A stretch of DNA of 64,000 bases from an uncultured delta proteobacterium (GCA_963848295.1 CAWKDB010000010.1:1344001-1408000); one strand, 5' to 3'. Positions 1-64,000 are shown, counted from the first letter of the stretch. A program made the numbers and translations. The notes: generated from the sequence alone by a model not told the origin.

Positions 1-956
1 GCGCGCTGGTTGTGAAGCGTATCCGCGAATGCGCGGGTGAACTCGACGCTGATCATCGCGGGCGTGTAGACGCCGCCGAGCGACGACACGGCGCGCGCGA
101 GGGCTTCGCCGAAAGCGCGGGCGTTGGCAAACCGTTCGCTCGGATCGCGGGCGAGCGCCATCGCGAGCGTCGCACCGAGCTCGGGCGGGACGTCCGGGCG
201 AACCTCGCAGATGTCCGGGATCGGGTCGCTCGTGATCGCTTGGAACGTCAAGAAGTCGGTCTCGCGCTTGAAGAGGTGGCGCTGCGCGAGCGTTTCCCAC
301 AGCACGATCCCGAGCGCGAACACGTCGGTGCGACGGTCGAGCTTTTCCCCACGCAGCTGCTCGGGCGCCATGTACGCGTACGTGCCTTTGACCGCGCCGG
401 TGCTGGTCTTCGCGGACGCGTCTTGCACCTTCGCGATGCCGAAATCGAGCAGCTTGACGATGCCGTCGACGGTGACGAATAGATTCTGCGCGGAGATGTC
501 GCGGTGCACGACCTCGAGCGACGTGCCATCGGCACGCTTGAGTTGATGCGCGTGGTGCAGGCCTTCGCACGCTTGCACGCCGAACCCGGCGACGAGCTGC
601 GGATCGGGCGGCGACGGATACGTGTCGTTGCGGCGGAACCGCGAGAGCGGCAAGCCCTCGAGGTACTCCATCGCGATGTAGTACTGCCCCTGCCACTCGC
701 CGAGCTCGAACACCTGACAGACGTTCGGATGCGAGATCCTCGCGACGATGCGCGCCTCATCGAGGAACATCGCGACGAACTGAGCATCCTTCGCTAGGTG
801 CGCGAGGATGCGCTTGATACAGATCAGCTTCTCGAACCCGCCATCGCCCTCGAGTCGCGCCAGGAAGATCTCGGCCATACCACCGGTCGCGAGCTTCGCG
901 ACGAGCGAGTACTTCCCGAAACTGCGTGCCTCCGCCGAGGGCGCCGCGAATTCCAC
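1..956 (-). CDS. Hanks-type Ser/Thr protein kinase (N-terminal part; runs off the left edge)
   Basis: Manual translation from GTG 956 gives FGKYSLVAKLATGGMAEIFLA, ICIKRIL, HRDISAQNLF, KLLDFGIAK and YAYMAPEQ. Absent from the ORF track because its stop lies outside the window. Confidence 0.93.
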   Translation of the reverse strand, partial: MEFAAPSAEARSFGKYSLVAKLATGGMAEIFLARLEGDGGFEKLICIKRILAHLAKDAQFVAMFLDEARIVARISHPNVCQVFELGEWQGQYYIAMEYLEGLPLSRFRRNDTYPSPPDPQLVAGFGVQACEGLHHAHQLKRADGTSLEVVHRDISAQNLFVTVDGIVKLLDFGIAKVQDASAKTSTGAVKGTYAYMAPEQLRGEKLDRRTDVFALGIVLWETLAQRHLFKRETDFLTFQAITSDPIPDICEVRPDVPPELGATLAMALARDPSERFANARAFGEALARAVSSLGGVYTPAMISVEFTRAFADTLHNQR

Positions 957-981
957 ATCACCAGTATAGCCCCAGCGGGCG

Positions 982-3630
982 CTACAGGCCGATCCAGTAG
1001 TTCGCTTTGATCATCACCAGGTTTTCGCCATCGGCTTGGCTAAGTCCGTAGAGATCGTGTCCGAGCTCGAACCGGCCATCCCCGACGTCACTGGTGCGCC
1101 CGTGAGTCCAGATCAGATAGACGTGGGAACCCGGGCGGTACTCCCATGTAAGCACGACCGTCGAGCGCAGCTGGCGGAGGTCGAAATCAGGCCGCGCGAA
1201 GCTGAAGGTCGGCGCCCCGGGACGCGAGACGAACACGGTGTCCGAGGTTTCGGAATACTCGTTACCGACGAGCTCGTGGAAACGATCGGCGTATCGGTCG
1301 GCATGTGGGTCATCGACGTCCTTGAGCTCGTTGTAGCGACCCGACGCGATGAACGGCTGCGCGTAAGCCTGGAGCGCGAGATGTGGTGAGAACGTCCAGT
1401 TCGCGCGCACGGTCATCGACGCGGTCGTCTGCTTGATCGAGCCGAACATGTAATGGTGCCCGCCGCTGTCGTCGTCGACCTCGGTGATGTACTGCAGCGG
1501 ATCGTCGCGCTCGGCGATGCTCGGACCGATATAGAGATCGACGTTCGAGCGAGCTTGGATCGTCGCGCCGAGGTCGACCTCTCCCGACACGAGGCCGCTC
1601 GTCGGGTTGCGCACGCCTTTGAGCCCGAACGAGAACCACACGCGCTTGCGCGCGTCGGTGTTGACCCCGACCGCGAGGTTGAGGTTTGGATCCATGCGCA
1701 GCGCATCGCCGCCGCGCAACGCCATCGTGTCCCAGCGCTGGTCATCGTACGTGCCGCTGAGCGACAGGTTCCAGTAGTTCGCGAGCATGACGTTGATGCT
1801 CGCGTCGCTGCCGAAATCGGTCACGAGCGACCCGAACGTCGACACCATGAAGACGTCGCCGTTGACGATCCAATTCAGGATGTGCTCGCTCGGCGCGTCC
1901 TCGCGATACTCGCCGTAGACGTACGGGATCACGCGATCGGACCCGTTCTGAAACCCGATGTCGTTCAGCTCGAGCCCGGGTGTCCGCAGGTCGCCGCCGG
2001 TGCCGAACCGCCAGTGCCTCGTGTCGCCGAGTCGGCCGATCTGCCAGGTCGCATCGAGCCCGGACAGCGACGTGCGCGTCGGATCGAAGTGCTCGTCGCT
2101 GGCGTCCGGACGTTGGAACAAGTGCTGATTCGCGAGCTGCAACGTCTGGATCGCCGCTTCGTCGCCGTGCACCCAGCTGCCGACCGCGTGAAAATCCGCA
2201 GTCCACGCGTTGTCGCCCCAACGATGCAGCGCTTGTACGCCGCCGGTGTAGGCCTGATCGGCGACGCTGTTCTTCTCCGTCGTGCCATCGACCGCGCGAT
2301 CGACCGCGGTGCCGGACAGTCCGACCGTGGTCTCGCCGTTGTTGAAGTCGCGCTTGACGCGGCCGACCGCGTAGTTCGACAACGGCGCGACCACCGGATC
2401 GTGCCGGACCCCATCGTCATCGATGAAGCTCGCGCGATCCGCGCCGGTCACCGCATCGAGTAACCCGACCGACCAGCCGCTCCGCGTCTTGCCGGTCAGC
2501 TTCGCCGCGCCGTAGATCGTCGTCGCGACCGGCCAGTTGACGTAGTCGTAGTCGGTCGGCTCGTTCGGTGGTGCGGCGCCGATGCGGCGACTGTAGAACT
2601 GCCCTTCGAACACCGGCATCCCGATCCCGGACGGCAGCTTGAACAGGTCGATCCCCTCGAGAAAGAACGGTCGCTTCTCGACGAAGTACAGCTGATTCGG
2701 CGTCAGGTTGATGAGCGATGGATCGGCTTCGACTTGCCCGAAATCCGGGTTGATCGTCCCGGACAGCGTGAACGCATGGCCGAGTCCGTACTTGAAGTCC
2801 AAGCCGGCGCCGAAGCGCCCCGAGACGTGCTGATTCAGCGGATCGGTCGGCGCGAGATCGACCCCCGCGGTCGCGTACGGCAGCAGCTCGAGGCGTTGGC
2901 TGTGGACGAGCTTGCCGATGCCTTCGAGCACGCCGAACTTGCTGACGATCTGCGGCGTCGATCGCGGCCACGGCGACCACGCACTCTGCTCGTTGAGCCG
3001 GCCGATGTTACGCACGACTTGAAAGCCCCACTCGTGGTTGTCGCCGTCGGCGAACCGCAGCTGGTTGAGCGGGATGCGAAACTCCGCGGTCCAGCCGTCC
3101 TTCGTGATCGCCGCATCGCCGGTCCACACCGCGTCCCACGTGTCGTCGAGGTTCGTATCGTCGAACACGATCAGGTCGCGTTGCACGCCGGCGGCGTCGA
3201 GCTGAAACGAATACGCGGTCCGGCGGTCGTGATACGAGTCGATGCCGATCACGACGGTATCCGCCGGTGCGTCGACATCGCGACGCGTCAACAGCGCGCG
3301 AATCAGCCCGGGGTGATCGTCGTGCGCCCAGATCCCGACGTAGATCGCCTTGTCGTCGTACAGCACCGCGAAGCTGGTCTGGAACGTCGGGGCACTGTTG
3401 TCCTTCGGAAACCGCTCGACGAAGCCGGTCTGGCGCGGCGCGGTCTGCCACTGCGGCTCGTCGAGCCGGCCGTCGATCGCGATGTCCCCGCTGCGGCGCT
3501 CGGCGTGTGCGCGCACGCCGGCCGGCACCGCGTCATCGGCGTTCGCCGCGTTTGCCAACGCGAGAACGGCGAAGATCGCAGCGAACCAGCGCACGATGAG
3601 TCCGCGGGTCAACACCGCGGTGGACAACAT
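982..3630 (-). CDS. Secreted/outer-membrane protein with an N-terminal CBM9-like sugar-binding domain and a DUF5916-like domain
   Basis: Signal peptide, IDGRLDEPQW, WDAVW, GWTAEFRIP, INPDFGQVEAD, EKRPFFLEG, FYSRRIG and an aromatic C-terminal strand. Start uncertain (ATG 3630 or GTG 3594). Confidence 0.8.
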   Translation of the reverse strand: MLSTAVLTRGLIVRWFAAIFAVLALANAANADDAVPAGVRAHAERRSGDIAIDGRLDEPQWQTAPRQTGFVERFPKDNSAPTFQTSFAVLYDDKAIYVGIWAHDDHPGLIRALLTRRDVDAPADTVVIGIDSYHDRRTAYSFQLDAAGVQRDLIVFDDTNLDDTWDAVWTGDAAITKDGWTAEFRIPLNQLRFADGDNHEWGFQVVRNIGRLNEQSAWSPWPRSTPQIVSKFGVLEGIGKLVHSQRLELLPYATAGVDLAPTDPLNQHVSGRFGAGLDFKYGLGHAFTLSGTINPDFGQVEADPSLINLTPNQLYFVEKRPFFLEGIDLFKLPSGIGMPVFEGQFYSRRIGAAPPNEPTDYDYVNWPVATTIYGAAKLTGKTRSGWSVGLLDAVTGADRASFIDDDGVRHDPVVAPLSNYAVGRVKRDFNNGETTVGLSGTAVDRAVDGTTEKNSVADQAYTGGVQALHRWGDNAWTADFHAVGSWVHGDEAAIQTLQLANQHLFQRPDASDEHFDPTRTSLSGLDATWQIGRLGDTRHWRFGTGGDLRTPGLELNDIGFQNGSDRVIPYVYGEYREDAPSEHILNWIVNGDVFMVSTFGSLVTDFGSDASINVMLANYWNLSLSGTYDDQRWDTMALRGGDALRMDPNLNLAVGVNTDARKRVWFSFGLKGVRNPTSGLVSGEVDLGATIQARSNVDLYIGPSIAERDDPLQYITEVDDDSGGHHYMFGSIKQTTASMTVRANWTFSPHLALQAYAQPFIASGRYNELKDVDDPHADRYADRFHELVGNEYSETSDTVFVSRPGAPTFSFARPDFDLRQLRSTVVLTWEYRPGSHVYLIWTHGRTSDVGDGRFELGHDLYGLSQADGENLVMIKANYWIGL

Positions 3631-3703
3631 CAGACGACCATCGTTGCACCATCGGCGCGTCCTCGGAAGATGCGACAGCGCTGCGACAGGGGCGCGACGC
3701 GAG

Positions 3704-4789
3704 TCAGCGGCGAACCGGTCTAGTCCGATCACTGATCTCGTCGGAGACGCGCGCGTGCTCGAGCAGGAGTTGCGTCACCGACGAGTTCACTTCGTCGCGG
3801 CCGCCGATCGCACACGGCGAAAATTCGAAGTGGCCGTCGTGCCAGTCGAGCAAGCTCATCAGCCGCTCGCGCGGTGCGCCCGCGGCCGTGCTCGCTTCGA
3901 CCTTGAGGATGCGCCCGTCCGCGACGAACAGCCGCGCGATCTCACCATTGCGCAGCAACAATAGGATGCCCGACTTGCGTTCGAACTCGAACAACGACAA
4001 CAACGTGCCGAGCCCGATGTCGAACAAGCTCCCGCGCAAGCCCATGTTCGAGATCGGCGTGATCGGCGCGGCCGCGCGATGGACGCGAATCACGAGCTCC
4101 TCGTCGGTAAACGGCTTCGGAATGTAGTCGCGCACGCCAGCGCGAAACGCTTCGAGGCGATGCAGGTCGCCTTCGTCGCCGGTCAGGAGCATCGGGACAT
4201 CGGCGAGCGTCGCGTGCTCCGACATCGCATACGCGAGATCGATTCCGCTCATCATATCCATCGTCGCTGCACACACGATCGCGTCGGGCCGCCACACCTG
4301 GCAGGCCTCGAGCGCTTCGGTGGCAGCCGCCGCGGCTGTGACCTTGAAGCCCGCAGACTCGAGCGCGCGCCCCATGCGTTCGCGCAGCGGCGGGCTCGGC
4401 TCGACGACGATCACCTGTGTGGTCGTCGATAGACCCGGGTTCGTCTGCTCCTTCTTGATCCCGTCGACGTGCGAGCGCAGCTGCAACCGCGACGTGGTAT
4501 CGCCACCGATGATCTCGAAGCCCATGCCGGGATGACGGCCGAGCGCGCGCGCGGCCGCCGGCGTCAGCATGTGTGCGACCCGAGCAAACAATACGAGCTC
4601 GGTGCCGTCGGGCAGCGTCACGCGGAGCTGTGTCTCTTCACCGACGCCGAGCAGCGCCTCGGTGCGGACGAACATCCCCCGCGCCGAAACATCCTCGGTC
4701 TCAGCCTCGACGACGCCGGCCGGCCGGTCGAACTCGACTCGACACCGACTGACCAGTCGTTGGTCGCGTCCCCGGCGCGCGCTTGCCAC
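3704..4789 (-). CDS. PilZ + receiver-like + DUF4388 signalling protein
   Basis: RGRDQR...EDVSARGMFV (PilZ), a REC-like region ending YIPKPF, then GLRGSL...ERKSGIL...WHDGHFEF (DUF4388-like). Confidence 0.82.
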   Translation of the reverse strand: MASARRGRDQRLVSRCRVEFDRPAGVVEAETEDVSARGMFVRTEALLGVGEETQLRVTLPDGTELVLFARVAHMLTPAAARALGRHPGMGFEIIGGDTTSRLQLRSHVDGIKKEQTNPGLSTTTQVIVVEPSPPLRERMGRALESAGFKVTAAAAATEALEACQVWRPDAIVCAATMDMMSGIDLAYAMSEHATLADVPMLLTGDEGDLHRLEAFRAGVRDYIPKPFTDEELVIRVHRAAAPITPISNMGLRGSLFDIGLGTLLSLFEFERKSGILLLLRNGEIARLFVADGRILKVEASTAAGAPRERLMSLLDWHDGHFEFSPCAIGGRDEVNSSVTQLLLEHARVSDEISDRTRPVRR

Positions 4790-4850
4790 TACCCGAAAGT
4801 TTACTGGGGGGCGCGCGGGTTGTCCTGTTTGCCGCTCTGGGGCCCGGTCA

Positions 4851-4950
4851 ATTACGTAAGTTCCGGTGATTACGTCGGTTATTCGATGAGCTTTCGTTTG
4901 TTATGTAGTTTCAAGAATATTTGAACAATCTTGGAGCATCCTAGGGCCAG
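4851..4950 (+). promoter_or_regulatory. AT-rich divergent promoter region upstream of the menaquinone operon
   Basis: Marked drop in GC content, inverted repeat TTCAA-N6-TTGAA at 4910-4925, and ATTACGT twice (4851, 4869). Confidence 0.5.
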
Positions 4951-4953
4951 CCG

Positions 4954-5982
4954 ATGACCGCCCAACCCGTGCTCGAACAACTCGCCCGGACCAGCGCGCA
5001 TCGCGGTGCGCGCGACGTCGGCGACCGCCTCGCCAGCATTCAACAATGGATGCGCGCCGATCTCGTCGAGGTCGACGCCGCACTCGATGCGCTGCCGCGG
5101 CGCGACAACCTCGTGCATCGCGCGGGCACCCACCTCCTCGCGCTGCGCGGCAAGCACGTCCGTCCGTTGTGCGTCGCGCTGGCAAGTCGGCTCGGCCACG
5201 GGTTCACACCCCGCGCGCGATCGCTCGCGGTCGCGGTCGAGCTCGTGCATTCGGCGACGCTGCTGCACGACGATGTCGTCGACGTCGCCGACCGGCGGCG
5301 CGGCGAGCCGACCGCGCGCGTCGTTTACGGCAACGCCGCGTCGATCTTCGCCGGTGACTGGCTGCTGGTCGCGGCGCTGCGCCGGATCGCGGCGGCCGAG
5401 CTCGACGGACTGCTCGACCTGATGCTGACCACGATCGACGAGATGATCCTCGCGGAGGCGGTGCAGCTCGAGCGCCGCGGCAAGCTGGCATGCGCGCGCG
5501 AGGACTACTTCAAGATCGTCGAAGGCAAGACCGCCGCGCTGTTCCGCTGGGCGTCGATCGCGGGTGCGCGCGCCGCCGGCCTCGATCGCCGCGTCGAGGC
5601 GGCGCTCGAACGCTTCGGTCTGCACCTCGGCATCGCGTTTCAAGCGATCGATGACGAGCTCGACTACCTCGTCGGCACGGGCAAGGATCCGCTCGCCGAT
5701 CTTCGCGAGGGCAAGATGGCGTACCCGCTCGTCGTCGCGCTCGAGCGCGAGCCCGCGCTCGCCGAGGCCATCGAGCCTCTGCTGGCGGCGGATGACCCGC
5801 CGGCCTCGGGGCTCGCCGCGATCGCGGCCGCCGTGCGTGCGACCGGCGCACTCGCTGCGACCCGCGCCCTCGCCGAACACCACGTCAAGGCCGCGCTCGC
5901 CGAGCTCGACGCGTTGCCCGCGTGCACCGCTCGCGAAGCGCTCGAGACCGTCGCGCTTGCCTCGTTGGAGCGCCAGTCGTGA
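4954..5982 (+). CDS. Long-chain trans-polyprenyl diphosphate synthase (IspB/HepT-like)
   Basis: GKHVRP, ELVHSATLLHDDVVD..RRG, GKTAALF, AFQAIDDELD, DLREGK; first gene of the men cluster. Confidence 0.93.
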   Translation: MTAQPVLEQLARTSAHRGARDVGDRLASIQQWMRADLVEVDAALDALPRRDNLVHRAGTHLLALRGKHVRPLCVALASRLGHGFTPRARSLAVAVELVHSATLLHDDVVDVADRRRGEPTARVVYGNAASIFAGDWLLVAALRRIAAAELDGLLDLMLTTIDEMILAEAVQLERRGKLACAREDYFKIVEGKTAALFRWASIAGARAAGLDRRVEAALERFGLHLGIAFQAIDDELDYLVGTGKDPLADLREGKMAYPLVVALEREPALAEAIEPLLAADDPPASGLAAIAAAVRATGALAATRALAEHHVKAALAELDALPACTAREALETVALASLERQS

Positions 5983-6698
5983 CCGAGCACCAACAGCTCG
6001 CGACGCTGGGCAGTGGCGCGATGTTCGATCGCATCGCCGGGCGCTACGACATGGTCAACCGCGTGTTGTCGCTCGGCCTCGATCGCGGCTGGCGGCGGCG
6101 GGCGGTCCGCGCGCTCGAGCTCGGCGAGCACCCGCGAGTCGTGGACATCGCCGCCGGCACCGGCGACGTCGCGATCGAGATCGCTCGCACGCATCCGCAC
6201 GCGCGAGTCATCGCGATCGACCCGTCCGCGAAGATGCTCGCGGTCGCGGCGCACAAGCTCGCGCGGCGTGCGCTGACCGAGCGGATCGAGCTGATCGAAG
6301 GCGACGCCCAAGCGTTGCCGCTGCGCAACTGCGAGGTCGATGCGGCGACGATCGCGTTCGGCATTCGCAACGTGCCCGACCGCGCGTTGGCGCTGCGCGA
6401 GATGGCGCGGGTCGTCCGGCCCGGCGGTCGGATCGCGATCCTCGAGCTCGCCGAGGCGAAGCGCGGGCTGTTCGGCCGCGTCGCGCGATTTCACACCCGC
6501 TATGTCGTGCCGCGGCTCGGCGCACTGCTCAGCGGCGCGCGCGAGTATCGCTATCTGCAGACCTCGGTCGCTGCCTTTCCGCCGCCCGACGAGTTCGCAG
6601 CGCTGATGCGCACCTCCGGGCTCACGGTCGTCGAGATCGTCGGGTTGGGGTTCGGCGCGTGCACGCTATATGTCGCGACCCCTGCGGAGGACGCGTGA
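5979..6698 (+). CDS. menG: Demethylmenaquinone methyltransferase (MenG/UbiE)
   Basis: MFDRIAGRYDMVNRVLSLGLDRGWR, DIAAGTGD, FGIRNV, EMARVVRPGG. GTGA overlap with the upstream stop. Confidence 0.93.
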   Translation: MTEHQQLATLGSGAMFDRIAGRYDMVNRVLSLGLDRGWRRRAVRALELGEHPRVVDIAAGTGDVAIEIARTHPHARVIAIDPSAKMLAVAAHKLARRALTERIELIEGDAQALPLRNCEVDAATIAFGIRNVPDRALALREMARVVRPGGRIAILELAEAKRGLFGRVARFHTRYVVPRLGALLSGAREYRYLQTSVAAFPPPDEFAALMRTSGLTVVEIVGLGFGACTLYVATPAEDA

Positions 6699-8110
6699 CG
6701 CTCGAGCACGCCACCGCCGCGCGCCGTGCCGATGCTCCCGCGCCGGCGAGCAACGCCGCGGTCCTCGACGCCGGCCTCGCGACCGCGCGCGCGACGCCGG
6801 GCCTGACTTGCATCGCGTTGACGGTCCCGGTGTGCTCGCCGGCTGCGGTCGTCGCCGCTGGCGATGCTCGCCTCGCGTGGTCGGCACGCGGGCTCGCGAT
6901 CGTAGGCATCGGCATCGTGCGCGAGCTCCGCGGTCGCGGCGATGGTCGCTGGCACGACGTGATCACCGGCGCGCGGTCGATCGCGGAGCGCGGTTTGCGC
7001 GTCGTCGGCGATGACGATCCGGCTGCTCGCGCGCTGTGCCGCCCTCGCCTCCTCGGCGGTCTCGCGTTCGCGTCGGGCGCGGCGGACCGCGCACCGTGGG
7101 CCGAGTTCGGCGACGCGTGGTTCGCGCTGCCGCGCTGGACCTATGCGAGCGACGGAACAACCGCGCGGTTGCTGCTCGTATGCGACGGGCTCGAAGCGAC
7201 CGAGCCGGCGCGATGGTCGGGCGAGCTCGCGATCCTCGAGCGCGCGTTCGCGACTCGGTTCGCGCCGCGCGCGCTGCCGGCGATTCGAGCGATCGATCAC
7301 GGCGACCGCGCCGCGTTCTGCGCCGAGGTCGCGGCGATCACGCGTGCGATCGCGAGCGGAGAGTGCGCGAAGATCGTCGCGGCGCGCTCGGCGGTCGTCG
7401 AGCTGGCGAGCGCGGCGCGACCGGCCGATCTGCTCGCGGCGCTCGACGCTCGCGCGGCTGGCGGCGGCGTCCGGCTGCTCGTGCGTCCGTCGGCGGCCGA
7501 CGATGCGCTGATCGCGGCGACGCCCGAGCGGCTCGTCGCCCGTCACGGCGATGCGGTGCAATGCGACGCGCTCGCCGGCACGATCGCGCGGAGTGCGTTC
7601 GCGCCGGAGGCCACGTTGCTCGCGAGCGATAAGGATCGGCGCGAGCATGCACTCGTCGTCGACGCGATCACGCGCGCACTCACCGGCGCGGGCGCCGAGG
7701 TCGATGCGCCGGGCGAGCCACGCCTGCGCGAGCTGCGCGACGTGTTGCACCTGTACACGCCGATCTCGGCGCGCCTGCGCGCACCGCGCCACGTGCTCGA
7801 GCTCGCCGAGGCCCTGCACCCGACGCCCGCGGTCGGAGGCACACCGACGCACACCGCGGTCGAGTGGATCGCGGCGCACGAGCCGGCGCGCGGATGGTAC
7901 GCGTCGCCAGTCGGCTGGTTCGATCTCGACGGCGACGGCGAGCTCGCAGTCGCGATCCGTTGTGGCGTGTTCGCCGGGGCGCGCGCCCGACTATGGGCCG
8001 GAGGCGGCATCGTCGCGGGCTCGGATCCGGAGCGCGAGCTCGCGGAGACCGAGGTCAAGTTGCGCGCGCTGATCGGTGCGTTCGCGCCGATCGGGGAGGG
8101 CTCGGCATGA
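6695..8110 (+). CDS. menF: Isochorismate synthase
   Basis: KIVAAR, ATPERL, ALAGT, KDRREH, LHPTPAVGG, RGWYASPVGW, AGGGIVAGS, ETEVK. GTGA overlap with menG. Confidence 0.92.
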   Translation: MTLEHATAARRADAPAPASNAAVLDAGLATARATPGLTCIALTVPVCSPAAVVAAGDARLAWSARGLAIVGIGIVRELRGRGDGRWHDVITGARSIAERGLRVVGDDDPAARALCRPRLLGGLAFASGAADRAPWAEFGDAWFALPRWTYASDGTTARLLLVCDGLEATEPARWSGELAILERAFATRFAPRALPAIRAIDHGDRAAFCAEVAAITRAIASGECAKIVAARSAVVELASAARPADLLAALDARAAGGGVRLLVRPSAADDALIAATPERLVARHGDAVQCDALAGTIARSAFAPEATLLASDKDRREHALVVDAITRALTGAGAEVDAPGEPRLRELRDVLHLYTPISARLRAPRHVLELAEALHPTPAVGGTPTHTAVEWIAAHEPARGWYASPVGWFDLDGDGELAVAIRCGVFAGARARLWAGGGIVAGSDPERELAETEVKLRALIGAFAPIGEGSA

Positions 8111-9903
8111 CCGCCGCGGTCCAGACGCTATGGGCCGAGCTGATCGCGTCGAGTCTCGCCGATGCGGGCATCGCGACGTGCGTCATCAGTCCCGGCTCGC
8201 GCTCGACCCCGCTCGTCGCCGCGCTCGCGAGCGAGTCCCGGCTCGAGCTCGTGCCGATCATCGACGAGCGCTCGGCCGCGTTCTTCGCGCTCGGCGTCGC
8301 TCGCGCGACCGGCGCACCCGCCGCGATCGTATGCACGAGCGGCAGCGCGGCCGCCCACTACTTGCCGGCGATCGTCGAAGCGAGCACTGCCGCGATTCCG
8401 CTCGTCGTCGTCACGGCGGATCGGCCACCCGAGCTCCACCATTGCGGCGCGACCCAGACGATCGATCAGATCAAGTTGTACGGCTCGTTCGTGCGCGGTG
8501 CCTTCGACCTCGGCGCGCCGGTCGGCAGCGAAGCGGCGTTGCGCGCACTGCGGCGCACGGTGGTCCGCGCGATCGTGCTCGCGCGCGGTCCGCACGCCGG
8601 GCCGATCCACCTCGAAGTGCCGATGCGCAAGCCGCTCGAACCCGCCGCGCCATCGACCGACGGCGAGCGCGCGCTCGCCCGGTTCAGCGCCGAGCTGCGC
8701 TCCCATCGCGTGATCGCCGCCCCGCCGGCGCTCGTCGCCGACGAGTCGGCGATCGCCGAGCTCGCCGCCGCGATCGCGAACGAGCCGCGCGGCGTGATCG
8801 TCGCCGGGGCGATGCCACTCGGCTTCGCGCGCGCCCGTGCGGGCGTCTTCGAGCTCGCCTCGCGAGCCGGCTATCCGATCCTCGCGGAGGCCGGCAGTCA
8901 GCTCAAGCTGGCCGCCCCGGGACGCGCGGTCGTGGTCGGGCACGCCGACCTCGCGATGGCCGCCGGCGCGCGCGCGCCTCGCCTCGTGATCGAGCTCGGC
9001 GCCGAACCGGTCGCTGCGGCGAAGCCGAGCTTTGCCGGCTCCGCCCGCTGGGTGTTGTCCGACCACGAGTGGCGCGACCCCGACGGTGGCGCTCGCGGCG
9101 TGATCGTCGGCGACGTCGGCGCGACGATCGCCGTGCTCGCGACCCGACTCGCCGGAGTGGGCATGCCGTTCGCCGGCGGCGACGTCGGATCGCGGCGCGC
9201 TTCGAACGACCGCGGCGAGCTCGCCGCGAGCTGGCGCGCGGTCGACGAGCGTTGTGCCGCCGCGGTCGATGCGGCGCTCGCGGCCCATCCGCGGAGCGAG
9301 ACCGCCGTGATGCGCGCCGCCGTCGAAGCCGTGCCGATCGGCGCGATCCTTCAGATCGGGAACAGCTTGCCGATCCGGGTCATCGACCACGCGGTCGGTC
9401 ACGGCCCGGCACACGGAGTCATCACGCAACGCGGAGCAGCCGGGATCGATGGCCTGATCTCGTCGGCAGCGGGTGCGACGCGTGCCGGTGCGCCGGTCTT
9501 GCTCGTACTCGGTGACGTCAGCTTCGCGCACGACCTCGGTGGCTTGGTCGCGGCGCGCGCGGCCTCGGCCCCGCTCGCGATCCTCGTGCTCGACAACGCG
9601 GGCGGCCAGATCTTCGCCGGCTTGCCGATCGCGGCCGCTGGACTCGACGCCGTCGTCGAGCGCTACTTCGTGACCGCTCCGCAGCTCGATCCCGCCGCGG
9701 TTGCCGCCGCGCTCGGCGCGCGCGCGATCACCGCCAGGTCTGCCGCGAGCGCCGGAGCCGCGGTCGCGACCGCACTCGTGTCACCAGGCGTCACCGTGAT
9801 TCACGCACCGGTCACCGCGACCGGGGCACACGATGTTCGTCGCTACGTTCTCGATCTGCTCGCCGCCCCCGTGCGCGCGAGCGCAGGAGTTGCCCATGTC
9901 TGA
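8107..9903 (+). CDS. menD: SEPHCHC synthase (ThDP-dependent)
   Basis: [69 protein letters not shown]. Confidence 0.95.
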
Positions 9904-10717
9904 GCTCGAATGGAATCGCAAGCCCGGCTATGAAGACATCCGCTACGAGGTCGCGGACGGCATCGCGAAGATCACGATCGATCGTCCCGAGGTCCACAAC
10001 GCGTTTCGCCCGCGGACGGTCGCCGAGCTGATCCGCGCGTTCGATGAAGCGCGCGACGACGCGACGGTCGGCGCCGTGATCCTCACGGGTGCGGGCGACG
10101 ACGCGTTCTGCTCCGGCGGAGATCAGCGCGTGCGCGGCAAAGGCGGCTACGTCGGTGCCGACGGAGTGCCGCGGCTGAACGTGCTCGACCTGCACATGCG
10201 CATCCGTTACCTGCCGAAGCCGGTCGTCGCGATGGTCGCGGGTTACGCGCTCGGCGGCGGCCACGTGCTTCACCTCGTCTGCGATCTGACTATCGCGGCC
10301 GACAACGCGAAGTTCGGCCAGACCGGCCCGCGCGTCGGCAGCTTCGACGCCGGCTTCGGCAGCTCGTACCTCGCTCGCATCGTCGGTCAGAAGAAGGCGC
10401 GAGAGATCTGGTTCCTGTGCCGCCAATACGGTGCTGAAGAGGCGCAACGCATGGGCTTGGTCAACACCGTCGTTCCGCTCGCGGACCTCGAGGCGACCAC
10501 GATCCAATGGTGTCGCGAGATGCTCGCGCTGTCGCCGACGGCGCTGCGGTTCCTCAAGATGGCGATGAACGCGGACTGCGACGGCCAAGCCGGCATGATG
10601 GCGTTTGCCGGCTCGGCGACCCTGCTCTACTACACCACCGACGAGGGACGCGAAGGCAAGGAGGCCTTCCTCGAGAAGCGCTCGCCCGACTTCTCGAAGT
10701 TCCCGCGCTACCCCTGA
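9896..10717 (+). CDS. menB: 1,4-dihydroxy-2-naphthoyl-CoA synthase
   Basis: [57 protein letters not shown]. Confidence 0.97.
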
Positions 10718-10720
10718 TCG

Positions 10721-10805
10721 GGGGACGGTGTTCACTCTGTCAACCGCGTCATAACGATTTCAACATGTTGCATCGGATTTGGTTGTCAAAGTGAACACCG
10801 TCCCC
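10721..10805. repeat. REP/MITE-like inverted repeat (25-bp arms, 35-nt loop) between menB and menA
   Basis: Left arm 10721-10745 GGGGACGGTGTTCACTCTGTCAACC; right arm 10781-10805, reverse complement GGGGACGGTGTTCACTTTGACAACC (23/25 match). Confidence 0.9.
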
Positions 10806-11681
10806 ATGAGGATCTGGCTCCAGGCCGCGCGGCCCAAGACGCTGCCGGCCGCGGTCGCGCCGGTTGCGGTGGGTACGGCGTGCGCCTCGGCCGCGGGCGG
10901 GTTTCGGATCGGCCCGGCGCTCGCCGCACTCGGCGGCGCGCTCGCGATCCAGATCGCGACGAACCTCGCGAACGACGCCTTCGATGCGAAGCGCGGCGCC
11001 GACGGACCGGATCGCATCGGCCCGGTGCGCGCGGTCTCGGCAGGCCTGATCTCTGCGCGCGCGATGCTGGTCGCGATGGCAGCCGCGTTCGCGGCCGCGA
11101 CCGGGTTCGGCGTGTATCTCGCGCTCGTCGCCGGCTGGCCGGTCGTCGCGATCGGCCTCGTCTCGATCGGCGCTGGCATCGCGTACACCGGCGGACCCTA
11201 CCCGCTCGGCTATCATGGCCTCGGCGATGTCGCCGTCATGATCTTCTTCGGCTTCGTCGCGGTGTGCGGGACCACATACGTCCAGGCGATGCACGTGCCG
11301 TCGCTCGCGGTGTGGGCCGCGATACCGGTCGGTGCGCTGGCGACCGCGATCCTCGTCGTCAACAACCTGCGCGATCGTCGCACCGACGAGCGCGTCGGCA
11401 AGCGCACCCTCGCCGTTCGGCTCGGCCGCAAGGGCTCGATCATCGAATACACCGCGCTGCTCGCGATCGCCTACGTCGCCCCGGTCGGCATCGCGATCGC
11501 GACCTACCACTGGCTTACGCTGCTCCCCCTCGCGACCCTGCCGCTCGCGCGCTCGCGCGTCCGCGCGTTCGTGATGGCTGCCGCGATGCAAGACGGCGCG
11601 CAGTACAACGCGTGCCTCGCGGCGACCGCGCAGCTCCTGATCGCGCACGCCGGGTTGTTCGCGCTCGGCCTCGCGTGCTGA
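10806..11681 (+). CDS. menA: DHNA polyprenyltransferase
   Basis: [44 protein letters not shown]...D...[10 protein letters not shown]; multiple TM segments. Confidence 0.95.
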
Positions 11682-12646
11682 CCCTCGAGCAGCGCACCCT
11701 CCGATGGCGAGTCGAACCGCGCGGAGCGGCCCGTGGCATCACCCAGCGAACCGCGACGATCCTGATCGCGCGTCAGGCCAGCGCGATCGGTCTCGGGGAA
11801 TGGGGACGCTGTCTCTTTTGTCAACTTATGGCGCCAGGGCATCCCCGCAACCCTCTAGATCTAAATGCCTTTGCTGGGGACGCTGTCTCTTTTGTCAACT
11901 TCCGGCTCCCCGACCCCGCAATCGCAACCGCGTCCGCTGCCCTCGATGTCGCAGCCGATATGCCCGCGCCGGCGATGCGGTTCGCACTCGAGACCGCGCT
12001 GCTGTCGCTTATCGCGCAACGCGAGCGTACGTCGGTCGCGGCGCTGCTCGTACCGAACCCGATTCCGCGCGTCCGTTCGGCGCCAGTGGTCGACACGGCT
12101 GACGAAGCGCGCGCCGCCGTCGCCGCGGGTGCGACCGCGCTCAAGCTCAAGATCGGCCCCGATGACTTCGAGCTCGCGCGCGACATCTCTGGCGCGGTTC
12201 CCGGTGTCCGCCTGCGGATCGATGCGAACCGGCGCTGGCCGCGCACCGAGACGCCGGCGCGCCTCGAGTCGTTGCGCGCGCTCCCGGTCGACTATGTCGA
12301 AGAGCCGTGCGAGCGCGCCCACGAGTTGCTCGCCGAGCTGCTCCCAGTCCCGATCGCGCTCGACGAGTCGCTCGCCGAGCTCGATGCCGCCGCGGTCGAT
12401 CGCGCACTCGCGGCGCCGAGTCTCGCCGCGCTCGTCCTCAAGCCGACGTTGCTCGGCGGCTTCGCCCGCTGCCTCGACCTCGCGGCCCGCGCGCGCCGCG
12501 CCGGCAAGCTCGCGATCATGTCGCACTTCCTCGAGGGCCCGATCGGCACCGCTGCATGTCACGAGCTCGCGCGCGCGATCCGCTGCGACGCCCCCGTCGG
12601 CCTCGCCCCGCACCCCGCGCTCGATCACTTCGCCGAGGCACTGTGA
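11675..12646 (+). CDS. menC: o-succinylbenzoate synthase (enolase superfamily) carrying an in-frame repeat insertion
   Basis: GLGE, RFALETA, KLKIG, RIDAN, YVEEP, LDES, VLKP; located between menA and menE. Confidence 0.85.
11801..11901. repeat. Two identical 27-bp direct repeats inside menC
   Basis: TGGGGACGCTGTCTCTTTTGTCAACTT at 11801-11827 and 11875-11901, separated by 47 nt. 18/24 identical to the left arm of the 10721-10805 inverted repeat. Confidence 0.92.
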
Positions 12647-13758
12647 CCTTCGCGCCGATCGTCGCGACGTCGACGCGCGAGATGCTGCGCGCGATCACAT
12701 CCGCCCTCGATGACCACCGTCCGATCGCACTCCTCGCGTCCGAGCTCGAGCTCGATCGGCAACGCGCGGTGCTAGCGGCGGCCAACCCGCGCCCCGGCGA
12801 CGCGCTCGTGCTGTTCACGTCCGGCTCGACCGGCGGCTCGCGCGGCGTCGTTCACACCTACGCCAGCGTGGCGGCGATCAGCGCCGCGTCACGGCTCGGT
12901 TGGCGCACCGACGACCGCTGGCTCGCCTCGCTCCCGCTCGCCCGCGCCGGCGGTGTCGCGATCGCGATCCGCTGTCACGCCGCGAACGTGCCGGTCGAGC
13001 TCGCAACCGACGGCGAGCCGCTCGCGACCGCGCTCGAGCGCGTCACGCTCGCTTCGCTCGTGCCGACTCAGCTCGCGACGTTGCTCGCCGATCCCGCGTG
13101 GCGCGCGCCGCGTCGGTTGCGAGCGGTCTTGCTCGGCGGTGCTCACGCCGCGCCGTCGCTCGTCGCTGCCGCTCTCGCCCGCGGAGTACCGGTGCTCGCG
13201 ACCTACGGCTTGACCGAAACGCTCGGCCAGGTCGCGACCGCCGAGTCACCCGGCGGCCCGATCGTCGCGCTCCCCGGCGTGCAGCTCGCCGCCGGCACCG
13301 CGGCCGCACCGGCGCCGATCTGCATCCGCGCGCCGATGTTGGCGAAGCGCTATCTCGACGGCGACGCGATCGCCCCCGAGCTCGTCACGTCGGACCTCGG
13401 CTGGCTCGATGCCGCGGGCTCGCTCCACGTCGCAGGCCGCGCCGACGAGGTCATCATCACCGGCGGCCACAAGGTCCACCCGACCGAAGTCGAAGCCGTG
13501 CTCGCCGCGACGGTCGGTGTCCGCGCCGCGTGCGTGTTCGCTATCGCCGATCCCCACTGGGGCCAGATCGTCGGCGTCGCGCTCGCGGTCGCGCCACCGT
13601 TCGATCGCGCCGCCGCGCTCGCGCACTGGCACGCGGCTCTGCCACCCTACGCACGCCCGCGCCGGCTCGCAATCGCCGCTGCGTTGCCACTGCTCGCTGG
13701 CGACAAGGTCGATCGCCGCGCCGCCGCCGTGCTGCCGACCGAGCCCGTCCGCTACTGA
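12643..13758 (+). CDS. menE: Short o-succinylbenzoate-CoA ligase
   Basis: LFTSGSTGGSRGV, SLVPTQL, TYGLTET, TSDLG, GRADEVIITGGHKVHP.EVE, DPHWGQ, KVDRR; last gene of the men cluster. Confidence 0.88.
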   Translation: MTFAPIVATSTREMLRAITSALDDHRPIALLASELELDRQRAVLAAANPRPGDALVLFTSGSTGGSRGVVHTYASVAAISAASRLGWRTDDRWLASLPLARAGGVAIAIRCHAANVPVELATDGEPLATALERVTLASLVPTQLATLLADPAWRAPRRLRAVLLGGAHAAPSLVAAALARGVPVLATYGLTETLGQVATAESPGGPIVALPGVQLAAGTAAAPAPICIRAPMLAKRYLDGDAIAPELVTSDLGWLDAAGSLHVAGRADEVIITGGHKVHPTEVEAVLAATVGVRAACVFAIADPHWGQIVGVALAVAPPFDRAAALAHWHAALPPYARPRRLAIAAALPLLAGDKVDRRAAAVLPTEPVRY

Positions 13759-13777
13759 CGCGTGATATACCGACGTC

Positions 13778-14410
13778 GTGACCACGCGCTTCCTCGATCA
13801 CGAGGCACGAGCTGCGTTCAAGCGAGCGGTCGAGGCGGTCGAGAATGCCTCGGCAGTCGAGGTCGTCGTCGCAGTACGGCAGAAATCCGCGACGTACCGC
13901 CACGCCAACGCGATCGTCGGCGCGATCGTCGCGTTCATCGGCCTCGCCGTCATGCTCTACGGCGAGCACGTGTTCTTGCTGCGGTCGATCCTGATCGAGC
14001 CGTTCGTGGTCGGCGGGCTCGCCGCCTGGCTCGTCGAGCTGTTGCCGCAGCTCAAGCGCATGATGACGCCCGCAGCGCGCCGACGGCGACACGTCGATCG
14101 CGCCGCGCGCGCGCTGTTCGTCGATCACAACATCCACACGACGACCGGGCGCAGCGGCATCCTCGTCTACATCTCTTGGCTCGAGCAGCAAGTCTCGCTC
14201 GTCGCGGACATCGGGCTGCTCCGCGAGCTGCCACCGCCGGTCCTCAAGCGCGCCCAGGACGAGCTCACCGCGGCCGTCTCGAGTGGCGGAGCCGCGGTCG
14301 CGAAGCTCGTCGAGGCGCTCGCGCCGACGATGGCGAAGGCCATGCCCCATCGCGATGACGACGTCAACGAGCTGCCCGACGCGGTCGACAGCGATCTCGG
14401 TGACGATTGA
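13778..14410 (+). CDS. TPM-domain-like membrane protein
   Basis: AVEAVE..SAVEVVVAV, two TM helices, RAARALF..TTGRSGILVYISWLE, D.NELPD. Confidence 0.72.
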   Translation: MTTRFLDHEARAAFKRAVEAVENASAVEVVVAVRQKSATYRHANAIVGAIVAFIGLAVMLYGEHVFLLRSILIEPFVVGGLAAWLVELLPQLKRMMTPAARRRRHVDRAARALFVDHNIHTTTGRSGILVYISWLEQQVSLVADIGLLRELPPPVLKRAQDELTAAVSSGGAAVAKLVEALAPTMAKAMPHRDDDVNELPDAVDSDLGDD

Positions 14411-15894
14411 CGAGGCGGATCCGGATCACGCTGCTGACGATCGCGACGCTCGTCACGTTGACCGCGCTCGCGATCGCGCGCCCGGGCGGCGGCGAGAGCT
14501 TCTCCGGCGGTGGCGGTCACTCGGGCGGCGGCAGCGGAGGTGGCGGTGGCGCGGCGGTGTTCTACCTGATCTGGTATGGGCTCCAGCTTTGCATCTACTA
14601 CCCGTACATCGGCTTGCCCATCATCGCGCTCATCGTCGGCGCGGTCATCTACGGCTCGATCTCGAAGAGCCGCAATCGCGATTGGGAGAGCGGGCCGCCG
14701 GTCGTGCTCGAGCGCGCGACCTCGCTCGAGCGCGTCCGCGAGATCGATCCCGAGTTCTCGCAAGTGCCGTTCGAGGACTTCGCGTTCCGCCTGTTCTCGA
14801 CCGCACAGCGCGCCCGTGCGACCGAGGCGACGCGCGCGACGATCGCACCCTACGTCTCGCCGAACGCGCAGGTCGAGCTCGCGCGGCGCGAGCCCGTCGG
14901 CACTCCGGTCACGCAGGTCATCGTGGGTGCGATGCGGCCGTATCGCGTCGACGTTCCGCGCGCAGCCACCGACGCCGACGGCAAGCCGACGCGCGTTCGC
15001 ATCGGCATCGAGTTCGAAGCGAACGTGCTGACCGGTCAGCACACCTACTACTCGGTCGAGAGCTGGCTGTTCGCACGCGACGCGACGCGACACAGTAAGC
15101 CACCCGGGCGCGCGAAGGACTTCCCGTGCCCGAACTGCGGCGCGCCGTGGCAAGCGTCCGCGACCGGCACGCAGGTGTGCGCGTCGTGTAATCAAGTCGT
15201 CGATAACGGCCGGTTCGATTGGGTCGTCGAAGAAATCTCGGTCGCGTCGATCGACGAACGTCCGCCATCCCTCACGACCGAAGTCCCGGAGCGCGGCAAC
15301 GACCTCGCGACCTATCGCGACGATGGCGTCGACGAGGATTGGGCGGCGCTCACGACCGATGATCCGGCGGTCACCGAGGGCGGCGTCGAGGCCCGGCTCA
15401 AGATGATCTACGACGCGATGAACAAGGCGTGGTCGACGAACGCGCTCGAGCCGATCCGCGGGTTCGTCAGCGACGGGCTCTACGACTACTTGCAGTACTG
15501 GGTCGATGCCTACAAGCGGCAGGGCTTGCGCAACCAGCTCACCGACATGCGCGTCACGTCGATCGAGCTCGCGAAGGTCCAGCGCGACAAGTACTACGAC
15601 GCGGTGACGCTGCGCGTGTTCGCGACCGGCAAGGACTTCGTCGTCAAGACCGACACCGGTCAGCTGATGCGCGGCTCGAAGAATCGCGAGCGGCCGTACA
15701 GCGAGTACTGGACGCTGATCCGGAGCGCCGGGCGCAAGGGTGCCCCGCACATCGAGCCGACGTGCGGCAACTGCGGCGCGCCGTTGAAGATCACGATGGC
15801 CGGCTCGTGCGAGCACTGCGGCGCGCACGTCACGGCCGGTGAGTTCGACTGGGTGCTCTCGAAGATCGAGCAAGACGACACGTACCGCGGCTGA
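14407..15894 (+). CDS. Membrane-anchored protein with duplicated Tim44-like domains and zinc ribbons
   Basis: ARPGGGESF Gly-rich N-terminus, TM helices, DPEFS..F.DFA, CPNCGAP..CASC..FDWVV and CGNCGAP..CEHC..FDWVL. Confidence 0.75.
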   Translation: MTRRIRITLLTIATLVTLTALAIARPGGGESFSGGGGHSGGGSGGGGGAAVFYLIWYGLQLCIYYPYIGLPIIALIVGAVIYGSISKSRNRDWESGPPVVLERATSLERVREIDPEFSQVPFEDFAFRLFSTAQRARATEATRATIAPYVSPNAQVELARREPVGTPVTQVIVGAMRPYRVDVPRAATDADGKPTRVRIGIEFEANVLTGQHTYYSVESWLFARDATRHSKPPGRAKDFPCPNCGAPWQASATGTQVCASCNQVVDNGRFDWVVEEISVASIDERPPSLTTEVPERGNDLATYRDDGVDEDWAALTTDDPAVTEGGVEARLKMIYDAMNKAWSTNALEPIRGFVSDGLYDYLQYWVDAYKRQGLRNQLTDMRVTSIELAKVQRDKYYDAVTLRVFATGKDFVVKTDTGQLMRGSKNRERPYSEYWTLIRSAGRKGAPHIEPTCGNCGAPLKITMAGSCEHCGAHVTAGEFDWVLSKIEQDDTYRG

Positions 15895-16674
15895 CTACCG
15901 GCTGTGGTAGATCCAGTCGCTCGCGCGTTTCTCGACGAGCTCCTCGGCGACGCGCTTGCCGAGCTCGCCGAGCGCATCGATCTCTTCTCTGCCGCTGCGC
16001 GCCATCGCCGCGACCGGCAGCTGCACCGGCAGCGCGACCGGCGTCGACCCGAACAGCGAGCCGGCGACCGATAACACGCCGTGGTCGTAGCCGAGGTGCA
16101 ACGTGATGCCCGCGGGCAGCTCGAGGCGCGCGCGCAGCGAGCGCAGCGCGAACACGAACGACAGCGGCGTGCGAAACACCGTCGGGCCGGCTTCGGCGTG
16201 ATCGATCGCGATCGAGATCTGGCCGAGGCCCGGCAGGAACGCACTCGGCGCGAACTCGAGCCTCGCGTGATCGATCACGACGCGATCGGCGCGCGGCGGC
16301 GCGTGCTTCGGCGGGCGCAGCGCGAACAATGCGCCGCTCGACACCGACATCGTCATGTCCCGGACCGCGAGCTCGCGGCACTCGCCGTCGACGAGCGCGA
16401 GCCCGAGCGGCAGCAAGTCGCAGTCGACCCGGCCCACCGCGACGTCGAGACGGCCGATCGCGTCGTCGCGCACGAGGTGCAGCTGCTCCATCTCAAACCG
16501 GCCGCGAACGAGCGCCAGGTCGTGAGCACCGACCGTCGCGCCGGCGTGCAGCGACTCGCCGAGCTGACGTGCGATCCGGTCCGCCGCGGCATCACCGCGC
16601 ATCGCGCCGAAGATCACCATCGCGATCAGCCAGGCCGTGACGAGCCCGGCGACCGCGATCGCGACCCGTTTCAT
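15895..16674 (-). CDS. Hypothetical protein with N-terminal membrane anchor
   Basis: 259-aa ORF directly downstream of the topoisomerase B gene, with a hydrophobic N-terminus. Confidence 0.7.
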
Positions 16675-18614
16675 CTAGATGTCGAGCTCGCCGATCTCGG
16701 CGGCGTTCTCGGTGATCAGCTTGTAGCGAGCCGCGACGTCCTTGCCCATCAGATCCGAGATCGCCTGGTCGGTGCGGCGCTCTTCGCCGCGCTTGACCGT
16801 CACGCGCAACGTCTGGCGCGTTTCCGGATCGAGCGTCGTCATCTTCAGCGTCTCGGGGTTCATCTCGCCGAGGCCCTTGAATCGCGTGATCGAGGGCTTC
16901 GCGTTGCCTTTGATCGACGCGAGCAGCTTGTCGCGGTGCGGCTCGTCGAGCGCCCACATCGTCTGCTTGCCGACGTCGATGCGATACAGCGGCGGCTGCG
17001 CGAGATAGATGTTGCCGTGCTCGATCAGCTTCGGCATGTGGCGAAAGAAGAACGTCAAGAGCAGCGTCGCGATGTGATGGCCATCGGCGTCGGCGTCCAT
17101 CAGCAAGAACACCTTGCCGTAGCGCAGCTTCGTGATGTCGAACGTCTCGCCCATCCCGCAGCCGAGCGCCGACACGATGTCCTGGAGCTCCTTGTTCGCG
17201 AGCAGCTTTTGCCCGCTCGCCTGCTCCGCGTTGAGCACCTTGCCGCGCAACGGCAGGATCGCCTGGGTCTTGCGATCGCGGCCTTGCTTCGCCGAGCCGC
17301 CTGCCGAATCGCCCTCGACGATGAACAACTCGCTGTCGCCCGGATCGGTCGACGAGCAGTCGGAGAGCTTGCCGGGCAGGTTGAGACGGTGGCTGACCGC
17401 GGTCTTGCGCGTGACTTGCTGAGCGGCGCGCGACGCCTCGCGGGCACGCGCCGAGATGATCGTACGCGCGACGACGGCCTGCGCCCAATTCGGGTTCTCG
17501 TTGAGATAGTTCTCGAGCGCCGGCCGCACGAGGCCTTCGACATGCGCCGCGACCTCGGGGTTGTTGAGCCGGTTCTTGGTCTGGCTCTGGAACTGCGGAT
17601 CGTGGACGTACGTCGACAGCACCGCGACCACGCCCTCACGGATGTCCTCCGCGGTCAGCGTGACGCCCTTCGGATCGAGCTTGTGCGTCGCGATGTAGTT
17701 GCGGATCGACTTGACGATCGCGGAGCGCAACCCGGTGTCGTGCGTGCCGCCATCGGGCGTCGGCACGGAGTTGACGTACGTCTTGATCAGATCGTCGGGT
17801 GACTCGGTCCACTGCAGCGCGAGCTCGAGGCCGATCTTGAGGTCCTTGTCTTGCTTGTCGAGAAAGAACAGCGGGCCGCCCGGCGGCACCGGCTGCTTGT
17901 CGCGCTCGGCGATCAGCTTCGGCAGATATTCGGCGATGCCGTTCGGATGGATGAACTTGTGCATCGCCGCCGGCTTCGCGGTCTCGTCCTTGAACTCGAT
18001 CTCGAGGCCGCCGTGCAGATAGCTCTTCGCCTCGAGCCGCTCGGCGATCTGCGCCGGATCGAATTGCAGCTTGCCGCCGAACACCTCGTCGTCGGGATGA
18101 AACGTCACGGTCGTGCCGGTGCCGCGACCCGGGCCGAGCTTCTTGAGCTTGGTCTTCGGCTCGCCGCGCTGGAACCTCATCTCGTACTTCTGGCCGTCGC
18201 GCTTGACGTGGACGATGAGCTCGCTCGACAGCGCGTTGACGACCGCGGCGCCGACGCCGTGCAAGCCGCCGGAGACCGCGTAGCTCTTGCCGCGCTCGAA
18301 CTTGCCGCCGGAGTGCAGCGTCGTGAAGATGATCTCGAGCGCCGGCTTCTTGTACTTCGCCATCGTGTCGACGGGAATGCCTCGGCCGTTGTCCTCGACC
18401 GTGCACGTCTTGCCGTCGGCGTGGAGCGTGACCTCGACGCGCGTCGCGTGCTTGTTGATGACCTCGTCGATCGAGTTGTCGACGACTTCCCACAACAGAT
18501 GGTGGTAGCCATCTTTGCCGGTTCCGCCGATATACATGCCCGGTCGTTTGCGGACCGGATCGAGACCTTCGAGGACCTGGATGTCCTCGCCGGTGTACCT
18601 GCTCGCTGAGGCCA

Positions 18615-18615
<1 letters not shown>
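16675..18615 (-). CDS. parE: Type IIA DNA topoisomerase subunit B (probably topoisomerase IV ParE)
   Basis: [65 protein letters not shown]; 646 aa. Confidence 0.88.
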
Positions 18616-21137
<2,522 letters not shown>

Positions 21138-21217
21138 GAGGTCCTGAAGTGCCCTAAGGTGGCCGACTATCGAAATTGGCCCGTCGACTGGGCGCGTGTT
21201 AACGGTCGACGTAGGCC

Positions 21218-21778
21218 ATGGTCCGTAGACGATCGACCGCGCGCAAGAAAAGGCCCAAATACGCGGGTCGCGCCAACCGGGGCGGTTCGCCCACGCGCCG
21301 TCACGGCATGTGGGTGGTCCTCGTGCTCGGCGCGTTGGTCGTCGTCAACCTTTACGTCTTCGTGTGGGACAAGAACACGTCGGTCGCGGCGATCCGTGAT
21401 CGCGCCGAGCACGCACCGATCACGGCGGGTGAACCGCTGGCGGCCGCGCGGCTGTCGACCTCACGCAGTGGGTCCGTCGCCGCGCCACCCGCACCGCCGG
21501 GGCTACCGCCCGTGATCGACGGCAAGGTCGCCAAGGGCGACACGCTCGGTCGCGTGCTCAAGCGCGCGGGCCTCGGCGCCGGCGACACGGATGAAGTGAT
21601 CCGCGCGCTCGCCGGCGTAATCGACTTCAAGGCGATCAAAGCGGGCCAGGTGTTCCACTTAGCGCGCACGTCCACGGGCCACGTCGCCCGCTTCGAGCTC
21701 GAGCTGGCAAAGGGCCACCGGGTCGTCGCCGAACGCAAGCCTGGCGGCGGGCTAGTCGGCAGCAGCACCGCCGAGTGA
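21218..21778 (+). CDS. Membrane-anchored LysM/OapA-like protein resembling the N-terminus of M23 peptidases, without a catalytic domain
   Basis: TM helix [17 protein letters not shown], then [13 protein letters not shown]...DFKAIKAGQ; no M23 zinc motifs. Confidence 0.65.
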
Positions 21779-21831
21779 TCGCGGTCATGGTCGGGCTTGC
21801 CGATTCACCGCTTCCTCGTCATGCTTGAGGC

Positions 21832-22278
21832 GTGATCAAGCTTCTGGTCGGACTCATCAAAGGCGCGATCATCGGTGGCGCGGTGGGGTACGGCGCATAT
21901 GCCCTTGGCGACGCGACCGGCTTTGCGAATCCGTGGCTGACCTACGGCGTGGTCGGCGTGCTCGTCGGGTTGTTGGTCGGCCGGCCGATCTGGTCGCTGA
22001 TCCGCGATCAGAACGCGACGACGGTCGTGTCGATGTTGAAGGCAGCGTTCGGCTTCGGCGTCGGCTGCGGGCTCTACGCGCTGGTGTCCAAGGCGATCAG
22101 CCCGTCCCTGACGGTCGCGGGTCACGACGTGTTCGCGTGGGCGCCGACGCTCGGCGGCGCGATCGGCGCGGTCTACGGCGCTTTCGTCGAGCTGGACGAT
22201 GCGATCGGCGACGGCGGAGGCGCCAAGAAGCCGGCGAAGGCCGACCCCGAGCAGTCCAGCCCGCCGAAGCAGAAGTAG
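21832..22278 (+). CDS. Small multi-pass membrane protein
   Basis: About four Gly-rich hydrophobic helices and a charged tail. Confidence 0.75.
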   Translation: MIKLLVGLIKGAIIGGAVGYGAYALGDATGFANPWLTYGVVGVLVGLLVGRPIWSLIRDQNATTVVSMLKAAFGFGVGCGLYALVSKAISPSLTVAGHDVFAWAPTLGGAIGAVYGAFVELDDAIGDGGGAKKPAKADPEQSSPPKQK

Positions 22279-22436
22279 CCCGGCAACTCGAGTCGCCGGG
22301 TGCGACGCGGCTGATGCCGCGCAGTTAGGCCAGGCACGCGAGATGCTCGTACCACGAGCATGAGCCGCGATATCCGCCTGTTCATCCTCGGTCACGTGAT
22401 GCTCGTCCTCGTCGCCACCCTCGGCAGCATCTGACG

Positions 22437-23783
22437 CTACAGCTCGGCGTCGACGACGATGCCGACCTGATCGCTCGAGCCGCCGTAGCGACCTAGCGGT
22501 GCGCTGGTGTCGCCGGTAGCGAACGGATTGTCGAGCGTCATCGTCGTCACCGCGGGCGTCCGGTACAGCCACCACGTGCGCGCCCAGCCGAACGTCGTCG
22601 TGAAGCTCCCGGCCGTGAATTCGAGGCCCAGCGCCGCGGTTTGACCAGGCAGCTCGCCGAACGTCGGCGACAGCTCGGCGGTCGGTGTGCCCTGAGTCGT
22701 GAACGCGTAGCCCGCGGTCGCCCACAGAAAGCCGGGCACGAGCTCGACATCGAGCGCGCCACGCAGCGCACCGTGAGTCTGCTCGGAAGCGCGCGACCGC
22801 AGTCGGCCGAGGCCCGCGTCGACGCCGGTGATATCTTGGATCGCGAGGCCGTCGATCCGCCACGTCGCGGTCTCGGCGGCGTGCGGCAGGACCCACAGAT
22901 CGGCGTCGACTTCGACCGACCAGTGCGAGCCGAGCCAGCGCGCGCCGCTGCGCAGCGTCAACGGCTCGCGCAGCTCCATTCGCGCGGTCGGTGCGCCGGG
23001 CTCGACCGCGACCTCGGGTGCGGACCCGGTCGCGAGCGCATTGCCGTGGACGAACGCGTTCGCCGAATAGCCGACCGAGGCGGCGAGCTCGACGCGCGTG
23101 CCGGGCGGCGCGACCAGCACGCCGGCGACCGCGCTCGGCACGAAGTTATCGGCGGCGTCGATCGAGATCTCGACATCGTGCGCCGGGTCTTCGAGCACGT
23201 CGCGACCGGCGAACCCTGCCCACACTCGACGCGTCTCCGAGACGCCGACGCGCGACGCCGCGAGCGACAGGCCGACCGCGACGACGTCACCGAACCGGCG
23301 CGCGGCCCCGATCGTGAGGGTGTCACGTCGAATCGCGCCGGCGAGGCCGGCATAGCGATAGTCGAAGTCGTTGCCGAGCTCGGCGGGTGGCAGCTCCCCC
23401 GGCGCCCGCAGCGTGCGCGCCGATGCCGCCGACGACATCGCGCCGGCCGCGATGATCCACGAACCGACCGCGCCTTCGTACGCGACGAGCGGCAACGCAC
23501 TCGACCCCGCTTGATCGTGCGCCTCTTCGTGATCGCCACCGCCGTCGCGCCAGTTGATCGAATCATCGGACAGCGTGACACCGAGCTGGATCCGACCCGC
23601 GTCGCGCCGCGCGATCGCCGCCGGGTTCACGAGCAGCGCCCCGCCGCCATCGTCACCGACCGTCCCGACTCCGGCGCGACCGATCTCCTGTGGCGATCCG
23701 CCCGCGATCACCACACCGTCGGCCCGCGCGGGCGCGCACCACGCGACCAGCATCACGGTCACGGCGCGACAACGAGGCAACAC
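22437..23783 (-). CDS. FadL/OmpP1-like outer-membrane transporter
   Basis: Signal peptide, GRAG...DDGGGALLVNPAA N-terminal motif, and amphipathic beta-strand pattern. Confidence 0.65.
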   Translation of the reverse strand: MLPRCRAVTVMLVAWCAPARADGVVIAGGSPQEIGRAGVGTVGDDGGGALLVNPAAIARRDAGRIQLGVTLSDDSINWRDGGGDHEEAHDQAGSSALPLVAYEGAVGSWIIAAGAMSSAASARTLRAPGELPPAELGNDFDYRYAGLAGAIRRDTLTIGAARRFGDVVAVGLSLAASRVGVSETRRVWAGFAGRDVLEDPAHDVEISIDAADNFVPSAVAGVLVAPPGTRVELAASVGYSANAFVHGNALATGSAPEVAVEPGAPTARMELREPLTLRSGARWLGSHWSVEVDADLWVLPHAAETATWRIDGLAIQDITGVDAGLGRLRSRASEQTHGALRGALDVELVPGFLWATAGYAFTTQGTPTAELSPTFGELPGQTAALGLEFTAGSFTTTFGWARTWWLYRTPAVTTMTLDNPFATGDTSAPLGRYGGSSDQVGIVVDAEL

Positions 23784-23884
23784 GCGCCGACGATAGCAGT
23801 CGCGCGTTGCAGTTTGTTTCGCCGCGCAACGCCGAATCTCACCGTGCTCTCCTATCAGCGAAGCGCGGGAAGGAAGTCCACTCG

Positions 23885-24358
23885 ATGACGATCATCGCTC
23901 CCTGCCAAGGCTCTAGATCTGCTCGCCGCCCGGAGACTTCGTTCGATGACGACGAACCGACCGACGTCCTCGGCGCGCTCGGGACCCTGGTGTCGGCGCC
24001 GATCAGCGTCGTCCAGCCCGACACGCCGATCTCCGAGGTGCTGAAGCTGCTCGTCGAGCTCCGGATCCCGGCGGTGGCCGTCGTCGATCGCTGTGGCGCG
24101 ATCGGCGGCATCGTCACGCGCACCGACCTGCTGCGCGAGCTCGCTCGCGGTGACCGCGCGACCGCGGGGGATGCGATGTCTGGCTTCGTATTCGCACTCT
24201 CGGCGCGATCGACGGTCGAGCGCGCGGCGGCGTTGATGGCGTACGAAGGGGTCGGCCAGGTCGTGGTCACCGGCTCGCGGGGCGAATTGCTCGGGATGGT
24301 CTCGGCGCTCGACATCGCGCGATATTTCGCGGTCTCGGCCGGGTATCTGACCGAATGA
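23885..24358 (+). CDS. Tandem CBS-domain protein
   Basis: VQPDTPISEV..PAVAVVD..GIVTRTDLL and a second repeat ending LLGMVSALDI. Confidence 0.85.
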   Translation: MTIIAPCQGSRSARRPETSFDDDEPTDVLGALGTLVSAPISVVQPDTPISEVLKLLVELRIPAVAVVDRCGAIGGIVTRTDLLRELARGDRATAGDAMSGFVFALSARSTVERAAALMAYEGVGQVVVTGSRGELLGMVSALDIARYFAVSAGYLTE

Positions 24359-24426
24359 CGGGCGGCATCTGTTGCCGTTTGTTTCGCGGCTCTGTCGTTC
24401 CAGCGCGAACGTGAAATACTCCGTCG

Positions 24427-25149
24427 GTGCAACGGCCCGAGGTCGCGATCCGCGTCGTGTACGTCGAAGACGACGAACGGCTCGCGCGGCTGACCGTGCA
24501 GTACCTCGCATCGCACGAGATCGAGGTCCACCTCGTCACGCGCGGCGATGTCGCCGTCGCCGAAGTGATGCGGATCCGGCCCGACGTCGTGTTGCTCGAT
24601 CTCATGCTGCCGGGCGTGCACGGCTTCGAGGTGTGCCGCGAGCTGCGCACGCGCTGCGACGTGCCGATCATCATGGTGACCGCGCGCGTCGAGGAAGCCG
24701 ATCGGGTCGTCGGGTTGGAGGGCGGCGCCGACGATTACGTCTCGAAGCCGTTCCAGTCTCGCGAGCTGCTCGCGCGGATCCGCGCGCAAGCTCGGCGCGC
24801 CCGCGGCGAAGTCGGCCCGAGAGCGGAACGGATCGAGCTCGGCGGGCTCGTCGTCGACACCGCGACGATGCGCGTGACCGTCGACGGCGAGCTGATCGCG
24901 CTGACCGCGAACGAGTTCGCGCTCGTCCATGCGCTCGCGCAGCGCCCCGGGCGGGTGCTCGATCGCGAGCAGCTGCTGCAGATCGTGCACGGCACCGCGG
25001 ACGAAGCGTTCGACCGATCGATCGATGTCGTCGTCTCGCGCGTGCGCGCCAAGCTCGAGCGCGATCCGCGCAACCCGCGCCTGTTGAAGACGATCCGCGG
25101 CGTCGGCTACATGCTGACCCCGGGCGAGCACCACGGAGACGCGGCTTGA
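24427..25149 (+). CDS. OmpR-family response regulator
   Basis: VEDD, LLDLMLPG, IIMVTAR, GADDYVSKPF, FDRSIDV.VSR.R.KL, KTIRGVGY. Confidence 0.95.
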   Translation: MQRPEVAIRVVYVEDDERLARLTVQYLASHEIEVHLVTRGDVAVAEVMRIRPDVVLLDLMLPGVHGFEVCRELRTRCDVPIIMVTARVEEADRVVGLEGGADDYVSKPFQSRELLARIRAQARRARGEVGPRAERIELGGLVVDTATMRVTVDGELIALTANEFALVHALAQRPGRVLDREQLLQIVHGTADEAFDRSIDVVVSRVRAKLERDPRNPRLLKTIRGVGYMLTPGEHHGDAA

Positions 25150-26573
25150 CTCGTTGGTTCCGGACACTCGCGTCTCGGCTCGTCATGCTCGGCGTGATGC
25201 AGACCGCGCTGATCGCGGCGACCGCGGTCGCGATCTGGTGGATCGAAGGGCCACATGGCGATGCGTGGCCCGGCGAACGGCTCGATCGCGGTGCGCGAGC
25301 CAAGCTCGAGCAAGCAGCCGACAAGCCCGACCAGATCGCGGCGGCGCTCGCGGAGCTGCGCGACCATCGCATCGAGATCTCGCTCTACGACGCGGACCGC
25401 ACGCTGATCGCCACGAACGTCAACCCGGCGCTCGCGATCCCGGCTCGGCATCGCGGTCCACCACCCGAAGGGCACGACGGGCGCGATGGCTTCGAGCATC
25501 GCCCCGACGGAGATGGGCCGCCGCCCGGACCTCCGCCGGAAGGTGACCACGGCGGCCATGGCGCTGGCTTCGGGCCGGGTCCCGGCAATCACGCGATGGT
25601 GCTCGGCTTCACCGTGCATGGCAGGCGCGGCTATCTCGTCGCGCGCGGCGTGCACAAGTCGCCCGGGCTGACCGGGCCGTTGCTGACGCTGATCTGCGGC
25701 TTCGTCGTCACCGCGATCGGCGCGCTGATCACCGCGCGGTGGATCCTGCGGCCGATCGAGCGGCTGTCGGGCACGGCGCGCGCATTCGGTGCGGGCGATC
25801 TGGCGGCGCGCAGCCGGCTCGAGCGCGGCGACGAGATCGGCGAGCTCGGCCGGGGCTTCGACGAGATGGCCGATCGCATCGAGCGCCTGCTCGTCACCGA
25901 AAAAGAACTGCTCGCGAACGTCGCGCACGAGCTGCGCACGCCGTTGTCGCGAATCGGCGTCGCGCTCGACCTCGCCGGAGAAGGTGACTCCGATGCCGCG
26001 CGAGCTTCGCTGTCCGAGATCGCGGTCGACGTCACCGAGCTCGAGACGATCGTCGACGACATCCTGACCGCGATGCGGTTCGAGGTCGCACGCGGCGGCG
26101 AGCTACCGTTGCGTCGCGCCGTGACCTCGCCCGCCGCGATCGCCCAAGCGGCGGCCGATCTCCTGCGGTCGAGGCACTCGGACCGGCCGATCGAGCTCGA
26201 GACCGCTGCGGACCTCGGGATGATCGATGTCGACCCGCGGCTGTTCCGGCGCGCGATCGACAACCTGCTCGAGAACGCGCACAAGTACACGCCCGACCGC
26301 TCCGCGCCGATCCGGCTCGCGGTCAGTCGCTCGGGCAAGAACGCGATCGCATTCGAGGTCAGCGATCGCGGCATCGGCATCGCCGAGGACGACCTGCCGC
26401 GGATCTTCACCGCGTTCTTTCGTTCCGATCGCAGCCGCTCGCGCGAGACCGGCGGAGTCGGCCTCGGGCTGACCCTCGCGAAGCGCATCGTCGAAGCGCA
26501 CGCCGGCACGATCGACGTCACGAGCGCCGTGGGCGTCGGCACGACGATGAAGCTGACCGTGGCGACGGTGTAG
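25146..26573 (+). CDS. HAMP-domain sensor histidine kinase
   Basis: Two TM helices, HAMP (DEIGELG), AHELRTPL, NLLENAHKY, DRGIGI, GGVGLGL. TTGA overlap with the regulator gene. Confidence 0.93.
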   Translation: MTRWFRTLASRLVMLGVMQTALIAATAVAIWWIEGPHGDAWPGERLDRGARAKLEQAADKPDQIAAALAELRDHRIEISLYDADRTLIATNVNPALAIPARHRGPPPEGHDGRDGFEHRPDGDGPPPGPPPEGDHGGHGAGFGPGPGNHAMVLGFTVHGRRGYLVARGVHKSPGLTGPLLTLICGFVVTAIGALITARWILRPIERLSGTARAFGAGDLAARSRLERGDEIGELGRGFDEMADRIERLLVTEKELLANVAHELRTPLSRIGVALDLAGEGDSDAARASLSEIAVDVTELETIVDDILTAMRFEVARGGELPLRRAVTSPAAIAQAAADLLRSRHSDRPIELETAADLGMIDVDPRLFRRAIDNLLENAHKYTPDRSAPIRLAVSRSGKNAIAFEVSDRGIGIAEDDLPRIFTAFFRSDRSRSRETGGVGLGLTLAKRIVEAHAGTIDVTSAVGVGTTMKLTVATV

Positions 26574-26576
26574 CCT

Positions 26577-27002
26577 CTACTGACAGGCGCAACACTTCGC
26601 GTGCGCGGCGGTGCACGTCGCCTTCGCACTGTCGCACTTGCCGGTGGCCCACGTGTCGGTCGCGAGCTCACTCGCGAGGTCGCAGATCTTTGTGGCGTTG
26701 TCGCAGATCGAATCGGCGAGCTTGCACGAGTCGTGACAGGCGTCGCTCGGCGCCGGGTGACAGCTCGCATCCGCGGTGCTCGAGATCGGGGCGGCGGTCG
26801 CGGCGCCGACCACCGGTTCGGTCAACTGCATCAGCGCGCGCGATTGCTGGAGCTGGGCGTCGAGCTGCTCGATCTGCTCGTGCGGCGTGCCGGGGGACGG
26901 CATGGTCTGGTCGCGCGTCGGCGGGCTCGACGACATCTTCGGCGAGGATTGCGCGCAGCCGACGACGACCGCGAGCGCGCAGCACACCGCCAGTCGCCTC
27001 AA
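26577..27002 (-). CDS. Cys-rich lipoprotein (paralog B)
   Basis: Lipobox VVGC; C-terminal domain with 10 Cys; TTG start overlaps the upstream stop. Confidence 0.75.
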   Translation of the reverse strand: MRRLAVCCALAVVVGCAQSSPKMSSSPPTRDQTMPSPGTPHEQIEQLDAQLQQSRALMQLTEPVVGAATAAPISSTADASCHPAPSDACHDSCKLADSICDNATKICDLASELATDTWATGKCDSAKATCTAAHAKCCACQ

Positions 27003-27457
27003 AATTGCAGCTCCGGCGAGCCGCTGGTCGCCCCCGCCGCCGACTTGCCGCACTCGCAACAATGCTGCTGCGCTTCCTTGCACGATGCCTTCGCGCTCGC
27101 GCACTTCTCGTGGGCCCAGTCATCGCTCGGCCCGAGCTCTCCCGCGATGATGCAGATCCGCTCGGCGTTGTCGCAGATCGCATCGGACAGGTTGCACGTG
27201 TCGTCGCACGCGCGCGGCACCTGCGGGGTCGCCTCGCAGACGCGCTTGGGCACGGCGCGGTCGCGCAGCAGAAAGACGTCTTGCTGCAGCGGTTCGAGCC
27301 CGATCTTGTCCTCCCGGCGCCAGCCGCGGATCTGGGTCCACAGCGCGGTGATCTCGTTGCGTTTGTTCATCGCCTCGGTCGGATAGGTCGCGTCGCCACC
27401 GCACGCCGAGACCGCGAGGACCCCGAGGACGAGCACCGCGATCGCCCGCCCGGTCAT
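26999..27457 (-). CDS. Cys-rich lipoprotein (paralog A)
   Basis: Lipobox VSAC; a 10-Cys domain that aligns with the downstream gene. Confidence 0.8.
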   Translation of the reverse strand: MTGRAIAVLVLGVLAVSACGGDATYPTEAMNKRNEITALWTQIRGWRREDKIGLEPLQQDVFLLRDRAVPKRVCEATPQVPRACDDTCNLSDAICDNAERICIIAGELGPSDDWAHEKCASAKASCKEAQQHCCECGKSAAGATSGSPELQF

Positions 27458-28002
27458 CGCGCCCCCTGTTGCAGCTTCTTCTCGATCTCGATCGATGCGT
27501 CGAAGCTCGAGATCGCGGCGCGCTTCTCCTCCGCCGCACCCGTGGCATTACCACCGGCCGACAGCTGCTCGGCCCGAGCTTGGTGGATCTCGCCCTGCAC
27601 GGTGTAGAGGTTCGCGATGAAGAAGCTATCGCGCTGGCGATGAGCGAGTCGGTCGTCGACGACCTTCGTCGCCTCGTCGAGCTGGCCCTGCCCGACCAGC
27701 AACTTCGCGAGCAACGCGCGCGCATCGTCGAGCACGTCCTCGGCTTCCGGCGCACCCGCCGGGAACTTCAGCGACAGGATCTCGCGGACGCTCGCGATCG
27801 CGGCCGGCGTGTTGCCGTCGCTCATGTAGATCCGCGCCTTGTGGTGATAGTTCTTCGCCTGCGACAACGCGATCATCAGATCCTGATCGATGACGTCGGT
27901 CGGCTCCGCGGTCTCGGTCACGCGACTCTGCGAGGACTCGCGCTCTTGCGCGCACGAGATGACGAGCGCGAGCGCGAGCGCGGCGAACGCGACCGCCTTC
28001 AC
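27454..28002 (-). CDS. TPR-like helical lipoprotein
   Basis: Lipobox VISC after GTG 28002, then Ala/Leu helical repeats. Confidence 0.72.
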   Translation of the reverse strand: MKAVAFAALALALVISCAQERESSQSRVTETAEPTDVIDQDLMIALSQAKNYHHKARIYMSDGNTPAAIASVREILSLKFPAGAPEAEDVLDDARALLAKLLVGQGQLDEATKVVDDRLAHRQRDSFFIANLYTVQGEIHQARAEQLSAGGNATGAAEEKRAAISSFDASIEIEKKLQQGAR

Positions 28003-28586
28003 GGCACACCTCGGAGCAAGCTGCGCTCGCGAAAGCCGTCGAGCCGATCCGCGAAGATCGCGTCGATCCGCGTGCCTGCATCTCCCGCGCGCGCCGGGTC
28101 GATCGGCCCGATCAGCGCATCGGCCGACCGCGAGCGCCAGGCCGTGGGGACGCGGGCAGCTGCCGCCGGCGCGCGATGCACCGGCCGGGCCCACAGCGCG
28201 ATCACCGCCGCGGCCGCGACGAGCGTGCTCGCGCCCGCGATCGTCCACGGCAGCCAGCGGCGCGCCTTCGCTCGGCCACGCGCGATCGGTGCCGACCGGG
28301 CCGCCGCCGCGCCACCGACCGCGATCCGCAGCGCATCTTCGATGATCGCCGCGCGCTTCGCCGCCGGCAGCGTGACCTCGCCGCCCGCAGCGCGAATCAC
28401 GGTCGCGACCTCGAGCAAGGCGCGATCGTCGGTCGACATCGCCGCAGGCGTGCGGCCCGCTAAGGCCTTGTCGACGAGCTCGCCGAACGTCTTCGCCTGC
28501 GCGCGCTCGGCCGATGTCGGCTCGTCATCCGGCTCGGGCACTCGGCCCGCAAGGATGTCGTCGTGGTTGTCGTCTTTAGTGCTCAT
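27999..28586 (-). CDS. Putative single-TM anti-sigma factor
   Basis: Overlaps the end of the ECF sigma gene; cytoplasmic N-domain, RRW, TM helix, short C-domain. Confidence 0.62.
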   Translation of the reverse strand: MSTKDDNHDDILAGRVPEPDDEPTSAERAQAKTFGELVDKALAGRTPAAMSTDDRALLEVATVIRAAGGEVTLPAAKRAAIIEDALRIAVGGAAAARSAPIARGRAKARRWLPWTIAGASTLVAAAAVIALWARPVHRAPAAAARVPTAWRSRSADALIGPIDPARAGDAGTRIDAIFADRLDGFRERSLLRGVP

Positions 28587-29202
28587 CGCTGCCTCCCGAC
28601 TCGACGCGGTCGCCGAACTGCTTGCGAAACGCGCGCACGGCGCGGAACAGAAGAACATCGAACGTCCCGACCGTGACCGCGAGCCGATGCGCGCACTCGT
28701 CGCGAGTCAGCTCCTGGATCAACCGTAGCTCGATCGCGAGCCGATAGCGCTCGGCGATTTCGGCGAGCGCGACGTCGATCCGCGCCCGATGCGCGCGCCG
28801 CTCTTCGTCCGCCATGAGCAACGCGTCGGCGTGCGAGCTCGCATCGGTCTCGGCCGGGATCTCGTGTGCCATCGCATCGGCGAGCCGGCGCGAGCGTTTC
28901 GCCTGGCGGTGCACGTCGTAGACCTTGTTGATCGCGATCTGGCGCAGCCACGGATAGATCGATCGGCCCTGCCACGCGAATCCCTTGATCTTCTCGACGG
29001 ACGTCGCGAGCGTGTCGCGCAACACCTCGTCGGCCGACGCGGCATCGCCGAGTCGCGGCAGGATCACTGTCGCGTACAGCGGCTGGGCATAGCGTTCGAG
29101 AAGGGGTCGCATCGCGTCGAGGTTGCCGGCTTGTGCCTCCGCAACCAGGCGCTGCTCTTGTTCGAGCTCGATCGCGGTGGCAACGTCGGAGGCCACGGAC
29201 AT
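28576..29202 (-). CDS. ECF (sigma-70 group 4) sigma factor
   Basis: LVAEAQAGN.DAM..L.ERY, YPWLRQIAINKVYD, region 4 YRLAIELR...ECAHRL.VTVGT..VLLFRA. Confidence 0.9.
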   Translation of the reverse strand: MSVASDVATAIELEQEQRLVAEAQAGNLDAMRPLLERYAQPLYATVILPRLGDAASADEVLRDTLATSVEKIKGFAWQGRSIYPWLRQIAINKVYDVHRQAKRSRRLADAMAHEIPAETDASSHADALLMADEERRAHRARIDVALAEIAERYRLAIELRLIQELTRDECAHRLAVTVGTFDVLLFRAVRAFRKQFGDRVESGGSDEH

Positions 29203-29206
29203 CCAT

Positions 29207-29980
29207 TCAACGCGTGTGGAGTTGCGAGCTTACACGCGCGCGGTCGTAGCGAACCTCGACCAGCTCGAGGCCGTGAGCAGGCGCCGTGATGCCTGCGCGG
29301 GTCCGATCGCGAGAAGTAAGGATCTCGGCCACTTGGGCGGGAGTGAAGCGACCGGTGCCGACCTCGACGAGGGTCCCGACGATGATCCGCACCATGTTGC
29401 GCAGGAACGCGTTGCCGCGGACATCGACCACGACGAGGTCGCCGGGGTCGGCCGTGAGGTCGAGCGCTTCGACGCGGCGCAGCGTCGTCTTCGCAGCGCA
29501 GCCAGCCGCGCGAAATGCAGCGAAGTCGTGGTCGCCGATCAGCGCGCGGGCGGCTTGCCGCATCGCCTCGAGATCGAGCGGATCGGGGTGATGCCACGCG
29601 CGATGACGAAGCAGCGGCGAGCGATCCGCGCGGGTCAGGATCGTGTAGCGGTAGTGCTTGCCCGACGCCGAGAACCGCGGATGAAACGCGTCGTCGACCT
29701 CGCTCGCTTCGCGAATCGCGATCGCATCCGGCAGCATGCTGTTGAGGCCGCGGCGAATGCCATGCAGCGGAATCGGCCGCTCGGTCCGGAAGCTCGCGAT
29801 CTGTGCGCGCGCGTGGACACCGGCATCCGTGCGCGATGCACCGGTGACCGCGACCTCGTGGGTGAGCAGCCGGGCGAGCGCTTCTTCGAGATGTTGTTGC
29901 ACGGTCGGCCCGTTTGCTTGCCGCTGCCAGCCGTGAAGCTCGGTGCCGTCGTACTCGACGACGAGACGGATGTGGCGCAC
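29207..29980 (-). CDS. truA: tRNA pseudouridine(38-40) synthase
   Basis: VEYDGT..HGWQRQ, GASRTDAGVHA, GDHDF.AFR, GNAFLRNMVR, TAPAHGL. Confidence 0.97.
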   Translation of the reverse strand: MRHIRLVVEYDGTELHGWQRQANGPTVQQHLEEALARLLTHEVAVTGASRTDAGVHARAQIASFRTERPIPLHGIRRGLNSMLPDAIAIREASEVDDAFHPRFSASGKHYRYTILTRADRSPLLRHRAWHHPDPLDLEAMRQAARALIGDHDFAAFRAAGCAAKTTLRRVEALDLTADPGDLVVVDVRGNAFLRNMVRIIVGTLVEVGTGRFTPAQVAEILTSRDRTRAGITAPAHGLELVEVRYDRARVSSQLHTR

Positions 29981-29997
29981 CGCGGCCGATTCTACGC

Positions 29998-32490
29998 TCA
30001 GAACGTCAGGTCGAGGCCGAGCGACGCCGCGTTCTGACCGTGCGAGCCGTCGTGGATCAGCAGCGCGCCGTCGTAGCGCAAGTAGATCCCGAGCCGGGGC
30101 ACCGGCGGCAGCATCGCGCGCAACCGCAGCGACACCGCTGGCCCCGCGCCATCGCCGACGTGCACCCCGGCGCCGGCGCCGAGCTCGAACCAGCGGCCGA
30201 TGCCCCGGCGCGAGATGGTGGCGAGCGTCTCGCCCTGACCGTGTAGACCGTCGACGAGCCAGAGCGAGGCTTCGCCGCCGAACAACCAGAGCCGACCGTA
30301 TTCGACCCGCACCGCCGCGGTCGCGAGTGCCTTCATGGTTGCATCGTCGACGACAAGGCCACCGCCGAGCGCGAGCTCGAGCCGCAGCTTGCGCAGGTTC
30401 GCCGGGCCTAGCGCAGCGTCTTCCCCGGCGAGCGTCTCGAATCGCTCTCCGGTCGTGACCGGCATCGACTTGGGCACCAGCGCCGGTTCGGGCTGCGTCG
30501 AGCCCGCGGCTTCGTCGTCCTCGGAGACGTCCTTCGCCTCCTTGTTCGGCGACGCGTGCTTGCGCTTCGGCGCGGCGGCGTCGTCCTCGCCGTCGGAGTC
30601 CTCCGCCTCCGCGGACTTGCCATCATCGTCGTCCTTGCCAGCCTTCGGGTGCACCGGCGGAGCCTTGTGCCCGCCGCCGCTCTTGGTGTTCTGGACATTG
30701 CGGTACGCCTCGGCCGCCGCCTCGCGGCGCAGCGCGGTGACATCGCTCCCCGAGGGCACCGACACCGGCACCGCGACCGTGCGCTTGACGCCACCTTCGA
30801 TCACGACCTCGTCACCGATCGCGATGAACGACGTATACGGCGACGCCAAGCCGTACGACAGCGCGATCGCGGTCGCAGCGCGCGGGTCGGCGAGCGCCGC
30901 GTCGAGCTCCAGCTTGCCCCAGCGTCGCGCGAGCGCACCGCGTGGTGTCACCGCGCCTTCGATCGGCCGCGCCGACATCGCGACCATCCCGAGCGTGAAC
31001 ACGTCGCCGCGCGAGCGCGCGTTCGTATGCTCGGCGCGCGCGACCTTCGCGACGACGAGCAACGCTTGACCGGCGCCGAGCCTCGGCAACGTCGCCGGTA
31101 GGATCTCGAGCGGCGCGAGCGCGCCCCAGCTGACCGCGATCGGGGTCGGCGGCGAAGCGGCATCCGCGGTCACGTCTCGCGCGAGCGCGGTCAGGTCGTC
31201 TCCGATCGCGGCGAACCTCGCGGTACCGCCGCTCGTGTTCGCGATCGCGATCAGCAAGGAGCGATTCGGCGCCGGCCCGACGCCGATGACGTAAATCGGT
31301 GCGCCGACCTTGCCCGCCGCCGCGATCGCAGCGCGGTCATCCGCGACGAGCCCGTCGGTGACGATGATGACCGGCCCGCCCGACGAATGCAGCGTGCCGA
31401 GCACGCGCGTCAGGTCGAACACGCCTCCGCTGCGCTCCCAGCGCTCGTCGAGCTCGCGTGCGACCTCAGCGGGCGGCGCGGCTTCGCGCTGTTCGCTGCC
31501 GACGACCGTGACGCGATCGGCGGGCCCGAGAGCGCCGAGCAGCGCGCGCACCATCGGATGCGCGATCGCATCGGTGTCACCGCGCATCGTCGGCGCGCGA
31601 TCGAGCACGAGCGTGCAGGCGAGCGAGCCGATCCGCGGCGCCGCCGCCGGCGCACTGAGCACGACCGCGGCGTAGCCCGCATCGGCGTCTTGCTCGACCC
31701 AGCCGGTTGCGGGGACGCGCGAGCGCCAGCGAATCAGCGCATCGTGATCGCTGTGCGGGTCGACGAGTACGAAGTGATGCGCATCGACCGCGTCGAGCTT
31801 GTGGCTCGGGCTCGCGACATCGGACACGTCGTCGGCGAGCTCGATCGCGATCTCGGTCGCGCCGCCCGCCGCGGGCGAGCCGGTCGGCGTGACGCGAGAG
31901 GCATCGGGCGCGCGATCGGTGTCCGGCGAATGCCCGGTGCCGAGCGTCGGTCGGCCGCTCGCCGAGCCCGGAACGTAGCGCGGCGCGATCACGAGCGGAA
32001 GCGCGAGCTCCCACGCGCCGTCGTGATACGCCGCGACGCTGTCGTAACGCAGCGTGACCTCCACCGTGCTATGCGCGGGGATCGCCGACACCGCCTGGGT
32101 GAACACGTCGGGCCGATCTTGATCGAGCAGGCCCGCACCGAGCCCCGCGGCGACGGCTTGTTCGTAGCGCTTGACCGCGGCGTCGCGCGTGACGACCTCG
32201 GCGTGAACCGTGCGCGTGCCGTAATGGATCGCCATCGCGGAGACCGCGGCATCCGCGGGCAGCGGAAAGATGTACGTCGCCTCGACCACGCGATCGGCGT
32301 CGTTGCGATAGCGCTGGGTCACGACGGTCTCCACGATCGGCCCGCGGACCACGACCTCGAGCTTGCTATCGAGCATCGCGAGCGCCTGCGCGCTCGTCGT
32401 GTACATGCCCATGTGATGCGGCAGCGTCACGGCATCGGCGCGCGTCGCGACCGACGCCAACGCGATCGCGAACGCAAGCTGCCGCCGCAC
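29998..32490 (-). CDS. Secreted VIT + degenerate vWA protein with a C-terminal beta-barrel-like segment
   Basis: VETVVTQRYRN..VEATYIFPLP (VIT), PLVIAPRY, IIVTDG, YGLASPYTSF, an acidic linker, and terminal strands ending LGLDLTF. Confidence 0.8.
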   Translation of the reverse strand: MRRQLAFAIALASVATRADAVTLPHHMGMYTTSAQALAMLDSKLEVVVRGPIVETVVTQRYRNDADRVVEATYIFPLPADAAVSAMAIHYGTRTVHAEVVTRDAAVKRYEQAVAAGLGAGLLDQDRPDVFTQAVSAIPAHSTVEVTLRYDSVAAYHDGAWELALPLVIAPRYVPGSASGRPTLGTGHSPDTDRAPDASRVTPTGSPAAGGATEIAIELADDVSDVASPSHKLDAVDAHHFVLVDPHSDHDALIRWRSRVPATGWVEQDADAGYAAVVLSAPAAAPRIGSLACTLVLDRAPTMRGDTDAIAHPMVRALLGALGPADRVTVVGSEQREAAPPAEVARELDERWERSGGVFDLTRVLGTLHSSGGPVIIVTDGLVADDRAAIAAAGKVGAPIYVIGVGPAPNRSLLIAIANTSGGTARFAAIGDDLTALARDVTADAASPPTPIAVSWGALAPLEILPATLPRLGAGQALLVVAKVARAEHTNARSRGDVFTLGMVAMSARPIEGAVTPRGALARRWGKLELDAALADPRAATAIALSYGLASPYTSFIAIGDEVVIEGGVKRTVAVPVSVPSGSDVTALRREAAAEAYRNVQNTKSGGGHKAPPVHPKAGKDDDDGKSAEAEDSDGEDDAAAPKRKHASPNKEAKDVSEDDEAAGSTQPEPALVPKSMPVTTGERFETLAGEDAALGPANLRKLRLELALGGGLVVDDATMKALATAAVRVEYGRLWLFGGEASLWLVDGLHGQGETLATISRRGIGRWFELGAGAGVHVGDGAGPAVSLRLRAMLPPVPRLGIYLRYDGALLIHDGSHGQNAASLGLDLTF

Positions 32491-32648
32491 GGTGACACCT
32501 TACACGCTCGACGACGCGGCTCGATCTAACACTCGAACCGTCTTGGGTATTTCCGTGTCTCGAGCCGTGTCGGCCGGCCCACACCGTCGGCCAAGTGGCC
32601 GTTCTCGCTCGGGCCGGGTTCGGCATTACCGCTGCACTTGCCTCGGCA

Positions 32649-35600
32649 ATGCGGCTGCGCCCTTTCTCGATCGCGTTCTCGCTTGCGCTCGTCTCCGGCT
32701 GCGGCTCCAAACCGCCGCAAGACCTGCGCGTGATGTCTTACGCGCCGACCGGGCCGACCGAGCGCGACGAGCCGGTCGAGCTCCACTTCGACAAGCCCGC
32801 GGTGAGCGAGGCGATGGTCGGCAAACCCGCGCTGCCGGGCTCGGTCCGGATCGTCCCGCAGCTCGAGTGGAAGGGGTTCTGGCAAGACCGGCAGACGCTC
32901 GTGCTCGAACCGACCCAGCCGCTCGCGCCGTCGACGCGCTACAGCGTCTCGCTCGCCGGCGAGCTCGCGACTCGGACCGCAGACTTCGGGTTCTCGTTCG
33001 TCAATCGCCCGCTCGCGGTCGAGGGTGTGTGGGGCGTCGATCCCGATGCGATCGCGCCCGACGGCGAGGTGCCGGTGTCGTTCAATCAACCGGTGCAACC
33101 CGCGGATGCCGCGGCGCACTGCAAGCTGACCGGCGCGCACGGCGAGGTCGCGCTCGCGGCGGCACCCAACGATCGCGACGCGGCAACGAACGTCACGTTG
33201 CACCCGGTTGCGAAGCTCGCACCCGGCACCGGGTACACGCTCGCGTGCGCGGGCCTCACCGGTGCCGGCGGTAACACGCCGCTCGCGCAACCGTACGCGC
33301 TCGCGATCCGCGCGCGACCGCTGCTCGCCGTGACCTCGATCTCTCCGCAGGGCACCGACGTCTCCGCCGATGACGTCACGCTCACGTTCGCGTTCACGAC
33401 TCCGGTCGCGCTCGATGCCGCCCGTAAAGCGGTGTCCGCGAAGCCGGCGATCGCGGGGCTCGATCGCGGCTCGTTATCGAGCGATGGCACGGAGTACAGC
33501 GTCACCGCGGATCTCGAGACCGAGACCGACTACAGCCTGAAGCTCGCCGGGCTCGTCGATCGCTTCGGTCAGAAGCTCGACAAGCCCGTGGTCGCGACGT
33601 TTCACACCGGCAACGCGCAACCGCGGCTGTCGATGGAGCGCGGCATCTTCACGCTCGAGGCGAGCGCGAAGGGCTATCCGGTGTGGTCGCGCAACGTCCA
33701 CAAGATGGAGATCGAATGCGCGGCGATCCCGAAGGATCGGATCGCGCGGCTGCTGACGACCGACATGAACTACGACCCGTGGGGCGGCAACGACGACGAC
33801 AAGCCGCTCGATTGGCGCGCGATCAAGGCGAAGCCGAAGACCAAGCAGATCTTGCAGCCCGCGAAGGACAAGTGGGTGCTGTCCGAGGTCGACCTCGGCG
33901 CGACGTGTGGCGCCACGGCGGGCAAGCGCGGCGTCTATCTCGCCGAGGTCCACTCCGACGAGGTCCACGAGGACGATTCGCGGCCGTGGCTGTCGGCGCG
34001 GCGCAATCGCGTGCTCGCGAACGTCACCGATCTCGGCGTGCTGATCAAGGTCGGCCCGGCGTCCGGCATCGTGTGGGTCACGTCGTTGTCGACGGGCCTG
34101 CCGGTCGAAGGCGCGACGGTCGCGGTCCAGACGCCGCAAGGTAAGCGCGTGTTCACCGGCACGACCGACCGCGATGGCCTCGTCAAGGTGCCGGGCAGCG
34201 CGCTGTTGAAGCAGCAACCTGCGACCGGCGCCGCGCCCGACCCCGAAGCCGACGAGGATTGGGACAGCTACCGCTCGCAGCGGCTGATCGCGACGGTCGA
34301 GAAGGGCGATGACCTCGCGATCGTCGACGGCAACTGGGCGAACGGCATCCAGACCTGGAACTTCGGGTTGCCCGAGGATCGCGGCGGCGGCGTGACCCGC
34401 GTGCGCGGCTTCATCGAGAGCGACCGCGGCCTCTATCGTGCGGGCGAGCAGGTCCACTTCAAGGGCATCGTGCGCGAGATCGCCGGCGGCGCACCGCCTC
34501 GCATCCCCGGCAAGCCGGGCGTCGCGATCGAAGTCCAGGACAGCCGCGGCCAGGTCGTGTTGACGACGAAGACGAAGCTGTCGAGCTTCGGCGGGTTCGC
34601 GTTCGACATGCAGCTCGCCGACGATGCGTCGCTCGGCGATTACTACGTCGCGGCGACCGTCGCCGGCCAGGTGTTCCGCGAGCGGTTCGAGGTCCAGGAG
34701 TTTCGGCCCGCGGCGTTCGAGGTCGGGCTCGCGCGAGCGGGCAAGCAACCGAAACCGATCCGGCCGGGCGAGCGGATGGCGTTCGATCTCGACGCCACCT
34801 ATCTGTTCGGCGCGCCGGTCGCGTCTGCGAAGGTCGAGTGGAGCGTGCGCAAGCGCAAGCACGTCGTGACGTTCCCGGGGTTCGAGGACTACGCGTTCTC
34901 GGCCGATCCGCGCGACGGATGGTGGTGGTCGCGCCGTGACGATTACGGCGAGCTCGTGTCCGACGAATCGGGCGCGACCGACGACCGCGGCCACCTCGAG
35001 CTCGCGGCGCGCGACGCGAACCCGTCGAAGACCGACCCGACCGACTACATCGTTTCGGCGACCGTGACCGATGCGACCGATCAGTCGTCGAGCAAGTCCG
35101 TGATCGTGACCGCGCACCCGACGTCGCTCTACATCGGCATGCACGCGAACGAGATGGTCCAGGCGGTCGGCATGCCGTTCGGCGTCAACCTCGCCGCGTT
35201 CCAACCGGACGGCACTCGGACCGCGACGAAGCTGCACTTGTCGTTCATCCGCACCGCGAACACGTGCGGCTGGGATTCGGTCGGCATCCGCAGCTACGAG
35301 AGCTGCACGGCTACGGACACGACGATGATCGAGCGCGATGTCGAGGTCGCGGCCGGCGGCTCGCACACCGAGCGGATCTATCCGACCGAGCCGGGCGATT
35401 ACGTCGTCAAGGCCGAGGCGAAGGATGACGCGGGTCGACCGGTCATCACCGAGAGCGAGATCTGGGTGATCGGCAAAGGCGAGGCCTTCTGGAGCGGCGA
35501 CGAAGGCGACCGGATGACGTTGATCGCGAGCAAGCCGACGTATCAGATCGGCGAGACCGCGAAGCTCGTCGCGCAGGCGAACCTGCCGCACCCGACCGCG

Positions 35601-38183
35601 CTCGTCACGATCGAGCGCGACGGCGTGCTCGATGCGCGCGTCATCAAGATGGCGTCGGCCGGCGAAGGCGTCGAGGTGCCGATCGTCGACGGCTTCGCGC
35701 CGAACGTGTTCGCGAGCGTCGTGCTCGTCAGCGGCCGCGATGGCGAAGGCGATGCGCATCGCCCGAAGTTCAAGATGGGCGTCGTCGAGCTCGCGGTGTC
35801 GAGCGCGAAGCAAGAGCTCGCCGTCGACGTCACGATCGCGAACGACCACGTCGAGCCCGGGCAAAAAGTCATCGGCAAGATCCACGTCAGCCGCGACGGC
35901 AAGCCGGTCAAGGCCGAGGTCGCGGTGTCCGCCGCCGATGAAGGTGTGCTCCAGCTGATCGCGTATGCGACGCCGAATCCGATGAAGACGTTTTATGCGG
36001 CGTACGGCCTCGGCGTCGATTCGGCGACGAGCTGGAACCGGCTCGCGCGCCTCGCCGATCCGCAAGCCGGCGACCCGGATCAAGGCGGCGACATGCGCGC
36101 GCGGGGTGGCCAGAAGGTGCGCTCGAAGTTCGTCGCATCCGCGTTCTGGGCGCCGATGCTCGTCACCGACGACCACGGCGACGCGCCGTTCGAGTTCGCC
36201 GCGCCCGACAACTTGACCGCGTATCGCGTGATGGCGGTCGCCGCGGATGCGGGCGCGCAGTTCGGCGCCGGCGAGCATCGCGTCACGATCGACAAGCCGG
36301 TGATGGCGCAACCGATCCTGCCGCGATTCTTGCGCGCCGACGATTCGGCGACGATCGGCGTCGAGGTCTTCAATCACACCGGCAAGGCCGGCGTCGCGAT
36401 CGTGACCGCGAGCGGCAATGGCGCGGCGCTCGACCATGGGCGCGAGCGAGTCGATGTCCCGGCGAACGGCAGTGCGCGCGTTCGGTTCGTCGCCCGGGCG
36501 TCACAGAACGCCGCCGCGAGCTTCGACTTCGTCGCCACGATCGACGGCGCGAAAGACGCGGTCCGCGTCACGCTGCCGATCGAGAAGCCGCGCGTGATCG
36601 ACACCCACACGCTCGCCGATCAGACCCTCGCCGACGGTGGCAGCTGGACCGGTACGCTCGGGTTGACGCCCGATGTCATACGCGAGGACAGCACGTTGAC
36701 CGTCACCGTCGATCGGACCGGGGTCGGCGCGCTCGCTCCCGCGTTGCGCGCGCTCGTCGCATATCCGTACGGCTGTCTCGAGCAGACGCTGTCGCGATTT
36801 CTGCCGCTCGTCGCGGCGAAGGACCTCGCGACCGCGCTCGACGACCCGGCGCTGCAGGGCACGAAGCTCGAGCAGTTCATCACCGCCGGCGTCGCGAAGG
36901 TGATCCGCCATCAACAAGGCGATGGTCTGTTCTCGCTGTGGCCGCAATCGCAGACGTATCCCGAGCTGTCCGCGTACGCGCTGTACGGCCTGACCGTCGC
37001 GCAGCAAGCCGGCGTCAGCGTACCGGCCGACGTGTTCACCCGCGGGATCAAGGCGATCGACACGTGGGCGACCGCGAAGGCACTCGCGCCGGACGGTGAT
37101 GCCGCGGCGCTCGCGATGGCGGCGTACGTCATGGCGTTGCGCGGCAAGCCCGACGCGCCGCTCGTCGCGCGGCTGTACGCGATCCGCGCCGGCATGCCGA
37201 CATGGGGCCAGGCGTTCTTGCTGCGCGCGCTCGCGGTCGGCAAGGGTGACGCGAAGCAGATCGCGGAGCTCGAGCAGCAGATCGTCGGCGCCGCGGTCGT
37301 CAAGGACGGTCGCGCGATGATCCACGAGAGCTCGGGCCCCGACGTGCGCGAGCACTACATGGACTCCGACGTGCGCGCGACCGCGATGACGCTCGCCGCG
37401 CTGCTCGATGCCGACCCGGCTTCGCCGCTCGTCGACCCGCTCGCCGCTGGCTTACTCTCGGCGCGCAGCGACGCTGGCAGTTGGCAGACGACCCAGGACG
37501 ACGTCTGGTCGCTCGTCGCGCTCGCCCGCTACGCGAAGCGCGTTCCGGCGGGCGATTCGACCGCGACGATCATGGTCGACGACAAGCAGGTGTCGAGGAA
37601 GAGGCTCGTCGGGCGCTCGCCGAGCGTCACGACGCTACGGCTCGATCGCGTCGCCGGCGACCGGATCAGCGTCGCGGTCGACCACGGCGCGAAGGTGTCG
37701 GTCCGAGTCGCGGCGGCGCGGCGTGACACCGGCGCGGCTGCGTCCGCCGGTTACGCGATCGCACGCGACTACGTCGACCCGCACGGCAAACAGGCGACGA
37801 CGTTCAAGGCCGGCGACTTGCTCACGGTCGAGGTCGAGATCGATGCGAGCGCGAAGCACAGCTGGGTCGCGGTCGTCGATCCGCTGCCGGCGGGCTTCGA
37901 GATCGTGAACGACAAGCTCGCGACGAGCGGCGCGGGCGACGACGCTCCCTCCGACCCCTGGGACGCGCGGTGGAACGCGCCGACCTGGTCGTACCAGGAG
38001 CTGCGCGATGACAGCGCGCGGTGGTTCGCCGACGAGCTCCCCGCCGGCCACTATCACCTCACGTACCAGGTGCGCGCGACGATCGCCGGCAGCTTCACCG
38101 CGCCGCCGGCTTCGGTCGAAGCGATGTACGAGCCCGACGTCCACGGCCGCAGCGCGGCCACCGCGATCTCGATCTCCCGATGA
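32649..38183 (+). CDS. Bacterial alpha-2-macroglobulin lipoprotein
   Basis: Lipobox VSGC, SDRGLYRAGE, AADEGVL, PDNLTAYR, LPRFLR, thioester motif YPYGCLEQ, DPLPAGFE, VEAMYEP; followed by pbpC. Confidence 0.95.
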   Translation: MRLRPFSIAFSLALVSGCGSKPPQDLRVMSYAPTGPTERDEPVELHFDKPAVSEAMVGKPALPGSVRIVPQLEWKGFWQDRQTLVLEPTQPLAPSTRYSVSLAGELATRTADFGFSFVNRPLAVEGVWGVDPDAIAPDGEVPVSFNQPVQPADAAAHCKLTGAHGEVALAAAPNDRDAATNVTLHPVAKLAPGTGYTLACAGLTGAGGNTPLAQPYALAIRARPLLAVTSISPQGTDVSADDVTLTFAFTTPVALDAARKAVSAKPAIAGLDRGSLSSDGTEYSVTADLETETDYSLKLAGLVDRFGQKLDKPVVATFHTGNAQPRLSMERGIFTLEASAKGYPVWSRNVHKMEIECAAIPKDRIARLLTTDMNYDPWGGNDDDKPLDWRAIKAKPKTKQILQPAKDKWVLSEVDLGATCGATAGKRGVYLAEVHSDEVHEDDSRPWLSARRNRVLANVTDLGVLIKVGPASGIVWVTSLSTGLPVEGATVAVQTPQGKRVFTGTTDRDGLVKVPGSALLKQQPATGAAPDPEADEDWDSYRSQRLIATVEKGDDLAIVDGNWANGIQTWNFGLPEDRGGGVTRVRGFIESDRGLYRAGEQVHFKGIVREIAGGAPPRIPGKPGVAIEVQDSRGQVVLTTKTKLSSFGGFAFDMQLADDASLGDYYVAATVAGQVFRERFEVQEFRPAAFEVGLARAGKQPKPIRPGERMAFDLDATYLFGAPVASAKVEWSVRKRKHVVTFPGFEDYAFSADPRDGWWWSRRDDYGELVSDESGATDDRGHLELAARDANPSKTDPTDYIVSATVTDATDQSSSKSVIVTAHPTSLYIGMHANEMVQAVGMPFGVNLAAFQPDGTRTATKLHLSFIRTANTCGWDSVGIRSYESCTATDTTMIERDVEVAAGGSHTERIYPTEPGDYVVKAEAKDDAGRPVITESEIWVIGKGEAFWSGDEGDRMTLIASKPTYQIGETAKLVAQANLPHPTALVTIERDGVLDARVIKMASAGEGVEVPIVDGFAPNVFASVVLVSGRDGEGDAHRPKFKMGVVELAVSSAKQELAVDVTIANDHVEPGQKVIGKIHVSRDGKPVKAEVAVSAADEGVLQLIAYATPNPMKTFYAAYGLGVDSATSWNRLARLADPQAGDPDQGGDMRARGGQKVRSKFVASAFWAPMLVTDDHGDAPFEFAAPDNLTAYRVMAVAADAGAQFGAGEHRVTIDKPVMAQPILPRFLRADDSATIGVEVFNHTGKAGVAIVTASGNGAALDHGRERVDVPANGSARVRFVARASQNAAASFDFVATIDGAKDAVRVTLPIEKPRVIDTHTLADQTLADGGSWTGTLGLTPDVIREDSTLTVTVDRTGVGALAPALRALVAYPYGCLEQTLSRFLPLVAAKDLATALDDPALQGTKLEQFITAGVAKVIRHQQGDGLFSLWPQSQTYPELSAYALYGLTVAQQAGVSVPADVFTRGIKAIDTWATAKALAPDGDAAALAMAAYVMALRGKPDAPLVARLYAIRAGMPTWGQAFLLRALAVGKGDAKQIAELEQQIVGAAVVKDGRAMIHESSGPDVREHYMDSDVRATAMTLAALLDADPASPLVDPLAAGLLSARSDAGSWQTTQDDVWSLVALARYAKRVPAGDSTATIMVDDKQVSRKRLVGRSPSVTTLRLDRVAGDRISVAVDHGAKVSVRVAAARRDTGAAASAGYAIARDYVDPHGKQATTFKAGDLLTVEVEIDASAKHSWVAVVDPLPAGFEIVNDKLATSGAGDDAPSDPWDARWNAPTWSYQELRDDSARWFADELPAGHYHLTYQVRATIAGSFTAPPASVEAMYEPDVHGRSAATAISISR

Positions 38184-40144
38184 AGCGAGTCGCGCGTTGG
38201 CTGCTCGTCGCGGCGCTGCTGCCGCTGACGATCGTGACGCAGGTCGCGATCGTGCTCGTCGTGATGTTTCCGTTCGATCCGGCCGAGCTGTCGGTGTCCG
38301 GCGCCCCACTCGTGATCGTCGATGTGCGCGGCGAGGTGATCGCGACGCTTCCCGCCGACGGTGTTGATGCGACCCGGTGGGCGAAGCTCGCCGATGTCCC
38401 GGCGATCGCGGTGTCCGCGGTCATCGAGTCCGAGGACGAGAACTTTTGGAGCCATCACGGGGTCGACGCCGGCGGGATCGCGCGCGCGGCATGGCTCGAC
38501 CTCCGAGGCGGCCGCTTCGGTGGCTCGACGTTGACGATGCAGCTCGCACGCATGCTGCGCAACGACGAAGCGCGCACCGTGACGAACAAGCTCGCCGAGA
38601 CCGTGCTCGCGCTCCGCATCGATCGCGCGGTCGACAAGCGCGACATCCTCGAGCAGTGGCTGAACCGCGCGTACTACGGCAACGGCGCGGTCGGGTTCGC
38701 CGCGGCCGCACAACTCTACTTCGGCAAGCCGCCTGCCGCGCTGTCCGCGGGTGAAGCGACGCTGCTCGCGGTCTTGCCGCGCGCACCGACCGCGTACGAT
38801 CCGCTGCGCAACCTGTCGGCCGCGTTGCGCCGCCGCGATCACGTGCTCGATCTGCTCGTCGCGCGAGGCGTCATCGCACCGGAGATCGCGGACGAGGTTC
38901 GCGCCGAGCGCGTCGTCGCCGCGCGCTTCGAGCCGGTGAACGCGGCGCCCCAGTTCGTGCGCTGGGTACTCGAGCAGGTGCCGCCCGAGGTTCGCCGCGC
39001 CGGCGGCACGGTTCACACGACGCTCGATCTCCGGCTGCAGCGACTCGTCGAGCGCCGCGTCGCCGACCAGGTCTCCGCGCTCGCCGAGCGCCACCTCGCG
39101 CAAGCCGGGCTCGTCGTGCTCGACGCGCAGACCACCGAGGTGCGCGCGTTCGTCGGCTCGACCGGCTCGAGCCAGCTCGACATCGCGACCCGCCGCCGTC
39201 ATCCCGGGTCCGCGCTCAAGCCATTCGTGTACGCGACCGCGATCGAGCACGGCGCCTCGCCGGCGAGCATCGCATGGGACGTCCGCGACACGCGGCCCGA
39301 CTACTTCTTGCCGTCCGGCGGCGTCGAGCACGGCCCGGTCCGCTACCGCGTCGCGCTCGCGAGCTCGTACAACTTCGCGGCGGTCGACGTGATCGAGCGC
39401 GCCGGGCTCGAGCGCGTGATGAGCGTGTTGCGCGCGGCAGGCGTCGCCGAGCTCACCGGCGCACCCGACGACTACGGACCGCGGCTCGCGCTCGGATCCG
39501 CGAAGGTGCGGCTCGTCGATCTCGCGGCGGGTTATGGCTTCCTCGTCAAGGGCGGCAAGGTCGGCACGCCGCGCGCGATCGCCGACGTGATCGCGCCGGA
39601 CGGCAGCCGGTGGGCACCCGCGATCCCGGCCGAGCGTCAGATCTTTTCGCCGCAGGCCGCGTGGCTCGTGATGGACATGCTCTCGGATCCGGAAGCGCGG
39701 CGCGCCGGGTTCGGCACCGAGCTGCCGTTCGACCTGCCGTTCCGGATCGTCGCGAAGACCGGCACCGCGCGCGGCTTCGCCGATACCTGGGCGATCGGCG
39801 CGACCCGCGAGGTCATCGTCGGCGCGTGGGCCGGCACGTTCGATGGCACGCCGACCCAGGGCCTCGTCGGGATGGACGCGGCCGCGCCGCTCGTGCGCGC
39901 CACGATGCTCGCGGTGGCCGAATCGCATCCGCTGACGCTGCCGCCCCGCCCCGCCGGCATCGACGACATCGTCGTGTGCGCGGACACCGGCGCGCCCGGC
40001 ACCGCGTGCCCGACCGTCCACGACTACGCGATCCACGGGCGGCCGCTCGACGACTCGGGGATTCGCCGCGCCGCCGACGGCACGCTGAGCTATCCGAAGC
40101 GCGCGGACGGTTGGCTCGCGCGTCGCGACCAGCGCAAGCCCTAG
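38180..40144 (+). CDS. pbpC: Penicillin-binding protein 1C
   Basis: EDENFWSHHGVD, GGSTLTMQL, YFGK, SxxK (GSALKP), SYN, KTGT; ATGA overlap with the A2M gene. Confidence 0.92.
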   Translation: MKRVARWLLVAALLPLTIVTQVAIVLVVMFPFDPAELSVSGAPLVIVDVRGEVIATLPADGVDATRWAKLADVPAIAVSAVIESEDENFWSHHGVDAGGIARAAWLDLRGGRFGGSTLTMQLARMLRNDEARTVTNKLAETVLALRIDRAVDKRDILEQWLNRAYYGNGAVGFAAAAQLYFGKPPAALSAGEATLLAVLPRAPTAYDPLRNLSAALRRRDHVLDLLVARGVIAPEIADEVRAERVVAARFEPVNAAPQFVRWVLEQVPPEVRRAGGTVHTTLDLRLQRLVERRVADQVSALAERHLAQAGLVVLDAQTTEVRAFVGSTGSSQLDIATRRRHPGSALKPFVYATAIEHGASPASIAWDVRDTRPDYFLPSGGVEHGPVRYRVALASSYNFAAVDVIERAGLERVMSVLRAAGVAELTGAPDDYGPRLALGSAKVRLVDLAAGYGFLVKGGKVGTPRAIADVIAPDGSRWAPAIPAERQIFSPQAAWLVMDMLSDPEARRAGFGTELPFDLPFRIVAKTGTARGFADTWAIGATREVIVGAWAGTFDGTPTQGLVGMDAAAPLVRATMLAVAESHPLTLPPRPAGIDDIVVCADTGAPGTACPTVHDYAIHGRPLDDSGIRRAADGTLSYPKRADGWLARRDQRKP

Positions 40145-40938
40145 CTCGGCTCGACGCCGCGCGGCGACGTCGGCGGCAATGCCGCGAGCACGCCATCGAC
40201 GATGATCAGCGCGGTCGCGGTCAGGTCCGCGAGCGCATCGGCGCCGGCAACTTCGCGTGCGGCGGGATAGACGACGACGAGGTTCGCGAGCAGCTCGACG
40301 ACGAGGTCGCGCCGGCTCGCGCGATCGAGCACGTCGGCGAAGCCGTGCGCGAGCAACGACGCGAGCAACGCCGATGACCCGTAGGCGCGCCAGCCGTCGG
40401 GCAGCGCCGCGTCGAGCGCGTCGGCGGTCAGCGTCTTCGGCAGCTCGGATTCGTGATGAGTGCCGAGCCGCAGCGCGAGCCGCACGCGCTTCGGCATGCT
40501 CGACAGGCGATCGATCTCGGTGTCTTCTCGGAGCTCGTCACCCCGGCCCGCGCGCTTCAGCAACAGGTGCGGCAGGTCGGTTCGATCGATCTCGCACACG
40601 ACCGTGCTCACGAGCCCCGCGATACGAAACGGCGGGACGACCGGCAGCTGCGCCCACTCGCCGCGCCGCTCGCGGTGAGTCTCCAGATCGAACGCGGTGA
40701 CCGTGACGTCGCCGTGATCGCGAGCAAACGACCCGCGCACGACGCGACGTTCGAACCCGCCCTCGGACAGCAACCACAGCGCGGTCTGCTGCAACGCGGG
40801 CGAGACGTGCATGAGGTCCTCGCACGGTTCGAGCCCCGCTGCGTCGGCGGCGGATCGCTGCTCGCGCCGGCGATACACGTGGCGCGCGGCCAGTGCAGCA
40901 AACCCGGTCGCGATCCCGCCGATGAACATCCAATCCAC
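40141..40938 (-). CDS. Hypothetical protein with N-terminal TM helix
   Basis: 265-aa ORF filling the gap, with a hydrophobic N-terminus. Confidence 0.7.
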   Translation of the reverse strand: MDWMFIGGIATGFAALAARHVYRRREQRSAADAAGLEPCEDLMHVSPALQQTALWLLSEGGFERRVVRGSFARDHGDVTVTAFDLETHRERRGEWAQLPVVPPFRIAGLVSTVVCEIDRTDLPHLLLKRAGRGDELREDTEIDRLSSMPKRVRLALRLGTHHESELPKTLTADALDAALPDGWRAYGSSALLASLLAHGFADVLDRASRRDLVVELLANLVVVYPAAREVAGADALADLTATALIIVDGVLAALPPTSPRGVEPS

Positions 40939-40979
40939 GCGCTATGGCTCCTGCATCTCGCGCCGACGCTAGCACGCGG

Positions 40980-41492
40980 TCAGCTCGACAGCTCGAGCTG
41001 CGCTCGGCCGCGCGGAGATCGCGGCGCGCCGTGTTGTTCGTGCGCGAGCAACCACTGCTTCGTCGGCAGCCCGCCGCCGTAGCCAGTCAGCGTACCGTTC
41101 GCGCCGATCACGCGATGACACGGCACGATGATCGCGATCGGATTGCGACCGTTCGCGAGCCCGACCGCACGACTCGCCGCGGGCCGCCGGATCGCGCGGG
41201 CGATCTCGCCGTAGCTGCGGGTCTCGCCAAACGGGATCGCGAGCAGCGCGCGCCACACGATCTGCTGGAACGGCGTGCCGTCCGGCGCGAGCGGCACTTC
41301 GAACTCGCGGCGCTTGCCCGCGAAGTACTCCGCGAGCTGCTTCGCAGCGCGTGCGAGCACACTCGCGCGCTTCATCGGCGCATCGATCCGCGGACCGTTC
41401 GGCAGGTTCAACATCGCGAGCTCGTCGCCGCGCGCGACGAGTTGGAGCTCGCCGATCGGCGAATCGAGCAGGATCATCGTGAGCGTCGACAT
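40980..41492 (-). CDS. ogt: Methylated-DNA--protein-cysteine methyltransferase
   Basis: GTPFQ, IPFGET.SY, RAVG.ANG.NP, active-site PCHRV, GYGGG. Confidence 0.96.
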   Translation of the reverse strand: MSTLTMILLDSPIGELQLVARGDELAMLNLPNGPRIDAPMKRASVLARAAKQLAEYFAGKRREFEVPLAPDGTPFQQIVWRALLAIPFGETRSYGEIARAIRRPAASRAVGLANGRNPIAIIVPCHRVIGANGTLTGYGGGLPTKQWLLAHEQHGAPRSPRGRAQLELSS

Positions 41493-41493
41493 G

Positions 41494-42987
41494 TCAGTCT
41501 CCTTCCGAGAGTGCGGTCCACAAGTGGATCACCGCGTACGAGCGAAATGGCCGCCACGCCTCGGCGCGCGCCTCCGCGGCTCGTGGCCCGGCGCCACGCA
41601 GCGCCTTCTTGATGCCGAGATCGGCGGCCGGGAACGCATCGGGATCGTGGAGCGCGCGCATCGCGAGGTAGTGCGCGGTCCATGGCCCGACGCCGGCGAG
41701 CCGCGTCGCTTCGGCGACGAACTCGTCGAGCGGCCGCGCCCCGTCCAACCGGAGCTGTCCGTTCGCGACCGCGCCGGCGAGCCCGTGCAACGCGACCGCA
41801 CGGTTCACGGGCATCCCGATCTTGACGATCCGCTCCCAGCCGACCGCATGAACCTCCACCGCGGTCGGGAACCGAGACGACAGCGCGGGCTCGGAGCCGG
41901 CGTACCGCCGACCGAATGCCGCGGCGAAGCGGCCGGCGAGCGTGCGCGCGGCCGCGACCGAGACTTGCTGTCCGAGCATCGCGCGCACCGCGGCCTCGAA
42001 CGGATCGATCGCGCCCGGCAAGCGCAGACCCGGGCGCGCCGCGACGGCCTTGCCGATCGTGCGATCGCGACGGAGCACGCGCGCGATCGCGTCGGGGCGT
42101 GCATCGAGATCGAACATCCGCCGGACGCGTGCACGCAGCGGCATCAGCACCGGCATCAGCTCCGGCGTCACCGCGAGCAGCAGCGCCGATCGGTTCGGGG
42201 CCGGCCGGACTTCGAGCTCGCCGGTATGTCCCGCGATGTGAACGATGCGGCGATAGACGTCGTCGCCGACGACCTCGACGCCGGGGATCGCGCGACCGCG
42301 CAAGAATCCGAGCAGCCGCGTCCAATCGTACGGCGGGCGATAGTCGAGCCGGAGTGCGACGCGGTCGCGGACCTCCGCGATCGGCCGAGCGCGCGACGGC
42401 GACTTGCCGATGCGCTGCGCGAACACCGCATTGAACCGGCGCACGCTCGAGAACCCGGACGCGAACGCGATCTCCGTGATCGGCAGCGCGGTGTCGTGCA
42501 GCAACTGTTTCGCGAGCGCGAGCCGCGCACTCTGGGCGAGCTCGACCGGCGACACGCCGAGCCGGGTCTCCGTCGCGCGCCGCACGTGCCGCGCCGTGAC
42601 GCCGAGCTCCGCCGCGAGCTCGTCGATCGAGCGGTCGTTCAGCGCGCCTTCTGCGATCCGGCGCGTCGCCGCTGCCGCGAGCGCATCGACCGCGTCGACA
42701 GGCGGCACGCGCTGCCGGCCCGCCGCCCCGCCGAATCGCGGTGCGATTAGATAGCCCGGCGGCGCACCGGGCGCGACTTCGGGGCGGCAGCGAAAGCACG
42801 CGCGGAAGCCGGCGCGCTCCGCGAGTGCAGCGCTCGCGTAGAACTCGCAGCGCGCTCGCGCGGGCACGCGCACCGGGCAGATCGGCCGACAGTAGATTCC
42901 TGTCGTCGTGACGCCGACGAAGAACACGCCGTCGAATCGCCGGTCGCGCGCGGCGAGCGCGGCGTAGCGAGCGTCATCGGTCATCAC
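41494..42987 (-). CDS. alkA: Ada Zn-binding/AraC domain fused to AlkA 3-methyladenine glycosylase
   Basis: RDRRFDG.FF..V.TTGIYCRP.C, FRACFRCRP, AraC HTH, LGQQVS, GVGPWTA.Y, DAFPAADLG, WRPFRSYA. Confidence 0.93.
   Translation of the reverse strand: MMTDDARYAALAARDRRFDGVFFVGVTTTGIYCRPICPVRVPARARCEFYASAALAERAGFRACFRCRPEVAPGAPPGYLIAPRFGGAAGRQRVPPVDAVDALAAAATRRIAEGALNDRSIDELAAELGVTARHVRRATETRLGVSPVELAQSARLALAKQLLHDTALPITEIAFASGFSSVRRFNAVFAQRIGKSPSRARPIAEVRDRVALRLDYRPPYDWTRLLGFLRGRAIPGVEVVGDDVYRRIVHIAGHTGELEVRPAPNRSALLLAVTPELMPVLMPLRARVRRMFDLDARPDAIARVLRRDRTIGKAVAARPGLRLPGAIDPFEAAVRAMLGQQVSVAAARTLAGRFAAAFGRRYAGSEPALSSRFPTAVEVHAVGWERIVKIGMPVNRAVALHGLAGAVANGQLRLDGARPLDEFVAEATRLAGVGPWTAHYLAMRALHDPDAFPAADLGIKKALRGAGPRAAEARAEAWRPFRSYAVIHLWTALSEGD
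42725..42745 (+). repeat. Short palindromic interspersed repeat inside the ada-alkA linker
   Basis: GCCCCGCCGAATCGCGGTGCG, 19/21 identical to 44246-44266. Confidence 0.65.
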
Positions 42988-43057
42988 GGCTAGGGAGGTA
43001 GCACGCGGCGGTCAGACCGACTGGCCGTTTCCGGACCTCATCGCAAGATCGCGGCGG

Positions 43058-43240
43058 CTACTGCTTCTCGAGCGGAATCGCGCCGCTGTCGACGCTGATC
43101 GTGCTGAGGCCCGCGACTTGCCAGCCATCATCTCGCCGCATCGCGGCGGCCATGAGCTGCGCACGGGACGCTTGGTCCAGCGCTTCCCACTCCTCGGCCG
43201 TCATCACGAACCCGGCGAGCGCGATGTCACCCTTCATCAT
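43058..43240 (-). CDS. Small hypothetical protein
   Basis: About 60 aa, MMKGDIALAGFVMTAEEWEALDQASRAQL..., plausible composition. Confidence 0.55.
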   Translation of the reverse strand: MMKGDIALAGFVMTAEEWEALDQASRAQLMAAAMRRDDGWQVAGLSTISVDSGAIPLEKQ

Positions 43241-43294
43241 TTCACTTTCCGCATCCGACGACGCGGCGGCAAGTTTTCGTGCTAAACGCCGCCG

Positions 43295-44386
43295 GTGCCG
43301 CGTCACGTTACGTCTCGCTACGGCGATCCACTTACGCAAGTGTGGCTCGGGGCCGCGCGCGCGATCGGGCTACGAATCGTCCGAAGTCCGGACGCTTACG
43401 CCGCGACCGACGGCCGCGGCACGCTAGCGATCGCGACCGACGACGCGCTCGACGCCGACGACAGCCTCGCGCAGATGATCTTCCACGAGCTGTGCCATTC
43501 GCTCGTCGAAGGCGAAGCCGCGTTCTCGCTGCCGGACTGGGGCATGGACGCGACGGATTCCGGGGGCCCCGACCACGACTGGCGCGAACATGCCTGCTTG
43601 CGTGTGCAGTGGGTGCTGACCGGCCGCTACGGGCTGCGAACGCTGTTCGCCCCGACGACGGACTTCCGCGCGTTCTGGGATCCGCTGTCGGGAAACGTGC
43701 TCGCGGATCGCACCGAGCGATCCGTCCAAGCCGCGATCGCAGCGCTGCGCCGCGCCGAGCAGCCGCCGTGGTCGCCCGCGCTAGGCAACGCGCTCGCCGC
43801 GACGTCTGCGATCGCGATCGCCGCCGCGCCGTTCGCCGCTGCGGACTCGCTATGGCTTGGCGTCATCGCGCCACGACCACCACATCCGACGGGCTTACCC
43901 GGTGGAGACGCGAACGCGGGAACGTGCGGCACGTGCGCTTGGCGTCACGAGCAACGCGGTGCCGCGCGCTGCCGGCAAACCGAGACGAAGATCTCGGATG
44001 CGTGGCCGGCGTGCGAGCGACACGAGCCGGCGCTCGATTGCCAGACCTGCGGCGCGTGCTGCCGCGCCGCGTATCATTCCGTCGAAGTAGGGCGGCGCGA
44101 CCCGTGCGTCAAAGCGCAGCCGACGTACATCGTCGACCGCGGCACGCGACTCGAGATCCGCCGCGAGGGCGATCGCTGCGCCGCGCTGCACGGCGGCGAG
44201 CTCGAGCGCGACCACTCGACGGTCACGGCTTGCCCGGGACCGGCAGCACCGCCGAATGGCGGTGCGGTGTTGCAGACGCGCTATCACTGTGCGATCTACG
44301 ACGACCGGCCGAAGACGTGCCGCGACTTCACGCTCGGCTCCGCTCATTGCCTGACCGCACGCCGCCGAGTCGGCCTCAGCTCGTGA
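43295..44386 (+). CDS. HExxH-domain protein fused to a YkgJ-like CxxCxxCC metal-cluster domain
   Basis: FHELCH, CGTCAW, CQTCGACC, and CAIYDDRPKTCRDF. Confidence 0.8.
   Translation: MPRHVTSRYGDPLTQVWLGAARAIGLRIVRSPDAYAATDGRGTLAIATDDALDADDSLAQMIFHELCHSLVEGEAAFSLPDWGMDATDSGGPDHDWREHACLRVQWVLTGRYGLRTLFAPTTDFRAFWDPLSGNVLADRTERSVQAAIAALRRAEQPPWSPALGNALAATSAIAIAAAPFAAADSLWLGVIAPRPPHPTGLPGGDANAGTCGTCAWRHEQRGAARCRQTETKISDAWPACERHEPALDCQTCGACCRAAYHSVEVGRRDPCVKAQPTYIVDRGTRLEIRREGDRCAALHGGELERDHSTVTACPGPAAPPNGGAVLQTRYHCAIYDDRPKTCRDFTLGSAHCLTARRRVGLSS
44246..44266 (+). repeat. Short palindromic interspersed repeat inside the YkgJ-like gene
   Basis: Perfect hairpin GCACCGCC-GAAT-GGCGGTGC; second copy at 42725-42745. 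Confidence 0.65.
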
Positions 44387-44440
44387 GCTTGACGCAATGT
44401 GTTTCTCGCGGTTGCGCGGATTTCGCGCCACGATGGCGCC

Positions 44441-46225
44441 ATGCCCGACGAGCGCGACCGCGACCGCGACGCCGCCACTGATCCGATCGTCACCGAGATG
44501 CCCGCCTCGACCGCCGCGCAACTCGCGACGCTCGCCGGCAAGTTTCCCGAGCGCTATCGCCTCGCCGGTACGCTCGGCACCGGCGGCATGGGCGAGGTGA
44601 TCCTCGCGACCGATACGCAGATCGGCCGCGAAGTCGCGATCAAGCGCATGCGGCTCGCGCCGAGCGCCGGCTCGATCGCGCGGTTCGAGCGCGAAGCGAA
44701 GATCCAGGCGCGACTCGAGCACCCCGCGATCGTGCCGGTCCACGAGCTCGCGAACGATGCGGCCGGTCAGCCGTTCTTCGTGATGAAGCGGCTCGCCGGC
44801 ACGACGCTGTACGACGTGATCGTCGCGCGCAACGCGAAGTTCTCGCGCAACAAGCTGCTCCGATCGTTTGCGGATGCGTGCCTCGCGGTCGAGCTCGCGC
44901 ACAGCCGCGGCATCGTGCATCGCGACCTCAAGCCGAACAACATCATGCTCGGCGACTTCGGCGAGACCTACGTGCTCGATTGGGGCATCGCGCGCGTGCT
45001 CGGTGAAGCCGACACGATCGAGCCGGCGTGGCGCGACACGTCGGTCGGCGGAGCGACTCAGGTCGGCGCGATCTTCGGCACGCCTGGCTACATCGCGCCC
45101 GAGATGTTGCGCGGGCAGCCGGTTGACGGCCGAGCCGATGTCTATGCGCTCGGCTGCATCCTGTTCGAGATCCTCGCGGGCGAGCCGTTGTTGCCGCCCG
45201 GTCGAGCCGGCATGACCGCCGCGCTCGACGACGTCGATGCTCGCCCGTCCGTGCGCGCACCGGATCGCGAGATCCCGCTCGAGCTCGACAGCATCTGCGT
45301 CGACGCGACTCGCACCGATCGCGACCTGCGGCTACCGACCGCGCGATCGCTCGCCGAACGCGTCGAGCACTTTCTCGATGGCGATCGCGATCACGCGCAA
45401 CGCAAGGCGCTCGCCGAGGGCCATCTCGCGACCGCTCGCGCCGCGATCGCGGCCGGCGACTCCGAAGCACAGCGCGCGTTCGCGATGCGCGAAGCCGGGA
45501 GCGCGCTCGCGCTCGATCCCACCGGCGGCGGTGCCGCCGAGCTCGTCGGCCGGCTCATGCTGGAGCCGCCGCGCGAGGTGCCTCGCGAAGTCGAGGACCG
45601 GCTCGCCGAGCTCGACGATCGCGCGCGCCGGACGAAGCTCGCCGCGGTATGGCCAGCACACCTGATATATCTCGCGCTCTCACCGCTGATCGTGATCCTC
45701 GGCCTGCACGGCGGCGCCGCGATCGCGACGCTGTGCACGGCGATCGCGCTCAACGCGTTCGTGTCGTTTCGACTGTCGCGGCAACACGAGCCGATCTCCG
45801 CGAACGACATGTACTTCACGGTGATCGTGACCGCGCTGTTGATCGGCACGATCGCGCGGCTGTTCTCGCCGCCGCTCGTCGCACCCGGCATCACGACGCT
45901 CGCGGTGTTCATGTTCGCGGTCGATCAGCGGATTCGCCTGCTCCCGCTGATCGGCGCGTTGATGGGCGCGATGCTCCTGCCGTGGGGCCTCGAGCTTCTC
46001 GGCCAATGGTCGCGCACGATCAGCTCGGACCACGGCAACCTCGTGCTGCACTCCGAAGCGTTCGAGGCGCGATACCCCAACTCCGAGATCGCGCTCGCCG
46101 GTTTCATCGCGACACTCATCGTGTTCTCCGCCATGTTCGCGCGCCGCGTCGCCTCGTCGGAGCGCTCCGCCGTGCGCGCGCTCGAGCTGCAAGCGTGGCA
46201 CTTGCGGCAGCTCGTTCGGCGCTAG
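44441..46225 (+). CDS. Ser/Thr protein kinase with a C-terminal multi-TM domain
   Basis: LGTGGMGEV, VAIK, HRDLKPNN, DWGIA, GTPGYIAPE, DVYALG, then about six hydrophobic helices. Confidence 0.93.
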   Translation: MPDERDRDRDAATDPIVTEMPASTAAQLATLAGKFPERYRLAGTLGTGGMGEVILATDTQIGREVAIKRMRLAPSAGSIARFEREAKIQARLEHPAIVPVHELANDAAGQPFFVMKRLAGTTLYDVIVARNAKFSRNKLLRSFADACLAVELAHSRGIVHRDLKPNNIMLGDFGETYVLDWGIARVLGEADTIEPAWRDTSVGGATQVGAIFGTPGYIAPEMLRGQPVDGRADVYALGCILFEILAGEPLLPPGRAGMTAALDDVDARPSVRAPDREIPLELDSICVDATRTDRDLRLPTARSLAERVEHFLDGDRDHAQRKALAEGHLATARAAIAAGDSEAQRAFAMREAGSALALDPTGGGAAELVGRLMLEPPREVPREVEDRLAELDDRARRTKLAAVWPAHLIYLALSPLIVILGLHGGAAIATLCTAIALNAFVSFRLSRQHEPISANDMYFTVIVTALLIGTIARLFSPPLVAPGITTLAVFMFAVDQRIRLLPLIGALMGAMLLPWGLELLGQWSRTISSDHGNLVLHSEAFEARYPNSEIALAGFIATLIVFSAMFARRVASSERSAVRALELQAWHLRQLVRR

Positions 46226-47496
46226 GTCTTCGCGCCCGGTAAGCGCGGCGCGAGCGACGCGAGGCCTTGAAGCGTCGCCGGGAGATCGACGCCGAGCATC
46301 TGCTTGAGTTGCTCGGACGTCACCGCCGCTTTGACCGCGAAGTTGCCGCCGTTCATCGCGAGATCCTTGTCGATCACGGTGAGCCGATCGACCGGCATGT
46401 CACCGACCGTTTGCATCATGGTACCGATCAGACCGGAGAGCTTCTGCGCGACGAAGATCTGACGCGCGCTGTCGCCTGCTTTTGCCCAGGTCTCACCGAG
46501 CGCGCGGATCGCCGCCGCGGTCGCCTTGCCCTCTTCGCTGATCTTCGACGCCTGGCCGCGTGCCTGCGCGACGAGCTGCGACTTGCGCGCCTCCGCCGGC
46601 TTGACCTTGTCCGCGATCAGCTGGAACCGCACCTGCGCGAGCCGCGCGCGTTGCACCGCGACATCTGCGATCGCTTGCGCGAGCAGCGCTTGGACCTGGC
46701 CTTTAGATTCAGCGATCAACGCGCCGCTGCGAGTTTGCGCTTCCGCGATCCGTCGTTGGCCTTCCGCGCGCGCCGTCGCGATCTGCGCCTCGACCTTCGA
46801 GATCTCTTGGTTCTGCAAGTTCGCCGCCGCGTTCTCGGCCGCGAGCGCACCGTTCTCCGCTTCCGCGATCCGCGACTTCTTCAACAGCTCTGCGGTCGAC
46901 CGCCGTCCGATCGAGCCGAGATAGCCCTTGTCATCGGACACGTGCTGGATCTTGAGCGTGTCGAGCTCCAAGCCGAGCCGGCCGAGATCGTGATCCGCTT
47001 CGCGCAAGAGCTCGCCCGCGAACTTCTCGCGATCCTGGTTCACCTCCTCCGGAGTCAGCGTCGACAGCACGCCGCGCAGGTTTCCTTCGAGGGTCTCGCG
47101 CGCGATCGTCATGATCTGATCGCGCGTCATCCCGAGGAACCGCTCGACCGCGTTCGCGAGCTGCTGGGGCTTGCTCGACACCTTGACGTTCGCGACGCCC
47201 TGCACGTTCAGCGCGACGCCGCCCTTCGAGTACGCGCCTTGAACGCGCAGCTCGATCATCATGTTCGTGAGATCCATGCGATCGACGACCTCGATCAACG
47301 GGATGCGCAGGCCGCGCCCGCCCTGGACGACGCGGTACCCGATCGTGCGGTCCTCGCCGGGAATCTGGTGGTGGCCGCCGGAGAAGATCAGCACCTCGTT
47401 CGGCGGGCAGATGTAGACGATGCGCTTGATGATCGCGGCGAGCACGGCGAACGCGCCGACGATCGCGACCGCAGCGACGACGATGACGTTCTGCAT
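46222..47496 (-). CDS. Flotillin/SPFH-family protein
   Basis: ICPPNEVLIFSG, AYSKGG, AVERFL, ETLEGNLRG, KIQHVSD, and an AE-rich coiled coil. Confidence 0.92.
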   Translation of the reverse strand: MQNVIVVAAVAIVGAFAVLAAIIKRIVYICPPNEVLIFSGGHHQIPGEDRTIGYRVVQGGRGLRIPLIEVVDRMDLTNMMIELRVQGAYSKGGVALNVQGVANVKVSSKPQQLANAVERFLGMTRDQIMTIARETLEGNLRGVLSTLTPEEVNQDREKFAGELLREADHDLGRLGLELDTLKIQHVSDDKGYLGSIGRRSTAELLKKSRIAEAENGALAAENAAANLQNQEISKVEAQIATARAEGQRRIAEAQTRSGALIAESKGQVQALLAQAIADVAVQRARLAQVRFQLIADKVKPAEARKSQLVAQARGQASKISEEGKATAAAIRALGETWAKAGDSARQIFVAQKLSGLIGTMMQTVGDMPVDRLTVIDKDLAMNGGNFAVKAAVTSEQLKQMLGVDLPATLQGLASLAPRLPGAKT

Positions 47497-47498
47497 GA

Positions 47499-48782
47499 CT
47501 AGCTCCTCCCGCTGCCACCGGGCGTGCCGGTGATGACCTTCGAGATGTCGATGCCGAGCGTTCGCGTGACCTGCTCGAGTAGCGCGTTCATCGTCGCGGG
47601 ATACGACGCGGCGTACGCGGGCAGCGTCTTGCCGTCGCCGCCGTCGATGACGTGGACCTCGCCGACCTTGAGCCGGCGCGTCGCAGTCGCGACGTCCGCG
47701 AAGATCTGCTCGAGGTGCTGGAGTACGAACATGTCCATCGCGCGGCCACCGCTGTCACGCCACGCGGCCGCGACATCGGACAGCGATTGCGACATGGCCT
47801 CGCCGTCGGCTTGGATCGGCGCGGCTTGGCCGGCGTTGAACAGCTCGCGCACTTGCGCTTCGATCTCGGCGGGGATCGAGACCTCCGCTTGCAACCGCAA
47901 CGTCTCGAGCTCGCCGCGTACTTTCTGAAGCTCGAGCTCGGCTTCGGCGCGCGCTTGTTGGCCCGAGGCCTCGGCGCGCAGCTCTTCGGAGCGCGCTTCG
48001 CCATCGACCTCGGCGACGATCTGGCGGAGCTCGTTCTGCTTGCGCTGGACCGCGGCCTGCGCGTTCGTCTGGGCGACTTGCCCTCGCGCCGCCGCTCCGG
48101 CCTCGGCTTGAGCCGCTTCGCGCGCTGCATCGGACTCCGAGACTTCTGCGGAGCGCAGGATCTCGGCGATGCGCTGGCGGCTGATGCTCTCGAGGTAGTT
48201 GCCGTCGTCCGCGACGTGCTGGATCTTCAAGACGTCGAGCTCGAGGCCGAGCTTCTGCAAGTCGGGCGTCGCCGATTCTTCGAGGTGATGTGCGAACTCG
48301 AGCCTGTCCTCGTTCAGCGACTCCGGTGTCATCGCCGCGAGCACGCCGCGCAAGTGACCTTCGAGCGTCTCTTTGACGACACGCGCGATCTCGAGTTGGT
48401 CCCGGCCGAGGAAGCGCTCGATCGCGTTGCCGACGAACCGGCGATCGGTCGACACCTTGACGTTCGCGATCGCGTGGACATTGAGCGGGATGCCGCCCTT
48501 CGAGTACGCTCCCTGCACCGCGATCGGCACCGAGATCAGCGAGACGTCCATCCGGTTGACCGATTCCATGACCGGCACGCGCACGCCACGGCCGCCGAAC
48601 ACGACGCGGTAGCCGACGATATGGCCATCTTCGGTCGCGTGCTTGCGGCCGGAGAAGATCAGGATCTCGTTCGGCCGACAGATCCGCAGCAAATAGCGGT
48701 ACAGCACGATCAGCACCACCAAGACGGCGGCGCCGGCCACGACCCCTGCGATCACTTCGGGCGGAATTTTGACGTTGCTCAT
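47499..48782 (-). CDS. Flotillin/SPFH-family protein (tandem paralog)
   Basis: ICRPNEILIFSG, AYSKGGIP, AIERFL, ETLEGHLRG, KIQHVAD. Confidence 0.92.
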   Translation of the reverse strand: MSNVKIPPEVIAGVVAGAAVLVVLIVLYRYLLRICRPNEILIFSGRKHATEDGHIVGYRVVFGGRGVRVPVMESVNRMDVSLISVPIAVQGAYSKGGIPLNVHAIANVKVSTDRRFVGNAIERFLGRDQLEIARVVKETLEGHLRGVLAAMTPESLNEDRLEFAHHLEESATPDLQKLGLELDVLKIQHVADDGNYLESISRQRIAEILRSAEVSESDAAREAAQAEAGAAARGQVAQTNAQAAVQRKQNELRQIVAEVDGEARSEELRAEASGQQARAEAELELQKVRGELETLRLQAEVSIPAEIEAQVRELFNAGQAAPIQADGEAMSQSLSDVAAAWRDSGGRAMDMFVLQHLEQIFADVATATRRLKVGEVHVIDGGDGKTLPAYAASYPATMNALLEQVTRTLGIDISKVITGTPGGSGRS

Positions 48783-48819
48783 CCTGTGCCTCCCCAGACG
48801 ATTAGCGCGACGGCCGACG

Positions 48820-49353
48820 CTACATCTCGGGCTTGGCGACGAGCAACGCCCCGTGCTCGTCTTCTGCGACGACCGTCACCGGTGCTCCCGTCGGTAACTC
48901 GCCGGTGCCCTCGGCGACGACCGCGGTGAAATCCTCGGTGTGACCCTTGATCGAGATCCGCACTTGGCTCGGCTTGCCGGGGCCCGCCGGCAGCAGCAAC
49001 TGTCCGGTCATCCCGACGAGCTCGTTCGAATCGATCGCGCTCGACACGCTGCGCTTCGTCAACCCGCGAATGATGCCGACGGCGAGCGCGCCGCTCGTCC
49101 AGCCGATCGCGAGCGCGGCGAGCGCGGTGACGAGCTCGCTCGAGCCGAGCGCCCCGAGCGCGAGCCCGGCCCCGCCGCCGAACGTGAGCACGAACACCCA
49201 GAACCGCAGCGACGTCACCGGCGCCCAGCCCAAGCCCGGTGCGCTGTCGCCGTGGCTCCCATGGCCGGCATGAACATCCTTGCCGTCGAGGACGAACGAC
49301 GCGATCAGCAGCGTCAACCCGAAAGCCACCGCGCCTAAGTAGAGATGCGTCAT
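48820..49353 (-). CDS. NfeD-like membrane protein
   Basis: Three TM helices (SLRFW..LTFGG.G) and an OB-fold-like tail (LVGMTGQ..GAPVTVV); immediately upstream of the flotillins. Confidence 0.8.
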   Translation of the reverse strand: MTHLYLGAVAFGLTLLIASFVLDGKDVHAGHGSHGDSAPGLGWAPVTSLRFWVFVLTFGGGAGLALGALGSSELVTALAALAIGWTSGALAVGIIRGLTKRSVSSAIDSNELVGMTGQLLLPAGPGKPSQVRISIKGHTEDFTAVVAEGTGELPTGAPVTVVAEDEHGALLVAKPEM

Positions 49354-49379
49354 CGGCTCGCCCCTAACGTAACGCGAGC

Positions 49380-50708
49380 TTACCCCAGCGATCGCGGTCG
49401 CGCCCGCAGGAACACCGCGTAGACGACCGCACCGAGCGCCATCACGCCGACGCCGAACAGCGAGACCATCGGCGTCGTGACCAGCGTATTCGCGAGCAGC
49501 AGGATCGCTACCACGATGAACACGACCGGCACGATCGGAAAGCCGGGCACTCGAAACGGTCGCTCGCGATCGGGCTCGCGCCGGCGGAGCGCGAGCACCG
49601 ACACCGCGTTCATCGCGTAGAACAGCCACGAGGCGAACACGACGGCGTCGGTCAAGTCGTCGAATTCGCCGGACAGCGCGAGCACACTCGCCCACGCGCC
49701 TTGCACGACCACCGATACTCTCGGCACCCGCGCACCCGCGGCGACGCGCGCGAACATCTTCGGAGCGAGCCCGTCCTTCGCGACCGCGTAAGGCACGCGC
49801 GCGCCCGTCAACATCGCGCCGGTCATCGCCGAGATCGCGGCGATCGCCATCGCGGCCGTGATCAGCAGCTCGCCGGTCGGTCCGACGAGCGCGGCCGCGA
49901 CTCGACTCGCGACCGACGGCGCATGCGGAAAGCGCTTCGAGTTGCTCGTCACGACGTCGGCGAGCGGCACGGCGTGAAAATAGCCGGCGTTGATCGCGAG
50001 ATAGATCGCGAGCACCGCGAGCGATCCGAGCAACAGCGCACGCGGCACGTTGCGCCCGGGGTCGCGCACCTCCCCGGCTGCCATCGGCAAGTTGTTCCAG
50101 CCGTCGTAAGCCCACAACGCGGCGACGACCATCGCGCCGAACGCACTCCACCCGGGAAAGCCGCCGGCCGCGGTCAGCCGGCCGAAGTCGCCGCTCGGCG
50201 AGCCGAGCGCGGCCGCCGCGAGCCCGACGATCAACGCGACCTTGAGCGCGGTCAGCGCGGTCTGCACCCCGCCGCCGGCCTTCACGTTCAGGCAGTTGAC
50301 GCCGGTGAACAGCGCGATCACGCCGAGCGCGACCGGCGTGCCGCCGCCGACGAACGTCGCCGTGCCGACGGCGTACGCCGCGATCGATCCGGGCGTGCCG
50401 ATCCAGAACCGCGTCCAGCCGTACAGAAAGGCGGCGAACCGGCCCCAGCCCTCGCGGAGGTACACGTACTCGCCACCGGCGAGCGGAAACATCGCGCCGA
50501 GCTCGGCGTAGGTCAGCGCGCCGGCGAGCGAGAGCACCCCGGCGACGATCCACGCAGTCAAGACCCACGCCGGCGAGCCGAGCTGGGCCATCACCGCGGT
50601 CTTCAAGAACACGCCGGTGCCGATGATCGTGCCGACGACGAGCGACGCCGCGGCCCACGGCCCGAGCGCGCGTCTTAATTCATTCGTGCTCGTAGTCGCG
50701 CTCGTGAT
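49380..50708 (-). CDS. APC-family amino acid permease (no canonical start codon; ATC at 50708 proposed)
   Basis: ELRRALG...GTIIGTGVF, YAELG.MFP.AGGEY.Y, WAYDGW, GEVRDP.RN.P, RPFRVPG. Confidence 0.85.
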   Translation of the reverse strand: MTSATTSTNELRRALGPWAAASLVVGTIIGTGVFLKTAVMAQLGSPAWVLTAWIVAGVLSLAGALTYAELGAMFPLAGGEYVYLREGWGRFAAFLYGWTRFWIGTPGSIAAYAVGTATFVGGGTPVALGVIALFTGVNCLNVKAGGGVQTALTALKVALIVGLAAAALGSPSGDFGRLTAAGGFPGWSAFGAMVVAALWAYDGWNNLPMAAGEVRDPGRNVPRALLLGSLAVLAIYLAINAGYFHAVPLADVVTSNSKRFPHAPSVASRVAAALVGPTGELLITAAMAIAAISAMTGAMLTGARVPYAVAKDGLAPKMFARVAAGARVPRVSVVVQGAWASVLALSGEFDDLTDAVVFASWLFYAMNAVSVLALRRREPDRERPFRVPGFPIVPVVFIVVAILLLANTLVTTPMVSLFGVGVMALGAVVYAVFLRARPRSLG

Positions 50709-50728
50709 CGAGCGAGTATAAGCGACTC

Positions 50729-51586
50729 GTGAGGGTCCACCTGTTCGACGGCACCTACGAGCTGTTCCGCTCGTGGTTCGGCGCGCCGCCCGGCGAAGCG
50801 CACGGCAAAGAGGTCGGTGCGACGCGAGGCTTTCTGCGCAGCCTCGCGACCGTGTTGCGCACGGGCGCGATCACCCACGGCGGTGTCGCGTTCGATCACG
50901 TCATCGAGTCGTTCCGCAACGACTTGTTCCCCGGCTACAAGACCGGCGAAGGCCTCGACCCGCGCCTCGTCGCGCAGTTTCCGCTCGTCGAGCGCGCCGC
51001 GGCCGCGCTCGGGCTCGCGGTCTGGCCAATGATCGAGTTCGAAGCCGATGACGCGATCGGCACCGCCGCGGCGGCGCTCGCGAAGGACGCGCACGTCGAG
51101 CAGATCCGGATCGTGTCGCCCGATAAAGATATGTGCCAGTGCGTGACCGGCACGCACGTCGTCACGTGGGATCGCTGGAAGGACGTCGTGCTCGACGAGC
51201 CGGCGGTGGTCGCAAAGCACGGCGTGTCGCCGGAATCGATCCCCGATCTGCTCGCGCTCGTCGGCGACACCGCGGACGGCATTCCGGGCTTGCCCGGCTG
51301 GGGCAAGTTGTCGGCCGGCAAGATCTTGACGGAGTACCGCCATCTCGACGCGATCCCCGACGATCCGAAGAGCTGGCGCGTGACCATCCGCGGTGCCGAC
51401 AAGCTCGCGCGCTCGCTGCGAGATCAGCGCGACGACGCGGCGCTGTACCGACTGCTCGCGACGCTGCGCACGGACTGCCCGATCGCGTGCGACATCGAAG
51501 CCGTCGCATGGAGAGGCCCCGACCTCGCAGCCCTCGGGGAGCTGTGTGAAGAAATCGGCCTCGCGCGCGATGCGATCCGGCTGTGA
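50729..51586 (+). CDS. Stand-alone 5'-3' exonuclease / flap endonuclease (PolI N-domain-like)
   Basis: LFDGTYELFR, FRNDLFPGYK, EFEADD, SPDKD, ALVGDTADGIPG.PGWG. Confidence 0.92.
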   Translation: MRVHLFDGTYELFRSWFGAPPGEAHGKEVGATRGFLRSLATVLRTGAITHGGVAFDHVIESFRNDLFPGYKTGEGLDPRLVAQFPLVERAAAALGLAVWPMIEFEADDAIGTAAAALAKDAHVEQIRIVSPDKDMCQCVTGTHVVTWDRWKDVVLDEPAVVAKHGVSPESIPDLLALVGDTADGIPGLPGWGKLSAGKILTEYRHLDAIPDDPKSWRVTIRGADKLARSLRDQRDDAALYRLLATLRTDCPIACDIEAVAWRGPDLAALGELCEEIGLARDAIRL

Positions 51587-51604
51587 TCGAGCCAAGCTTC
51601 GAGC

Positions 51605-52321
51605 GTGCACCCCCTCGCCGTCGTTTGGCTCGCGCCCGCGCTCGCGCTCGCGCTCGCGGCGTGTGGCGCGGCCCACCTGCCGCCGCCACCTCGCACGACC
51701 GGCTCGATCGTCGGGCTCGCGCGCGATCACGATAGCGGCGACCCGATCGCGCAAGCGGAGCTACGGCTCCGGGCGCAAGGCTCGTTCGCGCCTATGGTCG
51801 CGCACTCGGCGAGCAACGGTACGTATGCGTTCGATCACCTCGAGCCCGGCCTGTACAGCCTCGATGCGACCTTCGCAGGTCAGCCGGTGTTCGTGCAGAA
51901 CATCGCGGTGCGCCAAGGCAACGCGACGTTCGTCGACGTCGTGTTCACGCTCGGCCACCCCGACGCGATCCACATCGACTTCGGCAACTGGCACGATGGC
52001 GAGATCGCGTACTGCCACCCGCATCGGCTCGGCGGCCAGCTCGCGATGATCGAGGGCACGATCAGCGACACCCGTTCGCGCGATCGCGTCCCGGGGGCGG
52101 TCGTCACGGTGTCCGGGGGCCCGAACCGCGAGGTCGAGCAAGCGGTGTCCGACGACCAGGGCAGGTACGAGTTCGACGCGCTCGCGCCCGGCACGTACGA
52201 GGTCAGCGCGTACTACTCGATCTCGGGCCGCGCGCAGATCGAGGTCCGGCGCAGTGATGTCCACGTCGCCGGTGCCGAGGCCGCGATCGTGCCGCTGTGG
52301 ATCGAGATCGCGAAGCAGTAG
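51605..52321 (+). CDS. Lipoprotein with two carboxypeptidase-regulatory-like domains
   Basis: Lipobox LAAC; repeated G.I.G...D....PI/VP.A and G.Y.F..L.PG.Y pattern. Confidence 0.8.
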   Translation: MHPLAVVWLAPALALALAACGAAHLPPPPRTTGSIVGLARDHDSGDPIAQAELRLRAQGSFAPMVAHSASNGTYAFDHLEPGLYSLDATFAGQPVFVQNIAVRQGNATFVDVVFTLGHPDAIHIDFGNWHDGEIAYCHPHRLGGQLAMIEGTISDTRSRDRVPGAVVTVSGGPNREVEQAVSDDQGRYEFDALAPGTYEVSAYYSISGRAQIEVRRSDVHVAGAEAAIVPLWIEIAKQ

Positions 52322-52351
52322 CCCGCGGCCGATCGCCCGTTTACCGGGCCG

Positions 52352-52912
52352 CTAGTCGAACCAGTAGCGGGCGCCGACCGAGATATCGAGATCCGGCAAG
52401 ATCGTGTGGTCGTAATTGACGAACAGGTCGACGACGAAAGCGGCCTGGATGAACGCGTCGAGCGGGATCTCGTTGAAGTCGAAGGACACGCCGGCCGGCA
52501 CGCGAACGCCGAACGCGTAGGCGCGGGCATCGGGATTGTTGTTCGCGGCGTCGTTGAAAGGAAACTCCAGGAATCGACCGCCGACGCCGAAGAAGAAGGG
52601 CAGCTCGAACGCGTCCGCCGACACGAACGACAGCGGGTGCCACAAGTAGTCGGCGTAGGTGTTGAAGCCGCGTTGGTTATAAAAGTAGTCGTACGAGTAG
52701 CCCGCACCGAAGTCGATCGCCTGACTGCCGCCCTCGGATAGGAAGTACTTGCCGTTGACCCCGATCGGGGACCCGAGCTCGAGGCCAAGGCCGAACGTCT
52801 TGTTCGATTCGAACCGCTTGTTGTGGCCGGCCGGGCGAGGCCGAGCCAGAGCCGAGCTCGCGACAGCGCCGACGAGCGCCAAGGCGATCGCGATAGAGCT
52901 GTTAGCTTTCAT
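52352..52912 (-). CDS. Small outer-membrane beta-barrel protein
   Basis: Signal peptide, FGLGLELGSPIG.NGKYF, GVRVPAG, C-terminal GARYWF. Confidence 0.75.
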   Translation of the reverse strand: MKANSSIAIALALVGAVASSALARPRPAGHNKRFESNKTFGLGLELGSPIGVNGKYFLSEGGSQAIDFGAGYSYDYFYNQRGFNTYADYLWHPLSFVSADAFELPFFFGVGGRFLEFPFNDAANNNPDARAYAFGVRVPAGVSFDFNEIPLDAFIQAAFVVDLFVNYDHTILPDLDISVGARYWFD

Positions 52913-52968
52913 GGCACCGATCGTAAGCCGTACTTCGCGTCGCGACGATCGCCGTGCAACAATAAGGT

Positions 52969-54552
52969 GTGCGGTTCGCGCCCGCCTGGCGGTTCGTCTT
53001 GACGTCGAGTGTCGCTTGTGGCTCGGCACCGGGCGGACAGCTCGCGCCGCCGCAAGCGCCGCCCGCACCGACGGCTCCACCCGCGCCGCCGATTCCGCAC
53101 GATGCCGCGCTCCCGCCTGCTCCCGATCTACCGAAGCTATCGTGCGATGCCGGGACCACGCCGATGCCGGCGGTGTTCCCCGAGCCCACGTGGTTTTGCG
53201 TACGTGATGGCGGCGTCCGGCAGGGGCCGTTCATCACGATGTTCCCGGACGACACGATCGAGATCAACGGCTCGTACAAAGACGGCAAGCTCGATGGGCC
53301 TTGGCAGCGGCACTATCCCGGCGGCGCCCTCGCCGAAGACGGCAGCTACACGGCCGGGCAGAAAGACGGCAAGTGGCGCCAGCTCTCGCCGACCGGCGCG
53401 GTGCTCGGCGAATACGAGATGAAAGCGGGCACCGGCACCGAGCGCCGTTGGTACGATGAAGGTCCGCTGTACAGCGAGCGTGGATTGCGCGGCGGTGTCG
53501 CGAACGGCCCGGCGAAGATCCTCGCGCCCGACGGCACGGTCCTGGTCAGCGCGAGGTACTGGGCCGGCAAGCTCGATGGTCCGCACGTCGTCGGCTACAA
53601 GCCATCGCTGCGCGTCGAGGAGACGTTCGGTCATGGCGTGCGCTTCGGCTCGCGCCAGATCTGGCAGTTCTGGCAGCTGCTGATCGACGAGGAATACGAC
53701 AACCACGGCAAGCTCGACGGCTCGTTCACGATCTGGCGCGACAAGAAGGTCCCGCGCGTCCAAGGCCGTTACGACCACGGCAAGCGCACCGGCACGTGGA
53801 CCTGGTTCGATCGCGGCAACAACAAGGAACGCGAGGGCGGTTTCGCCGACGGCAAGCGCGATGGCACGTGGACCGAGTGGTACGAGAACAAGGTCACGTT
53901 CACCGGCACGTACGTCGACGGCAAACCGGACGGCGACTTCACGTACTCCGATCGCGCCGGCAAGCAGATCGGCGAGTTCACGATGAAGGACGGCACGGGC
54001 ACGATGGAGACGTTCTGGCCGAACCATCAGGTCGCGACGCGGACGCGGCTCTATCAAGGCGATATGGACGGCGCCTACGAAGAGCTGACGCCGCACAAGA
54101 AGCGCGTCGTGCTCGGCTCGTACTCCGGCAATCGCAAGAACGGCTGGTGGCGCGAGTGGACCGAGCTCGGCGTGCTCACGCTCGAAGAGCACTGGAAGCG
54201 CGGCAAGCTCGACGGCTCGATGAAGAAGTACATCGATGGCAAGGTCGCGGTCGATGCGACGTACAAAGACGGCAAGCTCGAGGGGCCGTACACCGAGCTC
54301 AGGGGCGGCAAGCCGGCGCTGTCCGGGCAATGGACCGGCGATCGCAAGACCGGGACGTGGACCGAGTACGACGACGCCGGCTCGGTCACGCTGACCGCGA
54401 GCTACAAAGACGGCGTGCTCGACGGGCCGTGGCACCAGTTGATCGGCGGCGCCGTGATCGAGGGCACGATGGCCGCCGGACGGCGCTCGGGCGAATGGAA
54501 GCGCACCGACAAGGCGGGCACGGTCCAAACGACGGTTTACAAGACGCCGTAA
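52969..54552 (+). CDS. MORN-variant (YwqK-like) repeat protein, probably a lipoprotein
   Basis: Many G.Y.DGK.DG.W repeats after SVAC and a Pro-rich linker. Confidence 0.85.
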   Translation: MRFAPAWRFVLTSSVACGSAPGGQLAPPQAPPAPTAPPAPPIPHDAALPPAPDLPKLSCDAGTTPMPAVFPEPTWFCVRDGGVRQGPFITMFPDDTIEINGSYKDGKLDGPWQRHYPGGALAEDGSYTAGQKDGKWRQLSPTGAVLGEYEMKAGTGTERRWYDEGPLYSERGLRGGVANGPAKILAPDGTVLVSARYWAGKLDGPHVVGYKPSLRVEETFGHGVRFGSRQIWQFWQLLIDEEYDNHGKLDGSFTIWRDKKVPRVQGRYDHGKRTGTWTWFDRGNNKEREGGFADGKRDGTWTEWYENKVTFTGTYVDGKPDGDFTYSDRAGKQIGEFTMKDGTGTMETFWPNHQVATRTRLYQGDMDGAYEELTPHKKRVVLGSYSGNRKNGWWREWTELGVLTLEEHWKRGKLDGSMKKYIDGKVAVDATYKDGKLEGPYTELRGGKPALSGQWTGDRKTGTWTEYDDAGSVTLTASYKDGVLDGPWHQLIGGAVIEGTMAAGRRSGEWKRTDKAGTVQTTVYKTP

Positions 54553-54785
54553 CGCCGCGCCCGGCTTGGCACGTGTGGTTGAACCGGAGCTGCAACGAAG
54601 ATATTCCCGAGTGCAACCTCCGGCCGGCTCGCGCGTTCTTAGCTGTGTCAGCCGTGAACCGCGACGCCAAGACCCAATCGGCACTCCTCGCGCTTGCCCG
54701 CAACCGCCGCATGCAGCGCGCGGTCGCTCACGCGTACATCCATCGCGACACGCCGATCCCGACGCTGCGCGCCTCACTCGGCTTC

Positions 54786-55364
54786 ATGACCTCCACCGCG
54801 TGCACCGCCGAGCTCGAGCACGCGACGCTCGCCCCGCCCGGCCACAGCATGCGGGTGCTCGGGGTGTCGCTGCTCGAGGGCGTCGCGTACGTCTGCGAGG
54901 AGCTCGATCCCGGCGAACCGCCGATCGCGTACCGCCTGTTCTTGCGCGGCGCGCGCGCTGGCTACCTCGTGCCGATCCACGCGTGGTACGAGCACTGCGG
55001 CCCGTCCGACGAGGTTCGCGCCCGGGTCGCCGCCGTCGGTTCCACGCTCGAGCCGGTCGTCAAGATCACGACCGAGGCATGGATGCTGTCGACCCGCGTC
55101 GTGCAACGCCGCGCGCTCCGCGTCGCCGGCCAGGCCGTGCCGATCCGAAAGTTCGCGCTCCAACTCGCGGTCGACCCGGTCAGCGGCCATGGCCCTTTCG
55201 GCCGCACCACGGTGACCGCGTTCCTGAGGCCGAATGCCACGCTGCTCGACGTCTGGGCGGTCCCCGGCGACGCGACCTTGGCGATCGCGCGCGTCTCGTA
55301 CACCGGCATCCCGAGCGGCGTCGGACTCACCAAAGATACCGTCGTGCTGCTCGCCCAAGCGTGA
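54786..55364 (+). CDS. Hypothetical protein (alternative start 54711)
   Basis: 3' part of ORF 53796-55364 with normal protein composition. Confidence 0.6.
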   Translation: MTSTACTAELEHATLAPPGHSMRVLGVSLLEGVAYVCEELDPGEPPIAYRLFLRGARAGYLVPIHAWYEHCGPSDEVRARVAAVGSTLEPVVKITTEAWMLSTRVVQRRALRVAGQAVPIRKFALQLAVDPVSGHGPFGRTTVTAFLRPNATLLDVWAVPGDATLAIARVSYTGIPSGVGLTKDTVVLLAQA

Positions 55365-55383
55365 CGGAGATCGCCAAGGCTCG

Positions 55384-55923
55384 TCACCGGGTGAGCGTGT
55401 CGCAATCGATCAGCTTGAGCTCGACCGGATCACCGTGTTCGTCCGGCCCCGAGCTGGAGGTGGATTCGGTCTGCGATGTCAGGCCTCCGGATGACATCGC
55501 GAACGTCGTGGTGCTCGTATCACCCGAGCGCGCGTCGGTGCGCTTGATCGTCCACGACGTCCACTGCCACGGCGGTCCTTCGAGCTTGCCTTCGGCGCCG
55601 ACCCCGTCGTGGGTGGTGACCTTCGTCAGCGTGTCGAGCTTCACGCCGTGGACCGAGAACATTTCGGTCGACGGGCGCTGGCCTTTCGCGAGTCGGACGA
55701 GCGCGATCGTCCGGTGCGTGGGATCGAGCGTGATGCGAAGGGCGTCCTCGGGACGGGCCGTCGCGCGATAGCACGTCGTGGTCGGCGCGATCTGCGCCGG
55801 GCGAGCGAGCGCAGCGGATGGGGACGTCGCGCCAGCAGCGGGTTGTCCATGGTCGCTCGATGTCGGCTGCGACGAGCTCGAGCAGCCGACGACCGCGATT
55901 ACGCACACCCATGTGCCGTGCAC
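55384..55923 (-). CDS. Hypothetical lipoprotein
   Basis: Lipobox VVGC and a Ser/Pro linker; TAGGAT hexamer 6 nt before the GTG. Confidence 0.65.
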   Translation of the reverse strand: MHGTWVCVIAVVGCSSSSQPTSSDHGQPAAGATSPSAALARPAQIAPTTTCYRATARPEDALRITLDPTHRTIALVRLAKGQRPSTEMFSVHGVKLDTLTKVTTHDGVGAEGKLEGPPWQWTSWTIKRTDARSGDTSTTTFAMSSGGLTSQTESTSSSGPDEHGDPVELKLIDCDTLTR

Positions 55924-56010
55924 GGCGTCATCCTAACACCCGAGGTGCGCGCCGGATCGGCCGTCCCACGGGACGTAGTGTGGCGGCGTCAGGCCGCGTA
56001 AGGTGCGTGC

Positions 56011-56229
56011 ATGCGATCCTCGGTCCTGTTGTCGGCGCTGATCGTGGCGACCTCGGCGCGCGACCTCGGCGCGAATGGCCGGCCGCCGGAGATCGTATCG
56101 ATCCACTTCCGGTCGGGCCATGCCGACATCGTCATGGGCGCGACGTTCGGGGTCGTGCTCAGCCGAGATGGCGGCTCGAGCTGGCAGGAGCAGATCGCGG
56201 ATCCTGCGATTACCGAGTGTGGGATCTGA
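56011..56229 (+). pseudogene. Truncated secreted Asp-box/BNR beta-propeller protein
   Basis: Signal peptide, ANGRPP...ATFGVVLSRDGGSSW, and a stop after a single Asp-box. Confidence 0.55.
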
Positions 56230-56243
56230 CGCTACAGGCCGGC

Positions 56244-56816
56244 TCACCACATCTGGAGCGCGCAGCCCAGCGTCTTGCCCTCGGGCCGGCGCGGCGGCCG
56301 ACCAGCGGTGAGATCGTCGAGCGCATCGGCGAGAAACGGGGTCGCGTCGGCACGTAGGTGCGACTTGTCCGCGTCGATACCACCGCGATAACGAATCTGG
56401 CCCGCCGAGTCGACGACCACCGAGTAGGTCGCGTAGACGGCGCCGAGCAAGGTCGCGAGCTTCGCCCCGGGATCGAGCAAGATCGGCGCGGGAAGCTTGC
56501 GCGCCTGTACCTCGTGGGCGTCTTCGTCCATCGTTCGACCGATTTCCGGATCGACGAACACGAACCGGACGCCACGCGGACTGAACTTGTCGACCAGTGC
56601 GCGCAGCCGTGGCTCGTGCGCGCCGAAGCACAAACAGTCCTTCGAGAAGAACACGAACACCGTGAACGGGGCGGCGGCCAGGTCGCGTGGATAACTCTCG
56701 ACCGCACCGGAGGTGGCGGTGAGCGTGAGGCTCGGCCAGTCGCCGGGCGCGATCGGCTTGGGCGTCGAAACACACGCGCCGAGCGCCAGACCCAACGCGA
56801 CCGATGTCCACTTCAT
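56244..56816 (-). CDS. Redoxin (thioredoxin-fold) lipoprotein
   Basis: Lipobox LGAC, VFVFFSKDCLC, LLDPG, IRYRGGID, C-terminal GC. Confidence 0.8.
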   Translation of the reverse strand: MKWTSVALGLALGACVSTPKPIAPGDWPSLTLTATSGAVESYPRDLAAAPFTVFVFFSKDCLCFGAHEPRLRALVDKFSPRGVRFVFVDPEIGRTMDEDAHEVQARKLPAPILLDPGAKLATLLGAVYATYSVVVDSAGQIRYRGGIDADKSHLRADATPFLADALDDLTAGRPPRRPEGKTLGCALQMW

Positions 56817-57721
56817 AGCCATGCGTAGATCACCGTGACAGTGGCAGCGACGCCCGCAACGGATTGGTTGGCTCCGAATGCCGAGAGCGGAGGATCGACC
56901 GTCAGGGCACCCTGTAACCTTAGCCGATCGCTGAGCGGCCTGACGCCCGAGATACTAAACGCGATCAACCTGCGATGTGTGCTCGGTTCGGTCACCCCGT
57001 CGATCTTCGCGTCGCCTTCGGCGGTAAACGATCCGGACAGCGCGATCGCGGTCTCCGAACGAAACGTGTAGGCGCCGACGAGCAGCGCAGTCCACTGCGT
57101 CGCGAGTGCCTCGGTGACGCCCTGCGCGGTTCGGTCCGCGCGCTTGGCGACGAGCCCGGTCGCGCCGACCAGCCAAGGCCCGATCGCTTTCTCGAGCGAG
57201 ATCCCGAAATTCGCCTGGTACGTCCCGACACCGGTCGCGTCGGTCGCGAGCGGCTTGGTCGCCGACTCGGGCGGCGTTCCGGTCGGGAACGTGACGCCCG
57301 CGAGCACCGCGATCCCGGGCGCATAGCGCGCCTCGGCCGCGTAGATAAAGTCATAGCGCACGCTCGCGTTGACGTCGCCGATGCCGCCGCCGAGCTCGGA
57401 GTCGGTCGTCGTCTTGCGCCAAGTCTCGACAAGCGGGACGAGCAACGCGGCTTGGCCCCGTGACAACACGCGGACCGCGCCGAACAGATCCTGCTCGAGA
57501 TCGACCTCCGAGGCGCCCGAGGGCATCGCGACGAACGTCCCCGTCGGATCGAAGGAACCGTACCCGTCGGTGAAGCGCGCGTCCGTCCCGACGAGCGCAT
57601 CCTCGTGCAGGGCAAGTCGGCCCGGCGTCACGGCGCTCGACCCGGCACAGCACGCTTGCGCGCGCGCCAGCGCTGGCGCGCCGACTAGTACGGCCAGCAC
57701 GGCCAGCGCGGCCACACCCAC
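56813..57721 (-). CDS. Outer-membrane beta-barrel/transporter with N-terminal Cys-Cys
   Basis: Signal peptide then QACCAG, GGIGDV..S.RY, FPTG, ATG.G and amphipathic strands. Confidence 0.7.
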   Translation of the reverse strand: MGVAALAVLAVLVGAPALARAQACCAGSSAVTPGRLALHEDALVGTDARFTDGYGSFDPTGTFVAMPSGASEVDLEQDLFGAVRVLSRGQAALLVPLVETWRKTTTDSELGGGIGDVNASVRYDFIYAAEARYAPGIAVLAGVTFPTGTPPESATKPLATDATGVGTYQANFGISLEKAIGPWLVGATGLVAKRADRTAQGVTEALATQWTALLVGAYTFRSETAIALSGSFTAEGDAKIDGVTEPSTHRRLIAFSISGVRPLSDRLRLQGALTVDPPLSAFGANQSVAGVAATVTVIYAWL

Positions 57722-57724
57722 GGT

Positions 57725-58162
57725 TTACTGGACCTGTAGCGAAGGCGCCACGTACGCGGGCAAAGACGCGATCGTCGTCCGTAGCTCCCACGAGCCCGCC
57801 ATGAACAAGTCGAGGTCATCGATCTGGTAAGCGCCTTCCCCGAGCGCGGTGACGACCGGCGTGATCGCGGTGCCGTGTCCCATCGCCGGCATCCACGGGA
57901 CGATGCTCAGCGCGAGTCCATCGACCGGCGAAGCATCGCTCGCGGTCGTGACGATGTACTGCATCGAGTGATTGCCGCGGGTCAGCTGCGGTTCGTGAGC
58001 GAGGACCGCGACCGTGTAGCCACCGTCGCTGGCCTCAGCGACTTGCACGAGCGGCCCGTCGTCGATGCCGGTGCCGTCAGACGTGCATGCCCCGAGTGCC
58101 AGCGCGGCCGCAACAACGTGTCGCGCAGCACACAGCGTCGAGCGCGGAGCGAGCGGCAACAT
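57725..58162 (-). CDS. YtkA/FixH-like lipoprotein
   Basis: Lipobox LGAC, PWMPAMGHG, G.Y, LFMAGSWE. Confidence 0.8.
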   Translation of the reverse strand: MLPLAPRSTLCAARHVVAAALALGACTSDGTGIDDGPLVQVAEASDGGYTVAVLAHEPQLTRGNHSMQYIVTTASDASPVDGLALSIVPWMPAMGHGTAITPVVTALGEGAYQIDDLDLFMAGSWELRTTIASLPAYVAPSLQVQ

Positions 58163-58197
58163 GCGTCGTGTATAGCCTAACCGACCACGCGTCACGC

Positions 58198-58214
58198 TGC
58201 GGTGAGTTTGCGCA
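58198..58214. promoter_or_regulatory. RegA/PrrA-like operator box 1
   Basis: TGCGGTGAGTTTGCGCA in the divergent intergenic region. Confidence 0.6.
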
Positions 58215-58244
58215 CCCCTCATCTCGACCTCGTCACGAACAGCG

Positions 58245-58261
58245 TGCGGTAAATTTTCGCA
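58245..58261. promoter_or_regulatory. RegA/PrrA-like operator box 2
   Basis: TGCGGTAAATTTTCGCA. Confidence 0.62.
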
Positions 58262-58311
58262 TCGGGGCTGTCGCATTGACACCGGTACGTTCGAGCTGAG
58301 CAAATGGCTGC

Positions 58312-58953
58312 GTGAAGAGCCAAACGATTCGGTCGATCGTAATTCCCCTTGCCACTCTCGTCGGCGCCGCCGGTGCCGCCGGTGTTCTGATCGTGAGCTG
58401 CAACAGCGATAGTGGGCCCGTCGGCGGCGATGTCGAAGGCGTGATGGACATGCACTGCATCGCGCCCGATGGCGGTTTGATCACGCAAACGACGAGCCAG
58501 AACGACTGCCAGTACCGTCCGCCGATCGACGCGCCTCTTGCGATCGATGCCCCGCCGCCCACCGCCGACGCGCCGCCCGATTTCGGCGCGACGATGTACA
58601 ACGCCACCGGCGACGACGACGATTGCAAGTACCACGTGGTCTGGACGTCGACCCCGATCCAGGAGAACAAGGACGTGTTCTTCACCGTGGTCGCCACCGT
58701 GAATGGCTCGAGCCCACCCGCGTCGGTCACCGGCGCGAACATCTACGCCGAGGTCTACTTGAGCTCGACGCACGAGGCGCCGCCGACCAACCAGAGTGCG
58801 AGCGAGATGCCGCCCGGCACCTACAAGGTCGGCCCGATCCGGTTCGATGCCCCCGGCAACTGGACCGTGCGGTTCCACCTGTTCGAGAACTGTCTCGACT
58901 ACGCGGATGATTCGCCGCACGGGCACGCCGCGTTCTACGTGGACGTGCCGTGA
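58312..58953 (+). CDS. YtkA/FixH-like Ig-fold lipoprotein
   Basis: Lipobox IVSC, DMHC, DAP linker, DDDCKY, PGTY.VGP..F..PGNWTVRFH, SPHGHAAF. Confidence 0.7.
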   Translation: MKSQTIRSIVIPLATLVGAAGAAGVLIVSCNSDSGPVGGDVEGVMDMHCIAPDGGLITQTTSQNDCQYRPPIDAPLAIDAPPPTADAPPDFGATMYNATGDDDDCKYHVVWTSTPIQENKDVFFTVVATVNGSSPPASVTGANIYAEVYLSSTHEAPPTNQSASEMPPGTYKVGPIRFDAPGNWTVRFHLFENCLDYADDSPHGHAAFYVDVP

Positions 58954-58954
58954 C

Positions 58955-59308
58955 GTGCAGCGCGTCGCAGTCGTAGTTGTGGTAGCGGTGTGCACGGCCT
59001 GGTTCGCATGTACGACGAGCCCGAATTGTCCTGCCGACGAACCGATGACGTGTCCGAGCCCGATGCCGAGCTACGCGAACGACGTGGCACCTCTGATCGG
59101 CAAGTACTGCGCGGTCAGCGGGTGCCATGTGCCCGACGGCTCGTCGGCGGATCAGCCGCTGAGCACGTATAGCGACCTGTACGACCGTCGGATCAATGCG
59201 CAGAACCAGATCTATCAGTGCCGGATGCCGTACAACCCACCGGATCCGACGCTCGACGAGCGCGTCACCTTGCTCGGCTGGTTCGTCTGCGGCGCACCGA
59301 ACAACTGA
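58955..59308 (+). CDS. Small cytochrome c-like lipoprotein with CX4CH
   Basis: PSY..DV.PL..KYCAVSGCH ... CRMP ... W..CGAP. Confidence 0.7.
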   Translation: MQRVAVVVVVAVCTAWFACTTSPNCPADEPMTCPSPMPSYANDVAPLIGKYCAVSGCHVPDGSSADQPLSTYSDLYDRRINAQNQIYQCRMPYNPPDPTLDERVTLLGWFVCGAPNN

Positions 59309-59321
59309 GCGGCGAGCTCGT

Positions 59322-59855
59322 CTAGCGCTTCACCGGAAACTTCGCGAGCTTGTACTGGAGCGTGCGGCGATGCACCCCGAGTGCTCGCGCCGCCATCGAG
59401 ACGTTGCCTCCGCACTCGCGCAGCACGCGCTCGATGTGCTCGCGCTCGAGCTTCGCCAGCGTCGGGATCTCGAACGCGGGACTCGCCGTGGCATCCGGAT
59501 CGAGATCGAACGCGGCGAGGATCTGATCCGCGTGTGCGGGCTTGGTCAAGTAGTTGCGGGCGCCGAGCCGGATCGCCTCGACCGCGGTCGCGATGCTCCC
59601 GTAACCGGTGAGCACGACGACCTCGGTCTCGGGCCGTAGCGCGAGCAAGTCCTGGAGCACGACGAGGCCGTGGCGCCCCGGCATGCGCAGGTCGATCACC
59701 GCCCGATCGATCACGCGCCGGCGCGCGAGCTCGATCGCCGCATCGTGATTCGCGGCGGAGAACGTTTCGTAGCCGCGATCCGCCAGCGCAGCGGTCAGGC
59801 GCTCGCGCAATCGGTCGTCGTCGTCGACCACGAGCATTGTCGGTCGCTCGCTCAT
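59322..59855 (-). CDS. RegA/PrrA/ActR-like response regulator
   Basis: VVDDD, VIDLRMP, LTGYGSIATAVEAIRLGA.NYL.KPA, EHI.RVL..CGGNVS.AAR.LG.HRRTLQ.KL. Confidence 0.93.
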   Translation of the reverse strand: MSERPTMLVVDDDDRLRERLTAALADRGYETFSAANHDAAIELARRRVIDRAVIDLRMPGRHGLVVLQDLLALRPETEVVVLTGYGSIATAVEAIRLGARNYLTKPAHADQILAAFDLDPDATASPAFEIPTLAKLEREHIERVLRECGGNVSMAARALGVHRRTLQYKLAKFPVKR

Positions 59856-61090
59856 CCGACCTCCGCCGGGAGACAGATCGTCGCACGGGTGCCGACGCCT
59901 GGCGTCGATTGGATCGTGAGCCGCCCGCCCCGGCTCTCGCAAAACGAGCGCGCGAGGAACACGCCGAGCCCCAAGCCCCGCCCGTCTCCCTTCGTCGTGA
60001 AGAACGGCGTCCCGATACGGGCCAGCACGTCGTCATCGATCCCGTCGCCGCGGTCCCGGACCTCGATCTCGATGCCGGCCTCACCGCCCAGCGTCACGAG
60101 CACGCGACCATCGCTGGCGTCGAGCGCGTTACCGACGAGCGCTGCGACCGCGTGCACGAGCTCGTCGCGCGGGATCGTGACCACGACCTCCGCGGAGGCG
60201 ACCTCGAAGTCGACGCGGTGCCCGCGGTCCTCGCCAAAGAGATCGCGGAGCCGCTCGGCGAGCTCGCCGAGGGTCAGCACCTCGTCAGACTCCGCCGAGT
60301 TGCTCGCGGCCATGCGCCCGAGGATGCTCTGGCACCGGCCGACCTCGAGTGCGATCAGCTCGAGATCGGCGACGATCGCCGACGCGCGCGCGCCGTCGGC
60401 GAAGTGGAGCTTCGCTTCGTGCGCCGCCACCGCGATCGTCGCGAGCGGGCTACCGAGCTCGTGCGCGGCCCCCGCGGCGAGCCGGGTCACCGCGGAGATC
60501 CGCTCCCTGCGTTCGCCGGCCTCGCGCAGCTGGGCGATCTGGTCGCGTTGCGACGAGATCGCGCCGGTGACCCGCGCCACGAAGAACGCGATCAGGATCG
60601 CCGCCAGGGCGAACGCGGCCCACATCGCCTGGAGGTGCATCCCGAAGCTGGAGCCACCGTGATGCATCATCGAGTGATCGGTCGACCCGACGAATAGCAG
60701 ACCAAACCCGGCGAGCGACAACGCCGCGATCGCTATGGTCCAGCGGGCACGCAGGACGATCGCGGAGAGCGTGATGTGCACGAGGTAGAGCACGGTGAAA
60801 GGATTCGCGGCGCCGCCGGATCCCATGAGCAACAGTGTGATCAGCGCTGTATCGAGTGCCATCGAGGCGCCGATCACCTCCGACCGCAGCCAGCGCCGCT
60901 TGGTGCGCGCGAACGACAGGGCCACGTTCGAGGCCGCCATGATCGCGATCTCGAGCCCGAGCGCGAACCAGTCGAGCGCGACGCCAAACCCATACGCGAT
61001 CGGTAGTGCGATCAGCTGGCCGGCGAGGAATGCCCAGCGCAATCTCACGAGCCACGGCAAGGTCACCGCGGGCTCGAGGTCGAACGTCAT
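59852..61090 (-). CDS. RegB/PrrB/ActS-like membrane sensor kinase
   Basis: WLVRLRW, SGG.ANPF, several TM helices, AAGAAHELGSPL.TI, NALDA, PFFTTK, GLGLGVFL. Confidence 0.92.
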   Translation of the reverse strand: MTFDLEPAVTLPWLVRLRWAFLAGQLIALPIAYGFGVALDWFALGLEIAIMAASNVALSFARTKRRWLRSEVIGASMALDTALITLLLMGSGGAANPFTVLYLVHITLSAIVLRARWTIAIAALSLAGFGLLFVGSTDHSMMHHGGSSFGMHLQAMWAAFALAAILIAFFVARVTGAISSQRDQIAQLREAGERRERISAVTRLAAGAAHELGSPLATIAVAAHEAKLHFADGARASAIVADLELIALEVGRCQSILGRMAASNSAESDEVLTLGELAERLRDLFGEDRGHRVDFEVASAEVVVTIPRDELVHAVAALVGNALDASDGRVLVTLGGEAGIEIEVRDRGDGIDDDVLARIGTPFFTTKGDGRGLGLGVFLARSFCESRGGRLTIQSTPGVGTRATICLPAEVG

Positions 61091-61137
61091 CGTCCTATCT
61101 TAGCGGCTTCGCTCGGCGCCCCCAGCACGTTGGACAC

Positions 61138-61154
61138 TGCGGCAATTTTGCGCG
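61138..61154. promoter_or_regulatory. RegA/PrrA-like operator box 3, upstream of the sensor kinase
   Basis: TGCGGCAATTTTGCGCG. Confidence 0.62.
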
Positions 61155-61173
61155 GTCCCAGAATTCGTCCAGC

Positions 61174-61656
61174 TCAGTCCGGCAGACAGAACTTGTAGAC
61201 GGCCGCGTCGTTGCCGGCGTCCGACTGCACGCTGATCGTCGTCTCCCAGTACCCCGGCATCCATAGATTGACCGGCGTCAGCTCGTAGTCGCCGTTACCG
61301 TCATCGGTGACCTGGACGACAATCGGGGAACCGTGGCCGTGATCGGGCATGTATGGAGTCGCTTCGACCGTCGCGCCCGCGACGGTCGAGCCGACGATGC
61401 CCTGCGCCATTGCCGAGACCTCGATCTGCCACGTGTTGTCGCCACGGGCCGGCGGCGCTGGATCGGCGGTCATCAGCTTGAAGTCCAGCATGCCCGCCCG
61501 CCCCTTGATCTCGAGCCCCGGCGTATACGGGGTCCAGCGGTTATCGGCGGCGCAATCGTAGGTCGCCCCGATCGAATCCGGGACCGCCATGCCCCCGTCG
61601 TGACAGCCCAAAGCCGCGGCCGGGAGAACTGCGAGCAAGAGGTGGATTGGGCGCAT
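61174..61656 (-). CDS. YtkA/FixH-like lipoprotein
   Basis: Lipobox ALGC, P.PPARGDN.W, PYMPDHGHG, NLWMPGYWE. Confidence 0.82.
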   Translation of the reverse strand: MRPIHLLLAVLPAAALGCHDGGMAVPDSIGATYDCAADNRWTPYTPGLEIKGRAGMLDFKLMTADPAPPARGDNTWQIEVSAMAQGIVGSTVAGATVEATPYMPDHGHGSPIVVQVTDDGNGDYELTPVNLWMPGYWETTISVQSDAGNDAAVYKFCLPD

Positions 61657-61810
61657 AAAGGTCCCTACGTCGGAGCTGACTCGAAGTTACCAGAGTACGA
61701 GCGGCGGATGACTTTAGTTTGCTCACCCCGGCTGACAGCCCGATGCAGCCGAACGTCTTGTATTCCGGCCAGGTCGAGCCACGCGCGGCATTTAGCCTCA
61801 CGCCGTGGCG

Positions 61811-63235
61811 TCAATCGGGGTTGCACGGCGTGTCGAGCGCGGATCCCGTCCCCATCGTCGCGCGGGTCCATGTGCGCTCGGTACCCTCGATATCGAGTGG
61901 CTGATCCATCGCAACAAACGACGGATCGAGGTCACCCGACGAGACGAGATCGTTCAGCACGCCATAGCTGTACGGGAGGATGCGCATCTTCGTCGTGATG
62001 TGGTCGACCATCGAAAAGTTCGCGATGTTGAACGTCGCGGTCGTCGAGTGATCTCCCATCAACGTGATCGCCACCTTGAGCGTCGGCGGAACCATCGCGG
62101 GCAGCTGAGTGTTCTCCGCGGCGACATCCCAGAAGAAGTGCGCCGGCGTCCCGTCGGATTTGTAGGTCCGATCCCAGAACCGATCACCGCCACTCGCGAG
62201 TTGTGGATCGGGATCGTCGGGGTCTTGCCCGGCCGGCACCGACGTGTCGAGCATGAGGTTGTTCGAGGCATCGAACGCTTGGACCTCGAGCCAAGCGCGA
62301 CGATCTTGTGCCGCGCCGGTCGGCCACGAGTGCCCGGGCCCGATCGAGACCATGCGCACGGTCAGCGTGCCGTCCGGGTTGAGGCAGATGCCGCCGGGAA
62401 TCGGCGGTCCGGTGATCGGTGTGGGCGAGATGATCGTGACCGCCGGGGCCAGGTCTCGCGCGATGTCCATCGCCATCACGTCGGTGTTCGGGAACGGCGT
62501 CAGCGCTTGATCGATGCCCGGCCAGACGTGCTCGTGGAATCCGTTCGTGCGCAGCGGCACATCCAGGCCAGGCTTGTCGGCGATCACATTCGTGCTCGAG
62601 ATCATGTGGCAGCCGGTGCACGTCAGCGGCAGGTGGTGCATGGGATCGTTGTTCGCGAACAGCGAGGCCTGCCACTCGGTATACGTCCGCTCGATCGGTA
62701 CGTTGTTCGGTGCGGGGGTGATGACGTCGTGACACGAGCCGCACATCGTCGAGTTGTTGGTCGCGGTCGCCATCATCGGATCGTTCAGCGAGTCGTGCGC
62801 TGGCGTGTGGACCGGGTTCGCAGCGCCGCCGCGCATGGTCTGGTCCAGCGCGAGCACGAGGCCGTTGTTGTGATCGGCCTGGATGGACTCGACGTCGTGG
62901 CAGAAGTAGCAGGTGATGCCGCGTGCTGCCGGCGGCAACGTCGTCGGATCGAAGTCGGTGCCGTCGGTCAGGCCGAGCGCGACCGCCATCGGCGCGTGAC
63001 ACTGCACGCAAAACGTGCCGAGCTGCGCTTCGCGTTGCCCGCGCTTGTTCATCGCGAGGAACACCGGATCGTCCGACGCGTACGCGTGCATCGATCCCGA
63101 CCACTGATCGTAGTGCGTCGGGTGGCAGGTCATACACGTGCCCGGGTCCTCGAGTTGTTCGATCGTGTCGAGCGGCGGATCGCTGCAAGCGGTCATCACG
63201 GAGACCACAGCAACGAACAAGACGGTGACCTTCAT
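61811..63235 (-). CDS. Multiheme c-type cytochrome lipoprotein (5 CxxCH)
   Basis: Lipobox MTAC; CMTCH..W.GS.H, CVQCH, CYFCH, CGSCH, CTGCH; GH.WPTG..DRR.W. Confidence 0.92.
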   Translation of the reverse strand: MKVTVLFVAVVSVMTACSDPPLDTIEQLEDPGTCMTCHPTHYDQWSGSMHAYASDDPVFLAMNKRGQREAQLGTFCVQCHAPMAVALGLTDGTDFDPTTLPPAARGITCYFCHDVESIQADHNNGLVLALDQTMRGGAANPVHTPAHDSLNDPMMATATNNSTMCGSCHDVITPAPNNVPIERTYTEWQASLFANNDPMHHLPLTCTGCHMISSTNVIADKPGLDVPLRTNGFHEHVWPGIDQALTPFPNTDVMAMDIARDLAPAVTIISPTPITGPPIPGGICLNPDGTLTVRMVSIGPGHSWPTGAAQDRRAWLEVQAFDASNNLMLDTSVPAGQDPDDPDPQLASGGDRFWDRTYKSDGTPAHFFWDVAAENTQLPAMVPPTLKVAITLMGDHSTTATFNIANFSMVDHITTKMRILPYSYGVLNDLVSSGDLDPSFVAMDQPLDIEGTERTWTRATMGTGSALDTPCNPD

Positions 63236-63672
63236 CGTGCGCTCCCACTGCCGGGCCCTGGAGCGCCAGCTTCGACCCATTGAATCAACGAGCAGCGCTC
63301 GGCCGCATCGAGTGCGTCGCCGATCGGCATCTGATAGTCGGCGCCGGGGGAGTCGGTGCGCACGATCATCAGGCTACATGAGGCGTCGCCTGGAACGACG
63401 CGTTTTCTCGACGGATCGATCGTCGAGTTATCGAGCAGACCGGCGTACGCGGTGGCCTCGTCGCCGAACGATAGACCCGCCTGATGACCCGCCGAGGAGT
63501 GGCATGACACCGCCTGAGAACCGCACGAATTCGTGAGGGTGAAGCTGTAGACGTTATCGAAGGTGGGCGAGTAGGCCGGTTTACAGGTCGTGTCCACTGT
63601 GATGCACGCGGGTGGCGACGACTTGACACAGCCGGCTGCAACCGCAAATACAGCGAGAGCCACTCCGCGCAT
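63232..63672 (-). CDS. Cytochrome c-like lipoprotein with CX6CH
   Basis: Lipobox AAGC, PTF..VY...L..SCGSQAVSCH, VVPGD...SL, QMP, I.QW...GA; ATGA overlap with the multiheme gene. Confidence 0.72.
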   Translation of the reverse strand: MRGVALAVFAVAAGCVKSSPPACITVDTTCKPAYSPTFDNVYSFTLTNSCGSQAVSCHSSAGHQAGLSFGDEATAYAGLLDNSTIDPSRKRVVPGDASCSLMIVRTDSPGADYQMPIGDALDAAERCSLIQWVEAGAPGPGSGSAR

Positions 63673-63775
63673 CCTGAAGTACTGTACCCGAGCGAACCCA
63701 CCACCGACGTGACGAAGCACGCTGCTGGGATGACACCTGCTCGCGGGTGCGACCTCGAGGACTCGGCCGCCGATT

Positions 63776-64000
63776 TCAGCAAACCAGATCCTGATATCGC
63801 TCGTACGCTCGAGCGAGCGAGCCGCGTTCGGCGGCCGGGGCAAACGTCCTCACCGGCGGCGGAGCGAGCGCCGCCGCGGCCTGGAGATCCGCGAGGTGTC
63901 CGATCGCGACCGCGGCGATCATCGCGGCTCCGATCGCGGTCGCATCGGGCCGCGCCGTCCGGCGATGCGGGCGGCCGAGAATGTCGGCGCGGAGCTGCAG
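63776..64000 (-). CDS. FGGY-family carbohydrate kinase, C-terminal fragment (runs off the right edge)
   Basis: Manual translation LQLRADILGRP...ATAIGAAMIAAVAIG...RAYERYQDLVC*. Confidence 0.75.
   Translation of the reverse strand: MQLRADILGRPHRRTARPDATAIGAAMIAAVAIGHLADLQAAAALAPPPVRTFAPAAERGSLARAYERYQDLVC

Follow-up and report, generated by a model that had tools for sequence, protein, structure and literature searches.

A YtkA-type lipoprotein and a COG4313-type outer-membrane barrel that begins with Cys-Cys, commonly joined by a CxC redoxin, form a core that recurs across Myxococcota. In the window (the whole 64,000-nucleotide stretch of DNA analysed, from a myxobacterium of soil), this core lies in a ten-gene cluster that splits into two separable units. 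As we read the sequences, the best explanation is a RegA-controlled envelope module that would supply copper, a reading to which we give an even chance.

The locus and its distribution

All ten ORFs, spanning 56244–63672, were confirmed and fall into at least three transcription units (Table 1). The motifs reported in the first-pass annotation were present: MPAMGHG (ytk1), MPDHGHG (ytk3) and SPHGH (ytk2), five CxxCH in the multihaem protein, CX4CH and CX6CH in the two small cytochrome-like lipoproteins, a predicted mature start QACC in the barrel, and C61-x-C63 in the redoxin. Its grouping of all ten genes in a single module was not supported, because the cytochrome pair is resident in the genus and the other eight genes are patchy. 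The pentahaem gene was found at a constant site in 69/72 same-genus genomes, and barrel and YtkA-2 in an identical 6/72.

Table 1. Features of the cluster, in window coordinates
Feature	Position	Strand	Basis or remark
BNR/propeller-like gene remnant, 72 codons	56011..56229	+	insertion's left edge nearby
Redoxin, thioredoxin-fold lipoprotein	56244..56816	-	AhpC-TSA 30.3 bits
Outer-membrane barrel, 12-stranded, COG4313/FapF-type	56813..57721	-	structure model and fold matches
YtkA-1 (ytk1), YtkA/CrdA-like lipoprotein	57725..58162	-	PF13115 36.2 bits
RegA-type palindrome TGCG-N9-CGCA, copy 1	58198..58214	.	149-bp divergent promoter
RegA-type palindrome TGCG-N9-CGCA, copy 2, AT-rich centre	58245..58261	.	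divergent promoter
YtkA-2 (ytk2), divergent CrdA-fold lipoprotein	58312..58953	+	model and conservation
Small cytochrome c 1, predicted monohaem lipoprotein, His/Met ligands	58955..59308	+	conservation
RegA-like response regulator, Cys148 preceding helix-turn-helix	59322..59855	-	NF033791 148.5 bits
RegB-like sensor kinase	59852..61090	-	NF033792 225.5 bits
Weaker RegA-type box upstream of regB, 83-bp gap	61138..61154	.	8/10 consensus matches
YtkA-3 (ytk3) lipoprotein, MPDHGHG	61174..61656	-	PF13115 40.6 bits; probable right insertion edge
Pentahaem c-type cytochrome lipoprotein, resident	61811..63235	-	5 CxxCH; c552/MccSep fold family
Small cytochrome c 2, PSCyt1-like, resident	63232..63672	-	CX6CH, distal Met; overlaps pentahaem start

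The eight genes form a patchily distributed module that was likely inserted into the resident cytochrome locus: both flanks match the resident locus (15–19 of 20 loci) and match no barrel locus (0/80). YtkA-3, which is nearest to the barrel-cluster copies of L037 (70%) and L033 with a support of 88, is probably the right edge of the insertion. At the left, the remnant aligned with the N-terminus of the L038 protein over 41 aa (54% identity) and nothing beyond, and was also matched by HMM. The intact version is a secreted protein of ~500 aa in some relatives' clusters, and BNR/Sortilin matches were obtained on a relative's full-length version; by sequence, the propeller-like remnant is assigned to the inserted module.

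The genes co-occur in other Myxococcota genomes, and their clustering exceeds chance. Across 87 barrel loci, which include two near-duplicate pairs and non-independent kin loci, a YtkA gene was present in 82, the redoxin in 72, ytk2 in 51, small cytochrome 1 in 42 and the pentahaem in 20; with such kin included, P values are overstated. Minicystis rosea DSM 24000 (L111) is a cultured carrier. YtkA genes lay directly upstream of the barrel (78 in 85 loci), and YtkA was found in 19/20 barrel loci from other, distant families.

Predicted proteins and control elements

YtkA-1 and YtkA-2 appear, by sequence and model, to resemble the copper-binding protein CrdA. The YtkA-1 family profile gave a weak match to CrdA (9LL2, E 2.3e-4) in which both Met positions (M91, M121) align; M91, H96 and M121 were invariant in 66 aligned rows, and M94 was kept in 55. 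For the YtkA-2 model (pLDDT 89.0), CrdA was the best fold match (Z 9.5, rmsd 2.8 over 103) and ranked first in Foldseek; no other chain gave Z ≥ 8. YtkA-2 has invariant C49, C66, C105, H189, H203 and H205, with H48, H154 and C194 nearly so. Two of the three proteins first annotated as YtkA-like, ytk1 and ytk3, passed the PF13115 Pfam gathering cut-off (25.9 bits), but ytk2 did not (19.0 bits); its Atlas neighbours carry PF13115 at 86–89%. CrdA of Helicobacter pylori binds Cu, and Met-rich YtkA/CrdA sites prefer Cu(I), as in established chemistry (PMC9182242). In B. subtilis, YtkA domains help to assemble CuA (PMC13344008, PMC9145763).

In the barrel, Cys24-Cys25 comes right after the predicted signal peptide and was kept in 86/86 barrels and in 20/20 from distant families. 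The barrel model (pLDDT 85.8) superposed on FapF (Z 27.7, rmsd 2.2 over 257) and on Pput2725 (4RL8; Z 25.8, rmsd 2.6 over 254; Foldseek E 4e-14), with residue 25 aligned to 4RL8 residue 4 within a segment of pLDDT < 50 (residues 12–32, including the Cys-Cys). PF13557 did not match this barrel; 12/32 relatives matched it, at best with E 1e-5. The lumen is ~10–12 Å in a solved COG4313 relative, and for the COG4313 barrels characterised so far the presumed cargo is hydrophobic molecules and not ions (PMC4493636).

The redoxin, whose nearest solved relative is 2YWI (E 7e-25), has conserved C61 (71/71), C63 (65/71), H67 (68/71) and a C-terminal G-C185 (69/71). Small cytochrome 1 bears CAVSGCH (CX4CH) rather than canonical CxxCH; its relatives have CxxCH in 35/41 and CX4CH in three, and C52, C57, H58, C89, M91 and C112 are all kept in 41/41. 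Ccm-like genes, judged by motif, were seen in the genome.

The kinase and regulator, annotated as RegB/RegA-like, indeed have NF033792 and NF033791 as best matches, but both score below the cut-offs (350 and 250 bits, respectively). The kinase carries GGAANPF and Cys253, and its periplasmic loop is rich in His and Met. GGxxNPF is a quinone site. The His-rich loop is non-specific, with 3–8 His in six RegB proteins of other families. A conserved kinase-domain Cys of RegB has been described, and the position of Cys148 in the RegA-like protein corresponds to R. capsulatus Cys156 (PMC9147068). This Cys before the HTH was present in 16/19 barrel-linked rows (three unmatched by the pattern), in 14/14 clade members without a barrel and in 0/6 housekeeping paralogues. 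The RegBA pair is an accessory paralogue in 20/72 genus genomes, beside a near-universal one. Where the barrel is missing from the genome, the RegB clade adjoins MbnP in 8/14 loci and MbnH in 7/14.

The TGCG-N9-CGCA dyad was recovered de novo in 21/80 relatives' upstream regions, compared with 0.83 in shuffles (64-kb window excluded), and the divergent promoter here holds it twice. Intergenic RegA-type boxes were found in 12/18 regBA loci, 17/46 loci with neither regulator gene, 1/22 leader loci and 1/20 resident control loci. The box upstream of regB has an AT-rich centre, by a filter chosen after this site was seen; from this box, regB is predicted to be autoregulated, and with the divergent-promoter sites it supports the self-regulation first proposed. 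RegA-type boxes also lie ahead of the atp genes and of one ACIII-oxidase cluster in this genome; none was found upstream of the pentahaem/small cytochrome 2 pair.

Relatives without RegA boxes often have instead a CutF/CruR-like Cys-rich leader ORF (23/86 relatives' loci), recognised by a length < 150 aa, PP ≤ 15 residues from the C-terminus, a Cys motif and a hydrophobic N-terminus, with the signal judged by eye. The aligned leaders (22/22) span 120–141 aa with PPP 7–9 residues from the end, and none of the 22 matched DUF2946 (PF11162) at E ≤ 1. CutF-type leaders turn genes on in copper (PMC9973294).

Proposed copper supply and its rivals

For copper supply, the metal would pass through the small outer-membrane barrel with its Cys-Cys tip, be handed to lipoprotein chaperones of CrdA/YtkA type and go on to periplasmic copper enzymes. 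The N-terminal segment of the barrel would plug the lumen as in Pput2725, with Cys-Cys binding Cu(I); YtkA-1 and YtkA-3 would receive Cu(I) by Met/His, and YtkA-2 would bind Cu(II) by His. The redoxin would hold thiols reduced, and small cytochrome 1 may shuttle one electron for the Cu(II)/Cu(I) change. RegA would bind the boxes and turn the operons on at limited respiration. The genome's haem-copper oxidases would be the likely clients: oxidase subunits are absent from the cluster, as first noted, and two haem-copper oxidase clusters, with two COX2 genes, lie elsewhere in the genome.

The copper or metal handling proposed at first pass is supported by the CrdA likeness, the invariant Met/His/Cys and the copper-type neighbours of relatives' loci. 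These include Sco (L053), CusF (L057), YcnI/DUF1775 (L109), cupredoxin near L027 and L028, P1B ATPase and Csp-like proteins in three loci each, a CusB-like protein, NosZ (L197) and NosD (L202); among 123 flanking genes scanned, ~5 were copper-type and most were unrelated to copper. Against copper supply stand the hydrophobic substrates of the COG4313 precedent, the weakness of the CrdA match, and the nature of CrdA as a resistance protein, by which the flux could run in either direction.

More tentatively, the core may be a TonB-independent copper channel, in which a COG4313 barrel with a Cys-Cys plug would give Cu(I) to CrdA-fold lipoproteins. Control would be interchangeable between a RegA box, recognised by a RegBA paralogue associated with copper, and Cys-rich leaders of a new ribosome-stalling family. 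The adjoining genus-wide pentahaem would be an MccSep-fold enzyme whose active site is Glu-Arg and whose partner cytochrome bears CX6CH.

The main rival, which we consider unlikely, gives the same parts and metal a role in resistance, with copper in the periplasm being buffered or expelled as by CrdA. CrdA, the closest solved relative of YtkA-1 and YtkA-2, is a resistance determinant; P1B ATPases, CusF, CusB-like and Csp-like storage proteins lie beside relatives' loci, CutF-type leaders switch on in copper (PMC9973294), and the 6/72 distribution is typical of resistance islands. Yet the core has no efflux pump or multicopper oxidase (87 barrel loci), Sco, YcnI and NosZ/NosD are biogenesis or uptake genes, and the boxes shared with atp and oxidase genes fit supply to respiration.

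Somewhat less probable still is a different soft metal (Ni, Co, Ag, Hg), or else a substrate that is thiol-reactive or hydrophobic, with the barrel as a COG4313-like channel in accord with that family's precedent (PMC4493636) and the Cys-Cys as a structural or redox gate. NikR, together with a TonB receptor, occurs within 4–7 kb in 4/87 loci, and HupE/UreJ in one (L091); however, NikR accompanies the TonB receptor and not the core, copper neighbours outnumber nickel neighbours, and the Met-rich sites favour Cu(I) (PMC9182242). A NiFe hydrogenase-like cluster in this genome, recognised by motif and sequence only, would suit a nickel substrate.

The pentahaem carries five CxxCH, as do 37/38 aligned rows, and its profile matches 5ZE8 (E 4e-17) and MccSep 9WT9 (E 9e-10). 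It resembles the polysulfide reductase MccSep but has neither of the catalytic residues: no Cys lies between haems 4 and 5 (the haem-2 ligand, MccSep Cys239), an invariant Glu-Arg-Thr standing there (Glu182-Arg183 in 38/38 rows), and Ala308 in GHSWPTGA falls at the Sec325 position (A 28, S 7, T 2 of 38). Small cytochrome 2 adjoins it in 20/20 loci and bears CGSQAVSCH, not canonical CxxCH (CX6CH in 19/20 relatives); PSCyt1 scored 20.4 bits, below the cut-off, with Atlas clusters 66–94% PSCyt1. The pair, often recruited beside the module, is likely a separate redox unit with its own, still undescribed, redox role.

It is improbable that all ten genes form one unit, in which the pentahaem, with Glu-Arg at an open haem, would be the catalytic partner of the YtkA proteins (copper reductase/oxidase or peroxidase) and the insertion would have reunited partners. 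The 20 barrel loci with a pentahaem come from several families, and a YtkA-type gene stands beside the resident pentahaem in 16/20 loci, but the genus distributions of pentahaem and barrel differ, the pentahaem is absent from 20/20 distant barrel loci, and the cytochrome pair has no RegA-type box upstream. A porin-cytochrome conduit for extracellular electron transfer, the surface route first suggested, is largely excluded even though the cluster combines a barrel with a multihaem lipoprotein and two small cytochromes. Conduit barrels have >20 strands, this 12-stranded COG4313-type barrel (lumen ~10–12 Å in the solved relative) would be too small to sheath a cytochrome, and 67/87 barrel loci lack the pentahaem.

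Comparison with known systems

H. pylori CrdA (9LL2; PMC9182242), B. subtilis CtaK/YtkA and the YcnJ YtkA domain (PMC13344008, PMC9145763) share the Ig-like fold and the lipoprotein form with the proteins described here, and the Met/His loop and strand Met of CrdA align in YtkA-1. CrdA has MxxMPGM without His where the module has MPAMGHG, MPDHGHG and SPHGH. Unlike all three systems, the module has three paralogues differing in ligand type, their partner is a small barrel and not an RND pump or CopC/CopD importer, and no oxidase genes adjoin it. The COG4313/SphA channels (Pput2725, 4RL8; PMC4493636) and FapF (5O65) lack the invariant N-terminal Cys-Cys; this barrel has a fixed lipoprotein partner, whereas known COG4313/FapF members are tied to hydrophobic substrates or amyloid export.

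The Myxococcus xanthus curA/CorSR locus (PMC3707914) is likewise a myxobacterial cluster for copper at the envelope, and it too combines lipoproteins and a small cytochrome with a two-component system. None of its listed genes encodes a YtkA protein, a barrel or a redoxin; conversely, its CuoA, CopA and sigma-54 regulator CorR are absent from the ten genes (Table 1 of PMC3707914).

Relatives' leaders are similar to the copper-sensing CruR/CutF leaders (PMC9426467, PMC9973294) in being short, with a hydrophobic start, Cys-rich, with a Pro-rich end, and at the operon head, but have the motif HxCxC...CxxC...PPTPPPR and no DUF2946 match; this window has RegA-type boxes in their place. With RegB/RegA (PrrB/PrrA, ActS/ActR) and SenC (PMC9147068, PMC4064962), the pair here shares GGxxNPF, the kinase Cys, a Cys ahead of the HTH in RegA, GCG-type palindromes as boxes and a copper-chaperone link. 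It differs in scoring below the NCBIfam cut-offs and in being linked to YtkA/barrel or MbnPH, not senC; the cluster's genes include no Sco/SenC, in contrast to the senC co-transcription of group 1 RegBA.

Finally, the pentahaem shares five CxxCH and a C-terminal Ig-like domain with MccSep (9WT8/9WT9; 10.1101/2025.11.18.688581) and T. tepidum c552 (5ZE8), with matching stretches from haem 1 through the GH..P.G loop. It departs from MccSep in having Ala or Ser at the Sec325 place, in being a lipoprotein, and in being coupled to a CX6CH cytochrome.

Gene layout and the resident cytochrome locus

The ten ORFs between 56244 and 63672 were confirmed at the positions given in the first-pass annotation, and gene spacing divided them into at least three transcription units (table below). 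By its named relatives, the genome belongs to the Kofleriaceae (Myxococcota). Seven of the products carry a conserved lipobox-type Cys, as judged by motif. A scan for sigma-70 promoters found none, and terminators were near chance.

Features of the ten-gene cluster and its left flank; transcription units are assigned by gene spacing
Feature	Position	Strand	Unit or remark
MORN-repeat lipoprotein-like gene and conserved hypothetical	52969-55364	+	left flank
179-aa lipoprotein-like ORF	55384-55923	-	left edge of insertion
Propeller-like gene remnant, 72 codons	56011-56229		
Redoxin	56244..56816	-	ytk1-barrel-redoxin unit
Barrel	56813..57721	-	ytk1-barrel-redoxin unit
YtkA-1 (ytk1)	57725..58162	-	ytk1-barrel-redoxin unit, divergent from ytk2 across 149 bp
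YtkA-2 (ytk2)	58312..58953	+	ytk2-cytochrome 1 unit
Cytochrome 1	58955..59308	+	ytk2-cytochrome 1 unit
regA	59322..59855	-	minus-strand unit, with regB
regB	59852..61090	-	minus-strand unit, after ytk3
YtkA-3 (ytk3)	61174..61656	-	minus-strand unit, after pentahaem
Pentahaem cytochrome	61811..63235	-	minus-strand unit, 4-bp overlap with cytochrome 2
Cytochrome 2	63232..63672	-	minus-strand unit, first gene

The ten genes had initially been taken for a single system, a reading that we reject on their distribution in the genus and on synteny. Among 72 same-genus genomes, the barrel was found in 6, with ytk2 in the same 6, whereas the pentahaem gene was found in 69 (a tally that takes in G010 and G050, two genomes flagged as unpublished). 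At 20 pentahaem loci retrieved separately from the barrel clusters, cytochrome 2 adjoined pentahaem in every case and a YtkA-type gene lay beside it in 16; the flanks held a sugar kinase-like gene (19/20), a conserved hypothetical (15/20) and a MORN-repeat gene (15/20). The window shares these resident-locus flanks and none of 80 barrel loci does; therefore, the stretch from ~55.4 kb to ytk3 is an interruption of a resident cytochrome locus, and the eight inserted genes are called the module below. In quick FastTree builds, both weak, the closest relatives of the window ytk3 were copies from barrel clusters (70%, support 88), and that of the pentahaem gene was a resident copy (62%). The insert showed no telling repeats, direct or inverted, its GC (0.673) resembles that of the genome (0.682) with no compositional scar, and one low-depth DNA run contained no joint across the insertion. 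The 179-aa ORF at the left edge had no Pfam or NCBIfam match and no counterpart in any fetched locus.

The barrel-YtkA core and its likeness to copper systems

Barrel relatives were collected by a GTDB scan (137 confirmed, 80 kept) and supplemented with 7 more, giving 87 loci with two near-duplicate pairs included; genes were counted by six-frame HMM searches because the gene caller missed some ORFs. YtkA was present in 82 loci, redoxin in 72, ytk2 in 51, cytochrome 1 in 42, pentahaem in 20, regB in 19 (the NPF motif being absent from 3 of these matches), regA in 19 and cytochrome 2 in 5. At the 20 barrel loci from other families, YtkA was found in 19, redoxin in 6, regBA in 6 and pentahaem in 0, and the Cys-Cys pair of the barrel was retained in all 20. 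The barrel profile matched 53 of the 301 Myxococcota genomes searched, and 952 representatives at E <= 0.001. One carrier of the module, Minicystis rosea DSM 24000 (L111), is cultured.

The predicted barrel model has 12 strands and resembles FapF and the COG4313 channel. An electron conduit through the barrel is rejected on this size and on the co-occurrence with pentahaem, seen in only 20 of the 87 loci. According to an excerpt of PMC4493636, N-terminal residues occlude the barrel lumen in Pput2725; the invariant Cys-Cys is predicted to sit within this occluding segment, which is poorly modelled here.

The YtkA-1 profile matched PDB 9LL2, an entry titled H. pylori CrdA, and CrdA was the only structural match at Z >= 8 to the predicted YtkA-2 model. 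CrdA binds Cu(II) at the micromolar level and is proposed to bind Cu(I) more tightly (PMC9182242, excerpt); in B. subtilis, YtkA domains contribute to the assembly of CuA (PMC13344008 and PMC9145763, excerpts). M91, H96 and M121 of YtkA-1 were kept in 66/66 aligned rows. Flanking genes were scanned at 123 of 144 (21 already annotated or duplicated were omitted) and were mostly unrelated to copper; Sco, CusF, YcnI/DUF1775, a P1B ATPase and a CusB-like protein were the copper-type matches, and one HupE/UreJ pointed to nickel. Further neighbours were cupredoxins, NosZ, NosD and Csp-like proteins (below cut-off), and NikR lay near the module in 4 loci. The neighbourhood favors copper over nickel, with a modest signal. 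Identity with M. xanthus curA was rejected on differing gene content.

In two relatives the YtkA-barrel pair lies by nos genes: with regBA it adjoins nosZ at L197:2659-7891, and it is directly downstream of a nosD/nosL cluster at L202:6648-11796. The pair is possibly a stand-in there for the NosA copper receptor.

RegB/RegA pair, RegA-type boxes and leader ORFs

The genus has two RegB-like kinases, a near-universal one and an accessory clade to which the window's regB belongs (20/72 genomes at E < 1e-100, G010 included). Context was compiled for 14 of the 15 clade members in barrel-less genomes, and 28 genes were picked from it by hand; MbnP was above cut-off at 8 and MbnH at 7 of these 14 loci, and one carried two genes that resemble a multicopper oxidase and Csp. 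A TIGR04052 search found no MbnP in the window's genome (85% complete). RegA of the accessory clade has a Cys before the HTH, at the position of Cys156 in R. capsulatus, a residue whose disulfide formation is stimulated by copper (PMC9147068, excerpt); the housekeeping paralogue has Ala there (6/6). A His-rich RegB loop distinguishes the clades (2–6 His in the accessory vs 0–1 in the near-universal one; quick-build tree, L037 row left out), but other families' RegB proteins also have it, so it is not copper-specific and is weakened as a copper mark. The near-universal pair of the window's genome (G000:C10:92231-94149) has neither the His loop nor the Cys in RegA, and a DsbA-like gene lies upstream of it. 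MNIO genes (DUF692, bufferin-maturase-like) lie near the RegB clade and the module at L166:3923-6548, L050, L066 and L080, the L166 match scoring 306 bits against a cut-off of 310.

The first box search used a RegA/RegR consensus and a filter chosen once two window sites had been seen. Similar, imperfect boxes are listed in Table 1 of PMC4064962 (excerpt). An independent de novo dyad test on 80 upstream regions, the window excluded, ranked TGCG-N9-CGCA first (21/80 vs 0.83 in shuffles), and this palindrome is present twice in the window's divergent promoter. Intergenic density was 21 sites/25 kb in regBA loci, 23/68 kb in loci with neither regulator gene, 1/34 kb in leader loci (see below), 1/41 kb in resident controls and 45/1314 kb genome-wide; only 4/14 barrel-less RegB-clade loci had a box. 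RegA-type boxes were also seen upstream of atp genes (G000:C10:588375) and of an ACIII-oxidase cluster (G000:C10:4412159). The genome's second ACIII-oxidase cluster (G000:C10:4413968-4424984) and its hydrogenase genes (C4:22460-25187) were called in fragments, perhaps owing to frameshifts or assembly errors.

A short Cys-rich ORF with a Pro-rich end was found near the operon in 23/86 loci, usually heading it. These leaders are CutF-like under a rule-based definition (PMC9973294, excerpt) and resemble CruR (PMC9426467, excerpt); DUF2946 membership was rejected, as none matched that family. A leader and adjacent regB occurred together in 1 locus (Fisher P 0.023; 60 well-flanked loci), boxes were present in 2/23 leader loci vs 28/63 others (P 0.002), and leader-box overlap counted on first genes only was 0/8 vs 23/72 (P 0.097), contrasts that are only suggestive because kin are not independent. 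The module suggests that RegA redox control and copper-sensing leaders are interchangeable at one operon.

Two other loci of the window's genome are headed by His-rich ORFs. At G000:C10:1133817-1142606, a short one ending SPP precedes a TonB receptor and two lipoprotein partners, and the flanks hold genes for two Fur-like regulators, a ZIP-like transporter and an ArsR-like protein (named from sequence); this locus, leader ORF included, likely serves zinc/nickel uptake, and the receptor trio adjoins the module in L036 and L038. At G000:C10:3617173-3629158 (L206), one ending RGPP, with no Pfam match, heads a TonB receptor gene adjoined by a multicopper oxidase and a P1B ATPase.

Resident cytochromes and a proposed copper route

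The pentahaem profile matched MccSep and T. tepidum c552, the Cys of which we take to be a haem ligand. MccSep uses haem-ligating Cys239 and Sec325 (10.1101/2025.11.18.688581, excerpt). In contrast, the window protein lacks a Cys between haems 4 and 5, where an invariant Glu-Arg-Thr stands instead, and has Ala in place of Sec, in a register built on individually weak alignment stretches; with both catalytic residues missing, an MccSep-type polysulfide reductase is rejected. An open haem with distal Glu/Arg would point to peroxidase-like catalysis. Cytochrome 2 has CX6CH in 19/20 loci. Cytochrome 1 has CxxCH in 35/41, so the CX4CH of the window is a local variant. The genome is rich in multihaem proteins, some with 28, 23, 16 and 14 CxxCH motifs. 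Near-universal in an abundant soil genus and with other active-site residues on an MccSep scaffold, the resident pentahaem protein is a separate lead.

For the module, copper intake is the most likely function: copper would pass via the barrel to the lipoprotein chaperones, which would serve periplasmic copper enzymes, under RegA control, with flux direction, metal and binding steps all putative. The window's genome has two COX2 genes. The literature searched, with most subscription papers outside it, contained no description of this gene combination; leaders of this kind may be listed in the supplements of PMC9973294 and PMC9426467.

To our knowledge, TonB-independent passage of copper across the outer membrane is poorly known, and the module is a specific candidate for it: a small barrel with two invariant Cys that has a chaperone as its fixed partner. 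The module also connects the YtkA domain with the solved fold of CrdA and, if the proposed route is true, would add a metal to the hydrophobic substrates of COG4313 channels.
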